Shown here in pieces: positions 1-64,000 of a stretch of DNA of 64,000 nucleotides. The notes beneath the pieces are model-generated. The model was given only the letters and a program-made list of their open reading frames with translations. It ran no database searches and had not been told where the DNA came from. The first letter of the stretch is position 1, and each line of letters starts with the position of its first letter. A program made the translations under genes and the position numbers. The DNA is taken from NCBI GenBank assembly GCA_963727505.1, contig CAVSGP010000004.1, forward strand, positions 96,001-160,000. Direction: 5' to 3'. Source of the stretch: an uncultured Trueperaceae bacterium (lineage in GTDB: Bacteria; Deinococcota; Deinococci; Deinococcales; Trueperaceae).

Positions 1-299
1 CGATCCGCGTGTTCGTCAAGTCTGGCGGCTGCAGCGGCTATCAGTACGGCATGGCGGTGGACGATCGGCAGGTCGAGGGCGATCGCGTCTTCGAGTCCGA
101 GGGCGTCCGTGTCGTGGTGGATCCCCGTAGCTGGCCCCTGCTGATGGGCTCGCAGGTCGACTTCGTCGAGAACCTGATGGGCGGCGGTTTCCAGGTGAAC
201 AACCCCAACGCCACGAGTTCTTGTGGTTGCGGGCACAGCTTCAGAACCGACAGCAACTCCGCTCCGGAAGCCGAAGGGGCAACCGGCTGCGGTAGCTGA
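1..299 (+). CDS. Iron-sulfur cluster assembly accessory protein (IscA/ErpA/HesB family), 5' truncated by window edge
   Basis: [12 protein letters not shown]...[14 protein letters not shown] motifs; frame open to the window start. Confidence 0.92.
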
Positions 300-324
300 G
301 CGACGACCGGAACCCACGTAATCC

Positions 325-358
325 AACGGGGCGGCACCCATCGCGGTGCCGCCCCGTT
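325..358. terminator. Hairpin between convergent genes (probable bidirectional terminator)
   Basis: AACGGGGCGGCACC-catcgc-GGTGCCGCCCCGTT, perfect 14-bp stem. Confidence 0.8.
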
Positions 359-382
359 CGTTGGCCTGGCCCCGGCCTTCCG

Positions 383-1855
383 CTAGTCCGGGGTCTCCTT
401 GTCCTCGTCGAAGGCGTAGCGGAGCACCGGCTGACGCGCCGCTCGGACCTCGTCGAGCCGGCGAACCGGAGTGTGATAGGGGGCGCCCGCCAGGTAGCCG
501 TCGTCCTCGGCCGCCCGCTTCAGGATCGCTCCCAACGCCTCGGCATAGGCGTCGAGCGTCTCCAGTGACTCCGTCTCGGTAGGCTCCACCATCATCGCTT
601 CCTTGACGATCAGTGGGAAGTAGACCGTCATGGGGTGCATGCCGTGGTCGAGGAGTGCTTTCGCAACGTCGAGGGTGTGCACCCCCTGCGGCGGCTGCGC
701 CACGAACTCGTGCATGTTGAGCCGATCGAAGGGGATCGTATACCCGGCCTGCTGCATACGTACGCGCAGGTAGTTCGCGTTGAGGACGGCAAGACCGCTC
801 ACACGACGCAAGCCCTCCAGACCGAGCGTCCGGATGTAGGCGTAGGCGCGGATCAGGTTGCCGACGTTACCGATGAAGGAACGCATCCGCCCGATGGAGG
901 AGGGCACGTCCTCTGAAAGCCGATAGCCGTCGTCCCCCGCGACCACGAGGGGAACAGGCAGGTAGTCGGCCAGGTGCGCCTTCACGCCCACCGGGCCGGT
1001 GCCGGGACCGCCACCGCCGTGAGGCGTGGTGAAGGTCTTGTGCAGGTTGAGATGAACGACGTCGAAGCCCATGTCACCCGGCCGGACGCGGCCGACGATG
1101 GCGTTGAGGTTGGCGCCGTCGTAATAGAGCTGCGCCCCTGCCTCATGCGCGCGCCGCGCGATCTCGAGGATGCGCGTCTCGAACACGCCGACCGTGTTCG
1201 GGTTGGTCAGCATCACCGCCGCCACCTCGGGCCCCAGCGCCCGGGTGAAGGCATCCAGGTCGACCTCGCCCCGTTCGTCGCTGGGGACCTCGACCACGCG
1301 GTAGCCCGCCATCGCCGCGGTGGCCGGGTTGGTCCCATGAGCACCGTCCGGCACGAGCACCACGCGCCGCTGGTCGCCCTCGCCGCGCGCCCGGTGGTAG
1401 GCGCGGATCATCAAGATGCCCGTCAGCTCACCGTGGGCTCCGGCGGCCGGCTGCAGAGTGACCGCGTCCATGCCGGTCAACGCCCCCAGATCCCGCTGCA
1501 GCTCGTACAGCAGACGGAGGGTTCCCTGCACAGTCTCCGGCGCCTGATTGGGGTGCAGGTCCTGGAACAGGCGCGCCGCTTCCTCGTGCACCTTGGGGTT
1601 GTACTTCATGGTGCAGCTGCCGAGGGGATAGACGTTGCCGTCGATGCTGAACTGCCGATGCGCGAGCTGCGTGAAGTGGCGCACCAGATCGAGCTCGGAG
1701 ACTTCCGGAAGCCGCGGCGGCGCCGCGCGGAGCTGGTCCTCGCCGAGCAGGGATGCAAGCTCCGGCTCCTCGAAGCGCGGCGGACGCGCCGCCCGCCGGC
1801 CCGGCCTGGAGCGTTCGAAGATCACCGGGAAGTCCTGGGAGGTCGCGTCAGCCAT
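383..1855 (-). CDS. gcvPB: Glycine dehydrogenase (decarboxylating) subunit 2
   Basis: [31 protein letters not shown] (PLP lysine); start overlaps the end of gcvPA. Confidence 0.96.
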
Positions 1856-3191
1856 GGCCCACCCCGCCACCCGCCAGCTCCCCAACGGTGGTGAGCGCGG
1901 CCACCAGGGCCTCGATGTCATCGTCGCGCACCAGCTCGGTCGCGGCCAGCACGACGGCGTTGCCGAGGCCGTATTCGTTTCCCACCGGGACGCCGGCATG
2001 AATGCCGCGCTCGGCCAGCGCCGAGCGTACTTCTGCGCCGGGACGCCGCGTGCGCACCGTGAACTCGTTGAAGAACCGCACGTCCCCTGCGACGTCAGCA
2101 CCTGCAGCCCGGAGACGGTCGGCTAGGCGGTGCGCCTGGCGCACCGATCCTGCAGCGGCCTCGCGGAGCCCCTGGGGCCCGAGGGCGGCCAGGTTCACGG
2201 TGGCCATCAGGGCGGTGAGCTGGTGGTTCGAGCAGATGTTGGACTTCGCCTTGCTACGGCGGATGTGCTGTTCACGCGCTTGCAGCGTGAGCACGAAAGC
2301 CCGCCGGTCGTCGACGTCGACCGTCTCGCCGACCAGACGACCGGGGAGCTGCCGCAGCAGGGCACTCGTGACGACCATGAAGCCGAAGCTCGGGCCACCG
2401 TAGGCGGTCGGGTTGCCGATCGTCTGCCCGTCGCCGACCGCGATGTCCGCCCCGTACGCGCCGGGCGGTTTCAGCAGCGCCAGGCTGAGCGGGTCCACGA
2501 CCGCCACCATCAGCGCACCGGCGGCGTGCGTGGCCGTCGTGAGGGCCGACATCGCCTCCAGCGAGCCCAGGAAGTTCGGCTGCTGGACGATCACGCAGGC
2601 GACGTCGTCGTCGACCGCCGGGACCGGGGTCGCCAGCGCGTCGAGGTCCAGGGTATCGATGCGGATGTCCAGCGCCTCGAGGTAGGTGCCGAGCACCGCA
2701 CGCGTCTCGGGATGCACTCCGCGGCTGACCAGCACCCGCTCGCGACGGGTCTGCCGTGCGGCCAACAACGCCGCCTCGGCCGTGGCGGTGGCCCCGTCGT
2801 ACATGCTGGCGTTGGAGACGTCGAGCCCCGTGAGCTCGGTCATCATCGTCTGGAACTCGAAGGTGGCCTGTAGGATGCCCTGGGCCACCTCGGGCTGGTA
2901 CGGCGTATAGGCCGTGACGAACTCGCTCTGGAGCGCCAGATGGGGGGTCACTGCCGGGATGAAGTGGCGGCGCATCCCGCCGCCCAGGAAGTTCGGCCCC
3001 TCCGCACGGTCCTGTGCGGCCAGGCTCCGCAGGTGGGCGAGCAGCGCGGTCTCGTCCATGGCCGGAGGCAGATCGATATCGGGGTTGCGCAGCGTGGCGG
3101 GCAGCTCGTCGAAGAGCGCGTCGACACTCTCGATGTCGATGGTCTCGAGCGCCCGCCGCACGTCCTCCTCGGTGTGAGGCAGGTAGGGCAA
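1848..3191 (-). CDS. gcvPA: Glycine dehydrogenase (decarboxylating) subunit 1
   Basis: [43 protein letters not shown] start after AGGAGG. Confidence 0.95.
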
Positions 3192-3193
3192 GG

Positions 3194-3583
3194 TCAGCCC
3201 TCCTTCTCGACCGCCCGTTGGTAACCGCCGGCGTCGAGCAGCGTTGCCGGCTGGGCTACGTCGCGCAGCCGGAGCTTGAACAGCCAACCGCTCTCGTACG
3301 GGCTCTCGTTGATCGTCTCGGGAGTGTCGTGGAGTGCTTCGTTCACGGCCTCGACCGAGCCCGATACGGGCGCGTAGATGTCCGACGCTGTCTTCACCGA
3401 CTCGACGACGGCCACGGGATCGCCGGAAGCGAGGTCGGCACCGACGTCGGGCAGCTCGACGTACACGACGTCGCCGAGCTGATCCTGGGCATAGTCGGTG
3501 ATGCCGATCGTCACGACGCCGTCGACGGGTTCGGAGACCCATTCGTGCGAGGCGGTGTACCGGAGGTTGTCGGGAATCTGCAT
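3194..3583 (-). CDS. gcvH: Glycine cleavage system H protein
   Basis: [37 protein letters not shown] lipoyl-lysine motif. Confidence 0.97.
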
Positions 3584-3639
3584 GTTCACTCCTCTGCCCG
3601 CGCCCGAACTAGGGTCGAGCGCGCCCAAACGCCGCAGCA

Positions 3640-4698
3640 TTATTGCCCGAAGAAGGGCGGTTTGACGACCGTGGCGGCCACGGTCTGTCCTCGGATCTCG
3701 ACCCCGACCTCCGTACCCTCCTGGGCCGCGTCCGCGTCCACCCAGGCGAAACCGATGCTCTCGCGCGTCAGCGGCGACAGCGTTCCCGAGGTGATGGTGC
3801 CGACGGGGGCGCCGCCGCGCAGCACACGGTAGCCCTGGCGCGGGATTCCGCGCTCCAGGAGCCGAAGGCCGACGAGTCGCCGGGGGCAGGGCCGGTCCCA
3901 CATCGCGTCCCTCCCGAAGAAGGGCTTGTCCTTGACGACCCACGAGAAGCCGCTGCAAAGCGGATTGGTGGTCGCGTCGAACTCGTGACCGTAGAGCGGG
4001 AACCCAGCTTCGAGCCGCAGCGTGTCGCGCGCGCCGAGCCCGCACGGGACAGCCCCGGCGTCAGCCAGCACGTCCCAGACGATGGGAGCGTCGGTGGGGT
4101 GACAGAACAGTTCGAAGCCGTCTTCGCCGGTATAGCCGGTGCGGCTGAGGCGCACCGGGCAGCCTGAGATGGTCACGAGCAGGGTGGCGTTCTTGCGCAG
4201 CTCGGTGAGGTCCGCGTCGACGACTTGACCGAGAAGAACCGCGCTACCGGGGCCCTGCAGCGCCATGAGCGCCCACGTGGCCGACTCGTCGACGACGTGG
4301 CAGTCGTAGCCCCGGTTGACCTCCCGCAGATGCGCGAGGACGGCGTCGACGTTGGAGGCGTTGGCGACGATGAAGTACTCCTGCTCCTTCTCGCGGTAGA
4401 GGTAGAGGTCGTCGATGAGGCCTCCGCGATCGTTGGGCAGCATCGTGTACTGACCCCGACCGAGCTTCAGGCGCGCCGGATCGTTCAGTGTCGCGAACTG
4501 TAGGAAGGCAGTGGCGCCGTCACCGACGACCCGCAGCTCACCCATGTGGCTGACGTCGAACAGGCCCACGTCCGAACGGACGGCGATGTGCTCCTGCTGG
4601 ATCCCGGTGGGGTAGTGCACCGGCATGCTCCAGCCGGCGAACTCCACCATCCGGGCTCCAAGGGCGACATGCGTGTCGTAGAGGGGGGTCCGCTTCAT
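3640..4698 (-). CDS. gcvT: Glycine cleavage system aminomethyltransferase T
   Basis: [40 protein letters not shown]; leaderless (TATCGT 8 nt upstream of ATG). Confidence 0.97.
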
Positions 4699-4789
4699 GC
4701 GACCCGACGATATCACAGCCCTCCACGCTTCTATTCACGCTTCCGGTGGGGTTCGCGACACGCTGGACGTACGATTCGCGACGGGCGCT

Positions 4790-5380
4790 TCAGGTCTTCT
4801 GAGCGAGCTTCTCCAGCACGAGTTTCGACACCGCACGCAGCGGCTCGAAGACACCCTGGAACTCCGCGGCCACCGCCCCGAACGACTCCACCCGCTTCTC
4901 GGGATCCAGCACCTGCTGGATCATCTCGGCGGGAATCGCGTCGGGCAGGTCACGTTTGTTGATCTGGATGACGAAGGGGATCTCGGCGAGCCGGAGGTTG
5001 TACTCCTGCAGGTTCTCGCGAAGGTTGCGCAGGCTCTCGGCGTTGGCGCGCAGTCGATTGGGTGCCGAGTCCGCCACGAACACGATGCCGTCGACGCCAC
5101 GCAAGATCAGCTTGCGCGACGAGTTGTAGAACACCTGGCCGGGCACCGTGTAGAGGTGGAAGCGCGTCTTGAAGCCGTTGACCTTGCCCAGGTCGAGCGG
5201 CAGGAAATCGAAGAAGAGGGTGCGTTCGTCCTCCGTGGCCAGCGACACCATCTCGCCCTTCGACTCCGACGGCACCTGTTCGTAGATCTGCTTCAGGTTG
5301 GTGGTCTTGCCCGACAGACCGGGGCCGTAGTAGACGATCTTGAAGTTGATCTCGCGGGCGGCGAAGTTGATGGTGCTCAT
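4790..5380 (-). CDS. mglA: MglA small Ras-like GTPase
   Basis: [39 protein letters not shown]. Confidence 0.95.
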
Positions 5381-5877
5381 GTCTTGCCCGATCCGAACAG
5401 CCCGTCGAGCAGGGCCTCGGTGGAGCTCGACCACTCCTGATCGAACTCGACCTTGGGCGCCTCGTCCTTGGAGTCGCGCAACACCGTGCGGATCTCCTCG
5501 ACCGACTTCTTGGTGAAGAGCTTGACCCGGCCGAGTGCCGCCGAGGAGTCGAACACCGTCACCAGCAGCGCCTTCTCGCCGAGTTCCTCGAGGTAGGTAC
5601 CGACCTCCGAGCCCTGCTGAACCGTCTCCTTGAAGGCGCTCTCACCGAACAGGTTGGCGATGGCCGTATTGGCAGAGTAGTTCGATGCGATCAAGGTCGC
5701 CAGCGAGTCGAGCGACGGAGGCTTGGGCGCCCACAATGCGCGACGATGCGTCAGCACGAAACCCTTGCGGTCGATGATCATCGCGTAGCGCGCGTGACTC
5801 TTGGTCAGCAGCTCCGCGAGGATGGCGTCGACCTTCTCGTACGTCTCTCCGTAGAGGTCGAGGGAAGGCTCGAGCAT
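5377..5877 (-). CDS. mglB: MglB roadblock/LC7 GAP
   Basis: Roadblock-like sequence ([15 protein letters not shown]), ATGA overlap with mglA; leaderless (TAGAGT 7 nt upstream). Confidence 0.9.
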
Positions 5878-6067
5878 GGCCAATACTCTAGCAGCAGGCT
5901 GAGGCGCGCCAACGTCGAACACGCCACTCTCCCGTGTCCCGTGGTCGGTATCGGCGCTGCCCGTCGGGGTCACTCAGGCTGCTCGGATGCCGGACGGGAC
6001 CGCGTAGGCTGCACGTCGGAAGGCTGAGGCGCCGCGGAACGGCGGTCACCTGCAGGCGGGGGAGGGC

Positions 6068-7066
6068 GTGGACGATCCGGCAAGGGGCCGGGAACGAGCA
6101 GAACGTGAGCGAGAACAACGTGAGCGACCAGATCGTGAGCCAACAACCGTGAGCGACGAGCTACCGGACCAGCACGACGGACCCGCCGGCGACATCCTTC
6201 CGGCCGGCACGGTCATGGGCACGGTGACGCTGACCGTGTCCGACCTCGTGGCCGGGGAGGCCTTCTATCGGGATGCCCTGGGACTCGCGACCCGCGAACG
6301 CGGACCCGGCTGGTTGGCGCTCGGCACGCCCGGTGCGACGCTTCTGCACCTCGAAGAGGGAACGGGCGGGCGGGCGGCGTCGGGCCTCCCCGGGCTCTAC
6401 CACCTGGCCATCCTCGTCCCCGATCGACGGACGCTGGGCGCCTGGCTACTGCACGCGCTCGAGATCGGGCTCGCGTTGCAGGGAGCCGCCGACCACGCCG
6501 TCAGCGAGGCGATCTACCTGGCCGATCCCGAGGGGAACGGCATCGAGATCTACCGCGATCGTCCGCGCCACGCGTGGAAGACGCGACAGGGGCAGATCGC
6601 CATGACCACCGAACCCCTCGACGCACACGACCTCACGGCCGCGGCGGCTCCGAGCTGGGACGCGCTCCCCGAAGGCAGCAGCATCGGGCACGTCCATCTG
6701 CAGGTGGGTGAGCTGGCGCGCTCGGCGGCGTTCTACGGCGACGCTCTGGGCTTCCCACGAACGAACGACGCTTTCCCGGGCGCCTGCTTCCTGGGGGCGG
6801 GCGGCTACCATCACCACCTCGGCCTCAACACCTGGGGCGTGCGTGGGCGCGGTCCTCGACCGCAGGGCGCCGCCGGACTCCGGCGCATCGAGGTGCTCGT
6901 GCCCGACGAGAACGCAAGGGCTTCCGCGCAACGACGTTTGATCCGTGCAGGGCACGACGCTCGAGCGCACGATGTCGGCGACGCCTTCGACGTCGCCGAC
7001 CCGGACGGGCTCGAGGTGCGCGTGCGCGTCGAACGGCGATCGGCCGCCCACGACCGCGCGCTCTGA
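6068..7066 (+). CDS. Two-domain VOC/glyoxalase family protein (CatE-like ring-cleavage dioxygenase)
   Basis: GLYHLAILVP, DHAVSEAIYLADPEGNGIEIYRD, IGHVHLQV, GGYHHHLGLNTW; start could also be GTG 6149. Confidence 0.88.
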   Translation: MDDPARGRERAEREREQRERPDREPTTVSDELPDQHDGPAGDILPAGTVMGTVTLTVSDLVAGEAFYRDALGLATRERGPGWLALGTPGATLLHLEEGTGGRAASGLPGLYHLAILVPDRRTLGAWLLHALEIGLALQGAADHAVSEAIYLADPEGNGIEIYRDRPRHAWKTRQGQIAMTTEPLDAHDLTAAAAPSWDALPEGSSIGHVHLQVGELARSAAFYGDALGFPRTNDAFPGACFLGAGGYHHHLGLNTWGVRGRGPRPQGAAGLRRIEVLVPDENARASAQRRLIRAGHDARAHDVGDAFDVADPDGLEVRVRVERRSAAHDRAL

Positions 7067-7092
7067 CGAAGTGCCGTCCCATCGCGCTCGCC

Positions 7093-7121
7093 TTGTCGCG
7101 GGCCTATGGGTTCGCTATACT
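7093..7121 (+). promoter_or_regulatory. Sigma70-type promoter of tRNA-Met
   Basis: TTGTCG-17 bp-TATACT. Confidence 0.75.
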
Positions 7122-7154
7122 TCTCCCTCGGGCCCGCCGATGACGGCCCAGCAC

Positions 7155-7231
7155 GGCGATGTAGCTCAGCTGGTTAGAGCGCACGACTCATAATCGTGAG
7201 GTCCGGGGTTCGAGTCCCCGCATCGCTACCA
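7155..7231 (+). tRNA. tRNA-Met(CAT), probably elongator (Ile2 not excluded)
   Basis: Cloverleaf, CACGA-CT-CAT-AA-TCGTG anticodon arm, GTTCGAGTCC, CCA end; lacks initiator C1:A72 and triple G-C features. Confidence 0.93.
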
Positions 7232-7240
7232 AGAATTGTC

Positions 7241-7277
7241 AGGGACGCACTTTCTGGACAAGAAGGTGCGTCCCTTT
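7241..7277. terminator. Intrinsic terminator after tRNA-Met
   Basis: AGGGACGCACTTTCT-ggaca-AGAAGGTGCGTCCCT followed by TT. Confidence 0.8.
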
Positions 7278-7317
7278 GACGTCGCGCGGAACGGGTTGTC
7301 GTTGCCTGTCTCGAACG

Positions 7318-7590
7318 TCAGATCCTTCGGATCTCGGTCATCACATGCTCGTGCAGGTCGCCGACGGTGCCGTGCCAGTCGCATCGAGCGCAGGCCACCG
7401 CGGTGGCCTCGTCCCAGGCCGCGTCGCCCAGCGCCTCGTCGATCACGCACAGCTCTTCACCGGTCGCGCCCACCACCACATCGACGTAGACCTCGATCGA
7501 CGTGAGGATACGAACGCGTTCCGCACCGCAAACGGGGCAGAGCGACTTGTGCTGGTCGGGTTCGGTGGGGAGCGACGACACGGTCATCAC
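7318..7590 (-). CDS. Small hypothetical protein with two CxxC pairs (zinc-ribbon-like)
   Basis: CPVC...CARC, GC3-biased codons. Confidence 0.6.
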   Translation of the reverse strand: MMTVSSLPTEPDQHKSLCPVCGAERVRILTSIEVYVDVVVGATGEELCVIDEALGDAAWDEATAVACARCDWHGTVGDLHEHVMTEIRRI

Positions 7591-7807
7591 GGTGACTCTG
7601 GTGTACCAGGGGACGTCTTACAGACTTCTTAACCTCGCCGACGGCGACGCCGGCCGGCCGAGACCCGCCGCCGGACGTCGCCCACCGGTCCCGGTGCTAC
7701 CGAGGGCCCGGACGACCATCGGGGCACGGTTCTCGGACACGACATCGTTCCTCACCGACGGGATCAACAACCGCGTCCTCGCCTCTGATCCCTAGAACGG
7801 CGGTGCA

Positions 7808-7894
7808 TGGTGCCGGGAGCGGGACTCGAACCCGCATGCCCGGGCGGGCTGCAGATTTTAAGTCTGCTGCGTCTACCGATTCCGCCATCCCGGC
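7808..7894 (-). tRNA. tRNA-Leu(TAA)
   Basis: GCCGGGATGGCGGAATCGGTAGAC...GCAGA-CT-TAA-AA-TCTGC, long variable arm, CCA end. Confidence 0.96.
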
Positions 7895-8153
7895 ACGCTC
7901 CCAAGAAGTGTAGCGGAGCCTCGCATCGAGTGCGCCGACCCGCGCCCGGCGCGAGGCCGGACGTTGCTCATCCGTCGGGCGTACCATGCGGCCGAGGAGC
8001 GCGCGCTTCGCTCGACGCTCTGCCCACCCACAAGCCGCGGGGGCCCGGCCGGACGGGACGGCTTCCGCGCCGCCGGAGGCGTGAAGCGCACCGGCGCTGG
8101 GAGCCGGTTCCGCGTCGCGCGGTATCGGCGCCGACCCGGAAAGGAGCGTTTCC

Positions 8154-9851
8154 TTGACGACCACCGACACCTTCCTGAAGGCCCGCGACTTCCTGCTCCG
8201 CGAGCGGGAGGACTACGACGCCGCCTACAACGGCTTCGCCTGGCCCGAGCTCGATCGCTTCAACTGGGCTCTGGACTGGTTCGACGTCCTCGCCAGGGAC
8301 AACGACCGGACCGGCCTGCACGTCGTGAACGACGACGGCGGCGACGTCCGCCTGTCCTTCGCCGAGCTGGCCGAGCGCTCCTCGAAGCTGGCGGGCTTCC
8401 TGCAGGCGCAGGGCGCCCATCGCGGCGACCGCATGCTGGTGATGCTCCCCAACGTGGCCCCGCTCTGGGTGGTGATGCTGGCCTCCATCAAGCTGGGCAC
8501 CGTTCTGATCCCCGCGACCACCTTGTTGACGGCGGACGACCTGCGCGACCGCATCGGTCGGGGGCGCGTTCGCCACGTCATCACCGACGAGGCCGGCGCC
8601 GAGAAGGTCGCCGCCGTGGACGGCGACTTCACCCGCATGGTGGTGGGCGGCTCCCGACCCGGTTGGCTGAGCTACGACGACGCCCTGTCGTGGAGCGGGG
8701 CGTTCGCGCCCGAGGGGGAGACGCGAGCCGGCGACCCGATGTTGCTGTATTTCACCTCCGGCACCACCTCGAAGCCGAAGCTCGTGCTCCACACCCACCA
8801 GAGCTACCCTGTCGGGCACCTCTCCACCATGTACTGGATCGGGCACCTGGAGGGGGACGTGCACTGGAACATCAGCTCGCCGGGCTGGGCCAAGCATGCC
8901 TGGAGCAACTTTTTCTCCCCCTGGAATGCCGGGGCCACGGTGTTCGTGTACAACTACGAGCGCTTCGACGCCCGGCGCGCGCTCGAGGCCATGGTCCGGC
9001 ACGAGGTGAGCTCGCTGTGTGCGCCTCCCACCGTGTGGCGGCTGCTGTTCCGCGAGGATCTCGCTTCCTACCCGGTGAAGCTCCGCGAGCTGGTGGGCGC
9101 AGGCGAGCCGATGAACCCGGAGATCATCGCATCGGTGCAGAAAGCCTGGGGCATCACCCTGCGCGACGGCTATGGCCAGACGGAGACGACGGCGCAGGTC
9201 GGCAACACGCCGGGGCAGCCGGTCAAACCCGGATCGATGGGTCGACCGCTGCCGGGCTACCGGGTCACGCTGCTCGGTCCCGACGGGCAGATCGGGGTTC
9301 CCGAAGGGGAGATCTCCCTGAACCTCGACCCCGCTCCGCTGGCGCTGATGGACGGCTACATGGACGACCGGGAACGGACGGCGGCCGTGACGCAGGGCGG
9401 ATTCTACCGGACCGGCGACGTCGCCTCGGTAGACGACGACGGCTACTACTGGTACGTCGGCCGCGCCGACGACGTCTTCAAGAGCTCGGACTACCGCATC
9501 AGTCCGTTCGAGCTGGAGAGCGTCCTCATCGAGCACCCGTCGGTGCAGGAGGCGGCCGTGGTGCCGAGTCCCGACCCCATGCGCCTGTCGGTCCCGAAGG
9601 CCTTCGTGACGCTGGCCGGCGAACGGGCGCCGGACCGCGAGACGGCGCTCGACATCTTCCGGTTCATCCGGCGCCGCATGGCGCCCTACCTACGCGTGCG
9701 GCGCCTGCAGTTCGGATCGCTCCCCAAGACCATCTCCGGGAAGATCCGCCGCGTCGACCTACGCCGTGACGAGCACGCGCACAGCGGTCAGCCGCGAGCG
9801 GAGGCGGAGTTCTGGGAGGAGGACTTCCCGGAGTTGAAGAGCGAAGCGTAG
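8154..9851 (+). CDS. Acyl-CoA synthetase (AMP-forming, acetate/short-chain type)
   Basis: YFTSGTTSKPK, DGYGQTET, GRADDVFKSSDYRISPFELES, PKTISGKIRR; AAGGAG RBS with TTG start. Confidence 0.93.
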   Translation: MTTTDTFLKARDFLLREREDYDAAYNGFAWPELDRFNWALDWFDVLARDNDRTGLHVVNDDGGDVRLSFAELAERSSKLAGFLQAQGAHRGDRMLVMLPNVAPLWVVMLASIKLGTVLIPATTLLTADDLRDRIGRGRVRHVITDEAGAEKVAAVDGDFTRMVVGGSRPGWLSYDDALSWSGAFAPEGETRAGDPMLLYFTSGTTSKPKLVLHTHQSYPVGHLSTMYWIGHLEGDVHWNISSPGWAKHAWSNFFSPWNAGATVFVYNYERFDARRALEAMVRHEVSSLCAPPTVWRLLFREDLASYPVKLRELVGAGEPMNPEIIASVQKAWGITLRDGYGQTETTAQVGNTPGQPVKPGSMGRPLPGYRVTLLGPDGQIGVPEGEISLNLDPAPLALMDGYMDDRERTAAVTQGGFYRTGDVASVDDDGYYWYVGRADDVFKSSDYRISPFELESVLIEHPSVQEAAVVPSPDPMRLSVPKAFVTLAGERAPDRETALDIFRFIRRRMAPYLRVRRLQFGSLPKTISGKIRRVDLRRDEHAHSGQPRAEAEFWEEDFPELKSEA

Positions 9852-9856
9852 GGACG

Positions 9857-9891
9857 GATCGGCGGCCGCGTGTGAAGCGCGGCCGCCGATC
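9857..9891. terminator. Hairpin between convergent genes
   Basis: GATCGGCGGCCGCG-tgtgaag-CGCGGCCGCCGATC. Confidence 0.7.
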
Positions 9892-9924
9892 TCGCGGTGT
9901 CGCGACGCGAGAGCCCGTTCTGGC

Positions 9925-11556
9925 CTAGGCTGTCGTGCCCAGCAGCGATAACGCCTCGCTGCGGTCACGGGCCCGGCGTTCCTCGTCCCAACCGAACTCG
10001 CCCGCGAGCAGCTCGGACACGAGCTCCAACGCCGTCCTGGCCGCCGGCTCGTCGAGTACGCCGAGCCGGAGCCGGCGCCACAGCACGTCGCTCGTGCTGC
10101 GAGCGTACTCGTGCCGGGCCACATAGACGACCTCGGCCTCGAGGTAGGGATGGCCCTCGACCAACCGACCGGCATGGCCGTCGTTGGCCAGCGCCGCCAC
10201 CTCCGAGGCGAACCCTCCGTAGGCGCGGTTGAGGTAGCTCGCGACGTCGACGTCGAGCGAGTAGCGCTCCTGCAGGGCACCCGCGCCCTGCGCACTGAAA
10301 CCCTCGGCGCCGACCAGCAGGAGCGTGTCGGTGTCGCTCGGGCCGCTCGGCGAAAGCCCGCCGACACGAACCGCCTCGTTGACGGCGTCGACCGCCATGC
10401 GCCGGTAGGTGGTCCACTTGCCGCCAGCGATGGTGACCAGGCCTGCCGGGCCCACGTTGACGATGTGGTCGCGGGACAGTCCCGCGGTGTCGGCGGCCTC
10501 GGGATCCGAGACGAGAGGCCTCAGGCCCGACCAGGCGGCCTTCACGTCCGCGCGCGTGACCGGCACGTCGAAGTAGCGCTCCACGTGACGGAGCACGTAC
10601 GCGATCTCCTCTTCGTGGGCCCGCGGCTCCTCCTCGATGGCAGCCTCGTTGTCGGTGGTGCCGACCAGCGTGTGGCCGAGCCAGGGAAGGAGGAAGAGCA
10701 CGCGCCCGTCCTCGGTCTGGGGGATGAGCAGGCCGGTGGCGGGAGGGGAGAAGCGCTGGTCCAGCACGATGTGGATGCCGGAGCTGGCCGTCACCATGGG
10801 TCGGGCATCGGCGCTCTCCATGCGCCGCACGGCGTCGGTGAACGGACCGGTGGCGTTGACGACCGCCCGCGCCGGCACCTCGAAGCGCTCCCCCGTGAGC
10901 CGATCGACCACCGTCGCTCCGCTCACGCGTCCCTCTCGTTGCAGCAGATCCTCGACGGCGACGTAGTTCGCGATGACGGCGCCTTCGCGCGCTGCGGTGA
11001 GTCCGATGGCGACGTTCATGCGGGCGTCGTCGAACTGGCCGTCGTAGTACAGCACGCCCCCGCGGAGGCCCTGGTGCTTGAGCATGGGGAAGCGCTGCAG
11101 CGCTTCCTTGGCGTCCACGAAGCGGCTGGGCTGGAGGTTGGAGCGGCCCGCCAGCCAGTCATAGAGCTTCAGGCCGGTGAGGTAATAGGGGACCTCCAGC
11201 CAGTTGTACAGCGGGGTGACGATGGGCAACGGGTCGCTGAGGTGCGGAGCGATGCGCAGCAGCACCGCGCGCTCGTGCAGGGCGTCTCGGACGAGGTTGA
11301 ACTGGGAGCGGTCGAAGTGCTTGACGGCCTTCTCCAGGTAGCGCACGCCGCCGTGGATGAGCTTGGTGCTGCGACTGCTGGTCCCGCAAGAGAAGTCCCC
11401 TCGCTCGACGAGCGCCACACGCAGACCACGCGTCGCGGCGTCGAGGGCCACTCCCGTCCCGGTCGCGCCCCCGCCGATGACGAGCAGGTCGAAGGCGCCC
11501 TCATCGGCCCGCAAGCGGGCCAACTGTTCCTCGCGATCGGGCCAATCCGGCCTCAT
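9925..11556 (-). CDS. glpD: FAD-dependent glycerol-3-phosphate dehydrogenase
   Basis: [36 protein letters not shown] overlap with glpK. Confidence 0.95.
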
Positions 11557-13043
11557 GCTTCCACCCACTTTCCGGCGCGCTCGAGCGCGCGCTTCCAGTC
11601 GTGCAACAGCGCTTCGCGGCGGGCGCTCGTCATGGCGGGCTCGAAGCGCCTGTCCACCGTCCAATGACGGGTCAGCTCCGCCTGGCCCGACCAGAAGCCG
11701 ACCGCCAGCCCCGCCAGGTAGGCCGCGCCCAGCGCCGTCGTTTCCGTGATGGTCGGGCGTACCACCGGAACGGCGAGGATGTCGGCCTGCAGCTGCATCA
11801 ACAGATCGTTGCGGGCCGCTCCCCCGTCGACGCGGAGCTCGCGGATCGGCGCTCCGCTGTCGGACTGCATGGCCTCGACGACGTCGGCCACCTGGAACGC
11901 GATCGCCTCCAGGGCGGCCCGCGCGAGGTGGCCGGCGCTGCTACCGCGTGTGAGCCCGACCACGGTGCCCCGCGCGTAGGCGTCCCAGTGCGGCGCCCCC
12001 AGGCCCGCGAAGGCGGGTACCAGGTAGACACCCCCGTTGTCGGGAACGCTGCCCGCGAGCGCCTCGATCTCCGAAGTCGAGCGGATCAGCCCCAGCCCGT
12101 CGCGCAGCCACTGCACCACCGCTCCCGCCATGAAGATGCTTCCCTCCAGGGCGTAGTCGAGCGAGCCGCCCACGTCCCAGGCAACGGTCGTGAGCAGGCG
12201 GTTGGCCGAACGCGTCGGCTCGGAACCGGTGTTGAGCACGAGGAAGCAACCGGTTCCGTAGGTGTTCTTGACCTGCCCCTTCTCGAAGCAGGTCTGGCCG
12301 AACGTCGCCGCCTGCTGGTCGCCGGCCATGCCGGCCAGCGGAACGCCAGCCAGGCCGCCTTCGCGGATGGTGCCGTAGATCTCGGAACAGGAACGCACCT
12401 CCGGCATCATGCCGCGCGGGATGTGCAGGCGCTCCAGCAGGACATCGTCCCAGTCCCGCTCATGGATGTTGAAGAGCATGGTTCGACTCGCATTGGAGAT
12501 GTCGGTGATATGGAGCTCGCCGCCGCTCAGGCGCGCAGCCAGCCAGCTGTCGACCGTGCCGAAGGCGACTTCACCTCGCTCGGCGCGCTCGCGAAGGCCG
12601 TCCACGTTCTCCAGCAGCCAGGCGAGTTTGCTCCCGGAGAAGTAGGCGTCGAGCACCAGGCCGGTTCGCGACTGTACCTCGCCCTCGAAGCCGTCGGCGC
12701 GAAGGTCGTCGATGAAACCGGCGGTCCTTCGGTCTTGCCACACGATGGCGTTGTGCAAGGGCTGCAGCGTCTTCCTGTCCCACACGATGGTGGTCTCGCG
12801 CTGGTTGGTGATCCCGGCAGCAGCGACGTCCTCGCCGCGGATGCCGGCGCGCGCCAGCACCTCGCCGACCACGGCAGCCTGCGACGACCAGATCTCGGTG
12901 GGGTCGTGCTCCACCCAGCCCGGACGAGGGTAGATCTGCTCGAACTCCCGCTGCGCAAGCGCGCGGATGGTCCCGGCGCGGTCGAACAGGATCGCGCGCG
13001 AGCTGGTGGTTCCCTGATCCAGCGCAACAACGAATTCGGGCAC
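11553..13043 (-). CDS. glpK: Glycerol kinase
   Basis: [34 protein letters not shown]. Confidence 0.97.
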
Positions 13044-13120
13044 CGTTCACCTCCAGGGCGGTACGCCGCCTGCGGCCGCGCGCGCCGCCCCGTGCGCGCG
13101 GCGGGCTTCGTCGATCACCT

Positions 13121-13576
13121 TCAGGCGCCCAGCAGGTCCCGCAACCGCAAACGCGCGTAGTCGCGGTCACCGTCCAGGGCCCGCTCGAGAGCTTCCTGCC
13201 GCCGCGGTAGAAGGCGGCCGCGACCGTGGACCCGGGACTCGTGGCGCCCCACGCCGAAGCGTTCCAGGAACGTTTCGGTGATCGCCTGCGTCGGCAACGC
13301 GCGCGTCGAGAACGCCTCGAGCGAGAGCTTGTGCAGCGACGGGAAGGCGTGCAGGCATACGTGCGCCTCCGCCCCGACGAGCGCCGCGCTGATCCCACCG
13401 CCGCCGTCACTTGCGTAACGGACCCGTACGGGTCCGGCGCCGGCTTCACCCATCAGGTCGAGGATGGCTTCGAGAGCCGCCACGATCCGCGCCTCCTCGG
13501 CGAGCAGCGCGCCGTCGGCGCGGAAACCGTCGAGGATCAGGTGGGTGCCGTATCCGAGGGTGTCGTATGCGTTCAC
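13121..13576 (-). CDS. S-adenosylmethionine decarboxylase (SpeD/SpeH)-like protein lacking the pyruvoyl-forming Ser
   Basis: GTHLILDG N-terminus; GISAALVGAEAHVCLHAFP aligns with the GxSgvvxxaESHisiHTwP motif. Confidence 0.75.
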   Translation of the reverse strand: MNAYDTLGYGTHLILDGFRADGALLAEEARIVAALEAILDLMGEAGAGPVRVRYASDGGGGISAALVGAEAHVCLHAFPSLHKLSLEAFSTRALPTQAITETFLERFGVGRHESRVHGRGRLLPRRQEALERALDGDRDYARLRLRDLLGA

Positions 13577-13639
13577 CGCGCCCAGCCTACCACGCGGCGC
13601 TCTCCGGGCAGGAGGCAAAAGGCCCGGCTCAGACGGGAT

Positions 13640-14947
13640 TCACGGGGTTCCCGAGGGCGTGGCGGCGGTGATCGATGCGACCGCTCCCCGCAGCGCGGCC
13701 GCGACGTCGCTGTCCGGCGAAGCGAGGATGGCGGTGAGCGCCCGGTCCATCGGTCCCCACACCGTGCCCATGGCGGGGGCGTTGGGGATCGCCTGGGCGT
13801 CGGCCAGCGCTGCACCGAATCCGGCGAGCACGGCGTTGTCCTGCACCTTCGCGAGCGCGGCGTTCGATGCCGGCACGAGGCCCGCGCGCCTCGCGAGCGC
13901 GGCCTGAGCGTCCGCGGTGGTGAGCCACTTGGCGAGGTTCGCTGCCGCCACCGGGTCGGAGCTGTAGTGGTTCAGCAGCACCCCGTCGACGTTCATGAAG
14001 CCGCTGAAGGGCGTTCCGTCGGCCAGCGGGGGCATCGGCGCGACGGCGATCGGGATTCCCGCGGCGCGCATCGCCGGAACCGCCCACGGTCCGTCGAAGG
14101 TCATGGCGAGCTTGCCGTCCAGGAACAGCTTGCGCATCGACGCGTAGTCGCTCCCCGCAGGCACCAGCCCGTCGTCGAAGCGCAGCGCCTTCAGGGCGCG
14201 AGCGCCCGCGATCGCCGCGGTGCCGGCGAGCTCGATCTGGCCGGGGTCGACCGCGCCGCCGGGCGTGCCGCCGAACACGGAGCCGCCGAAGGTGTGGAGC
14301 CAGGCGTAGCTGTAGTAGAAGTTTGCGATGTCGAAGGCGAACCCGTACCGCCCGTTGCCGGTGAGCGACTTGGCGAGCGCCAGCAGCTCGGGGTAGCTCG
14401 AGGGCGTGTGCGGAACCAGGTCGGTGTTGACGATGAGGGCGGGTCCCTGCACCGACAGTGGCAGCCCGTAGAGCGTGCCGTGGTAGCGGAAGGCGCGCTG
14501 CGCCTGGTCGCTCAGGTCCGCAAGGTAACGGGGCGTGGCGAAGCTCCCGACGTCGGCCAGGATGCCGGCATCGGCCAGCGCCGAGAACTGGTCCTGCGGG
14601 ACACCCACGAAGACGTCGGCAGCACCGCCCTTGGCCGCTTCGGTCATGGCGTTCTGCTTGATCTCACCGAGCTTGCGCGCCACGACCTTCACCGGCTTGC
14701 CGAAAGCCTGCTGGTAGGTGGTCGCCTCGCTCTGGAGCCAGGCGAACGCCGGGCCCTGGTACGTGGTCCACACCGTCACTCCCTGCGCCGCGGCGGCGCC
14801 GGACAGGATGCCGAGCAGCGCCAGCACCACCAGCGTTCGGCCGGGCAGGGCCAGGCGCTCGAACCGCCCATGTCGAGGACGGGTCATGGAACGCGGCGTA
14901 CGAGGACGGGACGCCGGGAGAGGGAAGGGGGGCGGGAACGTGCTCAC
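13640..14947 (-). CDS. Sugar ABC transporter substrate-binding protein (MalE/maltodextrin-like), no adjacent permease
   Basis: Signal-like hydrophobic stretch, LYGLPLSV, FLDGKLAMTFDGPW, IPNAPAMGTVW; leaderless GTG (TAGGCT 6 nt upstream). Confidence 0.85.
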   Translation of the reverse strand: MSTFPPPFPLPASRPRTPRSMTRPRHGRFERLALPGRTLVVLALLGILSGAAAAQGVTVWTTYQGPAFAWLQSEATTYQQAFGKPVKVVARKLGEIKQNAMTEAAKGGAADVFVGVPQDQFSALADAGILADVGSFATPRYLADLSDQAQRAFRYHGTLYGLPLSVQGPALIVNTDLVPHTPSSYPELLALAKSLTGNGRYGFAFDIANFYYSYAWLHTFGGSVFGGTPGGAVDPGQIELAGTAAIAGARALKALRFDDGLVPAGSDYASMRKLFLDGKLAMTFDGPWAVPAMRAAGIPIAVAPMPPLADGTPFSGFMNVDGVLLNHYSSDPVAAANLAKWLTTADAQAALARRAGLVPASNAALAKVQDNAVLAGFGAALADAQAIPNAPAMGTVWGPMDRALTAILASPDSDVAAALRGAVASITAATPSGTP

Positions 14948-15019
14948 GCGTCCAGCCTAGCCCGCGAGCCCGCGGCAGCGCGCCTCGCCACCGTGGTCGT
15001 TGCCCCGGACCCGTCGCCC

Positions 15020-16198
15020 TCAGAGCGCCGTCCGCTCGGTCGCGCGGGCCTGTCGCAGGGCCGTGCGCCGGTCCCGCTCGGGCCCCGCTAGCCGGTAGCG
15101 TCCTGCGAGCGTACGCACCACCGCGCCGCGCATCTCGAGCGTGGTGAGGCCGGCGAGCGCCTCGGCCACGGACGTCTCCGCAGCCGCCGAGACCTCGTCG
15201 ACCGTGGCCTCCTCGACGTCGTACAGGGCCACGAGCAACCGATCCTGCCGACGCCCGCGAGCCGGCGACGCGGCAGCGCGTTGCCCTTCGGGTGCGCCCG
15301 GTTCGGCGCGGAAGCGGAACAGCACGTCCTCGTGCTCGGTGAACAGCAGCGCGCCGTCCCGGATCAGGCACAGCGTCCCGGCGACGGTGGGATCTCCGGG
15401 GCGGCCGGGACAGGCGAAGACGTCGCGATGCTGCCTACGGGCGTGCTCGGCGGTACTGTTCGCGCCCGAACGCAGGCCCGCCTCCACCACCACGACGAGC
15501 CGTGACAGGCCACTGATGAGCCGATTGCGCTCCGGAAAGCGGTGCGGTTCGGGCCGGACCTCCGGTGGGTGCTCACTGAGGACAGCGCCGCCCGAACGCA
15601 CGATGCGGCGCGCCAGGGACCGGTGCGAGGGCGGGTGCAGGTAACCGTGCCCACCACCGAGCACCGCCACGGTCGGGCCCCCGCCATCCAGGGCCCCCTC
15701 GTGGGCGGCGCCATCGATCCCCAACGCGAGCCCGGAGACGACCGTGACGTCGAGCGCCGCCAGCGAGGCGGCCAGCTCACGTGCCAGCGCCAGGCCGCGC
15801 CCCGTCGGACGGCGCGTGCCGACGATCGCGGCGGCGCGCACCCGGCGCGCGGGCCGCGACAGCCCCGCGGGAAGCGTTCCCCGCACGTAGAGCACGGCCG
15901 GCGGCGCCTCGTTGTCGAGCCATAGTGGCGCGGGGTAGCGCGGATCGTCCCAGCACACGACGTCGATGCCCGCGGCCCGGAGGCTGCCGACGCGCTGCGC
16001 AGCGGAACGGAGGTCGAGGCGGCCGGGCACCTGGTGGAAGAGACCTCGCGGGAAGCGCGCCGGAGGATCGGCACCCTGGAGCGCCGCCTCGATGCCGGCG
16101 GCCACAGTGCCGAAGGCGTCGCGAAGCTGCAGCAGGCGGCCGGCGCCGAAGCCGTCGGCCGCGAGGGCAGCGAGCGTGAGCACGGCGGGATCGGCCAT
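15020..16198 (-). CDS. dprA: DNA-protecting protein DprA
   Basis: AIVGTRRPT, VVSGLALGIDGAAH, FPERNRLISGLS, VEAGLRSGA, C-terminal winged helix. Confidence 0.95.
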   Translation of the reverse strand: MADPAVLTLAALAADGFGAGRLLQLRDAFGTVAAGIEAALQGADPPARFPRGLFHQVPGRLDLRSAAQRVGSLRAAGIDVVCWDDPRYPAPLWLDNEAPPAVLYVRGTLPAGLSRPARRVRAAAIVGTRRPTGRGLALARELAASLAALDVTVVSGLALGIDGAAHEGALDGGGPTVAVLGGGHGYLHPPSHRSLARRIVRSGGAVLSEHPPEVRPEPHRFPERNRLISGLSRLVVVVEAGLRSGANSTAEHARRQHRDVFACPGRPGDPTVAGTLCLIRDGALLFTEHEDVLFRFRAEPGAPEGQRAAASPARGRRQDRLLVALYDVEEATVDEVSAAAETSVAEALAGLTTLEMRGAVVRTLAGRYRLAGPERDRRTALRQARATERTAL

Positions 16199-16302
16199 GC
16201 ACCATGCTGCTCCGTCGTCTACGGGCGGGCTGCTCGCGGGTCGACCGGCGCCGGGGCAGGGTAGGCACCGGCCGGCGCATGCCAGGCGGAGGGCAGGCCG
16301 CC

Positions 16303-17721
16303 TCAGGCCAGCTTCCAGCGGCTCCCCTCGGGGGTGTCCTCGACCTCGATGCCCAACGCCTCGAGGCTTGCTCGCATGCCGTCGGCGGTATCGAAATCGC
16401 GACGGGCGCGCGCACGTTGGCGCTCCTCGAGGAGCATACCGACCAGTCCATCCATCACGTCGCGCGCCTGCCCCGCCGCCGCAGGCTCGGCGGGGATGCC
16501 CAGTACACCGTCCAGCAGGTCGTCGAAGAAGCTGCGCGCAGCTGCGCGGTAGGCTTCCGTCGCGCCCTGCTCGATGCGGCGGTTGACCTCGCGGGCCCCG
16601 TCGAAGAGCACGGCCAGTGCCTGCGGCGTGTTGAGGTCGTCGTCCATCGCCTGGGCGAAGCGCGCACGTAGGCCGTCGAAGGCGCCCGCATCGCGCTCGC
16701 CGTTGGCGCTCTCGGCGACCTGACGGTAGGCGTCGCGCAGGCGCTTCAGGCCCTGAGCCGACGCCATCAGGCTCTCGTCCGAAAAGTCGGAGACGCTGCG
16801 GTAGTGCGAGCGCAACAGGTGGAACCGGATGGCCACGGGGTCGTAGCGCTCGAAGAGCTGCGAGAGGGTCACGAAGTGGTTCTTCGACTTGGCCATCTTC
16901 TCGCCCTCGAGCGTGATCATGTTCCAGTGCAGCCACACCCTGGCGAACGGCTTGCCGGCCGCACGAGCCTGCGCCAGCTCGCACTCGTGGTGCGGGAAGA
17001 TCAGATCGAGCCCGCCGCCGTGGATATCGAACTCGTCGCCGAGGTACTTCGTGCTCATCACCGAGCACTCGATGTGCCAGCCCGGGAAGCCCTCGCCCCA
17101 GGGGCTCGGCCAGCGCATGATGTGCCCTTCCTCCGCCTTCTTCCACAACGCGAAGTCGCGCGGATCGTCCTTGTCGGAGCGCACCTCGACGCGCGTGCCC
17201 TCCATCAACTCGTCCGGGTCGCGACCGGAGAGCTCGCCGTAGGGCTCGAACGCCGAGACGTCGAAGTAGACGTTGCCGTCCTTCCGATACGCGAAGCCCC
17301 GGTCGAGCAGGGTACGGGTGAGCTCGATCTGCTCGATGATGTGCCCGGAGGCCCGGGGGACCACGTCCGGACGCCGTACGTTCAGGCGAGCCATGGCGTC
17401 GAAATAGGCCCAGAAGTACTTCTCGGCGACCTCCATGGGCTCGAGCCGCTCGAGCTGCGCGCGCTTCTGGAGCTTGTCCTCGCCTTCCTCGACGTCGGAC
17501 AGGTGGCCGACATCGGTCACGTTGGACACGAAGCGCGCGCGGTAGCCGCTGTGCTCGAGCCAGCGCCGCAGCACGTCGAACACGATCGGCCCGCGGGCGT
17601 GTCCCAGGTGCGGTTCGGAGTAGACGGTGGGACCGCACATGTAGATGCCGACCCGACCGGGAACCACCGGCTCGAAGACTTCCTTGTTGCGGGTGAGGCT
17701 GTTGTAGAACTCAAGTGCCAT
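16303..17721 (-). CDS. cysS: Cysteine--tRNA ligase
   Basis: [30 protein letters not shown]. Confidence 0.98.
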
Positions 17722-17790
17722 GGCACTCCTCGCACGAGAGCGGGCAGAAGCGCGCCCGCGAACACTCTGGACTGTTGAAGGGACCGAGGA

Positions 17791-17847
17791 TCAGGCGGTG
17801 CAACGCAGACATCGCGGCAAGTGGAGCTTCGTCACCGGCGTCAGCAT
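17791..17847 (-). CDS. Putative leaderless cysS leader peptide MLTPVTKLHLPRCLRCTA
   Basis: TG-C-TACACT (17855-17860) 7 nt upstream of ATG; two Cys codons near the stop. Confidence 0.6.
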   Translation of the reverse strand: MLTPVTKLHLPRCLRCTA

Positions 17848-17900
17848 GGAGCCGAGTGTAGCACGGGTCCGCGCCGCTTCGAAGGGTAGACTGATCCGCC

Positions 17901-18524
17901 GTGGGTTACCGGACGTTGCGACGCGCAGGCGAGCACGAGGACGAGGTCATGGGATCACGCTTCCTGGCCACGGTTGCGCCCGTCGCCAACGCCGCGGAAG
18001 CCCTTGCGTTGCTGGCGGCGCAACGCGCCGCGCACCCCGACGCCAGCCACCACTGCTGGGCCTACCGGGTGGGCGACGAGCAGCGCTTCTCCGACGACGG
18101 CGAACCGGGCGGCACCGCCGGCCGCCCGATGCTCGAAGTGTTCCTCAAGCGCGACCTCGATCGCGTGGCGGCCGTCGTGGTGCGCTACTTCGGTGGACGC
18201 AAGCTGGGCGCCGGCGGCCTGGTCAGGGCGTACGGCGGCGCCGTTGCGCGGGCCGTCCGAACGGCCGGCGAACGCGACGTTGCGTCGACCGTCGCGCTGG
18301 TGGTCCACGCGCCGTTCGCGTACGTCGATGCCGTGTTGCGGGAACTCGACGCGCTTCCCGAGGTCCGACGTCGGGATCCTGCCTTCGAGCCCGACGGCGT
18401 GCGCGTGGCCCTGACGGTCCCTCAGGAGCGCGCGGCTGCGCTGGAACGAAGGCTGGCGGAACTCACCCGCGGCGGAGCGCGTTGCGATGTCGCGGACGGC
18501 GGGCCGGAACCGCGGGAGCCATGA
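17901..18524 (+). CDS. yigZ: YigZ/IMPACT family protein
   Basis: ASHHCWAY, SDDGEPGGTAGRP, VVRYFGGRKLGAGGLVRAY. Confidence 0.93.
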   Translation: MGYRTLRRAGEHEDEVMGSRFLATVAPVANAAEALALLAAQRAAHPDASHHCWAYRVGDEQRFSDDGEPGGTAGRPMLEVFLKRDLDRVAAVVVRYFGGRKLGAGGLVRAYGGAVARAVRTAGERDVASTVALVVHAPFAYVDAVLRELDALPEVRRRDPAFEPDGVRVALTVPQERAAALERRLAELTRGGARCDVADGGPEPREP

Positions 18525-18602
18525 CGGCCGAAGCGTGTTTCATGGGCGCCTGCTGAAGCGGCCGCTACCCAACTGGGGCGTCGCCGGTGGCAGCATGGGA
18601 GT

Positions 18603-19217
18603 GTGAGGCACTCCCGCATCCGCACCCTGACCCTGGCCCTCGCGGCCCTGGCGCTGACGCTCGTCGCCTGCGCTCCCGCCATCGCTCCCGGCACCCAGCC
18701 GCTGGTCGCCGTGCTCAACGGGCCCGCCAACGGCCGCATCACCGGCAGCGCCCAGCTCCTCGAGACCGAGATGGGCGTGCAGGGGCCGCTTCCGTTCGCT
18801 TTCGTCAGCGACGCCGCGATGCGCTTCGCGGAGGGTCACAACGACCTCTTCTACGACCGTGCCGTCCCCGCCGCCGCGCGCATCGCCCGCAGCTACGGAG
18901 CCCCCTATGCCGTTCTGATCGGCGCTCCCACCATGACGCGGGACGTGACGGTGTCGAAAGACGGGAGCGCCCGCCGGGTGCACGTCACGTTGCGGATGGA
19001 GGCACGGGTCGTCGACGCCTCGTCGGGCGCGGTTCTGGCCCAGTTCGAGTCCCCGCTGATGCAGCGTGCGCGACAGGAGAGCACAGCCGACGCGCTACCC
19101 GCACTGCAGCACGATCCAGACGTGCAGGCGCTTCGCGACCAGGGCGTGCGCGACGTGGCTCCGGCCGTGGTCGGCGCCGTGAGGCACGCATTGCAGGTGC
19201 GCGCAGGCGGGTCTTGA
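18603..19217 (+). CDS. Hypothetical lipoprotein
   Basis: Signal peptide with LVAC lipobox. Confidence 0.75.
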   Translation: MRHSRIRTLTLALAALALTLVACAPAIAPGTQPLVAVLNGPANGRITGSAQLLETEMGVQGPLPFAFVSDAAMRFAEGHNDLFYDRAVPAAARIARSYGAPYAVLIGAPTMTRDVTVSKDGSARRVHVTLRMEARVVDASSGAVLAQFESPLMQRARQESTADALPALQHDPDVQALRDQGVRDVAPAVVGAVRHALQVRAGGS

Positions 19218-19235
19218 GGCGAAGAACGCTGCGAC

Positions 19236-20726
19236 TCAACGGAAGTAACGACGGATGACCTCCTGGTACTCGAGCGGCACATCCCCTTCGGTGAGCGCCT
19301 GCTCTGCGGCCCGCCGGTAGCTTTCCATCGACGTGCCGGGGGGCAGCGTGACATCCGTGGATCCCGGAAGCCGAAGGGAGCCGCTGGCACTCTGCTCGCC
19401 CGGGCGCAGCTCTCCGGGGAGGAACTGCGGAGCCTGCCCCGCACCCTGGGCGGCGGGACCGCTGGGGCCGGCGGTACCGGGCTGATTGCCGCCGGTGCCC
19501 GAGCCCTCGCCGTTCTGGGCGCCGGGGAGGGTCCCGCCGTCGGCGGGGCCGGGCTGGGGCTGTCCGGCGGACGTGCCCGACGCGCCGCCTCCCTCGGCCT
19601 GTGAACCCTGGGCGGCGCCCTGCTGAGAACTCGGGCCCGAGCCAGCACCGCCGTCCGGCTGCCGTCCCTGTCCGTCCGACGCTCCGTTCGCACCCGACGG
19701 CGGGGGTCCGGAGCCGGTCGGTGGGGCGGGGGAAGCCGCGCCCTCCGGCGGCGACGCGCCCGCGGGCGCCTGCGAAGCCCCGGCACCACTGCCGTTGGAC
19801 CCCGACGCTGCTCCGCTCGTGTCCCGTCCCGGCGCGGCACCCTGGGACGGCACTCCGCTCGAGGCAGTGCCTGTTCCGCCCGCGGCACCGCTGCCCGTAG
19901 CGTTACTGCCGGCGGTGCCGCTCCGGGACGCGCCGGAGGTCGGCGTGCCAGGGGCTGCGGAACCGTCGCTCGGTGCGCCGTCGGTCGCCGGCCCCGCCGG
20001 ACCCGACGGCGCGGCGCCGGTCGGCGTCGACGGCTGCAGCGTCTGCAGGTAGTTCGACAGCACCTGCTGGTCGCTGGCCCGTCCCCCCGAACCTGCGGCC
20101 GCCGATGCGTCGGAGGCGTTGCTCGACGAGCTGCCGTTGTCCGCGGCCTGTGCGCGTTGCGGTGCGCTCGGGGGCGGTGGCGGAGCGCTCGAAGGCGTCG
20201 GTCGCTCCGGTGCTCCGGCCTGCGGCGGGGCTTCCTGCGTGGGGTTCCCCGACGCGCCCGTCAGCGGTACCGGTCGACTCGCCAGAGGGAACAACAACAG
20301 CGCCAACGCGGCCGCCAGCAGCGGCAGCCACCACGCCGGCAGATCAGGCGGCCTCACGTCTCGAACGCTGTCCACGGCACGGGCCCGGACGGCTTCCGCG
20401 AAGGTGGCGCCCTCGGACCCGGCATCGATCTCGAGGGCGGTCTCGTAGCTCAGCCCGGCGCGCTCCCGGATGTAGCGCAGGGCCCGCACTCGGTGGTCGC
20501 CGACGGGCAACACAGCGCCGACGAAGAAGGCGCCGAGCAGGACGGCCCCTTGCAACCACGGAACTGCCCCGGCGGCGGCGGAGACCAGCGACGCCAGCAG
20601 AGCGGCCGCGCTGCCACGCAGCAGCCGGACGCTCCAGGCGTTCCGGGCGGCGATGCGCACGTGCAACGCGAAGGTCTGCTCCACGGTGGGGCGGCTCGTC
20701 CGTTGGCGTCGGCTCGGATGGATCAT
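19236..20726 (-). CDS. Membrane protein with long G/S/A/P low-complexity linker and ordered C-terminal tail (VPLEYQEVIRRYF)
   Basis: N-terminal TM segments; tail resembles proteins found in MoxR/vWA-associated operons. Confidence 0.65.
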   Translation of the reverse strand: MIHPSRRQRTSRPTVEQTFALHVRIAARNAWSVRLLRGSAAALLASLVSAAAGAVPWLQGAVLLGAFFVGAVLPVGDHRVRALRYIRERAGLSYETALEIDAGSEGATFAEAVRARAVDSVRDVRPPDLPAWWLPLLAAALALLLFPLASRPVPLTGASGNPTQEAPPQAGAPERPTPSSAPPPPPSAPQRAQAADNGSSSSNASDASAAAGSGGRASDQQVLSNYLQTLQPSTPTGAAPSGPAGPATDGAPSDGSAAPGTPTSGASRSGTAGSNATGSGAAGGTGTASSGVPSQGAAPGRDTSGAASGSNGSGAGASQAPAGASPPEGAASPAPPTGSGPPPSGANGASDGQGRQPDGGAGSGPSSQQGAAQGSQAEGGGASGTSAGQPQPGPADGGTLPGAQNGEGSGTGGNQPGTAGPSGPAAQGAGQAPQFLPGELRPGEQSASGSLRLPGSTDVTLPPGTSMESYRRAAEQALTEGDVPLEYQEVIRRYFR

Positions 20727-21373
20727 GCGGCGTCCTTCGCGTCCCCTTCACGGCGGCGCGCGTCCTTCGCCGGGCGCGCGAGCCACCCGGCCGTTGCCGC
20801 CGCCAGAACGACCATGGCTGTGACGTGAACGGCGGATACGTGCAGTGCAGCTGTCAGCGGGTTGAAGACGTCGATGCCGAAGCGCACCTCGGCCCAGATG
20901 CCGGCCACGACCACACCCGGTACCAGCAACGGGAGCAGGGCCCCGATCCGCGCCCAGACAGCCGCGCGACCGAGCGCCAGCCCGACGCCGAAGTACGCCA
21001 GCGTCTCCGGGAAGGGGAGAAGACTCGACCACCACCACGGAACGGCCGGGTAACTGGCCGCGTAGCTGGCGACATCGAAGGGAGCGGAGAGCCCCACGAA
21101 CATGAGCAGCGCGCCCGCCGTGGCACGCCGGGTGCCCGTGCTCGCACCGCTCTCGGCCGCCCCGTACCCCAGCGCGGCCAGCGACAAGAGCACCATCCGC
21201 GCCTGAGCGAGTGCGAACCAGGCCTCGTTGCTGCCACCGGCGCTGGGCCAGCGCACGGCCAGCACGAAGAGCTGGGCCGCCAGGAACAGCGCCAGCGCCT
21301 GCAACATGTCGGCGCTTCGGAGCCTGTCCGCAACACGAGCGAACGCCCCCACACCCAGCCGAGCGCGGCTCAA
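20723..21373 (-). CDS. Hypothetical multi-pass membrane protein
   Basis: Several hydrophobic helices; TTGA and ATGA overlaps with neighbours. Confidence 0.65.
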   Translation of the reverse strand: MSRARLGVGAFARVADRLRSADMLQALALFLAAQLFVLAVRWPSAGGSNEAWFALAQARMVLLSLAALGYGAAESGASTGTRRATAGALLMFVGLSAPFDVASYAASYPAVPWWWSSLLPFPETLAYFGVGLALGRAAVWARIGALLPLLVPGVVVAGIWAEVRFGIDVFNPLTAALHVSAVHVTAMVVLAAATAGWLARPAKDARRREGDAKDAA

Positions 21374-22836
21374 GGCGGGCCTCCCGGAAGCTCGGCCAGC
21401 GAGGGCAGAGCGACCCACACCGTCTCCGGAGCCTGCGCCAGGGCCGTGCCGACGGGGAGGAGCGCCGCCAGCCGTGCCAGCACCGGAGGGAGCCCACCCT
21501 CCTCGCCGGGTGCCGGGGCCCACGTCGCGCCGGACGCGAGATCGGGCTGGCGCCCGAGGCCCAGCACGTAGACGTCGCGAAGGAGGCCACGGCCGTCGTT
21601 GACGAGCCGCCCGTCCTGGAAGCGCAAGTTCGCAGGTCGAAGGGCCGGTCGGGCGGCGACCGCCACCGCGTTCCAGCGCGGGAGTTCGACGTGCGTGGAG
21701 CCATCGTCGACCGAGTACGGGAGCGCAGAGAGCGGGCGGCCGGCTCCGTCGAGGCTCACCACGCCCGACGGAAGGGTGAGCCGCTCGTCGACCCTCAGCG
21801 CGAGCGCCAGCTCCCCGCCGCCCAGCAGTACCGTGCGGGACGCGGTCAGCTCCGGTGAGACGGGTCGCAGGAGCCTCCAACCGGCGACCGAAACCAATAG
21901 CGCCAGCACCAGCGCTGCCGCCAGTCCGGGCGCACCGCCGAAGCGAAGGCCTAGCAGCGCCGCCAGAGCGTACGCTGCGGCCAGCGACAGCATCAGCGGC
22001 TGGCTCGGGGTGGGGGGAGGGCGAAGCAGCCGATCGGCCGCCAGCGCCTGCACCAGGCCCGCACGGTCCTGCGGCCTCCATGCAGCGAGTCGTGCGCGCA
22101 CGGCCGCAGGATCGGCGGCGACGCGCATCACCACGCCGGCTCCGAGGCGGTGGCTCCCGGCTGCCGCCAGCCCGGCGAGCCCAGCTTGACTGTCGGGCAG
22201 CGTGCCGGCGAGCAGCACCTGGACGCCTCCGGCGGCAGCGGCGGCGACCGACGTGGCCCGCGGCGCAGCGGCGCTGCCGTCGAGCAGGATCGTCCGCACA
22301 CCGTCGAAGGCGGCCGCCCTGGCCGGCAGATCGGACGCCGCGACGTCCACGATACGGGCGTCCGCGGCGAAGGCGCCGCGCCAGCTCCCCGGCGAGCTCG
22401 AGAGCACCACCTGCAGGGGCCTGGCGTCCGCGTCACCCGCGCCCAGGCTGCCGCTCGCCAGTACCGTTCGTCCACTCGCCAGCGTCCAGCTGAGCGAGCG
22501 AAAACTGGGCACGTAGAGGTCGTCCTGGAACACGGTCACGCCGCTGCCGCCGGGCACCGAGGCGCTGTAGCGGACGATGCGCGGGCCCTCGAGCAGCGAA
22601 CCCTCGTCGATGCGAACACGGAGCACGCTGGGCGCGGCGTCGCGAACCGTCACCTGGACCGGGTTCCAGGCGTCGGCGACGGGGTGACCCCCCAGCCCCA
22701 GCTCGACCTGGGCCCGGTCGGTCTGCGCCGCGGCGTGGGCCGCGAGAGCGAGGACAGCCAGGGCAAGCACCCGCAACAGCCCGACATGGACTGCACCACG
22801 GTGCCCGACGGCCGGACCGGCGTTCGTGACGTTCAT
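21370..22836 (-). CDS. Hypothetical exported/membrane protein
   Basis: Signal peptide, internal TM pair; leaderless (TATACT 8 nt upstream). Confidence 0.7.
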   Translation of the reverse strand: MNVTNAGPAVGHRGAVHVGLLRVLALAVLALAAHAAAQTDRAQVELGLGGHPVADAWNPVQVTVRDAAPSVLRVRIDEGSLLEGPRIVRYSASVPGGSGVTVFQDDLYVPSFRSLSWTLASGRTVLASGSLGAGDADARPLQVVLSSSPGSWRGAFAADARIVDVAASDLPARAAAFDGVRTILLDGSAAAPRATSVAAAAAGGVQVLLAGTLPDSQAGLAGLAAAGSHRLGAGVVMRVAADPAAVRARLAAWRPQDRAGLVQALAADRLLRPPPTPSQPLMLSLAAAYALAALLGLRFGGAPGLAAALVLALLVSVAGWRLLRPVSPELTASRTVLLGGGELALALRVDERLTLPSGVVSLDGAGRPLSALPYSVDDGSTHVELPRWNAVAVAARPALRPANLRFQDGRLVNDGRGLLRDVYVLGLGRQPDLASGATWAPAPGEEGGLPPVLARLAALLPVGTALAQAPETVWVALPSLAELPGGPP

Positions 22837-22894
22837 GTGCTTGGAGTATACGGGCCCGCCGCACCACGCCGCGTGGCGGCGCCTCACCTCGGGG

Positions 22895-24469
22895 TCAGGG
22901 GGCTGAGCGGCTCGCCACCGGCTGCTTGGGGCGTACCACGATGGCGCTCACGACCTTGCGCTCGAAGGCCCGGTTGAGCGGTTTCCCGTCAGCGACCAGC
23001 GTCGCGCTCGAGCCGCTGTCGAGCCGCATGGCGTCGCGCGCCCCGAGACCCAGGAACAGGGGCACGAGATCCGACGCCCGCATCGACTGGGCCACCACCA
23101 GGAGCACCGTGCCGTCTGGCATGATGCCGATCGCCGACTGCTGGGTCACGGCGTCGAGGATGCGCTGCCCGGTGGGGAAGCCCTCCGCTTCGGGGTGGAA
23201 GGCGGCCTGGCCGTCCTTCACGAGCAGTGGGCCCGCCTCCACCACGTACGGCGCGGCGTCGAACGAGGCCGGTTGGAGCTGCAGGTCGAGGGCGACCGAC
23301 GAGCCAGCGTCGACGCGCGCGAGCGTGCGGTGGTCGGGCGGATAGACCAGGGCGAAGCCCGCGGTAGGCACACTTCGCGGCCCGACCCGGTTGCCCAGGA
23401 CCACGCCGTGCTGAACGGTGATGACACCGACGCGGGGCCCTCCGACCAGGGCGCCTGCCGCCGTCGCCACCCCGATGTCGCCGGCGCCGGTCTCCCCGAC
23501 GTCGACGCTGCGCCCGTCCACCCGCAGGCTGAGGTGCGCATGCAGCCGCGCGATGCTCGCTCCGCCCGGGGAGAAGGCCACCGCAGCGCGGCTCCGGGTG
23601 GGCAACGAGAGCATGCCGTAGTCGACGCGCAGTATCCCCACGGCAGCGAAGGTGCTGGGATCGAAGTAGCCGGCATTGATGCCGGCGACGGCGCCGGAGG
23701 CCAGTTGGGTGAGCGTCCGGGGCTCGCGGCTGGCGCCGACCACACGCAGCTCGGCGTCGCCGGGCGCGACCGAGATCAGGTGCACCACGCTGCTTCCGGA
23801 CGAGGAAGGAGCGTTGAAGCGCCGGTAGCGGACGCCAGGCGCCAGCGTGCGATCGATCTCGGGCAGCGCCGCCTGCTTCTGGGGAACGATGTCGATCACC
23901 ACGCGCGTGGGGTTCGACAGCGGGAACACCTTGTAGTGGAAGGCCGGGCCGCTGACGCTCGCCCGGACGCCGCCCGGCTCAGGATCCACCGCCACCTCGA
24001 CGCCGTGGTAGGGGTCGGGCGAGGATGCGGGAAGCAGCATGGGGGGGAGGTGCAACGTCAACGGGTTGCCGCTGGCGACGTCCCCCTCACGCCGTAGCCC
24101 GCTCACGTCGCTCTCCGAAAGGTCCCGCACGTCGAGCACCACCCGCACGTCGCCGTTGCCTCCGAAACGCACGTCTGCCAGCCTCGGCAGCGACACCCCC
24201 AGGGCGTCGAGCACCGAGCCGTCGACGAGCACGCCGTCGGGGGAGACCTGCGGGGGATCGGCGCGCACGTCGCCCAGCCAGCCGAGACCCTCGACGTAGG
24301 TGAGTTCTGTGCCGCCGTAGCTCAGGCGGATGGCACCGTCCGTGACGTGCACGGAGGCCCCTGGCAAACGGTAGAGGGTGGACGGCTGCGCCCACGCGGC
24401 TCCCGTCAGGACGAGCAGCAGCGTCAGCACAACAGGGAAGAGGGAGCGGGGGTAGATCACCGACGCCAC
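22895..24469 (-). CDS. Phosphodiester glycosidase (NAGPA) family protein with AMIN-like N-terminal repeats
   Basis: AGINAGYF, EAGPLLV, SAIG, AMRLDSGSSATL, PTRVVIDI. Confidence 0.85.
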   Translation of the reverse strand: MASVIYPRSLFPVVLTLLLVLTGAAWAQPSTLYRLPGASVHVTDGAIRLSYGGTELTYVEGLGWLGDVRADPPQVSPDGVLVDGSVLDALGVSLPRLADVRFGGNGDVRVVLDVRDLSESDVSGLRREGDVASGNPLTLHLPPMLLPASSPDPYHGVEVAVDPEPGGVRASVSGPAFHYKVFPLSNPTRVVIDIVPQKQAALPEIDRTLAPGVRYRRFNAPSSSGSSVVHLISVAPGDAELRVVGASREPRTLTQLASGAVAGINAGYFDPSTFAAVGILRVDYGMLSLPTRSRAAVAFSPGGASIARLHAHLSLRVDGRSVDVGETGAGDIGVATAAGALVGGPRVGVITVQHGVVLGNRVGPRSVPTAGFALVYPPDHRTLARVDAGSSVALDLQLQPASFDAAPYVVEAGPLLVKDGQAAFHPEAEGFPTGQRILDAVTQQSAIGIMPDGTVLLVVAQSMRASDLVPLFLGLGARDAMRLDSGSSATLVADGKPLNRAFERKVVSAIVVRPKQPVASRSAP

Positions 24470-24510
24470 GAGTCTTGCAGGTCGGAACGACAGCTTGATG
24501 AGACGGGGCT

Positions 24511-25293
24511 TCAGAGTGCGTGGAAGATCTCGAGCAGTGGCTCCACCCCGACCGGCGCGCCAAGCATGTGGCTGAGACCCAGGCCGATGGCGTAGGCGTC
24601 CAGGTCGCGCCGGTTGAACGTGAGCGCGCCGACGCTCATGGCCCGCTTGCGCAGGGCCGAAACCGGCTCGGACACCAGGTCCAGCAGAGTCAGGTGGGGC
24701 CCGAGCAGGGCCGCCGGCACCCGCACCGACCCATCGAGCCGGACCAGAAGGTCGGCCCGCTCCAACAGCGTGGGCACCAGCGGGTCCTGCGCGGCTCGGG
24801 CCACCACCGCCGTGCCCGCCGCCAGCTCGGGCAGGGTGCGCTCGGCATCGGCCGGACTTTCCGCTAGCACCGACAGCGAGGCCGCCCCCAGGCTCGACAG
24901 CTCGCGCGCCACGCCGCGCGCCGTGGCTCCGCTTCCGAGGAGCACCACGTCAGCGTCGCGGGCGTCCCAGCGGGCCGCTTCCAGCAGGCCCGCGACGGCC
25001 CGACCCAGGTTGTACTCGGCGATCACGCCCCCCGGCGTGACGGTGACGGTGTCGGCCCCCCCGACCTCCTCGGCGTCGAGCGAGCAACGATCGGCATGGC
25101 GCAGCGCGTCTGCCTGGGCCGCCGGGTCGAGGACCAGCGCGCCCGCGAAGTCCAGGCGGGCGAGCGCCTTGAACAGGTCGCTCACCCCGCCGGCGGGCAC
25201 CGGGTGGAGCAGGAAACGGCCCTGAGCGTCCCGGAAGGAGCGCAGGGCATGGCGGACATCCGCATCGGCGCTGACGACGGCGACGAGGTGCAT
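24511..25293 (-). CDS. Shikimate dehydrogenase (AroE)-like protein with degenerate active site
   Basis: VVLLGSGATARGV Rossmann motif; spacing matches AroE but TxPxK, GAVNT and NTD motifs are replaced. Confidence 0.65.
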   Translation of the reverse strand: MHLVAVVSADADVRHALRSFRDAQGRFLLHPVPAGGVSDLFKALARLDFAGALVLDPAAQADALRHADRCSLDAEEVGGADTVTVTPGGVIAEYNLGRAVAGLLEAARWDARDADVVLLGSGATARGVARELSSLGAASLSVLAESPADAERTLPELAAGTAVVARAAQDPLVPTLLERADLLVRLDGSVRVPAALLGPHLTLLDLVSEPVSALRKRAMSVGALTFNRRDLDAYAIGLGLSHMLGAPVGVEPLLEIFHAL

Positions 25294-25534
25294 GGCGCCC
25301 ACGATACCGTGCGTGCCGGCCGCGGCCCCCGACGGGACGCCGCGAGCCCGTCTGTCACGCGCCGCGCGCCAGGAACGCTGTGGTACAGTGCCGCATGGCG
25401 CTACAGCGACCTGCCCGGACGACCCACGTCGGTGCCTGCGCTCCTGCGCGCCGAACGCGCCGAACGTCGGGTGGATGCCCGTAGGTCCCTGTCCCTTCCC
25501 TGAAGATCCCGAACCCACATCCCCGAGGTGCAGC

Positions 25535-27517
25535 ATGCATGTTGTTCTTCCCGACGGTAAGCGCTTGGAGCTTCCGCCGCACGCCACCGGCGCCGACGTC
25601 TCGCAGGCCATCGGTCCGGGCCTGGCGAAGGCGGCGCTCGGCGTCAAGATCGACGGTCGCCTGGCCGACCTGATGAGCGAGGTCCCCGACGGGGCGCACG
25701 TCGCCATCCTGACCCGCAAGGACCCCGCCGTGGTGGACCTGATGCGGCACACGCTGGCGCACGTCATGGCCCAGGCGGTCACCGAGTACTTCGAGCAGCA
25801 GGGCTTCGAGGCCGGCAGCGTGCGTATGGGCATCGGGCCGGTCATCGAGGACGGCTTCTACTACGACTTCGATCTGCCGCGTACCCTCACACCGGATGAC
25901 CTCGAAGCGATCGAGACGATCATGCGTCGGATCCTCGCCGACGACCTGCACCTTCGCAAGTACACGCTGCCGCGCGGGGAAGCGCTCGAGCGCTTCCAAC
26001 AGCGCGGCGACCCCTACAAGGTCGAGCTCATCGAGGACCTGCCCGAGGGCGAGCCCATCAGCTTCTACGAGCAAGGGGGCGATGCGGGGTTCACCGACCT
26101 GTGCCGTGGGCCGCACGTGCCGCGCACCGGCGCCATCCCCGCCCACTTCAAGCTCATGAGCGTGGCGGGAGCGTACTGGCGCGGCGACGAGCGCCGCCCC
26201 ATGCTGCAGCGCATCTACGGCGTGGCCTTCCAGACCGCCGACGAGCTCAAGCACCATCTGTGGCTGCTCGAGGAGGCGAAGAAGCGCGACCACCGCAAGC
26301 TCGGTCGCGACCTCGGGCTCTTCACCTTCAGCGAGGAGATCGGCGCGGGGTTGCCGATCTTCTTCCCGCGCGGCGAGATCGTGCGTTTCGAGATGGAGCG
26401 CTACGTGCGGGAGCTGCAGACCCGCTACGGTTACCAGCATGTCTGGACCGGGCACATGGTGCGCGAATCGCTGTACGCCCGCTCGGGGCACCTCGAGAAC
26501 TACGCCGACGTGATGTACCCCGTCATGGAGGACGAAGGGGTGCGCATGCGGCTGAAGCCGATGAACTGCCCCAGCCACATGACGCTGTTCAACGCCGGCC
26601 ACCACAGCTACCGCGAGCTGCCGTTGCGCTACGCGGAGTTCGCCACCCTGTACCGCTACGAGAAGTCGGGCCAGCTCTCCGGCCTGACCCGGGTGCGTAG
26701 CCTCACGCAGGACGACTGCCACATCTTCTGTACCGAGGCGCAGGTCCAGGAGGAGTTCGCGCTGGCGCTCCGGCTGATCCGCGAGGTGCTGTCGACCTAC
26801 CGGATGACCGATTACCGTGTCCAGCTCAGCCTCCGCGGCGAGGAGGGCAAGTACGTCGACGACGACGAGAAGTGGGTCAAGGCCACCGCTGCCCTGCGCC
26901 GCGCGCTCGACGCCGAGAACGTGCCCTACGAGGAGGTCACCGGCGAGGCCGCGTTCTACGGCCCCAAGGCCGACTTCATGGCCAAGGACGCGCTCGGCCG
27001 CGAGTGGCAACTCTCCACCATCCAGGTCGACTTCATCCAGCCGGCCCGGCTGGAGTGCAGCTACATCGGCGAGGACGGCGAGAAGCACACCCCGGTGGTG
27101 CTCCACCGTGCGGTGACCGGCTCCACCGAACGCTTCATGGGGGTGATGCTGGAGCACTTCGCGGGCGACCTGCCGCTGTGGCTGGCGCCCGAGCACGTGC
27201 GGCTCGTCCCCATCGCCGACCGCCACCTGGAGTACGCCGAACGCATCCGGCAGCGGCTGCTCGACCGAGGGTTGCGCTCGGAGGTCGACGACCGCGGCGA
27301 GCGCATGAACGCCAAGGTGCGCGACGCGGAGCTGCTCAAGGTCCCCTACATCGTCATCGTCGGGGACAAGGAGGCCGAAGCGGACGCCATCTCCTTCAGG
27401 AGCCGCAAGGAGGCCAACCGCAACGGCGTCGCGCTCGACGCCTTCGTCGCGCACCTCGAGGCGGCGGTGCACGCGCGCGACGCCGAGGTGACGCCGCTCG
27501 CAGGCACGGCCGGCTAA
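25535..27517 (+). CDS. thrS: Threonine--tRNA ligase
   Basis: TGS domain, RHTLAH, DLCRGPH, RDHRKLG, KPMNCPSH, AFYGPK. Confidence 0.98.
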   Translation: MHVVLPDGKRLELPPHATGADVSQAIGPGLAKAALGVKIDGRLADLMSEVPDGAHVAILTRKDPAVVDLMRHTLAHVMAQAVTEYFEQQGFEAGSVRMGIGPVIEDGFYYDFDLPRTLTPDDLEAIETIMRRILADDLHLRKYTLPRGEALERFQQRGDPYKVELIEDLPEGEPISFYEQGGDAGFTDLCRGPHVPRTGAIPAHFKLMSVAGAYWRGDERRPMLQRIYGVAFQTADELKHHLWLLEEAKKRDHRKLGRDLGLFTFSEEIGAGLPIFFPRGEIVRFEMERYVRELQTRYGYQHVWTGHMVRESLYARSGHLENYADVMYPVMEDEGVRMRLKPMNCPSHMTLFNAGHHSYRELPLRYAEFATLYRYEKSGQLSGLTRVRSLTQDDCHIFCTEAQVQEEFALALRLIREVLSTYRMTDYRVQLSLRGEEGKYVDDDEKWVKATAALRRALDAENVPYEEVTGEAAFYGPKADFMAKDALGREWQLSTIQVDFIQPARLECSYIGEDGEKHTPVVLHRAVTGSTERFMGVMLEHFAGDLPLWLAPEHVRLVPIADRHLEYAERIRQRLLDRGLRSEVDDRGERMNAKVRDAELLKVPYIVIVGDKEAEADAISFRSRKEANRNGVALDAFVAHLEAAVHARDAEVTPLAGTAG

Positions 27518-27554
27518 CGCCCGCGCTCAGGCGGGCATGCCCCGCGCTTGCGGG

Positions 27555-28151
27555 TCACTCCTGCACGTAGATGGTGACGCGCTCCATGTTGTCGGGCTTG
27601 GCGCCGCCGGGGCGCCCGGGATCGACCCGGGTGAGGGCGTCGAGGACCTCCTCGCCCTCCAGCACACGGCCGAACACGGCATGCCGTCCGTCGAGCCAGG
27701 GCGTGGCGTCGAAGGTGATGAAGAACTGCGAGCCGTTGGTGCCGGGTCCGGCGTTGGCCATCGACAGCACGCCCTTGCCGTCGTGGCTCAGGTCGGGGCC
27801 GAACTCGTCGGCGAAGGTGTAGCCGGGACCGCCACGGCCGCTGCCGGTGGGGTCCCCGGTCTGCGCCATGAAGCCGTCGAGCACGCGGTGGAACACCACC
27901 CCATCGTAGAAGCGGTGACGTGCCAGGAACACGAAGTTGTTGACGGTGGTGGGAGCGGCGTCCTGGTAGAGGTCGAGCACGAGCGGCCCCTTGCTGGTGG
28001 AGATCAGCGCACGGTAGTCGGCGCCGGGCGACAGAACGGGCTCCGCGGCAGCGAAGCGGGTGGTGCGCTCGGCGCCGAGCGGGTCGAGCGGGGCGTATCC
28101 GTTGAGGGCTTGAGGCTGACTGTCCATGTGTTTCCTTTCCATGGCCTGCAC
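27555..28151 (-). CDS. Cyclophilin-type peptidyl-prolyl isomerase
   Basis: [41 protein letters not shown]; start uncertain by a few codons. Confidence 0.93.
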
Positions 28152-28177
28152 GACGGGTACGGCGGCTGCCGCACCGC

Positions 28178-29173
28178 CTAGGATGCGGGCTTGACCGCGA
28201 TCACGACGCGCTCGAGGGTATCGGGTTGCGGGAAGAAGGCGACCGCCGGCTCGCCGTTGGCGCTCCCGACTACGGCGCGGTAGCCCTCCACCGTGAAGGA
28301 CTGGCCACCGACGGGAGCCACGCCGAGGGCCTTGGCGAGCGTGTCGCCGACGGTGTTGGAGCGGGGGCCAGCGAGCTGCACTCCCTTCGAGGCCAGCAGC
28401 CCGAGCGTGTCGCCGAGCCCCACGACCGCCTCCGGCTTCCGGGGATCGATGCGCTGCAGTTTGCCCAGCACGTCGCCGCCGGCGACCACCTGACCGAAGA
28501 TGCTGTAGTGGCCGTCCAGCCAGGGAGTCGGAGCGAACGTGATGAAGAACTGCGAGCCGTTGGTGTTGGGCCCGGCGTTGGCCATCGCGACGACGCCGCG
28601 CTTGTCGAAGTGGAGCCGGGGGGAGATCTCGTCGGGGATGGCGTAACCCGGGCCTCCAGTGCCGGTCCCGGTGGGGTCGCCGGTCTGCGCCATGAACCCG
28701 TCGAGCACCCGGTGGAAGGGCACCCCGTTGTAGAAACGGTTCAGGGCAAGGAACACGAAGTTGTTCACGGTCTCGGGTGCGTCCTTGCTCAGCAGGTCGA
28801 GCGTGATGTTCCCCTTGCTGGTCACGAGCACGGCGGCGTACGCCTTGCCCGGGACGACCACCTGTTCCGGCTTGTCGAACACGAGCTTACGCTCGGCATT
28901 CGCATAGGGGAGGGCGCTGTAGCCATCGGGCAACGGCACCGACGCGGCCGCGCCGCCCGCGCTTCTCCCGGCCGGCGCCGCGGCCGCGCCGCTCGCGCCC
29001 GTTCCGCTTCCCTTGCCGGCCGCCGTCGCGGCTGGCGCCACCGACTGCGACGGGCTCTGCGCCGGGCTCTGCGCCGTTCCCTGGGGCGCCGTTGCGCTCT
29101 GGCGCCGAGCCAGCCAGAACCCGGTGAACAGCAGCACCAGCGTGACCAGCACCAGAGCGAGGATCCGGGTCAC
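28178..29173 (-). CDS. Membrane-anchored cyclophilin-type PPIase with C-terminal insertion
   Basis: N-terminal TM, A/G/S linker, [31 protein letters not shown]. Confidence 0.92.
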
Positions 29174-29188
29174 GCCGCCTCGCCCCGT

Positions 29189-30277
29189 TCAGCCGGCCGC
29201 GGCCATGTCGCCGCCGTCGAGCCGGCGGGCCCGATCGATGAGGCGCTGCACCGCCACGCCGTCCTCGACGGTGGCCGCCTCGTCCAGGGCAACGTTCTCG
29301 CCCTCGGCCAGCGCGCGGCGCAACGCGTCGGCGAAGAGGACGCTACCTGCAGCGAAGCCCGAGGCCCGGAAGCGGTTGGGAACGAAACTCGGCAGCTGGG
29401 TCAGGTACTCCTTGAAGGGACCGCCGCGCTTGCCGAGATACAGCTTCAGCGAGCGATCGATGACGAGACTGCCCTCGGTACCGCGCACGGTGAACAGGTC
29501 GATGGCGTCGTCGAGCGCCGCACCGTGGAGCAGCACCGTGCCCACGACCTCACCGGCGCGGAAGGTGAGCGAGGCGATGTCGTCGGACGTCACGGCCCGG
29601 CGCACGCCGTCGCCGTCGGTCCGCGTCGGATAGACGCGGCCCAGGGTGGCCCCGTGCAGATCGATCTCGCTTCCGAGCAGCCAGCGCACACCGTCGAGCA
29701 CGTGGCTACCCAAAGCGCCGAGGATGCCGCCCCCCTGCGACGCATCCGACCACCAGGTCCAGGGGCGCGTCGGATCCACCCGCATGCGGCTGGCGACGCG
29801 CGCGGTCACGGTCAACACGCGCCCGATGGCTCCGGACGCGATGAGCTCCTTGGCCTTGCGCCTTGCAGGGGAGAAGCGCAGCTCGTGGTCCACCAGCGCC
29901 CGGACCCCGCCGGCGGCGCGTGCTGCCGCCGCGATGACCTCCCCCTCCTCAGCGTCGAGCGCCAGCGGCTTCTCGCACAGCAGGTGCCGACCGGCCTCCA
30001 GCACCGCCACGGCCTGCTCGCGATGCATCGCCGGCGGCGACGCCACGGCCACAAGGTCCAGGTCGAGGTGGAGCAGGTCCCGCCAGTCACCCGTCGCGAC
30101 TTCGACGCCGTGGCGCGACGCCACGGCGCGCGCACGTTCCAGGGCCCGGCTCGCGACGGCGACCACGTCGACGCCACCGGCCTGGAAGGCGGGGATCAAC
30201 ACGCGATCGGACCAACCCGTCCCGATCACACCCACACGCACCGAGCGAACGGACGACGAAGGCTCCCTCACGGTCAT
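29189..30277 (-). CDS. Gfo/Idh/MocA family oxidoreductase
   Basis: VGVIGTG, HLLCEKPLA, GGGILGALGSHVLD. Confidence 0.92.
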   Translation of the reverse strand: MTVREPSSSVRSVRVGVIGTGWSDRVLIPAFQAGGVDVVAVASRALERARAVASRHGVEVATGDWRDLLHLDLDLVAVASPPAMHREQAVAVLEAGRHLLCEKPLALDAEEGEVIAAAARAAGGVRALVDHELRFSPARRKAKELIASGAIGRVLTVTARVASRMRVDPTRPWTWWSDASQGGGILGALGSHVLDGVRWLLGSEIDLHGATLGRVYPTRTDGDGVRRAVTSDDIASLTFRAGEVVGTVLLHGAALDDAIDLFTVRGTEGSLVIDRSLKLYLGKRGGPFKEYLTQLPSFVPNRFRASGFAAGSVLFADALRRALAEGENVALDEAATVEDGVAVQRLIDRARRLDGGDMAAAG

Positions 30278-30432
30278 GTTGCGCTCTTGCACAGCAGCAT
30301 AGGCTCCAAGTCTACCCGCTCGTCGGCACCGGGCCCACCGGCAAGCCAACGCCGGGCACGTGTCCCATGCTGTAAGAACGCCGTAAGAGCTTCGTAAGGG
30401 CGCCGTGAGAAGCCTGAGGGTAGTGTCGATCC

Positions 30433-31524
30433 ATGCACTTCAACGAACTGCTTCAACGACTGGTCGAGCGCGGTGCATCGGACATCCACCTGCATGTGGG
30501 GATGCCGGCGCTGGCCCGCCTCCACGGCAAGCTCGAACCGGTCAGCGAAGCGAAGATCGCACCGCGCTTCACCGAGGCTCTCATCGACCTGATGTGCGAC
30601 GACACCCAGAAGGCCGCTTTCAAGAGCCGGCACCAGGTGGACCTCGCCTACAGCGTGGCCGGGCTCGCGCGCTTCCGCGTCAACCTCTTCCGTCAGCGCG
30701 GCTCGGTGAGCGCGGTGCTGCGCATCATCACCTCGGACGAGGCCACCCTCAAGGTCGTGAATCTGACGGACGAAACGATCGAGTACTTCCGCGACCAGGA
30801 GAAGGGGCTGGTGCTCGTCACCGGCGCCACGGGCAGCGGTAAGTCCACCACGCTGGCGCGGATCGTCGACGAGATCAATCGCCGGCACGCCAAGATGATC
30901 GTGACCGTCGAGGACCCGATCGAGTACCTCCACAAGTCGAAGCGCTCGGCCATCGTGCAGCGGGAGCTGGGGGTCGACGCGCGCTCGTTCTCCGAGGCGC
31001 TGATCGCCGCCATGCGCCAGGACCCGGACGTGATCATGATCGGCGAGATCCGGGACCACGCCACCGCAGCAGCGGCATTGACCGCGGCGCAGACCGGACA
31101 CCTGGTGTTCAGCACGCTCCATACACAGGACTCGGTGCGGACGATCAACCGCATGATCGATCTCTTCCCACCGCACGAACGGCCGACCACGCGCATCCTG
31201 TTCGCCGAGGCGCTGGTGGGGATCGTGTCGCAGCGCCTGCTGCCGCGCGCCGATGGCGCCGGACGTGTAGCGGCGATGGAGATCCTGAAGGGCACGCTGC
31301 GCATCAAGGACCTGGTGCGCGACGAGGAGCGCACGGGTGAGCTCTACGACGCGCTTAGGGACGCTCGCCTCGACGGCATGCAGCTCTTCGACGACCACCT
31401 GGCGGAACTCTACGCCAGCGGCGCCATCACCTTCGAGACCGGCATGGCCGCGGCGACCAGCGCCCAGGCGTTCAAGATGGCGGCCACGCAGGTCGACGTG
31501 CAGCGTCCCGCCGTCGGGGTCTGA
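30433..31524 (+). CDS. pilT: Type IV pilus retraction ATPase (PilT/PilU family)
   Basis: ASDIHL, GATGSGKST, TVEDPIE, RQDPDVIMIGEIRD, TGHLVFSTLH. Confidence 0.93.
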   Translation: MHFNELLQRLVERGASDIHLHVGMPALARLHGKLEPVSEAKIAPRFTEALIDLMCDDTQKAAFKSRHQVDLAYSVAGLARFRVNLFRQRGSVSAVLRIITSDEATLKVVNLTDETIEYFRDQEKGLVLVTGATGSGKSTTLARIVDEINRRHAKMIVTVEDPIEYLHKSKRSAIVQRELGVDARSFSEALIAAMRQDPDVIMIGEIRDHATAAAALTAAQTGHLVFSTLHTQDSVRTINRMIDLFPPHERPTTRILFAEALVGIVSQRLLPRADGAGRVAAMEILKGTLRIKDLVRDEERTGELYDALRDARLDGMQLFDDHLAELYASGAITFETGMAAATSAQAFKMAATQVDVQRPAVGV

Positions 31525-31551
31525 GGGCCGCCCGCGCCCATTGGCGAGAGC

Positions 31552-34500
31552 TCAGAACGGTACGTCTGGCGCGGCCGAGGGAGCGGGACGGAAGCCGCCG
31601 TTCTGCGACCGGCTCTCAAGCAGGGCCCGTCTGTCGAGCGTCACCGAAGTCCGTAGCCAGGGGCAGGAGGCCTGCAGCTCCGCCAGGCGGTCCACGTCCA
31701 CGCGTACGCCCGAGGTGGCGTAGCTGGCGGCTCCCTGCGGGCCCAGCACGTCGAGTTGGACCGGCGTACGACCGCTGCACTCGTCCAGGAGCGAACGCAA
31801 CTCGAGCAGGTGATGCCGGCCGACCTCCGCCAGGTCGAAGTGGAGCACGGCCACCTCGGGCGCGTTGTCGCGCGCGTCCCAGCGGATCAGGCGATCGGCG
31901 ACCAGGCGCACACCGTCACCGTCCTCCGAGAGCTCGGCCACCACGACGGCCGGTGCGTCCTCGGCCAAGAGGTGGGCCATCGCCTCGTAGCTGCGGCTGA
32001 ACGCCACCAGCTCGCGCGCGCCGGACTCGTCGGCCAGCTCGAACCGCGCCATCATCGTGCCCTTGCGCGTCGGACGCTTCACCACGTTCTGGAGCATGCC
32101 GGCCAGGACCACACGCACCCGGCCGCCCGGCCGGTCCGGCGGGTGGGTACGGAAGTAACCCTCGATGGCGTCGACCTCACAGGTGGCGGCCTCGCCCAGG
32201 CCGGGGTAGGAATTCATGGGGTGGGCGCTGATGTAGAGCCCCAGCGCCTCCTTCTCGAAGCGCAGCAGCTCGAGCTCGCCGAGCGGCTCGCCGGGGTCGA
32301 GCGTCGGCGGCTTGATCTCCTCGGCGCCGAACAGGCTCGCCTGTCCCTGCGCCGCCTGCTCGCGCTGGGCCGCTCCCCACTTGAGGGCGGTCTCAAGGTT
32401 GCGGAGCAGCACGTAGCGCTCGCCCAGCTGGTCGAACGCGCCGGCTTTGACGAGGTGTTCGACGGCACGCTTGTTCACCAGGGTGGTATCGACGCGCCGG
32501 CAGAAGTCGAAGAGGTCGGCGAACGCGCCCGCCTGCTTGCGCTCGTCCAGGATGTGGTCGACCGCGTTGTCGCCGACGTTCTTGATGCCGTAGAGCCCGA
32601 AGCGGACGAGGTCCCCTACCGGCGTGAAGTCGGCGTTGGACTCGTTGATGTCGGGCGGCAGCACGTCGATGCCCATGTGGCGCGCGTCGGCGACGTACTG
32701 CGCCACCTTGTCCGAATTCGCGCGTTCGACGGTGAGCAGGGCGGCGGCGAAGGCCACCGGGTAGTGGGCCCTGAGGTAGGCCGTCTGGTACCCGAGCACG
32801 CCGTAGGCAGCCGAGTGGGACTTGTTGAAGCCGTAGTTGGCGAAGCGCTCGAGGAGGTCGAAGATGCGATTGGCCTCGGCGGTCGGGATCCCCTTCGCGG
32901 AGGCGCCGCGCTCGAAGATCTTGCGCTGCTTCTCCATCTCCGCGACCTTCTTCTTCCCCATCGCGCGCCGCAAGAGATCGGCCTGACCGAGCGAGTACCC
33001 GGCCACCGCCTGCGCGATCTGCATGATCTGCTCCTGGTAGACGGGGATGCCATACGTCTCTTCCAGGATGGGGGAGAGCAGTGCCTGCGCTTCCGGGAAA
33101 TCGGAGTAGTCGACGGCCTCCTCGCCGCGGTGACGCCGCAGATAGGCCGGGATGTTCTCCATGGGGCCGGGCCGGTACAGAGCGTTCACGGCGATCAGGT
33201 CGTGGATGCGGCGCGGCTTGAGCTTCTTGAGCGTGTCGACCATACCCGGCGACTCGAACTGGAACACGCCGGCGGACTCGCCGCGGGAGAGCATCGCGAA
33301 GGTCGCCGCGTCGTCCTGGTCGAAGGTGTCGGGATCGAGCTCGACGCCGTGCGCCGCGCGCACGATCTTCACGGCGGCTTCGATGAACGACAGCGTGCGC
33401 AGGCCGAGGAAGTCCATCTTGATGAAGCCGAGATCCTCGACCGAGCCCATGTCGTACTGGCAAACGACGGGACCGTCGCCGGCGCGGAATACCGGAGCGA
33501 GCTCCTGCACAGGGTTCCTGGAGATGATGACGCCGGCGGCGTGCACCGAAGCGTGGCGTGTCAAGCCCTCCAGGGTCTGGGCGACGTCGACGTACTCCTT
33601 GGCGCCCGCCTCGTACAGCTCCCGGAACTCCGGCACCTCTTCGCGGGCGCGCTCGATGGAGACGCTGCGCCCGAACACCACCGGCACCAGTTTGGAGATC
33701 TTGTCGGCGTCGGCAAAGGGGGCCTCCATCACGCGCGCGGCGTCCTTGATGGCAGCGCGCGACGCCATGGTGCCGAACGTGGCGATGTGGGCCACCTTGT
33801 CGTCGCCGTACTTCGCCCGCACGTAGTCGATGACCTCGCCGCGACGCACGTCGGAGAAATCGATGTCGAAGTCGGGCATGGAGATGCGCTCGGGATTGAG
33901 GAAGCGCTCGAACAGCAGCCCGAAAGCCAGCGGGTCGATGTTGGTGATGCGCAGCGCGTAGGCGACGATCGACCCAGCACCGGAACCGCGCCCGGGCCCG
34001 ACGGCGATGCCGTGATCCTTGGCCCAGTTGATGAAATCCGCGACGATGAGGAAATAGTCGGGGAAGCCCATCGCGATGATGACGCCGAGCTCGTACTCGG
34101 CACGCCGCAGCACGGTGGCCGCCCGGTCGTCGCGCCCTCCGGTGAAGGCCTCGAGGTGGGGGTAGGTGTAGCGGTCGTAGGTCTCGCCCTCGCTCTTGGG
34201 CCTGCGGCCGCGCTCGCCCTCTTCGGCCAGCGCCAGCAGCACGGCGTCGAAGTCCAGCTCGCCGGCCGCGTCGGCTCCGCGCGCCTCGGACAGGTAGGCG
34301 CGGAAGAGCGCCTCGTCCACGTCCTCGGGATAGCGCTGCATCAGCCCCCGGTAGCCATCGATGCGCAGCTGCTCCGCGAGCGTCCGTCCTTCGGGAAGAG
34401 GCAGCTCCGGCATCTGGTAGACGCGCTTGTCGCCGATGGGCAGATCGACGTTGCACATGTCGGCCACCGTGAGGCTGTTCTCGAGGGCGCCGGGGTACGT

Positions 34501-35301
34501 GCTCGCAGGCAGCGCGGCCGCCATCTCCTCGGGCGTCTTGACGTAGAACTCGTCGCAGGGGAAGCGGAACCGGTTCGGGTCGGAGAGCACCGTCTTGGTC
34601 TGGATCGACAACAGGGCCTCGTGGGCGCGGGCGTCCTCCTTGCGCACGTAGTGGCCGTCGTTGGTCGCCACCATGCCGAGCCCGTAGCGGTCCGCGAAGT
34701 CCTTCAGCACGGGGTTGAGGCGCTCCTGTTCCTCGAGGCCGTGGTTCTGCAGCTCCACGAAGAAGTCGTCGCCGTAGATGTCGAGGTAGGCCTGCAGCAG
34801 GCGTTCCCCCTCTTCGACGCCCACGTCGAGCACCGCCCGCGGGATCTGGGCGCCCAGGCAGCCGGAGAGCGCGATGATCCCCTCGCTGTGCTCGGTCAGC
34901 AGCTCGTGGTCGACGCGCGGCTTCATGTAGAAGCCCTCCAGGTAGGCGCGGCTGGAGAGCTTGCAGAGGTTCTGGTAGCCGGTGTAGTTCTTGGCGAGCA
35001 GGGTCAGGTGGTAGTAGCCGCCGTCGAGCGTACTCGACATGCGGCGCTTCTCGAAGCGCGAGCCGCTGGTGACGTAGGCCTCGAGCCCGAGGATGGGCTT
35101 GACGCCCTCGGCCTGCGCCGCCTTGTAGAACTCCACCGCGCCGTGCATGTTGCCGTGGTCGGTCATGGCCACCGCAGGGTCGCCGGGGGTGACCGAACGC
35201 ACCCAACGCATGAGGTCCTTGATGCGCGCGGCCCCGTCCAGGAGGCTGTAGGCCGTGTGCTGGTGGAGATGGGCGAAGGCGGGGGTCGGCTCGCTCGACA
35301 T
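31552..35301 (-). CDS. dnaE: DNA polymerase III alpha subunit (no intein)
   Basis: HLHQHTAYSLLDG PHP domain, GPGRGSGAGS, MPDFDIDF, FNKSHSAAY. Confidence 0.98.
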   Translation of the reverse strand: MSSEPTPAFAHLHQHTAYSLLDGAARIKDLMRWVRSVTPGDPAVAMTDHGNMHGAVEFYKAAQAEGVKPILGLEAYVTSGSRFEKRRMSSTLDGGYYHLTLLAKNYTGYQNLCKLSSRAYLEGFYMKPRVDHELLTEHSEGIIALSGCLGAQIPRAVLDVGVEEGERLLQAYLDIYGDDFFVELQNHGLEEQERLNPVLKDFADRYGLGMVATNDGHYVRKEDARAHEALLSIQTKTVLSDPNRFRFPCDEFYVKTPEEMAAALPASTYPGALENSLTVADMCNVDLPIGDKRVYQMPELPLPEGRTLAEQLRIDGYRGLMQRYPEDVDEALFRAYLSEARGADAAGELDFDAVLLALAEEGERGRRPKSEGETYDRYTYPHLEAFTGGRDDRAATVLRRAEYELGVIIAMGFPDYFLIVADFINWAKDHGIAVGPGRGSGAGSIVAYALRITNIDPLAFGLLFERFLNPERISMPDFDIDFSDVRRGEVIDYVRAKYGDDKVAHIATFGTMASRAAIKDAARVMEAPFADADKISKLVPVVFGRSVSIERAREEVPEFRELYEAGAKEYVDVAQTLEGLTRHASVHAAGVIISRNPVQELAPVFRAGDGPVVCQYDMGSVEDLGFIKMDFLGLRTLSFIEAAVKIVRAAHGVELDPDTFDQDDAATFAMLSRGESAGVFQFESPGMVDTLKKLKPRRIHDLIAVNALYRPGPMENIPAYLRRHRGEEAVDYSDFPEAQALLSPILEETYGIPVYQEQIMQIAQAVAGYSLGQADLLRRAMGKKKVAEMEKQRKIFERGASAKGIPTAEANRIFDLLERFANYGFNKSHSAAYGVLGYQTAYLRAHYPVAFAAALLTVERANSDKVAQYVADARHMGIDVLPPDINESNADFTPVGDLVRFGLYGIKNVGDNAVDHILDERKQAGAFADLFDFCRRVDTTLVNKRAVEHLVKAGAFDQLGERYVLLRNLETALKWGAAQREQAAQGQASLFGAEEIKPPTLDPGEPLGELELLRFEKEALGLYISAHPMNSYPGLGEAATCEVDAIEGYFRTHPPDRPGGRVRVVLAGMLQNVVKRPTRKGTMMARFELADESGARELVAFSRSYEAMAHLLAEDAPAVVVAELSEDGDGVRLVADRLIRWDARDNAPEVAVLHFDLAEVGRHHLLELRSLLDECSGRTPVQLDVLGPQGAASYATSGVRVDVDRLAELQASCPWLRTSVTLDRRALLESRSQNGGFRPAPSAAPDVPF

Positions 35302-35418
35302 GCCCCATGCTAACGCGGGGTCGGGGGGGCGGCCGGGGAAGGGCGGACGTTCGGCGGGGCCGGTCGGTGGCCCCGCGGAACGGCCCGGCAGAGGGCGGCA
35401 GAGAGCGCCGCGAGCGCG

Positions 35419-35448
35419 TTGACAACGGAAAATCGGCCATGCTAGGCT
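35419..35448 (+). promoter_or_regulatory. Sigma70 promoter of the tRNA-Cys/tRNA-Val operon
   Basis: TTGACA-18 bp (ending TGC)-TAGGCT. Confidence 0.8.
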
Positions 35449-35492
35449 TTCCTAGCTCGGTGGCCCGACCCGGCGTCGGTCCGTGAGCGTGC

Positions 35493-35567
35493 GGCGCCGT
35501 AGCCAAGGGGTAAGGCAGAGGTCTGCAAAACCTCGATTCACCGGTTCGAATCCGGTCGGCGCCTCCA
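35493..35567 (+). tRNA. tRNA-Cys(GCA)
   Basis: GAGGT-CT-GCA-AA-ACCTC, GTTCGAATCC, U73 discriminator, CCA. Confidence 0.96.
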
Positions 35568-35581
35568 CCTCTTCCGACCAT

Positions 35582-35656
35582 AGGCGCGTAGCTCAGTGGG
35601 AGAGCGCTACATTGACACTGTAGAGGTCGGCGGTTCAATCCCGCCCGCGCCTACCA
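35582..35656 (+). tRNA. tRNA-Val(GAC)
   Basis: CTACA-TT-GAC-AC-TGTAG, GTTCAATCC, CCA. Confidence 0.96.
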
Positions 35657-35674
35657 ACCGAACGCCGGCGTTCA

Positions 35675-35723
35675 CGCCGTAGGAAGGGGGTCGCCCATCA
35701 CGGGCGACCCCCTTCCTACGGCG
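35675..35723. terminator. 22-bp perfect hairpin between tRNA-Val and the convergent GGDEF gene
   Basis: CGCCGTAGGAAGGGGGTCGCCC-atcac-GGGCGACCCCCTTCCTACGGCG. Confidence 0.8.
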
Positions 35724-35747
35724 CTGTGGAGCGGAGTGTGGCCGACC

Positions 35748-37871
35748 CTAGGCGAGGTGCGGGCGGCCGGCGGTGGTGAGATCGTCGCGCGCCAGCGGCT
35801 CTCCCAGGATGTGCGTGAATCCTACCGAGCGCAGATCGTCGATGCTGTGCGAGTCGCTGGGGCGTCCTTCTGCCACGAGCTTGAGTCCGGACTGGGTGAC
35901 GGAGGTGAACAGCGAGAGCGTCATTCTTCGGCTGAGTTCATCGCTCAGAGCGCGGTCGATGGCGCTGGGGTGCACGGTGACCCAGTGGTAGGGGAGTTCC
36001 TTGCCGCGGCGCGCGGGCGTACGGCCTTCGCCGGAGTGTTCGAGCATGAGCCCCACCCCGAGCTCCGCGCAACTTCGAGTGGCGCCCGCCAGACCGGGCC
36101 ACTCGACATCATCGTGGGCGTGCACGGAGATAATCAGGCGTGCGGGATCGAGCCCGCTCTCGGCAAGCAGGTCGCATAAGCGCTCGTGCCCCTCCCCGAA
36201 GACCTGTTGGGGTGTGACCGAGACGGCCAACGGAATGCGCAGCTCGGGCGAGCGCGACAGCTCGTCTACGACCTCGGTCAAGGTCCATGCGTAGAGATTC
36301 TCGGCGAGCCCCGTCTCGCGGGCGACGCGCTGCACCATGGCGGGGTCGACCGACCCGTAGCGAGGATGGTTCCAGCCCAGACCGACCTTGGCGATGACCG
36401 GCTCACCGCCGTCAAGCGCGCCGATGGGCGCGTAGCGCAGCGCCAGCTCGCCCCGCTCGAGGGCGTGGGGGAGGTCGCGCTCGAGGTGGATGACTTGACG
36501 GGCGGCCTCATCAACGGTGGTGCTGTACTCCACGAAGCGAGACTTGCCCTGCTCCTTAGCGTGACGCAGGGAAATATCGGCACGATCGAGCACGTCCTTG
36601 GGGTCGGTGTCGTCGCTCCGTACGGGTGTCAGGCCGACGCTGGCGCCGACGCGGATGGTGATCCCGTCGATCGTGAACGGTCGCCCCAGGACATCGACCA
36701 GGCGGTGCGCGACCGCGCCGGCGCGTCCCGAGGTGCCCACCCCGTTCAGGAAGGCGGCGAACTCGTCGCCCGCGAGCCGCGCGACAACGTCCTTGGAACT
36801 CACCGCGCCGACCATGCGGCGAGACGCCTCCACCAACAGTCGGTCCCCAGTGGCATGCCCGTAACGGTCGTTGACGCGCTTGAAGCCGTCCAGGTCAATG
36901 TAGAGCACAGCGTCATGGGAGGAGGGAGCGCCCGCCCCTCCCGTCCCGGCCTCGCGACGCTCCATCGCTGCCGCCAGGTGCTCCAGGAAGTAGCGCCGGT
37001 TCGGGAGGTCGGTCAGGGGGTCGTGCAAGGCTCGGTGCGCCAAGTCGCGTTCGCGCAGCTTGAGGGCGCTGATATCGGAGAACGACACCACCACGGCCCG
37101 CGGTTCGCTCTCGCTGGTGTCGAGCAGCTGCGCGTTGACACGAATCCAGCGGCTGACGCCGTCTCCCGCTTCGACGCGAAGCACCTCACCCATCCGCGGC
37201 CGACCGTCCTCCAACGTCCTCGCGAAGAGATAGCCATCGCGACTGACCAGATTGCCGTCCTCGTCGAGGATGCGCAGCGGGAGCCCGTCTTGCAGGTCAC
37301 CAATGCCGTTCAGGACGTCCTCGGACACCCCTAGGATCTCGCGGGCGCTGGGGTTGGACACCCTCACCCGGCCGGTAGCATCGATGACCACCAAGCCGTC
37401 GGCGAGCGTCTCGATGATCATGCGCTGGCGGTCCATGGCGCTATTCAGGTTCATCTCGGCATGTACGCGCGCACTGATGTCCTGGATCTGTTTGATGATG
37501 GCGAGGAGCTCGCCGTCCGGCGCGCGCACCGCCGTGACCCCGGCCACCGCATGCAGAACCGACCCGTGGCGCGTAACGTAGCGACGCGGGGTGCGGTCAT
37601 TGTCGAGGCGCCCCTCACGCATATGACCGTGGATGCGCTCCACCAACGCGTGGTCCTCGGGGTGGACGAAGTCGAGCAAGGATCGGCCGACGAGCTCTTC
37701 GGTACCGTAGCCGAGCATCCCGCAGAACGCATCGTTCACGTCCAAGATCGTGCTGTCGCGGCGAAGCAACGACGTCCCGAAGGCCCCTAGGACGAGCGCG
37801 GTACCGGACACGTCGGCGAGACGCAACGGTTCCGAGTGGGACGAGCCAGCGTGGGTGGTTTCGTCGTTCAA
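35748..37871 (-). CDS. PAS-PAS-GGDEF-EAL protein (AGDEF motif, degenerate EAL)
   Basis: HDPLTDLPNR, IDLDGFKRVNDRYGHATGD, RLAGDEF; EAL-like tail; GGGAGGAG RBS with TTG start. Confidence 0.9.
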   Translation of the reverse strand: MNDETTHAGSSHSEPLRLADVSGTALVLGAFGTSLLRRDSTILDVNDAFCGMLGYGTEELVGRSLLDFVHPEDHALVERIHGHMREGRLDNDRTPRRYVTRHGSVLHAVAGVTAVRAPDGELLAIIKQIQDISARVHAEMNLNSAMDRQRMIIETLADGLVVIDATGRVRVSNPSAREILGVSEDVLNGIGDLQDGLPLRILDEDGNLVSRDGYLFARTLEDGRPRMGEVLRVEAGDGVSRWIRVNAQLLDTSESEPRAVVVSFSDISALKLRERDLAHRALHDPLTDLPNRRYFLEHLAAAMERREAGTGGAGAPSSHDAVLYIDLDGFKRVNDRYGHATGDRLLVEASRRMVGAVSSKDVVARLAGDEFAAFLNGVGTSGRAGAVAHRLVDVLGRPFTIDGITIRVGASVGLTPVRSDDTDPKDVLDRADISLRHAKEQGKSRFVEYSTTVDEAARQVIHLERDLPHALERGELALRYAPIGALDGGEPVIAKVGLGWNHPRYGSVDPAMVQRVARETGLAENLYAWTLTEVVDELSRSPELRIPLAVSVTPQQVFGEGHERLCDLLAESGLDPARLIISVHAHDDVEWPGLAGATRSCAELGVGLMLEHSGEGRTPARRGKELPYHWVTVHPSAIDRALSDELSRRMTLSLFTSVTQSGLKLVAEGRPSDSHSIDDLRSVGFTHILGEPLARDDLTTAGRPHLA

Positions 37872-38138
37872 GGCACTCTCCTCCCGACGACCCGCCGTGC
37901 CATCAGGCACTGTCGCAGCAGCTGTCCAAGCGCCGCGTGGCGCGCATGGCACCGTCGCGTTCCGGCGCTCGCTTAAGCTCCAATGATGTACCCCCGACCG
38001 GGTCCGCCAGGTCGTCCTCGCGTCATATCGCAGGCATCGTCCAGACGCTCCGTCTCACGATGTCTTGGCTCCCTGACACGATCAACAACCTCACATCGGC
38101 GAAACCATGAGAAGACCGTGAATGGGCAGCGACCGAAC

Positions 38139-38273
38139 TCACCTCGCCTCGACCTCGCCGACGAACCCCGGCAGCGTGATTCCCACCAAGCCCATCGACT
38201 CGAACACTCCGTGCGGAAGGCCGATGTCACCCACGAACAGGCGGCCCACCATGCCGCCGGGCGTGACGCCCTT
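38139..38273 (-). pseudogene. Orphan duplicate of the 3' end of nnrE (44 codons plus stop)
   Basis: KGVTPGGMVGRLFVGDIGLPHGVFESMGLVGITLPGFVGEVEAR* versus nnrE KGVQPGGMAGRLFVGDIGLPQGVFESMGLPGVQLPGFLTEITGA* (32/44 identical, same length). Confidence 0.88.
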
Positions 38274-38478
38274 CGGCCTCGGGAGAGGCCGCCCCTTCTA
38301 AGGGAACGTGCCCGATACCTGGCGAACGTCGGGCTCCTCAGGAAGGCTGCAGGGCGGCATGCGTAGCGTAGCGGTGCCGCCATGCATCGTCTCCAGCCGC
38401 GTCACTTTGTCGTTGCAGTGCCCGCGCGCGTCGCGCCAGACGGGTGGGCGCTCGCCTCGACGTGCCATGATCGCCGTG

Positions 38479-38943
38479 GTGAGCACCCGAAGCGCTGAAG
38501 CGTCGCGTCTGCGCGACCTCGCCAGGCTGCGCGGCGTGCGCGACCGGATCGACCGGGAGTACGCACGGCCGCTGGACCTCGAGGGCCTCGCGCGCGGTGT
38601 GCACATGTCGGCCGGACACCTCAGCCGGCAGTTCCGGCTCGCCTACGGCGAGTCACCCTACAGCTACCTGATGACGCGGCGCATCGAGCGTGCCATGGCG
38701 CTGCTGCGGCGCGGCGACCTCAGCGTCACCGACGTCTGCTTCGAGGTCGGCTGCTCGTCGCTTGGCACGTTCAGCACGCGCTTCAAGGAGCTCGTCGGCC
38801 TGTCGCCGAGCGTCTACCGCGCGCGCGAGGCGCAGGCGACCGTAGGGCTGGCGCCCTGCGTGGCGAAGCAGGTGACGCGACCCGTCCGGGAACGTGGCGG
38901 TCGGGAATCGAGAAGCGCTGCGCCGAGACCACCCCTAGAATGA
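38479..38943 (+). CDS. Short AraC-family transcriptional regulator (HTH only)
   Basis: RDRIDREYARPLD, HLSRQFR, RRIERAMALLR, VGCSSLGTFSTRF; start may be 38467-38479. Confidence 0.9.
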   Translation: MSTRSAEASRLRDLARLRGVRDRIDREYARPLDLEGLARGVHMSAGHLSRQFRLAYGESPYSYLMTRRIERAMALLRRGDLSVTDVCFEVGCSSLGTFSTRFKELVGLSPSVYRAREAQATVGLAPCVAKQVTRPVRERGGRESRSAAPRPPLE

Positions 38944-38948
38944 CGGCC

Positions 38949-39359
38949 ATGGACATCACCATCCACGCGAGCATGCTCCCGCACGACGATCCGGACACCT
39001 CGATCGCGTTCTACCGCGACGCTCTCGGCTTCGAGGTCCGCGGCGACGTCGAGTACGGGGGGATGCACTGGATCACGGTCGGGCCGGCAGGGCAACCCAG
39101 CACCTCCATCGTTCTGTACCCGCCCGCCGCCACCCCGGGCATCACCGACGAGGAACGCCGAACCATCGCCGAGATGATGGCCAAGGGAACGTTCGCCAGC
39201 ATCAACCTGGCCACCACCGACCTCGACCGTGTCTTCGAGCGGTTGCAGGCCGGCGACGCCGAGGTCGTCCAGGAACCGACCGAGCAGCCGTATGGGGTCC
39301 GCGACTGCGCCTTCCGCGACCCCGCGGGCAACCTGATCCGCATCCAGGAGTTGCGCTGA
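38949..39359 (+). CDS. VOC/glyoxalase-bleomycin resistance family protein
   Basis: FYRDALGF, QEPTEQPYGVRDCAFRDPAGN; leaderless (TAGAAT 7 nt upstream). Confidence 0.92.
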   Translation: MDITIHASMLPHDDPDTSIAFYRDALGFEVRGDVEYGGMHWITVGPAGQPSTSIVLYPPAATPGITDEERRTIAEMMAKGTFASINLATTDLDRVFERLQAGDAEVVQEPTEQPYGVRDCAFRDPAGNLIRIQELR

Positions 39360-39381
39360 GCCAACCGGCGATGGAGGCACG

Positions 39382-41775
<2,394 letters not shown>

Positions 41776-41793
41776 GCGAGGAGAACCCCGGCG

Positions 41794-42507
41794 CTAGGCG
41801 CCGGTGATCTCGGTAAGGAAACCGGGAAGCTGCACGCCTGGTAAGCCCATCGACTCGAAAACGCCCTGCGGCAGCCCGATATCGCCGACGAAGAGCCGGC
41901 CTGCCATGCCGCCGGGCTGGACCCCCTTCTTGGGCAGCGCCACGGACAGCGTCATGCTGGCGTGCACGATGTCGCCAGGCACCTCGCCGTCGTCGACCAT
42001 CATGCCGGTGGGTGCGTCGAGGGAGATCACGCAGCAACCGTCACCCATGTTGTTCAGCACCGTGATCACGTCCTGGGTGCGGCCGCGCGGCGGCCCCTCG
42101 AGATTGGTGCCGATGGCGGCGTCGATGACGCACGCGAATTTCATCTTGGGAAGGCTCGTGCGCACCCGCACCTTGTCGAAGTGGCGCAGGTGCTCGAGCT
42201 GCTCCTTAGGGGTGCCGGAGTAGTTCTCGGCCTCGTGCGTGGGGACCACCCACACCCGATGACCCCGGGCACCCAGCAAGCGGGCGGCGGCGAGACCGCC
42301 ACTGCCGTTGTTGCCGCGTCCCGCGACCACCAGCACGGGCCCGTCACCTGCGAAGGCGTCCACGAGCGTGACCAGATTGCGGGCCGTGTGCTCGACGAGC
42401 ACGCGGTTGTCCAGACCGTACTTGCCGGTGGCGAGCATGATGAGCTGCTGCATCTGGGCAGCCGTAATCGCCGGGAGGTCATCCCAGGGCAGGACAGGAA
42501 AGCTCAT
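41794..42507 (-). CDS. nnrE: NAD(P)H-hydrate epimerase (stand-alone YjeF_N)
   Basis: GRGNNGSGG, IDAAIGT, SLDAPTG, GDIGLP. Confidence 0.85.
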   Translation of the reverse strand: MSFPVLPWDDLPAITAAQMQQLIMLATGKYGLDNRVLVEHTARNLVTLVDAFAGDGPVLVVAGRGNNGSGGLAAARLLGARGHRVWVVPTHEAENYSGTPKEQLEHLRHFDKVRVRTSLPKMKFACVIDAAIGTNLEGPPRGRTQDVITVLNNMGDGCCVISLDAPTGMMVDDGEVPGDIVHASMTLSVALPKKGVQPGGMAGRLFVGDIGLPQGVFESMGLPGVQLPGFLTEITGA

Positions 42508-42524
42508 ACCCCTCCCTCGTGAGG

Positions 42525-43253
42525 TCAGCCGACCAGCTCAGCGTGCTCCAGGTTGGCCGTGGAGAAGACGTTCTGTACGTCGTCGAGGTCTTCGAGCGCT
42601 TCGATGAACCGGACCACCTTGTCGGCGTCGCTGCTGTCCAGCTCCGTCTCGGTCTGGGCGAACTTGCTGAGCTGCGATACCTCCGGAGCGTGCCCAGCCT
42701 TCTGAAGGCCGTCCACCACGGCGTACAGTTCGGTGGGCGAGGTATAGATGGTGAGGCCGCCGTCGATGGGCTCGAGGTCCTCGGCGCCGAGATCGATGGC
42801 GAGTTCCTGCAGCGTGTCGTCCGCGGCGTCCAACACGATCACGCCCTTGCTCTCGAACTGCCAGGCCGTCGATCCAGACATGTTGCCGCCGTGCTTGGTG
42901 AACACATGTCGGACCTCGGACGCGGTGCGATTGCGGTTGTCGGTGAGCGCTTCCACCAGCACCGCAACTCCGGCCGGACCGTATCCCTCGTACAGAACGG
43001 GCTCGTAGTCCCCGCCCTCGCTGCCACCGAGGGCGCGTTCGATCGCGCGGTCGATGTTGTCCTGCGGCACGTCGTCCGTCTTGGCAGCCGCCAGGGCGTT
43101 CTTCAGGAACAGGTTGGCCGACGGGTCGCCGCCACCGCCCTCACGAACAGCAGACTGGATGGCCCGTATGTGCTTGCTGATGATCTTCCCGCGCTGACGG
43201 TCGTTGACCGCCTTCTTGCGCTTGATCTGTGACCACTTGTTATGGCCTGACAA
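42525..43253 (-). CDS. yebC: YebC/PmpR family protein
   Basis: SGHNKWSQIK, YEGYGPAG, LTDNRNRT, LEDLDDVQNVF. Confidence 0.96.
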   Translation of the reverse strand: MSGHNKWSQIKRKKAVNDRQRGKIISKHIRAIQSAVREGGGGDPSANLFLKNALAAAKTDDVPQDNIDRAIERALGGSEGGDYEPVLYEGYGPAGVAVLVEALTDNRNRTASEVRHVFTKHGGNMSGSTAWQFESKGVIVLDAADDTLQELAIDLGAEDLEPIDGGLTIYTSPTELYAVVDGLQKAGHAPEVSQLSKFAQTETELDSSDADKVVRFIEALEDLDDVQNVFSTANLEHAELVG

Positions 43254-43466
43254 GGATGCTTCCTCCCGGTCTGCGCGCCTACTGCCTGAGAATGTCGCCG
43301 GACGGCGTAGTTGCCATTGTATCGCACGGCTACGCTCGGGACGGAGCCACTCCCGACCGAAGGGGGACTGCGCGCCGTCCGACCGTCATGCGGCGCCCGC
43401 AAGTGTTCGCTGCCCCACCTCTCGGGCGGGGCAGCGAACCGATCGTTCTAGACGTACGCGCGGACG

Positions 43467-43982
43467 TCAGCGGATGTACAGCGTCGTCACCGCCACGTCT
43501 CGCACCGGATAGCCCCTGATGTCGACCTCGATCGCGCTGGTCCAATCCCCTTCGCCGTGCCGTCCGCTGTAGCGGACGTGGCTGGGATCGGTCCGCGCCG
43601 ACGTGAACGACGCCCGGATCCGGTGAAGGCCGCGCGGGGGCGCCGCGCTGAAACTCACGCGCATCTCCGGGGTGGGAAGGATGACCGTCCGGTTGCCCGG
43701 CACGTAGATGTTGCGCGCGAAGACGTACACGCGCCCGTCCGGGTCCATGGCGGAGAGCGTCACGTAGCCAGTGTCGCTCGTTCGGATGCGGAACTCGATC
43801 CCGTCGCCGAGGAAGTAGTTGGCGCCCGAGCCACGTGTCGGCTCGAAGTAGGTGATGACGTTGTCGAGGGGAACGCCGACTTGCACGGACGTGCCGGGCC
43901 GCACGTAGATGCTGCACGCAGACAGCGCTAGACCCAACACCAGGACGACGGGTGCCAAACGGACGAGTCGATGGTGGCTCAT
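43467..43982 (-). CDS. DUF4384-like lipoprotein
   Basis: LSAC lipobox; YFLGDGIEF, GYVTL, DPDGRV, PPRGLHRIRA pattern. Confidence 0.72.
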   Translation of the reverse strand: MSHHRLVRLAPVVLVLGLALSACSIYVRPGTSVQVGVPLDNVITYFEPTRGSGANYFLGDGIEFRIRTSDTGYVTLSAMDPDGRVYVFARNIYVPGNRTVILPTPEMRVSFSAAPPRGLHRIRASFTSARTDPSHVRYSGRHGEGDWTSAIEVDIRGYPVRDVAVTTLYIR

Positions 43983-44102
43983 GAGCGAATCTCCTTGCCC
44001 CCATGATACGCGAGGCGGGCCTCTTGCCCGTGCGTGACGCATTCATGGCTGCTTAAGGCAAGTGTGTCGCAGGTCACGCTTGCAGCCCTGGGGCGGCACC
44101 GG

Positions 44103-44459
44103 TCAGGGCGTCGACGTCGACGGTTGCTGGGCCCCCGGTTTGCTCCGATCGTAGGTCGTGAGGACGTAGGGCAGATCGGACTGGTGGTAGCGGCCGCGGT
44201 CGTCGTACCAGTAGATGTAGTAACCCTGTGAGTTGCCGCTGGTACCGCCCTCGGAAGCCGTGCTGGAGCGCGTCACCTTGCCGTCCACGACGCCGTCGAA
44301 GACGACCTTGCCATCGTAGGAGTAGAGCGTGATGTACATGCGCTGGTTGGTGAAGTCCTGGATGCTGCGACGGATCCGGTTCTGCGTCTCGTTGCGGCAA
44401 CCGGCCAGGCCGGCGAGCAAGACCACCGCGAGCACCACCAGGACGAGCGTCCTCTTCAA
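44103..44459 (-). CDS. Small hypothetical lipoprotein
   Basis: GGAGGTG RBS, TTG start, LAGC lipobox. Confidence 0.75.
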   Translation of the reverse strand: MKRTLVLVVLAVVLLAGLAGCRNETQNRIRRSIQDFTNQRMYITLYSYDGKVVFDGVVDGKVTRSSTASEGGTSGNSQGYYIYWYDDRGRYHQSDLPYVLTTYDRSKPGAQQPSTSTP

Positions 44460-44558
44460 TGCGCACCTCCGCGCCTCGTGACCGCGAGGCGCGGTTCCCA
44501 GGATAGCACCGAGGGCTTGGGACCCCTTCGGTCGAGCCTGCTCCAACATGCCCCACGG

Positions 44559-44590
44559 GTTAACAAGGTCAGACTCAAGTTATGTATTAT
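44559..44590 (+). promoter_or_regulatory. HspR operator (HAIR-like) overlapping the dnaJ-hspR promoter
   Basis: GTTAACA-N7-ACTCAAG versus consensus CTTGAGT-N7-ACTCAAG; TATTAT at 44585-44590. Confidence 0.6.
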
Positions 44591-44610
44591 ACCCCGTAGT
44601 GAGTCCCGTC

Positions 44611-45561
44611 ATGACCAACCCCTACGAGGTTCTTGGCGTCACGCCGGAGGCCAGCGCGGACGAGGTGAAGGCGGCCTACCGGAAGCTCGCGATGCGCTAC
44701 CACCCGGACCGCAACCCCGGGAACAAGGAGGCCGAGGAGCGCTTCAAGGAGATCTCCGAAGCCTACGCGGTGCTGCGCGATCCGGATGCGCGGGAGCGTT
44801 TCGATCGCTACGGGACCACCGGGAGCGGAGCGGCCGGGGCGCCGGACTTCAGCACCGTGGACTGGCGCACCATCTTCCGGGAGGCCGACATCCCCATCAA
44901 CTGGGACGGCCGCGAGGGGGCCCCGCACAGCGGCAACGCCGTGTTCGACGCGCTCTTCGGGATGATGACGGGGCTGTTCCGCAACGCCGGCCTGCTTCCT
45001 GGCGAGACCCGTGAGATCCGTGTCCAGGTGCCGTTGGCACTGGCACGCGCCGGAGGTCTTCGTCGAGTCCGCGTGCCCGGGACCAGTGTGTGCCCCACTT
45101 GCCGCGGGCAGCGCACGGTGTCCGGCGCGACCTGTCCCGATTGCGGGGGCGCGGGCGTGCGCAACGGCCGCGCCAACGTCGACGTACAGGTCCCGGCAGG
45201 CGTTCGCGACGGTACGCGTCTGCGCCTGCGCGGACTTGGAGGGCCCGGCAACCCGCCGGGCGACCTGTTCGTGAAGATCGGCGTGGCGCTGCCCGCCGGC
45301 GCACGCCTGCAGGGCGACGACGTGCTCGCCGACGTCCATGTGATGCCGGCAGAGGCCGCCCGCGGCGTGACCGCCCGCTTCGCCGGGGAGCCGGTGAACG
45401 TTCCGCCGGGAACGCCCAACGGCGGCAAGGTGCGTCTGCAGGGGCAAGGACTGGGGCGGGGCGACCTCGTCGTCACGGTGCACCACGACTTCTGGCGGGG
45501 CGCGGCCAGGGCCGCCTCGGACTGGCTGGGTAAGCTGACGGACGGAGGGACGGCGGCATGA
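44611..45561 (+). CDS. DnaJ/CbpA-like co-chaperone
   Basis: J-domain HPD (YHPDRNPG), one zinc-finger pair, DnaJ C-terminal domain; GTG 44599 is a possible leaderless start. Confidence 0.9.
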
Positions 45562-46046
45562 GCGCGGAGCGCAACCCCGAACCGAAGGACAAAGTGGCGG
45601 AGGACAGCGTGGCGGAGGACGACGCGACGGACCACGACGCGACGGAGGGCGAGACGCCCGAAGAACGCGCCGAGGGCATCGACAAGGACAAGCCGCTGTA
45701 CGTCATCAGCGTCGCCGCGGAACTCGTGGACATGCACCCCCAGACGCTACGGCTGTACGAGCGCAAGGGGTTGATCGAGCCGAGCCGAAGCGCGGGGAAG
45801 ACGCGCCTGTACTCCCAGCGCAACATCGAGCAGCTTCGCGAGATCCGTCGCCTGACCCAGGAGCTGGGCGTGAACCTGGCCGGAGTCGAGGAGATCATCA
45901 AGCTGAGGCGGCGCCTCGGCGAGCTCCAGTTCAGCATGGAGAACCGCATCTCCAACCTGCAGGTCCGTCTCAAGGATCACCTCGACATCATGCGTCAGCA
46001 GGCGCTTCCCTCGGGCGAGCAGGAGCCCGAGCAGGACGAGGACTGA
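45558..46046 (+). CDS. hspR: MerR-family heat-shock repressor HspR
   Basis: [36 protein letters not shown] overlap with the dnaJ-like gene. Confidence 0.9.
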
Positions 46047-46071
46047 TCCCCGCACCGGTATACTCGCCGGC

Positions 46072-47439
46072 ATGTCGCTGACGGACTACCTGGAAGAGAA
46101 CCGCGAGCGCCACCTCAACGAGCTCTTCGAGTTCCTGCGCATCCCCTCGGTGTCCACCGACCCGGAGCGCTCGCAGGACGTGGCCGATGCCGCCGCCTAC
46201 GTAGCCGGCGCGTTGGATCGTGCTGGCCTGGAGGCCACGGTGGAGCCCACCGCTGGGCACGGCATCGTAGTCGCGCGCTCGCCCGAGGTTCCGGGCGCGC
46301 CGACGGTCCTGATCTACGGTCACTACGACGTCCAGCCGGCGGAACCGCTGGATCTCTGGGAGACACCGCCGTTCGAGCCGACCGTGATCGACGGGGACAT
46401 CCGGGCCCGGGGTGCGACCGACGACAAGGGTCAGGTGTATGCCCACATCAAGGGCGTCGAGGCGCTCGCCCGCGTGGATGGCGCCCTGCCCCTCAACGTG
46501 GTGTTCGTGGTCGAGGGCGAGGAGGAGATCGGAAGCCCGAGCCTGCGTCCCTACCTCGAGCGCAACGCCGACGCCCTGGCAGCCGACGTGGTCGTCATCT
46601 CCGACGGCGCCATGCTCGCACCGGACACCCCCACCCTGACCTACGGCCTCAAGGGTCTCGCGTACCTGGAGGTGCACGTGCGTGGCGCCGGCCGCGACCT
46701 GCACTCGGGCGCCTACGGCGGCGGCGTACCCAACGCCATCAACGCCCTGGCAGGCATGATCGCGGGCCTCAAGACCGGCGACGGACGGGTCGCCGTGCCC
46801 GGCTTCTACGACGCGGTGGTGCCGCTGGGCGACGAGGAGCGTGCGCGCATGGCGGCCGCTCCGTTCGACGAGGCCGCCTTCCGCGCCGACGCTGGCGTGA
46901 GCGCGACGCCGGGAGAGACCGGCTACAGCCTCATCGAACGGCTCTGGGGCCGGCCCACGCTCGATTGCAACGGCATCTGGGGCGGTTTCCAGGGGGAGGG
47001 CGCGAAGACCGTCATCCCGGCCACGGCCGCCGCCAAGCTCTCCTGCCGCCTGGTACCGGGCCAGGACCCGGACGACATCGCGGACAAGGTCACGCGTGCG
47101 CTGGAAGCGCTCGCCCCCGAAGGGATCGAGGTCGAGGTGAAGCGCCTGCACGGCGGCCGTCCCGCCTCCACGCCCATCGACTCCGCCAGCGTCCGCGCTG
47201 CCGCCGCGGCGCTGCGCGCTTCCTTCGGTCGCGAGCCGGTCTTCGCTCGCACCGGAGGCACGATCCCCGTAGTGGCCGACTTCCAGGAGCTGCTCGGCAG
47301 CGAGGTCGTGCTGGTGGGGCTGGGCCTGGAGGACGACCGCGCCCACGCGCCGAACGAGAAGTTCGCGGTGCGGGATTTCCTGCGCGGCATCCAGACAAGC
47401 GCGCGCCTGCTACGGGCCCTGGCCGGGCGCGCGGCGTGA
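46072..47439 (+). CDS. M20 family dipeptidase
   Basis: [34 protein letters not shown]. Confidence 0.93.
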
Positions 47440-47464
47440 GCACGGGGCCAGGGTAGACTGGCGC

Positions 47465-50400
47465 GTGCGCCTCACCTCCCTGTCGCTCCAGGGCTTCAAG
47501 AGCTTCGGGAATCGCGCGCTGGTCGAATTCGCTCCGGGCGTCACCGCCATCATCGGGCCCAACGGCTCGGGCAAGTCCAATCTGATCGACGCGTTGAAGT
47601 GGACCACCGGCGGCGGTCGCGCGCGGGAGTTCCGCGCCAGCGACAAGACCGACCTGATCTTCCACGGCGCCACGGGCAAGCGCGGCCTCAGCCTGGCGGA
47701 GGTCGAGGTGGAGCTTCGTGGCGACGGCCGGACCATCAAGGTCTACCGCAGCCTCGACCGCGACGGCACCACCCGCTTGCGGCTCAACGGTCGTAACGCC
47801 CGTTTCCTCGATCTCGAGGAAGCCCTGTCGGGCAGCGGGCTGGGCCGAGCGGGGGTCGCGCTCATCGGCCAGGGTGAGGTCAGCCAGGTGCTCATGGCGG
47901 ATCCGCCGAAGCTGCTGGAGTACGTCGCCGAAGTTGCCGGCGTGGGACGCATGAGCTCGCGTCGCGAGCAGACACAAGCCCGCCTGGAGACCGCGCGCGG
48001 CCACCTCGACCGGCTGCAGGACGTCCTGGTGGAGCTCGACGAGCGCTGCGTTCGCCTCGGAGAGGAGGCCGCCGACGCCGAGCGGCACGCCTCCCTGAGC
48101 GCCGAAGCGCTCCGTCTGCGCGTCACCGCCTCCCGCAGACGCGTGGACGCGCTGGAAGAGGAGATCGCGGGCCTGCAGGAGCGCCGTGCCGAGCTGACGG
48201 GAGCCATCCAGGAAGGACGCGAACGGCTTCAGGAGCTGCGTACCGAGCTCGAGAGCGCACGGCACACGCGCGACGTCAGGGAAGAGACCTACCGCAGCGC
48301 CCTGGCCGAAGCCGAACTCAAGCGCGGCGACCTTCGCGTGGCGGACGAGCGCGCGCAGCGCGCTGGCGAACGGTGGCAAGCGGCACAGGACGCCCTGGCG
48401 GCTGCGCACGAAGAGGCCCGCCGGCTAGAAGCGGGCGAGCCGCCGAGCGCTCCCGAAGGCGACCCAGCGCCGCTGGCCGAACGCGAGGCCTCGCTGAGCG
48501 AGGCGCTTCAAGGCTCCGATGCCGAGTTGGCCGAGGCGCGCGCCGCCCTCGAGGAGGCCGGCGGCGAGCTGGACCGGCTACGCGAGGCACAAGCGGCTGC
48601 CGAACGCAGTGCCGCCACCTTCGAAACGCAGCGTGCCGGACTCGAGAGCCAGGCACGCGAACTCCAGCAACGGCTGGATGCGCTCGTCGTAACGCCGCAG
48701 GAGGACCTGACGGCGCTCGAAGCCTCCGAGGCCGAGGCGCGCCGGCGCTCGGCGACGCTGGCCGCCGATCTGGAGACGGCACGCAAGCGCCTGGCCGAAG
48801 CGCATGAACGTCACGCCCACCTGGAGGCCGAACGGCAGGCGCTGGGTCGGGCGGCGCAGCGCCAGCGCGCAGCCTTCGAAGCACGGCGCGGGTACGCGCA
48901 GGGCCCCCGCAACGCCCTCACCTCGGGCATCGAAGGCGTCCTCGGCTCCGTCGGCGACCTACTCGACGTTCCGGAGCGCTTCCGCACGGCGGTGGCCGCC
49001 GCCCTCGGGCGGCGCGCCGAGTACGTCGTCGTCGATCATGCCGATACCGGGCGCAGGGTGCTGCGCTGGGTACGCGAGCACGGCGGCTTCGTCACGGTGC
49101 TCCCGCTCGACCTGCTACGCGACGACGGCCGCAGGCCCCCGCGCGAGCTGCTCGCTCAGGAAGGCGTCATCGGAGCCGCAGTCGACGTGGTGGAGGTCGA
49201 TGCGGCCTACCGTTCGGTCGCCGAGCAGCTCCTCGGCGGCACCGCACTGGTGGAGACGATGGAGCGGGCCACCGCGCTGGCGCGCGGGCGCGGGCCGCGC
49301 GCGCGGATGGTGGCACTCGACGGCGACATCCTGGAGGCGTCCGGAGCCATGAGCGGCGGGCGGCGTGGGCCGCAGTCGAGCGTGCTGGGCGCGGCTGCGG
49401 AGCTCGAGGAGGCCGAAGCGGCCGAGGAGCGTGCGAGCCGCCAGGCCGAGGTCGCCAGGGCGGAACTCGAGCGCGGGCAGCGGGACGTCCGGGAGCTGCA
49501 GGAGCGCCTGCCCGAGGCTGCTACGGCGCTGGAGGACGCGCGCACGCGCCTGGCAGAGGCGCGCGAGCGGGGCTCACGCCGGCAGGGGCTGCTCGAGGAC
49601 CTGCAGCAACGCGCCGTCGAGGTCGATCGCGCGCGCGACGCGCTGCAAGCGCCGCCCGATCCGCCGGACCCCCACCGGCTGGAGGCGGCCGCAGAAGCCG
49701 CCAGCAGCGCCGCCCAGAGCGTCGAAGACCTCCGCGACCGCGATGCCGAGCGCCGCCAGGAGCTGGCGGAGGTGCGGCAGCGTCGCCTGCTGCTGGAGGA
49801 GCGCCTGCGCTCGTACGCTTCGGCGCTCGAGCGCTTCCGGCAGGAGCGCTCCCGGGCTTCGGAGTTGCGCACCTCGATCGGTCGTCAGGAGCAGACGCTG
49901 GCGGACCTTCAGGAGGCGCTCGCCGCCGCGCAGGCCGCCCGGACAGAGGCCGAGGCGGCGCTGCCGACGGGGCTGGAGGAGGCGGAGGCTGCGCTGTCCG
50001 AGGTGCGCTCACAGAGCGACGCGTTCGAGGCGGCGTTGAACGAACTCACCGAGCACCAGGCAGGGCGCGGCCAGGAGCTCGAAGGGTGCAACGTTCAGCT
50101 CGCCCGCCGCGAGGCCGCACTCGAGCTCGCCGCCGAGGAGCTCCAGGGTTACCCCGAAGGCGCCGAGCCGCTCGAGCTGAGCGAGCGCGCCGCCAAGAGC
50201 AGGCTGCGTGAAGTCGAGACCGCCCTGGACGCGCTGGGCCCGGTCAACCACCGGGCGGCAAGAGACCTGCAGGAGTCCCGAGAGCGCAAGGAGGGACTCG
50301 AGGTCGAGGCGGTACAGGCCACGCTGGCCGTGACCGAACTGGAAGGCACGCTGGAGCGCATCGACCGCGAAACCACGGCGCGGCTGCACGCCGCGCTCGA

Positions 50401-50857
50401 ACGCCTCCGGGTCAGCTTCCGGGGACACGTCCAGCAGCTCTTCGGTGCCGAGGGTCAGGGCGACATCGACGTCGAGCATGACGAAGGCCGGCCGGTCGGC
50501 GTCCGCATCCGCCTGCAACCGCCCGGCAAGCAGACGCAATCGCTCCACCTGCTCTCGGTGGGGGAGCGAACCATGGGGGCGCTCGCTTTCCTGTTCGCGC
50601 TGATGGCCGACGGGAGCGACGGCGCGGGCCTCCCGATCGCCGTTCTGGACGAGGTCGACGCCCCGCTCGACGAGGCCAACATCCGGCGCTACTGTGCGTT
50701 CCTGGAGCGGCTCGCGAAGACCGGCACGCAGTTCGTGCTCATCACCCACCAGAAGGCGACCTTCGAGGTGGCCGACGTGTTGTGGGGGGTCACCACCGAG
50801 GACGGCGTGAGCCGGGTGTTCAGCATCCGTCGTGACGAAGTCGCTCCGGTAGGCTGA
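47465..50857 (+). CDS. smc: Chromosome segregation protein SMC
   Basis: GFKSF, GPNGSGKSN, coiled coils, hinge, LSVGE, LDEVDAPLD, ITH. Confidence 0.95.
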   Translation: MRLTSLSLQGFKSFGNRALVEFAPGVTAIIGPNGSGKSNLIDALKWTTGGGRAREFRASDKTDLIFHGATGKRGLSLAEVEVELRGDGRTIKVYRSLDRDGTTRLRLNGRNARFLDLEEALSGSGLGRAGVALIGQGEVSQVLMADPPKLLEYVAEVAGVGRMSSRREQTQARLETARGHLDRLQDVLVELDERCVRLGEEAADAERHASLSAEALRLRVTASRRRVDALEEEIAGLQERRAELTGAIQEGRERLQELRTELESARHTRDVREETYRSALAEAELKRGDLRVADERAQRAGERWQAAQDALAAAHEEARRLEAGEPPSAPEGDPAPLAEREASLSEALQGSDAELAEARAALEEAGGELDRLREAQAAAERSAATFETQRAGLESQARELQQRLDALVVTPQEDLTALEASEAEARRRSATLAADLETARKRLAEAHERHAHLEAERQALGRAAQRQRAAFEARRGYAQGPRNALTSGIEGVLGSVGDLLDVPERFRTAVAAALGRRAEYVVVDHADTGRRVLRWVREHGGFVTVLPLDLLRDDGRRPPRELLAQEGVIGAAVDVVEVDAAYRSVAEQLLGGTALVETMERATALARGRGPRARMVALDGDILEASGAMSGGRRGPQSSVLGAAAELEEAEAAEERASRQAEVARAELERGQRDVRELQERLPEAATALEDARTRLAEARERGSRRQGLLEDLQQRAVEVDRARDALQAPPDPPDPHRLEAAAEAASSAAQSVEDLRDRDAERRQELAEVRQRRLLLEERLRSYASALERFRQERSRASELRTSIGRQEQTLADLQEALAAAQAARTEAEAALPTGLEEAEAALSEVRSQSDAFEAALNELTEHQAGRGQELEGCNVQLARREAALELAAEELQGYPEGAEPLELSERAAKSRLREVETALDALGPVNHRAARDLQESRERKEGLEVEAVQATLAVTELEGTLERIDRETTARLHAALERLRVSFRGHVQQLFGAEGQGDIDVEHDEGRPVGVRIRLQPPGKQTQSLHLLSVGERTMGALAFLFALMADGSDGAGLPIAVLDEVDAPLDEANIRRYCAFLERLAKTGTQFVLITHQKATFEVADVLWGVTTEDGVSRVFSIRRDEVAPVG

Positions 50858-50862
50858 GAAGC

Positions 50863-51585
50863 ATGCCGCTCGCGATCGCGTTCCGCATCGAGGCGCACGC
50901 CTCGCTCCCGTCGACGCAGAGCGACGCCCGCCGGCGCCTGGAGGGCGGCGAGGACGTCGACGGCCTGGTGGTGCGCGCAGCTCGTCAGACGCAGGGGAGA
51001 GGACGGCGAGGCCAGTCTTGGGAGAGCGCCCCGGGGGGCAGCTACCAGACGCTGATCGTGCGCGACCCGGCACCGCCGTCGCTGGGCCGGGGCGGCGCCG
51101 CCGTCGCGGTGGCGGTCGGGATGGCGGAGTCCCTGTCCGAGGTCGGTGTCCGGGTCGCCCTCAAGTGGCCGAACGACCTGTTCTACCGGGGGCGGAAGCT
51201 CGGAGGCATCCTGACCGAGTACCTGCGCGGTCATCTGCTGGTGGGGGTGGGCGTCAACGTGGGCAACGAACCGCCTCCGGGCGGCGTAGCGCTGCGCGGC
51301 TGGGACCTGGAGGGCGTGCACGGCGCCGTGCTGGCCGGCATGCAGCGCGGTCTGGACGCCTGGGTGGACGACGTCGCGTCGATCCCCGAGCGATTCCGGG
51401 CGTTCGACGCTCTGGAGGGACGCCCGCTGCGCATCGAGACCGGCGGGCGCGTCCTCGAGGGCGTCGGCTGCGGCGTCGACGGGCACGGCTGCCTGCTACT
51501 CGAGGTCGAGGGCACGTTGCCCGGCGGCGACGCGCAGGCAGTGTGCTCGGGGAGCGTCCTGTTGGATGCGGGCCGGCTCCCCTGA
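50863..51585 (+). CDS. birA: Biotin--protein ligase (group I, no HTH)
   Basis: QTQGRGRRG, LKWPND, RKLGGIL, GVGVNV. Confidence 0.92.
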   Translation: MPLAIAFRIEAHASLPSTQSDARRRLEGGEDVDGLVVRAARQTQGRGRRGQSWESAPGGSYQTLIVRDPAPPSLGRGGAAVAVAVGMAESLSEVGVRVALKWPNDLFYRGRKLGGILTEYLRGHLLVGVGVNVGNEPPPGGVALRGWDLEGVHGAVLAGMQRGLDAWVDDVASIPERFRAFDALEGRPLRIETGGRVLEGVGCGVDGHGCLLLEVEGTLPGGDAQAVCSGSVLLDAGRLP

Positions 51586-51718
51586 GCGAACCGCCGCCGC
51601 CCAGCGGCAGGCGGGCTCGACGACCGCCCGCAACTCAGACCCGTTTCAGCTGGACCTCATCCGTGTGCGACGCATGTTCTCGCCCCGTCGTGCCACCGTG
51701 AACGTGGAGGTGAGGCGC

Positions 51719-52210
51719 ATGACCCGTCCCCGTTCGCTCCCCCGTATGGCGCGCACCACGGTCCGCAGGCTGGCGCTCCTGGCGCTCCTGGCGGTGCTGG
51801 CGCTCGCAGCGACCGCCGCCGCCCAGGCCACCCCTCTGAAGGTGTTCAGCGCGAACCTCAGCCCGAACAACGTCGTCCCGCCGGTCCACACGGGCGCCAG
51901 CGGCTTCGCGGTGGCCGTGCTGAACGGTCACCGGCTCGACGTCCTGGGGTCGTTCCTGGCCCTCTCCAGCCCGGTCGCCACCGAGCTGCGCGGCGGCGCC
52001 CACATCCATCAGGGCGGGCCGAACGACAACGGCCCGATCCTCTACGGCCTGAGCGTCGACGGGACCGTCGCAGGCAGCATCCGCGGCATCTTCGATCTCA
52101 CCGACGCGCAGGTGAAGGCGCTGGAGGCCGGTGACCTCTACGTGCAGATCCACTCCGAGCTGCACAAGCCCGGGGAGATGCGCGCCCAGCTCAAGCCCTT
52201 CAAGCCGTGA
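51719..52210 (+). CDS. Secreted CHRD domain protein
   Basis: Signal peptide, VVPPV, AHIHQG, LYVQIHS, PGEMRAQL. Confidence 0.85.
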   Translation: MTRPRSLPRMARTTVRRLALLALLAVLALAATAAAQATPLKVFSANLSPNNVVPPVHTGASGFAVAVLNGHRLDVLGSFLALSSPVATELRGGAHIHQGGPNDNGPILYGLSVDGTVAGSIRGIFDLTDAQVKALEAGDLYVQIHSELHKPGEMRAQLKPFKP

Positions 52211-52219
52211 CGGCAGGCG

Positions 52220-52260
52220 GCGGTGGGGGGCCGCTCGGGATCTCGCGCGACCCCCACCGC
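52220..52260. terminator. Hairpin between convergent CHRD and recombinase genes
   Basis: GCGGTGGGGG...CCCCCACCGC inverted repeat. Confidence 0.55.
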
Positions 52261-52276
52261 CGCTCTCCCGGAGCCT

Positions 52277-53266
52277 TCACCAGTCGTCGATGTCCTCGCC
52301 GATCGCGTCCTGGTCGATCTTGGCGTAGATCCTGGTGGTCTGGATGTCGGCGTGCCGCAGGTGCGCCGCCACCCGGCCGAGGTCGTGGGTCTGCCGGTAG
52401 TAGCGCGTACCGGCCCCGTGGCGCAGGCCGTGCACGCCGGCCGAGGCGTAGTCGACGCCCGCGCGCTGGCACAGGGTGCGGAAGCGCTTACGGGTGTGAT
52501 CGGTGCCCCAGGGCAAGACCCACTCCGGGTCACGCTGGCGGCGCGCCGTAGCCCCGTCCGCCCGGAGTGCCTCGAGAGCCGCGCGCAGGCGGCGCGTCAT
52601 GCTCACGCGGGCGCTCTTGCCGCCCTTGCCGGACTCCACCCTGAGCTCGTTGCGAGCCAGGTCGAGATCACGCCAGCGCAGCGCCGTCATCTCGCTGATG
52701 CGCAACCCGGCGTGCGCGCCCAGCAGCACCACGACGCGTTCGGCTGGCTGGGCCAGGTCGAGAAGCCGTTCCACCTCCTTATCGCCGTAGGGGCGGCGCT
52801 TCTCCCACGGCGGCGTCGGGTCCTTGGCGATCCGTACGTTCTCGAACGGCCGTGCCTCCGTCGCGCCCGCCCAGCGCAGCGCCCGGTAGAGCGTGCGTGC
52901 CGCCGCCAGCTTCACCTGCAGCGTCGAGGGCTGCGGCCGCTCGCCCGAGGCCGCGCCGGGCGTGGACTCCAGTCGGCGGATGTAGAGCACGCCGGCGTCA
53001 CGGGTGGGCCGGAGCAGGTTCTCGTCCTGCCAGCCCTCGAGCAGGTCCGCGATGCCGCGCCGGTAGGTGCGGAGCGTATGACGGCTGGCGCGCGAGCCCT
53101 TGGAGCCGTGCAGGAACAGGTAGGCTTCGGTGAGCGCCCACAGCTCGCCCACATCGCGGGCATTGGCGGCACGCGCGGCCCGTCGCCGGAGCTCGTCGGT
53201 CGGCAGCGAGGCCCAGCCCTCGGCGCGGCTGAGCGCGTCGCCCTGGTAGCGTTGGAGGTCGCTCAC
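52277..53266 (-). CDS. Tyrosine recombinase (Xer-like, stand-alone)
   Basis: AGLRISE (R), GKGGK (K), HGLRH (HxxR), HLRH, TTRIY (Y); start GTG 53266 or 53311. Confidence 0.93.
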   Translation of the reverse strand: MSDLQRYQGDALSRAEGWASLPTDELRRRAARAANARDVGELWALTEAYLFLHGSKGSRASRHTLRTYRRGIADLLEGWQDENLLRPTRDAGVLYIRRLESTPGAASGERPQPSTLQVKLAAARTLYRALRWAGATEARPFENVRIAKDPTPPWEKRRPYGDKEVERLLDLAQPAERVVVLLGAHAGLRISEMTALRWRDLDLARNELRVESGKGGKSARVSMTRRLRAALEALRADGATARRQRDPEWVLPWGTDHTRKRFRTLCQRAGVDYASAGVHGLRHGAGTRYYRQTHDLGRVAAHLRHADIQTTRIYAKIDQDAIGEDIDDW

Positions 53267-53334
53267 GGCGCCACCGGACGGGCGTACAGGCGGTTTCTTG
53301 GGTTCGAGCACCCCTTCATGTCGGCATCATAGCG

Positions 53335-53362
53335 AGACCTGATAAGACGAGTTATCAGGTTT
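53335..53362. other. dif-like recombination site (11-6-11)
   Basis: AGACCTGATAA-GACGAG-TTATCAGGTTT, arms 10/11 inverted, ATAA/TTAT flanking a 6-bp spacer. Confidence 0.72.
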
Positions 53363-54126
53363 TTTACAGTTTCGAGCACGGCCGGAATGCCCTCGACCGG
53401 CTCGGCCGTCGTGCGTCGCTATGCTTCGTCGCCCCGTGTCGCATGACGCCCGGGCGCGGCCGACCAGCCACCGGCCCGGCGGGACCGCGGGCTCCGGCCG
53501 TGGCTCTCGCCTCCGGGCGCGCCGGCGAGCGGGCGCCCGCAACGCGTCGCGCTCCCGGCCCCGGCGCCCGGCTACGACCGGCGCCGCCCGGCACCGCGCC
53601 GCCGCCGACGGAGCGGCCGTCCGCCGGCGACCGCCCACGCATGCGTCCAGCCCACATCCGCCCACGGCTGCCGACGTCCGGTCCGCGCCGGCGCGCTCCC
53701 CGGTACCACCACCCTCTGGCTGCGGTCCACCTCGAGCCGGTCCCCCACGATCTCCTCGAACCCGCCGCGGACCGCCGCGTGGCGATGGTCCCCCAGGTCG
53801 CCCGTCCAGACGCACGGTCCCCGCCTCCGCCGGCGGCCACGCGCCTTCACCGGCGTGGCGATGCCCGCCGTACGTCCCTGACGCGAAGGGCGCCACGCGC
53901 ATCGTGCCAGCGGACGCGGCATCATGGTTGGTCCCGACCGGTCTAGCTGCACGTCGACACCTTCGCTAGAACGGTCTACCTTTCACGATGCGAGGGCCCT
54001 GCGCGCGGCGCGGCGGCGCTCCGACTTCGGGGGGACGGCGTGAAGCTGCGTCGGTCGTCCGTGGCGGTGGAAGCACGTCCCATCGATTTGATAATTCCCG
54101 AGCGGGCACGGACCCCTTCTTGCCGC

Positions 54127-55215
54127 TCAGGCACCGACGTGCTGACGCTTCGAAGCGAGATGCGCCACGACGTAGGCGGCGTCGCGGCCGACGCCCCCGA
54201 GCAACACCGAGCTCAGCGAGTGGAGGAACGGCAATCCCAGGAAGTAGAGTCCTGGACAGTACACCACCACGCCGCGCCGTGCGATGGGCAGGCCGGCCCG
54301 ATACCGCACCGGGAGCTCGATCCAGTCGTGCCGCAGGTGGTAGCCCGTGCACCACACGACGTTCGCGACATTGAGGACCGTACCGTCGGTCAGGACAGGG
54401 CGGCCGCCTTGCACGCCGGCCACGCGCGGAACCCTCCGGATGCCCGCGGCGGCGAAGTCCGCCCGCCGGACCCGGCCGAGCGGGACGCCTCGAGGCGGGT
54501 CCAGGAAGACGTCGCGGACCTTGCGGCCGATGGGCGTGCCCACCGTGAGGACGCGCGTGGCTGCGAACCAGAAGATCGGTGCGACCAGGCGGTGGCCGGG
54601 CGTCCCCGCCGCCGCGGGCTCCTGTCCCGTGTCCCGCCCCGACAGCGCCACCCGGTGGGTCCGCGCCAGCTCGACCGCGATCTCCGCGCCGGAGTTGCCC
54701 GCGCCCACGACCAGCACGTCGCCCCGCTGCAGCTGCGAGGGATTGCGGTAGGCCTTGGAGTGGAGCTGGACGATGCCCTCGTCCAGCTCGCCCGCGAACG
54801 GCGGGACCTTGGGCACGTGATAGGCCCCGGCGGCCACCACGACGTGGTCCGCCAGCCACCGTCCCCCGCCGTGCAGCACCTCGAAGCGCCCCTGCGCCGC
54901 GCGCAGCCGCTCGACCCGGACCCCGGTGCGCACGGGCAGGTCGAACGCACGCGCGTACGCCTCCAGGAACGCCGCAACCTCGTCCTTGCTCGGGTAGCTC
55001 CAACCCGCGGCGGGGAACCGCTTGCCGGGCAGCGCGTCGTAACGCGCGGGCGTGAACAGCCTGAGCGAGTCCCAGCGCTTGCGCCAGCTGTCGCCGACCC
55101 GTTCGTGGGCGTCCAGGATGACGAAGGGCAGCCCGCGACGCTTGAGGTGGTACCCCGCGGCCAGCCCGGCCTGTCCCCCGCCGATGACGACGGTCTCGAC
55201 GCGCTCGTCGCTCAC
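54127..55215 (-). CDS. Flavin-containing monooxygenase-like FAD/NAD(P) oxidoreductase
   Basis: VIGGGQAG, WDSLRLFTP, LHSKAYRNP, VVGAGNSG, VWCTGY. Confidence 0.9.
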   Translation of the reverse strand: MSDERVETVVIGGGQAGLAAGYHLKRRGLPFVILDAHERVGDSWRKRWDSLRLFTPARYDALPGKRFPAAGWSYPSKDEVAAFLEAYARAFDLPVRTGVRVERLRAAQGRFEVLHGGGRWLADHVVVAAGAYHVPKVPPFAGELDEGIVQLHSKAYRNPSQLQRGDVLVVGAGNSGAEIAVELARTHRVALSGRDTGQEPAAAGTPGHRLVAPIFWFAATRVLTVGTPIGRKVRDVFLDPPRGVPLGRVRRADFAAAGIRRVPRVAGVQGGRPVLTDGTVLNVANVVWCTGYHLRHDWIELPVRYRAGLPIARRGVVVYCPGLYFLGLPFLHSLSSVLLGGVGRDAAYVVAHLASKRQHVGA

Positions 55216-55278
55216 GGCTCCTCCTTCCCCTCGTCGGAATGGGTGGGCGGGGTGTGCGTGCGGCACCCGCGCCGGCCG

Positions 55279-55578
55279 TCAGCTCTCGATGCGGAAGATC
55301 TCGCGGCGGCCGCTCACCACCAGGTCGTGGTAGTCCGCCATCGCGCCGCGCACCCGTGCGTCGTCCATGAGCCTGCGCTCGAGGCCGAAGAAATCGTCGA
55401 TGCCCTCGACGCTCGCCTCGGCGACGAGCGTCCAGAAGGGCTCGCTCGCGACGTCGGTCAGGATGCGCAGCGGGCGCTCGCCCAGCTCCTCGAGCGCCGT
55501 CGACATCACCCGGAATTTCTCGGCAAGCGCCCGTACCCTTCCCGGCTTGCAGTTGAGGATCTCGCGCACGACGTACAT
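55279..55578 (-). CDS. Small hypothetical protein (NIPSNAP/dimeric alpha-beta barrel-like)
   Basis: GGAGGG RBS; MYVVREILNCKPG...GRREIFRIE. Confidence 0.7.
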   Translation of the reverse strand: MYVVREILNCKPGRVRALAEKFRVMSTALEELGERPLRILTDVASEPFWTLVAEASVEGIDDFFGLERRLMDDARVRGAMADYHDLVVSGRREIFRIES

Positions 55579-55809
55579 GGTGCCCTCCCCTGGGGCGTTC
55601 GGTCCGGCCCGCCCCCGTGTGTGGGGGCACCGTAGCGCGACCGGCACGCCGCCGGCATCGGGGAGAACCCCCAAGACCGCCAACCCCGGCGTGCGTGGTT
55701 CCACCCACGCCGGGGCGCCCCGGTCGCGGGGGGACGGCGCCCCGTCCTGAGTATGGAACCGCACCCGCACGCGCGCAAGCACGCCGGCACCGCGGTCGCG
55801 CGGTCGCAC

Positions 55810-57201
55810 CTATAGCAGCGTGCCGGTCAGCAAGGTCGCGGCCACGGTGAAGAAGATGATGATGCCGGTGACGTCGACGATGGTCGCGACGAAGGGCGCC
55901 GACGACGACGCCGGGTCGGCGCCGATACGCTTGAGCACGATCGGGAGCAACGAGCCGGCCAGCGACCCCCAGAGCACCACGCCGATGAGCGAGAAGAAGA
56001 TCGTGCCGGCGATGAGCGGCCAGTGCGGGCCGTACATATCGAACGCCAGCGCCCACACGGTGATGCGCGCGAAGCCCACGGTGCCGAGGATGAGCCCGAG
56101 CGACAACCCCGCCACCAGCTCCCGGCGCATCACGCGCCACCAGTCGCGGACCGTCACCTCGCCCAGCGCCATGGCGCGCGTCACCAGCGTGGCGGCCTGC
56201 GAGCCCGAGTTGCCGCCGCTGGAGATGATCAGAGGGATGAACAGCGACAGCACCACGGCCTTGGCGATCTCGGTCTGGAAGAACCCCATCGCGGTAGCGG
56301 TGAGCATCTCGCCGATGAACAACATCACCAGCCACACCGCGCGCTTGCGCACCAGCGCGGGAATGCTGAGCCGCAAGTAGGGCTCGTCGAACGCCTCGAC
56401 ACCGCCGAGCTTGTGGAAATCCTCGGTAGCTTCTTCTTCGGCCACGTCCAGCACATCGTCCACCGTGACGATGCCAACGAGGATCCCGCCGGTGTCGGTG
56501 ACGGGGAGCGCGGTGCGGTCCAGCCTGCGGAAGGCGCTGACCGCCTCCTCCTGGTCCTGGGTGGCCTCCAGCGCCACGAACTGCCGGTCCATGAGCGCCT
56601 CGATGCGGGTCTCCGGATCGACGAGAAGCAGCTCACGCATCCGCAGGTCGTCGATGAGCCGCCCGCCCTTGGCCGTGACGTAGAGGATGTTGAGGGTCTC
56701 GGAGTCGCTGCCGAACTGCCGGATGTGCGCCAGGGCGTCCCCAACGGTCCAGTGCGGCTTGACCGCTACGTAATCGGGCGTCATCAGGCGGCCGACCGAG
56801 TCTTCCGGATAGCCGAGCAGGCGCGTGGCCACGCTGCGCTCGTCCGGCGAGAGCAGATTGAGCAGGCGCTTCGTCACCTTGCCGGGCAGCTCTTCGAGGA
56901 GCGCCGTGCGATCGTCCGGCGACATGTCGTTGAGGATGTGCGCCACGTCGCGGTCGCCCATCGCCCTGAGCAGGCGTTCCTGGGCGTCGACGCGCAGGTA
57001 CTCGAAGGTGTCGGCCGCCAGGTCGCGCGGCAGGATGCGGAACACCACCGCCTCCGCCTCGTGCGGCAGGTCGTCCATCAGCTCGGCGAGGTCGGGCGGT
57101 TCCCGGTCGCGAAGTCGCGTCCGGAGCTCCTCGAAACGCCGCGCCTCGACCAGCTCCAGGAGCTCGTCGCGCTGGGCCTCCAGATCGGGAGCCTGAACCA
57201 T
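55810..57201 (-). CDS. mgtE: Magnesium transporter MgtE
   Basis: CBS pair, GIVTVDD, SSGGNSGSQ, DPASSSAPFVATIVDVTG. Confidence 0.96.
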   Translation of the reverse strand: MVQAPDLEAQRDELLELVEARRFEELRTRLRDREPPDLAELMDDLPHEAEAVVFRILPRDLAADTFEYLRVDAQERLLRAMGDRDVAHILNDMSPDDRTALLEELPGKVTKRLLNLLSPDERSVATRLLGYPEDSVGRLMTPDYVAVKPHWTVGDALAHIRQFGSDSETLNILYVTAKGGRLIDDLRMRELLLVDPETRIEALMDRQFVALEATQDQEEAVSAFRRLDRTALPVTDTGGILVGIVTVDDVLDVAEEEATEDFHKLGGVEAFDEPYLRLSIPALVRKRAVWLVMLFIGEMLTATAMGFFQTEIAKAVVLSLFIPLIISSGGNSGSQAATLVTRAMALGEVTVRDWWRVMRRELVAGLSLGLILGTVGFARITVWALAFDMYGPHWPLIAGTIFFSLIGVVLWGSLAGSLLPIVLKRIGADPASSSAPFVATIVDVTGIIIFFTVAATLLTGTLL

Positions 57202-57378
57202 GTGCCTCACCTCCGCCCGTCACCGACGCCGGGCGCGCATCTGGCGCGTCCGGGGCCAGGGAAGTCTACCAGCCGCGCGCCGCTCTCCCCCGCCGGCTGC
57301 GGCCGCCGCGTCGGCACCTCATGCGCACATCGTCACAAGCAATAAGCTCGTGCGTTTGTGACGGCGCGTGCCGAGGGC

Positions 57379-57960
57379 TCAGTTCAACTCGTCCAACGTG
57401 AGTTGGAAGCTCGGCACGAACGTCTCCAGGAAGTAGCCCACCTCGGGCTCCTCCACCGCCGCCAGATCGGCCCCGATGGCCTGCTCCGCGCGCACGAACT
57501 CCTCGTTGCCCGCCTTGGCCTCCTCCACACACTTGAGGTAGGCGGTGAGCTTGTCGGCGAGCTTCACCAGCCGCCACTCAGCGGCGTCGGCATCCGCCGG
57601 GAAGAACAGCTCGCGGTAGTCGGGCCGGAGTGCCGTGGGGAGCATCTTCAGCAGACGCTCGCGGGCCACGTCACGGATGCCGTCCATCGCCTCGGCGACC
57701 CGGGGGTTGAAATACTTGATGGGGGTAGGCACGTCGCCGGTGATGACCTCCTCGGCATCGTGGAACACGGCCAGCAACGCGGTCCGCTCGGGGTCTACCG
57801 AACCGCCGTAGAGCCGGTTGCGGATGACCGCCAGGGCGTGCGCCACCATCGCCACCTGCAAGCTGTGCTCCTGGGTGTTCTCGGGGCGCGTGTTGCGCAT
57901 CAGACCCCAGCGCAGGATGTATTTCAGGCGAGCCAGGTAGGCAAAGTAGTGGCTGCTCAC
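57379..57960 (-). CDS. yfbR: HD-domain 5'-deoxynucleotidase
   Basis: RWGLMRN, ENTQEHS, FHDAEEVITGDVPTPIKY, ADKL; leaderless (TACGAT 7 nt upstream). Confidence 0.92.
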   Translation of the reverse strand: MSSHYFAYLARLKYILRWGLMRNTRPENTQEHSLQVAMVAHALAVIRNRLYGGSVDPERTALLAVFHDAEEVITGDVPTPIKYFNPRVAEAMDGIRDVARERLLKMLPTALRPDYRELFFPADADAAEWRLVKLADKLTAYLKCVEEAKAGNEEFVRAEQAIGADLAAVEEPEVGYFLETFVPSFQLTLDELN

Positions 57961-58068
57961 GCCGGATATCGTACCGTGGGCAGCGGAGGGGCCCGCCCGC
58001 AGGCTATGAAACATCGCATTGACGCGTGGCGGTGCGCTCCGTACGCTCTGGTGAACGAGGAGGAGACC

Positions 58069-58431
58069 GTGAAGCGTCTTGCCTGGATAGCGCTCGGGTT
58101 GCTGGCCATCACGCTCGCAGCGTGCGCACCCACCACCGCGGTGGAGACCAACGTGACCCCGACCCTGATCTCCGTCACGCCCCCGCAGTCGAGCGGCGGC
58201 ACCGTCGTGCTCCAGGGCCGCTACTTCGGCGACGGCCACGGCGGCACGGGGGCCAACAGCTACGTCCTTGTCGGGGCGAACATGAACCGCGAGGGCGGCA
58301 TGAAGGTGCAGTCGTCGTCGTGGAGCCCCAACCGTATCGAGTTCCCGGAGCCGCAGAACGCGGGGTACGGCTTCGTCTTCGTGGTCGTCAACGGCCAGCC
58401 GAGCAACGGCCTCCCCGCGAACTTCCCCTGA
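58069..58431 (+). CDS. Lipoprotein with IPT/TIG-like domain
   Basis: LAAC lipobox, PTLISVTP, VVLQGRYFG, SWSPNRIEF, VNGQPSN. Confidence 0.8.
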   Translation: MKRLAWIALGLLAITLAACAPTTAVETNVTPTLISVTPPQSSGGTVVLQGRYFGDGHGGTGANSYVLVGANMNREGGMKVQSSSWSPNRIEFPEPQNAGYGFVFVVVNGQPSNGLPANFP

Positions 58432-58540
58432 ACGAAGCGCTACGAGCGGCATCGAGCCGCTCACCGAGCCTGCGGGGTCGCCATCGGCGGCCCCGCTTCT
58501 CGTGGTGCGGGCGCTCAGACGCGCGGTAGACTCGGACCCT

Positions 58541-59800
58541 ATGAAACCGCAAGCCGTGAAGGGCACCCATGACGTCCTGCCCGACCAGCAGCCCCTCTGG
58601 CGGCACCTGCTGGGTGCGGTCGAGCGCGAGTTCTCGCGCTCGGGCGTCCGCCAGATCACCACGCCGGTGTTCGAGTACAGCGAGGTCTTCGACAAGTCGG
58701 TGGGCGATTCCGCCGATCTGGTCGTGCAGAAGGAGATGTACACGTTCGAGGACCGGGGCGGACGCAGCCTGACCTTGCGGCCGGAGTTCACGGCCGGGGT
58801 GCTACGCGCCTTCATCGAGCACGGCATGCACACCCTGCCGCGCCCCGTGAAACTGTGGAGCGCGGGTCCCCTGTTCCGCGCCGAGAACGTGCAGCGCGGC
58901 CGCTACCGCCAGTTCCACCAGATCAACCTCGAGATCGTGGGCCTCTCCCAAGCGCTCGCCGACGCCGAGGCGGTCCAGCTCGTGTATCGATCGCTGAAAC
59001 GCGCAGGGTTGCGGCGGCACCGCGTGCGGCTGGGGTCGGTGGGCGACCCCGAGGACCGCGCGGCCTACAACGCCTATCTGCGCGAGAAGCTCACCCCCCA
59101 TGCCGAAGCGCTCTCGGAGACGAGCCAGCGCCGGCTGGAGCTCAACCCCATGCGGGTGCTCGACAGCAAGTCCGAAGAGGACCAGGCGCTGCTGGAGGGC
59201 CTCAAGCGCCCGCTCGACTTCCTGGGGGAAGCGGCCCGCGCTCACCTGGACGAGGTCCGGCGTTACCTCGACGGATGGGACGTGCCCTACGAGATCGACC
59301 CCGCGATCGTGCGTGGGCTCGACTACTACCGCCGCACCGCGTTCGAGGTCCACTTCGAGGGCATCGGCGCCCAGTCCGCGCTCGGTGGGGGCGGCCGCTA
59401 CGACGGCCTCATCGAGAACCTCGGCGGGCCGGCGCTCCCGGGCGTGGGCTGGGCGGTCGGCGTCGAGCGGATCTTCGACGCCCTGGCGCAGGAAGGGATC
59501 ACCCCGACCGACGACAGCGGTCCGGCGCTCTACCTGGTGCCGCTCGACGAACCGGCGGTCCTCGAGGTGACGCGCCTGGCGAGCGCGCTGCGGGAGCAGT
59601 TCCGGGTCGAGCACAGCTACCAACCCCGCAACCCGGGCAAGGGCCTCAAGGAGGCCGACCGCAGTGGCGCGGCGTTCGCCGCCCTGCGCGGCAGCAGCGA
59701 GCGGGAGCGCGGCGTCGTGCAGCTCAAGAACCTGGCCAGCGGCGAACAGGCGGCGGTCGCCGAGGGCGACGTGATGCGCTACCTGCAGGAGCGCCTGTGA
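58541..59800 (+). CDS. hisS: Histidine--tRNA ligase
   Basis: [30 protein letters not shown]. Confidence 0.97.
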
Positions 59801-59879
59801 ACCGGCCGCCCACCTGCCCCGCCTGCCGGTCGGCGCACGCGGAGATGCCCGGGGGGCGCGCTCTGATAAGCTCACGGGC

Positions 59880-61658
59880 ATGAGACGGAGCCATTCCTGC
59901 GGGGCATTACGTGCCTCGCATGCCTCCCAGACCGTCGTCCTGCAGGGGTGGGTCAACCGCAGGCGCGACCTCGGCGGGCTGATCTTCTTCGACCTGCGCG
60001 ACCGCGAGGGCCTCACCCAGATCGTGGTGGAGCCCGACGACACCGAAGCCTTCGCCGCCGCCCAGGGCGTCCGCGGCGAGTTCGTGGTGGAGATCGAGGG
60101 CGAGGTGCGACTCCGCCCCGCCGACCAGCGCAACGACCGCAACGCGACCGGCGAGGTCGAGGTCGTGGCCAGGCGACTCGAAGTGCTCTCCCCCGCCCGT
60201 ACGCCGCCCTTCCTGGTCGACGGCAGCGTCGATGCCCGGGAGGTCAGCGAGGACCTGCGTCTCAAACATCGCTATCTCGACCTCAGGCGCCCGCAGGCGC
60301 TGGCGCCGCTGCGCGTGCGTCACCACGTGACCAAGGCGATCTGGGACTACCTCGACGACCGCGGCTTCATCCAGGTAGAGACGCCGCTGCTCACGCTGTC
60401 CACGCCCGAGGGAGCGCGCGACTTCGTGGTTCCGGCGCGCCTCAAGCCGGGATCGTTCTACGCGCTCCCGCAGTCGCCCCAGCTCTTCAAGCAGATGCTG
60501 ATGATGGCGGGCGTCGATCGCTACTTCCAGGTGGCGCGCTGCTTCCGCGACGAGGACCTCCGTGCCGACCGCCAGCCCGACTTCACCCAGCTCGACGTCG
60601 AGATGGCGTTCGTCGATCAGGACGACGTGCTAGAGCTCAACGAGGGGCTCATGGAAGCCGTCGTCAACGCGGCCACCGGCGCCGAGATCGCGACCCCGTT
60701 CCCACGCCTGAGCTACCGCGAGGCGATGGACCGCTACGGGAGCGACAAGCCCGACACCCGCTTCGGCCTGCCGCTTGCCGACGCCTCACCCGCGTTCGAG
60801 GGCACCGCGTTCCGGGGGTTCTCCTCGGTGCTCGACGCCGGTGGCGTGGTGAAGACTCTCCGCGTCCCCGCCTCCAACGCTGCGCCGTTGACGCGACGGG
60901 TGCTGGACGAGCTGGAAGCGCACGCGAAGCGTCACGGAGCCAAGGGGATGGCCTGGCTCCGGCGCGGCGGCCAGGGCGCCTTCAGCGGCCCGATCGCGAA
61001 GTTCCTGGGCGAGGGCGAGCGCATGCGGCTGCAGGAGCTGGCGGAGGACGAGGGTGACGTATTGCTCCTCGTCGCCGATCGTTGGAAGGTTGCCGGCACG
61101 GCTCTGGGCGCGGTGCGCAGCCGCCTCCCCGAGCTGCTCGGCATCGACCTTCCAGACAGGCTCGACTTCCTGTGGGTCGTGGACTTCCCGCTGCTGGAGC
61201 GGGACGAGGACAGCGGAGGCTGGACCTATATGCACCACCCCTTCACACGCCCCAACGAAGCCGACCTCGACCGCTTGGAGAGCGACCCGGGGTCGGTGCG
61301 AGCGCACGCCTACGACCTGGTCCTCAACGGTAACGAGATCGGCGGCGGCAGCCTGCGCATCCACCGTCTCGACGTGCAGCGCCGCATGTTCCGCGCGCTG
61401 GGCTTCAGCGACGACGAGGCCGAGCGCCGCTTCGGATTCTTCCTGGAGGCGCTCTCCTACGGCGCGCCCCCGCACGGCGGCATCGCCTGGGGGCTCGACC
61501 GGCTGGTGATGCTATTGAGCGGGGCCTCGAGCCTGCGCGACGTGATCGCCTTCCCGAAGAATCAGCGCGGCGGTGATCCACTCACCGGCGCTCCGTCGTC
61601 GGTGGACGAGGAGCAGCTCCGGGAGCTGGGGCTCGCCCTCGCAGGTGACCGCGCATGA
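59880..61658 (+). CDS. aspS: Aspartate--tRNA ligase (probably discriminating)
   Basis: [41 protein letters not shown]. Confidence 0.97.
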
Positions 61659-62467
61659 TCCCGGTCGTCGTTCTCGACCTAGACGGTACCCTCATCGGAT
61701 CGCAGGGCGTGGTGCAGTCGTGCGTGTGGGACGCTGCCGAGCGCGTGCGCGAGGCCGGCGTCAAGCTGGTGGTGTGCACGGGCCGGCCGGCGTTCGGCGT
61801 CGCGCAGCGCGTTGCGCGACGGCTAGGTCCGACGGCGCCGCACGTGTTCCAGTCGGGCGCGCACGTCGCCTACCCCGACGGTGAGACCCTCAAGGCATCG
61901 GCGCTCAAGGAGGCGGCCGCGCGGCGCATCATCGAGCAGGCGCGCAAGCTCGGCAGCGTGCTGGAGCTTTACACCCCGAGCAACCTGTTCGTCGAGCGCA
62001 AGACCGACATGAGCGAGGCGCACGCCAAGATGCTCGGCGTCAATGCCATCGTGCGCGACCTGGAGGACGTGGTGGCCAACGAGCCGGTCGTGCGCGCGCA
62101 GTGGATCGTGCCGCTCGACCTGGTCGCCACGGTCACGGGCCTGTCGGGCGACGGCGTGCAGGTGTCCACCGCGACCAGCCCGGCTCTGAAGAACACCGCC
62201 TTCGTGAGCGTCACACGGGAGGGCGTCTCCAAGGCGAGCGCCGTGCGGCATGTGGCGGAGGTGCTCCGGGTCCGACTCGAGGACATGATGGCGGTGGGCG
62301 ACAGCCTCGGCGACCTGTCGATGCTGGAGGCGGTCGGACACCCGGTGGTGATGGCGAACAGCGCGCCCGAATTGCTGGAGCGTTTCGCCCACGTGGCCGG
62401 CGACGTGGAGTCGTGCGGCGTGGTGGCAGCGCTCGACGAGGCCCTCGCGGCGTCGGGTCGGAGCTGA
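61655..62467 (+). CDS. Cof-type HAD phosphatase
   Basis: [26 protein letters not shown]. Confidence 0.92.
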
Positions 62468-62506
62468 GCCGCGCCCGCCCCACCGGCCCCTGGTAGACTC
62501 GCACGC

Positions 62507-63805
<1,299 letters not shown>

Positions 63806-63913
63806 CCGCCTCCCCCAGAGGTCCGGCGCACCGTCAGCACCGGCCCGGCGGCCCTCCGGGCCGGCCTCTGGCTGGCCGCCGCCGTCCGCACGTCCGGGTC
63901 CGGAGGGCCAGGC

Positions 63914-64000
63914 TCAGAGAGCCGAGTCCACCGCTACGTGGCCGAGCAGCGTGTGCGCAGGCTGGCCTTCGCGAAGGAAGCGCACCTCGTCGGCGCCGTT
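63914..64000 (-). CDS. 3' end of a gene extending beyond the window (GerMN-like C-terminus)
   Basis: ...NGADEVRFLREGQPAHTLLGHVAVDSAL*. Confidence 0.55.
   Translation of the reverse strand, partial: NGADEVRFLREGQPAHTLLGHVAVDSAL

Follow-up and report, generated by a model that had tools for sequence, protein, structure and literature searches.

The window analysed here, a 64,000-nucleotide stretch corresponding to positions 96,001–160,000 of contig C4 (1,078,597 bp), features an AT-rich palindrome immediately upstream of a tyrosine recombinase gene. Is this arrangement the chromosome dimer resolution locus of its Trueperaceae host, operated by one recombinase, as proposed in a preliminary description of the region? 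We consider it highly probable that the palindrome is the chromosomal dif site and that the adjoining gene encodes its cognate single Xer-type tyrosine recombinase, a predicted function. The proposal is supported by the conservation of the site, by its position at the replication terminus and by the finding of no second Xer protein. The source genome, G000, consists of 3,261,185 bp in 15 contigs, has a GC content of approximately 70% and is 97.4% complete.

The 28-bp dif-like core site, AGACCTGATAAGACGAGTTATCAGGTTT, spans positions 53335–53362 of the window, is assigned to neither strand and maps to position 149,335 of C4. Direct reading of the letters identifies two 11-bp arms, AGACCTGATAA (53335–53345) and TTATCAGGTTT (53352–53362), which flank the 6-bp centre GACGAG (53346–53351). 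The arms are complementary at 10 of 11 positions, carry the inner motif ATAA/TTAT and are identical inverted repeats over their inner 8 bp. The preliminary description of this AT-rich 11-6-11 site was exact in both letters and coordinates. Two inverted arms of about 11 bp separated by a centre of 6–11 bp are the form of Xer/dif core sites.

The palindrome by itself is unremarkable, because 11-6-11 palindromes in which 10 or all 11 of the arm positions pair number 311 in G000. The site upstream of the recombinase is the sole ATAA-N6-TTAT palindrome with at least 8 of 11 pairs in the 3.26 Mb of G000, and the pattern CTGATAA-N6-TTATCAG occurs once in the genome, as is typical of a site present in a single copy per chromosome. 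A whole-genome palindrome scan found no further dif-like site in G000, and the earlier statement that no second site is visible holds for the genome as well as for the window. Conservation and position, described below, raise the dif-like site far above chance.

The longest open reading frame (ORF) of the recombinase gene extends from 52277 to 53311 on the minus strand (344 aa). The true start is probably the GTG codon at 53266, located behind a short upstream ORF, which yields a protein of 329 aa (52277–53266, minus strand); public gene calls also give 329 aa (P0004). The ORF matches the Pfam domains Phage_integrase (PF00589, 1.9e-24) and Phage_int_SAM_1 (PF02899), and its PF00589 score (86.8 bits; cut-off, 27.1) assigns it to the tyrosine recombinase superfamily. 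The motifs GLR, GKGGK, HGLRH, LRH and IY align to the catalytic positions of archaeal XerA (5hxy, 2.1e-11), providing a complete set of R, K, HxxR, H and Y residues. The alignment indicates that the enzyme is probably catalytically intact, as had been claimed. The curated Xer models of NCBIfam all match the protein but score far below their cut-offs, including XerA (NF040815, 82.4 bits versus 220), XerC (TIGR02224, 79 versus 335.15), XerD (TIGR02225, 57 versus 329.6) and XerS (NF003462, 49.3 versus 267). Proteins of relatives are named "integrase/recombinase XerC" by JGI, and "tyrosine-type recombinase/integrase" or "site-specific integrase" by NCBI.

A -10-like hexamer, TATGAT (53326–53331, minus strand), is found 3 bp from the site, as previously read, 8 nt after TTATCAGG and 6 nt before a conserved ATG. 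Most relatives carry a TAnnnT hexamer at this position, at a fixed distance from the site (the exceptions are L013 and L041), with an ATG 6–7 nt further on. This regular spacing suggests a leaderless transcript, of which TATGAT is the putative promoter. Leaderless mRNAs are common in Deinococcota. The ATG, at position 53319, opens a short upstream ORF of 18 codons (53263–53319, minus strand), which ends in a TGA stop that shares bases with the GTG start codon of the recombinase, in the sequence GTGA. In all 11 loci L001–L011, the ATG follows TTATCA by 20 nt and is out of frame with the recombinase; it opens an ORF of 18–51 codons whose stop and the start codon of the recombinase overlap in the sequence (A/G)TGA. 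In L012–L014, the ATG is found at +21, one base further away, and serves in frame as the recombinase start. A scan of positions 51500–54500 for the sigma-70 consensus returned no promoters, and the earlier assertion that the site covers a -35 region was not borne out. Rfam returned a single match over positions 52000–54500, to a mammalian lncRNA family (E 0.77), which was taken as chance, its score being far below the gathering score.

Searches of 40 relatives revealed orthologs of the recombinase in all nine genomes of the same genus (83–92% identity) and in four other genera (70–77% identity). A search for the motif upstream of orthologous recombinases had been suggested at the outset, and the site proved to be at the same place in 14 of 14 ortholog loci of at least 70% identity. 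In an alignment of 19 genomes, the mean column identity within the 28-bp site is 0.91, compared with 0.44 in the 20 bases outside its gene-distal end and 0.55 in the flank on the gene side, where only the TAnnnT hexamer and the ATG stand out. The six central bases are conserved as well as the arms; in gene orientation the centre reads CTCGTC, with the variants CTAGTC, CTAGCC, CTCATC and CTCGTG. In L013, a change from CCTG...CAGG to TCTG...CAGA is mirrored in both arms, and symmetry is kept. The conserved block, which in gene orientation reads TGTAAAAAACCTGATAACTCGTCTTATCAGG (53338–53368, minus strand), is lopsided: the gene-distal arm runs into a conserved A-tract, and the gene-proximal arm is variable at its outermost three bases.

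Among 53 other genomes of the Trueperaceae family, 19 carry the CTGATAA-N6-TTATCAG pattern; among the 147 genomes of four sister families, none does. Two matches were found in 4 of the 20 genomes carrying the pattern. In G017, the two matches are two contig ends, identical over the 41 bases visible in both. The matches L032, L034, L035 and L036 were rejected as dif sites, as they have other centres, lack the A-tract and have no xer gene within ±1.5 kb. The match of G157, which adjoins no recombinase gene, is located at 19% of the circle from dnaA.

Does the site lie at the terminus? The cumulative GC skew of C4 peaks in the 10-kb bin 140,001–150,000, which contains the site; the skew is strongly negative to the right of the site, and approximately zero, not clearly positive, to its left. 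Strand-skewed k-mers were searched in 2.8 Mb of G000, with the C4:1–200,000 region held out. The top skewed heptamer was GGGGGAG, with 434 leading-strand and 141 lagging-strand copies (75.5%). The E. coli KOPS motif, GGGNAGGG, is skewed to 63% in G000 (461 versus 271); as a polar motif it is real but weak, and GGGGGAG, obtained from the unbiased search, is better. In the held-out region, GGGGGAG has 33 plus-strand and 10 minus-strand copies to the left of the site, and 12 minus-strand and 4 plus-strand copies from the site to 200 kb. The maximum-likelihood switch in its polarity falls at 147,000–147,500, about 2 kb left of the site, with a 95% interval of 134–157 kb, a span of 23 kb in a genome of 3.26 Mb. 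At the site itself, the log-likelihood is 1.1 units lower than at the best switch. Both the peak bin of the C4 skew and the switch interval include the site, which answers the call for GC skew and polarity checks made in the preliminary description. The by-eye count of GGGNAGGG given there was reproduced to the right of the site (three copies pointing toward it, none away). To the left, the three copies pointing away stood, and those pointing toward the site number 12 rather than 11, a hit at position 3884 having been missed.

The same location was found in relatives, for which all distances are counted from dnaA, taken to mark the origin. The G020 genome, which belongs to another genus (70% protein identity), consists of one contig of 2,919,400 bp, and its site, at 1,309,822, lies at 50.7% of the circle from dnaA. 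In 10-kb bins, the GC skew of G020 shifts from +0.046 to -0.038 at 1,310,000, and GGGGGAG has 34 plus-strand and 3 minus-strand copies left of the site, and 31 minus-strand and 8 plus-strand copies right of it. Overall, in all seven large contigs, which come from three families, the module formed by recombinase and palindrome lies 49.4–53.1% of the circle away from dnaA: in addition to G020, at 50.1% in G026, 53.1% in G030, 50.9% in G033:C4, 50.4% in G130, 49.4% in G143:C1 and 51.0% in G212:C1. For G033, G143 and G212, whose assemblies comprise several contigs, the contig used is the largest of each and was taken, by assumption, as a complete circular replicon. In G026, GGGGGAG copies are 33 plus and 8 minus up to 1,149 kb and 26 minus and 2 plus from 1,152 kb, with the site at 1,149,667; in G033:C4, they are on the plus strand up to 49 kb and on the minus strand from 56 kb, with the site at 55,162. 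Terminus location, skew shift and polar-motif convergence characterise the locus, as judged from G000 and the seven large contigs, G020 among them, and the concern that the site might lie far from the terminus is allayed by the modules of relatives, all of which are opposite dnaA in these contigs.

Homologs of 33–48% identity in three other families have AT-rich 11-6-11 palindromes of their own, for instance TCCGATGATAACATGCATTATCAACGGA in G033:C4 and ATTCCCGTTAATATCCCTTAACAGGAAT in G026. In the sister families, palindromes are found just upstream of the start codon or overlap the start; one is 914 nt upstream. A close ortholog of the G033 protein is present in 18 of 41 genomes of the large, multi-replicon genus g17 and is missing from the other 23. 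All 18 genomes carry the site CCGTTGATAA-KGCATG-TTATCATCGG, with minor variants, between unrelated flanks; this site resides on the main chromosome, opposite dnaA. Palindromes near homologs were accepted if they had the 11-6-11 form, at least 9 of 11 pairs and at least 10 A/T. None was found near the homologs L015, L018, L020, L021, L023, L029, L030, L071, L072 and L075, none of this kind adjoins the L017 gene, and none is present upstream of the g17 homologs of about 50% identity (L130–L141). Both genomes of the genus g19 lack a match to P0001 at E ≤1e-10. With no such palindrome found near these homologs and no close ortholog or match found in some genomes, the module is supported for only part of the homologs and species.

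Two PF00589 matches were found in the whole of G000. The second is a 377-aa integrase with a Phage_int_SAM_3 domain, encoded beside tRNA-Leu(CAG) at the edge of a 56–64% GC island. This protein was considered and rejected as an Xer partner, being of the phage type and adjoining a tRNA gene at such an island. Genome-wide profile searches of G000 found no canonical XerC or XerD, and no match reached the XerD cut-off. The objection that a canonical xerC/xerD pair may reside elsewhere is answered by these two matches, the other of which is phage-type. An FtsK gamma domain is encoded in G000 at C14:101756–101935 (86.7 bits). Genes neighbouring the site encode SMC, a lipoate-protein ligase, a CHRD protein, an FAD oxidoreductase and MgtE. 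Synteny with congeners, G019 and G011 holds on the side of the CHRD and ligase genes, which is that of xer. It is lost beyond the site, as would be expected where two replichores meet. The four tRNA genes of the window map at 7–8 kb and at 35.5 kb, and a tRNA was discarded as an integration target, none of them being near the site. The earlier remark that no phage or ICE is visible agrees with these housekeeping neighbours and with the lack of a tRNA gene or island nearby.

Other explanations of the palindrome have to be weighed against these data. It may be an operator only, bound at the xer promoter by the recombinase or by another dimeric regulator, with the real dif elsewhere or nonexistent. 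Conservation alone does not distinguish an operator from a recombination site, and the site does abut the -10-like element and the conserved leaderless ATG; moreover, a TATCAT hexamer is found inside an arm of the g17 version. However, an operator needs no terminus location, and the module lies within 3.1% of the dnaA antipode in all seven large contigs of the three families, with the site at the polar-motif switch in G000, G020, G026 and G033. The 6-bp centre is as conserved as the arms, and no other candidate for dif was found in G000. We regard a mere operator as decidedly unlikely. A Rho-independent terminator that insulates the xer region, its adjacency to the gene being incidental, would fit the plus-strand RNA fold of the palindrome (-14.4 kcal/mol, z = -3.67), which is followed by UUUUUU, and the conservation in the family of this T-run, the A-tract in gene orientation. 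Any plus-strand transcript, however, must cross about 1.1 kb antisense to xer before reaching the palindrome, and a terminator scan of positions 51500–54500 called nothing, the hairpin having probably been missed because G-U pairs extend its stem into the T-run. In addition, loop and stem sequences are conserved across genera within randomised flanks, unlike those of terminators, g17 palindromes have no conserved T-run in the adjoining bases shown, and the terminus position is left unexplained. A terminator function is highly improbable.

The remaining alternatives concern the recombinase. The Pfam name "Phage integrase" and the NCBI name "site-specific integrase" given to relatives would suit the integrase of a mobile element, the palindrome being its attachment site, yet this is scarcely credible for a gene that is present in nine of nine congeners with synteny kept on its 3′ side, that is found in single copy at the terminus in several families, and that has no second site, tRNA gene or island nearby; the real island integrase of the genome is located elsewhere. 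Alternatively, the dif site may be used by two recombinases in the manner of XerCD, the partner being a paralog of 47–52% identity that is missing from the assembly by chance. Such a paralog is present in 7 of 9 same-genus genomes and in G017, from another genus, and the arms of the site differ in the extent of their conservation, with the A-tract on one side and variable outer bases on the other. As G000 is in 15 contigs and only 97.4% complete, a second recombinase could be missing from it. The paralog is nevertheless absent from G003 (97% complete, as is G000) and G004 (81% complete) as well as from G000, and because these three genomes lack it, it seems dispensable. It also has a different conserved upstream motif of its own, and the inner 8 bp of the arms are the same inverted repeat. 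A two-recombinase system thus appears very unlikely.

If the palindrome is dif and its neighbour the cognate recombinase, the Xer systems already characterised suggest a mechanism by analogy. Each of the nearly identical arms of the 28-bp site would be occupied by one recombinase monomer, and two sister dif sites would synapse to form a tetramer. Strands would then be exchanged in pairs where the arms border the 6-bp centre, via a Holliday junction, and the chromosome dimer would be converted to monomers. Binding, cleavage and dimer resolution by the recombinase are presumed in this scheme, as is dependence on FtsK, which probably pairs the two sites and activates their recombination at the septum, with GGGGGAG converging on the site. 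Once bound, the recombinase would lie next to the -10 element of the apparently leaderless transcript, which makes self-repression of its gene plausible; the recombinase probably represses its own gene in this way. A broader reading, whose chances we judge to be evenly balanced, combines these elements: a single-recombinase cassette consisting of a palindromic dif, a promoter with a leaderless start and xer would represent the ancestral means of dimer resolution in the entire order, comprising Trueperaceae and the sister families, with arms specific to each lineage and GGGGGAG as the FtsK-orienting motif. With dif overlapping the xer promoter in such a cassette, the supply of recombinase would be tied to dif occupancy.

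The palindrome is very probably the site that separates joined sister chromosomes in a group for which none had been defined. A study of D. radiodurans FtsK substituted the dif, KOPS and XerCD of E. coli (PMC9764985), and according to a 2026 survey, neither polarised KOPS nor a canonical dif could be identified in D. radiodurans (PMC13342612). Deinococcus, Thermus, Truepera and Meiothermus are not mentioned in the main text and two supplementary files of Kono 2011 (PMC3025954), nor are Deinococcus and Thermus in the main texts of a 2017 Xer review (PMC5357621) and of a 2021 classification of tyrosine recombinases. In line with the preliminary description, which knew of no defined dif for Deinococcota, the literature searched contains no paper defining such a site for the phylum; papers outside that literature could exist. 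A defined dif and its polar motif provide an exact landmark of the terminus, and allow chromosome dimer resolution to be tested directly in organisms noted for polyploidy and extensive recombinational repair. The locus also offers a compact recombination module of one protein and one site from thermotolerant, high-GC hosts. If the ancestral cassette is real, Deinococcota would gain from it their first usable landmarks of the dif and KOPS-like kinds.

Single-recombinase Xer/dif modules are established in streptococci and lactococci, in epsilon-proteobacteria and in archaea. The Trueperaceae module resembles the XerH/difH module of epsilon-proteobacteria, in which xerH adjoins difH, in having a single recombinase and a near-palindromic site; no XerH chain is present among the five PDB matches listed at E ≤1e-5, and no XerH model among the NCBIfam matches. 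Archaeal XerA also acts as a single recombinase on a 28-bp 11-6-11 dif site. XerA is the best-scoring curated model for the Trueperaceae recombinase (NF040815, 82 bits), far below the cut-off of 220, and the best solved structures matched are 5hxy (2e-11) and 4a8e (2e-10). Unlike the archaeal system, the Trueperaceae module is found in a bacterial host that has FtsK with a gamma domain, and the gene is beside the site.

The XerCD/dif system of E. coli and most bacteria shares with the Trueperaceae module the 28-bp 11-6-11 site with ATAA/TTAT, the skew shift, the converging polar motifs and FtsK. Location at the shift point of GC skew is described for dif in Kono 2011 (PMC3025954), and KOPS are described in PMC9764985. 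In contrast, XerCD/dif relies on two recombinases and asymmetric arms, the Trueperaceae module on one recombinase and near-symmetric arms, and the E. coli-type GGGNAGGG is skewed to 63% in G000, against 75.5% for GGGGGAG. XerS/difSL of streptococci and lactococci offers a further parallel, with a lone tyrosine recombinase, a gene beside its site and a terminus location; the 2017 review describes xerS as immediately adjoining its site in one module served by one recombinase alone, and difSL as a 31-bp site with an 11-bp centre (PMC5357621). The Trueperaceae module does not belong to the XerS group, since its recombinase reaches 49.3 of the 267 bits required and its 28-bp site has a centre of 6 bp instead of 11, and the phylum differs. 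Judged by its sequence, it is a putative single-recombinase Xer/dif module of a separate lineage, new for the phylum.

The GGGGGAG heptamer, a strand-skewed polar motif, converges on the dif-like site of the sister-family genome G033 despite a reversal in skew sign. Over positions 1-160000 of G033 contig C4, GC skew switches from negative to positive across this site, the opposite of what is seen in G000, G020 and G026.

An apparently leaderless short open reading frame (window 53263-53319, minus strand) precedes the recombinase gene xer. Its length ranges from 18 to 51 codons in the xer loci of relatives (L001-L011), and the encoded peptide is poorly conserved. In all 11 genomes, which represent two genera, the reading frame closes with (A/G)TGA, and this end overlaps the start of xer; in three other genera, xer begins directly at the position of the short-ORF ATG.

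A recombinase paralog (47-52% identity) is found in seven congeners and in G017, a member of another genus of the family (loci L149-L156, in G002, G008, G005, G007, G006, G017, G009 and G001), and is missing from G000, G003 and G004. The paralog has an upstream motif of its own, conserved and non-palindromic, CATTTGATAA, which takes the form ATTTGATAA in G017. In 7 of the 8 loci, this motif is followed by a variable spacer and TTCACA, and the same seven loci also feature a TACACT or TAGACT hexamer. Separately, recombinase relatives of 453-468 residues (P0115-P0123, approximately 54% identity) combine the PF00589 catalytic domain with an added Sigma70_r4 domain (PF04545).

The very GC-rich stretch of approximately 760 bp between the site and an oxidoreductase gene (window 53363-54126) is not conserved among relatives and has no Pfam or Rfam matches. 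Assemblies break at the dif-like site in G017 (C9:26-45 and C12:11-30) and in G195 (C187:27-46), and the ends of G017 contigs C9 and C12 are identical across the site over the 41 bases shown by both. Such breaks would be consistent with DNA that varies between strains on the side of dif lacking synteny, or with integrated elements at that place.

Elsewhere in G000, a second very AT-rich 11-6-11 palindrome (C1:50651-50678; 21/28 A/T, 10/11 pairs) lies on a 58-kb contig in which no tyrosine recombinase is found. Outside the window, a 377-residue phage-type integrase (L111, C4:474001-479000) adjoins a tRNA-Leu(CAG) gene at the border of an island of 56-64% GC, and the region is probably a genomic island or a prophage remnant.

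Approximately 1.4 kb past the 3' end of xer lies a gene (window 47465-50857, plus strand) encoding a 1130-residue SMC protein with SMC_N and hinge domains, which is hence also located at the terminus. Its closeness to xer may be a coincidence; in B. subtilis, according to work cited in PMC13342612, XerD unloads SMC at the terminus.
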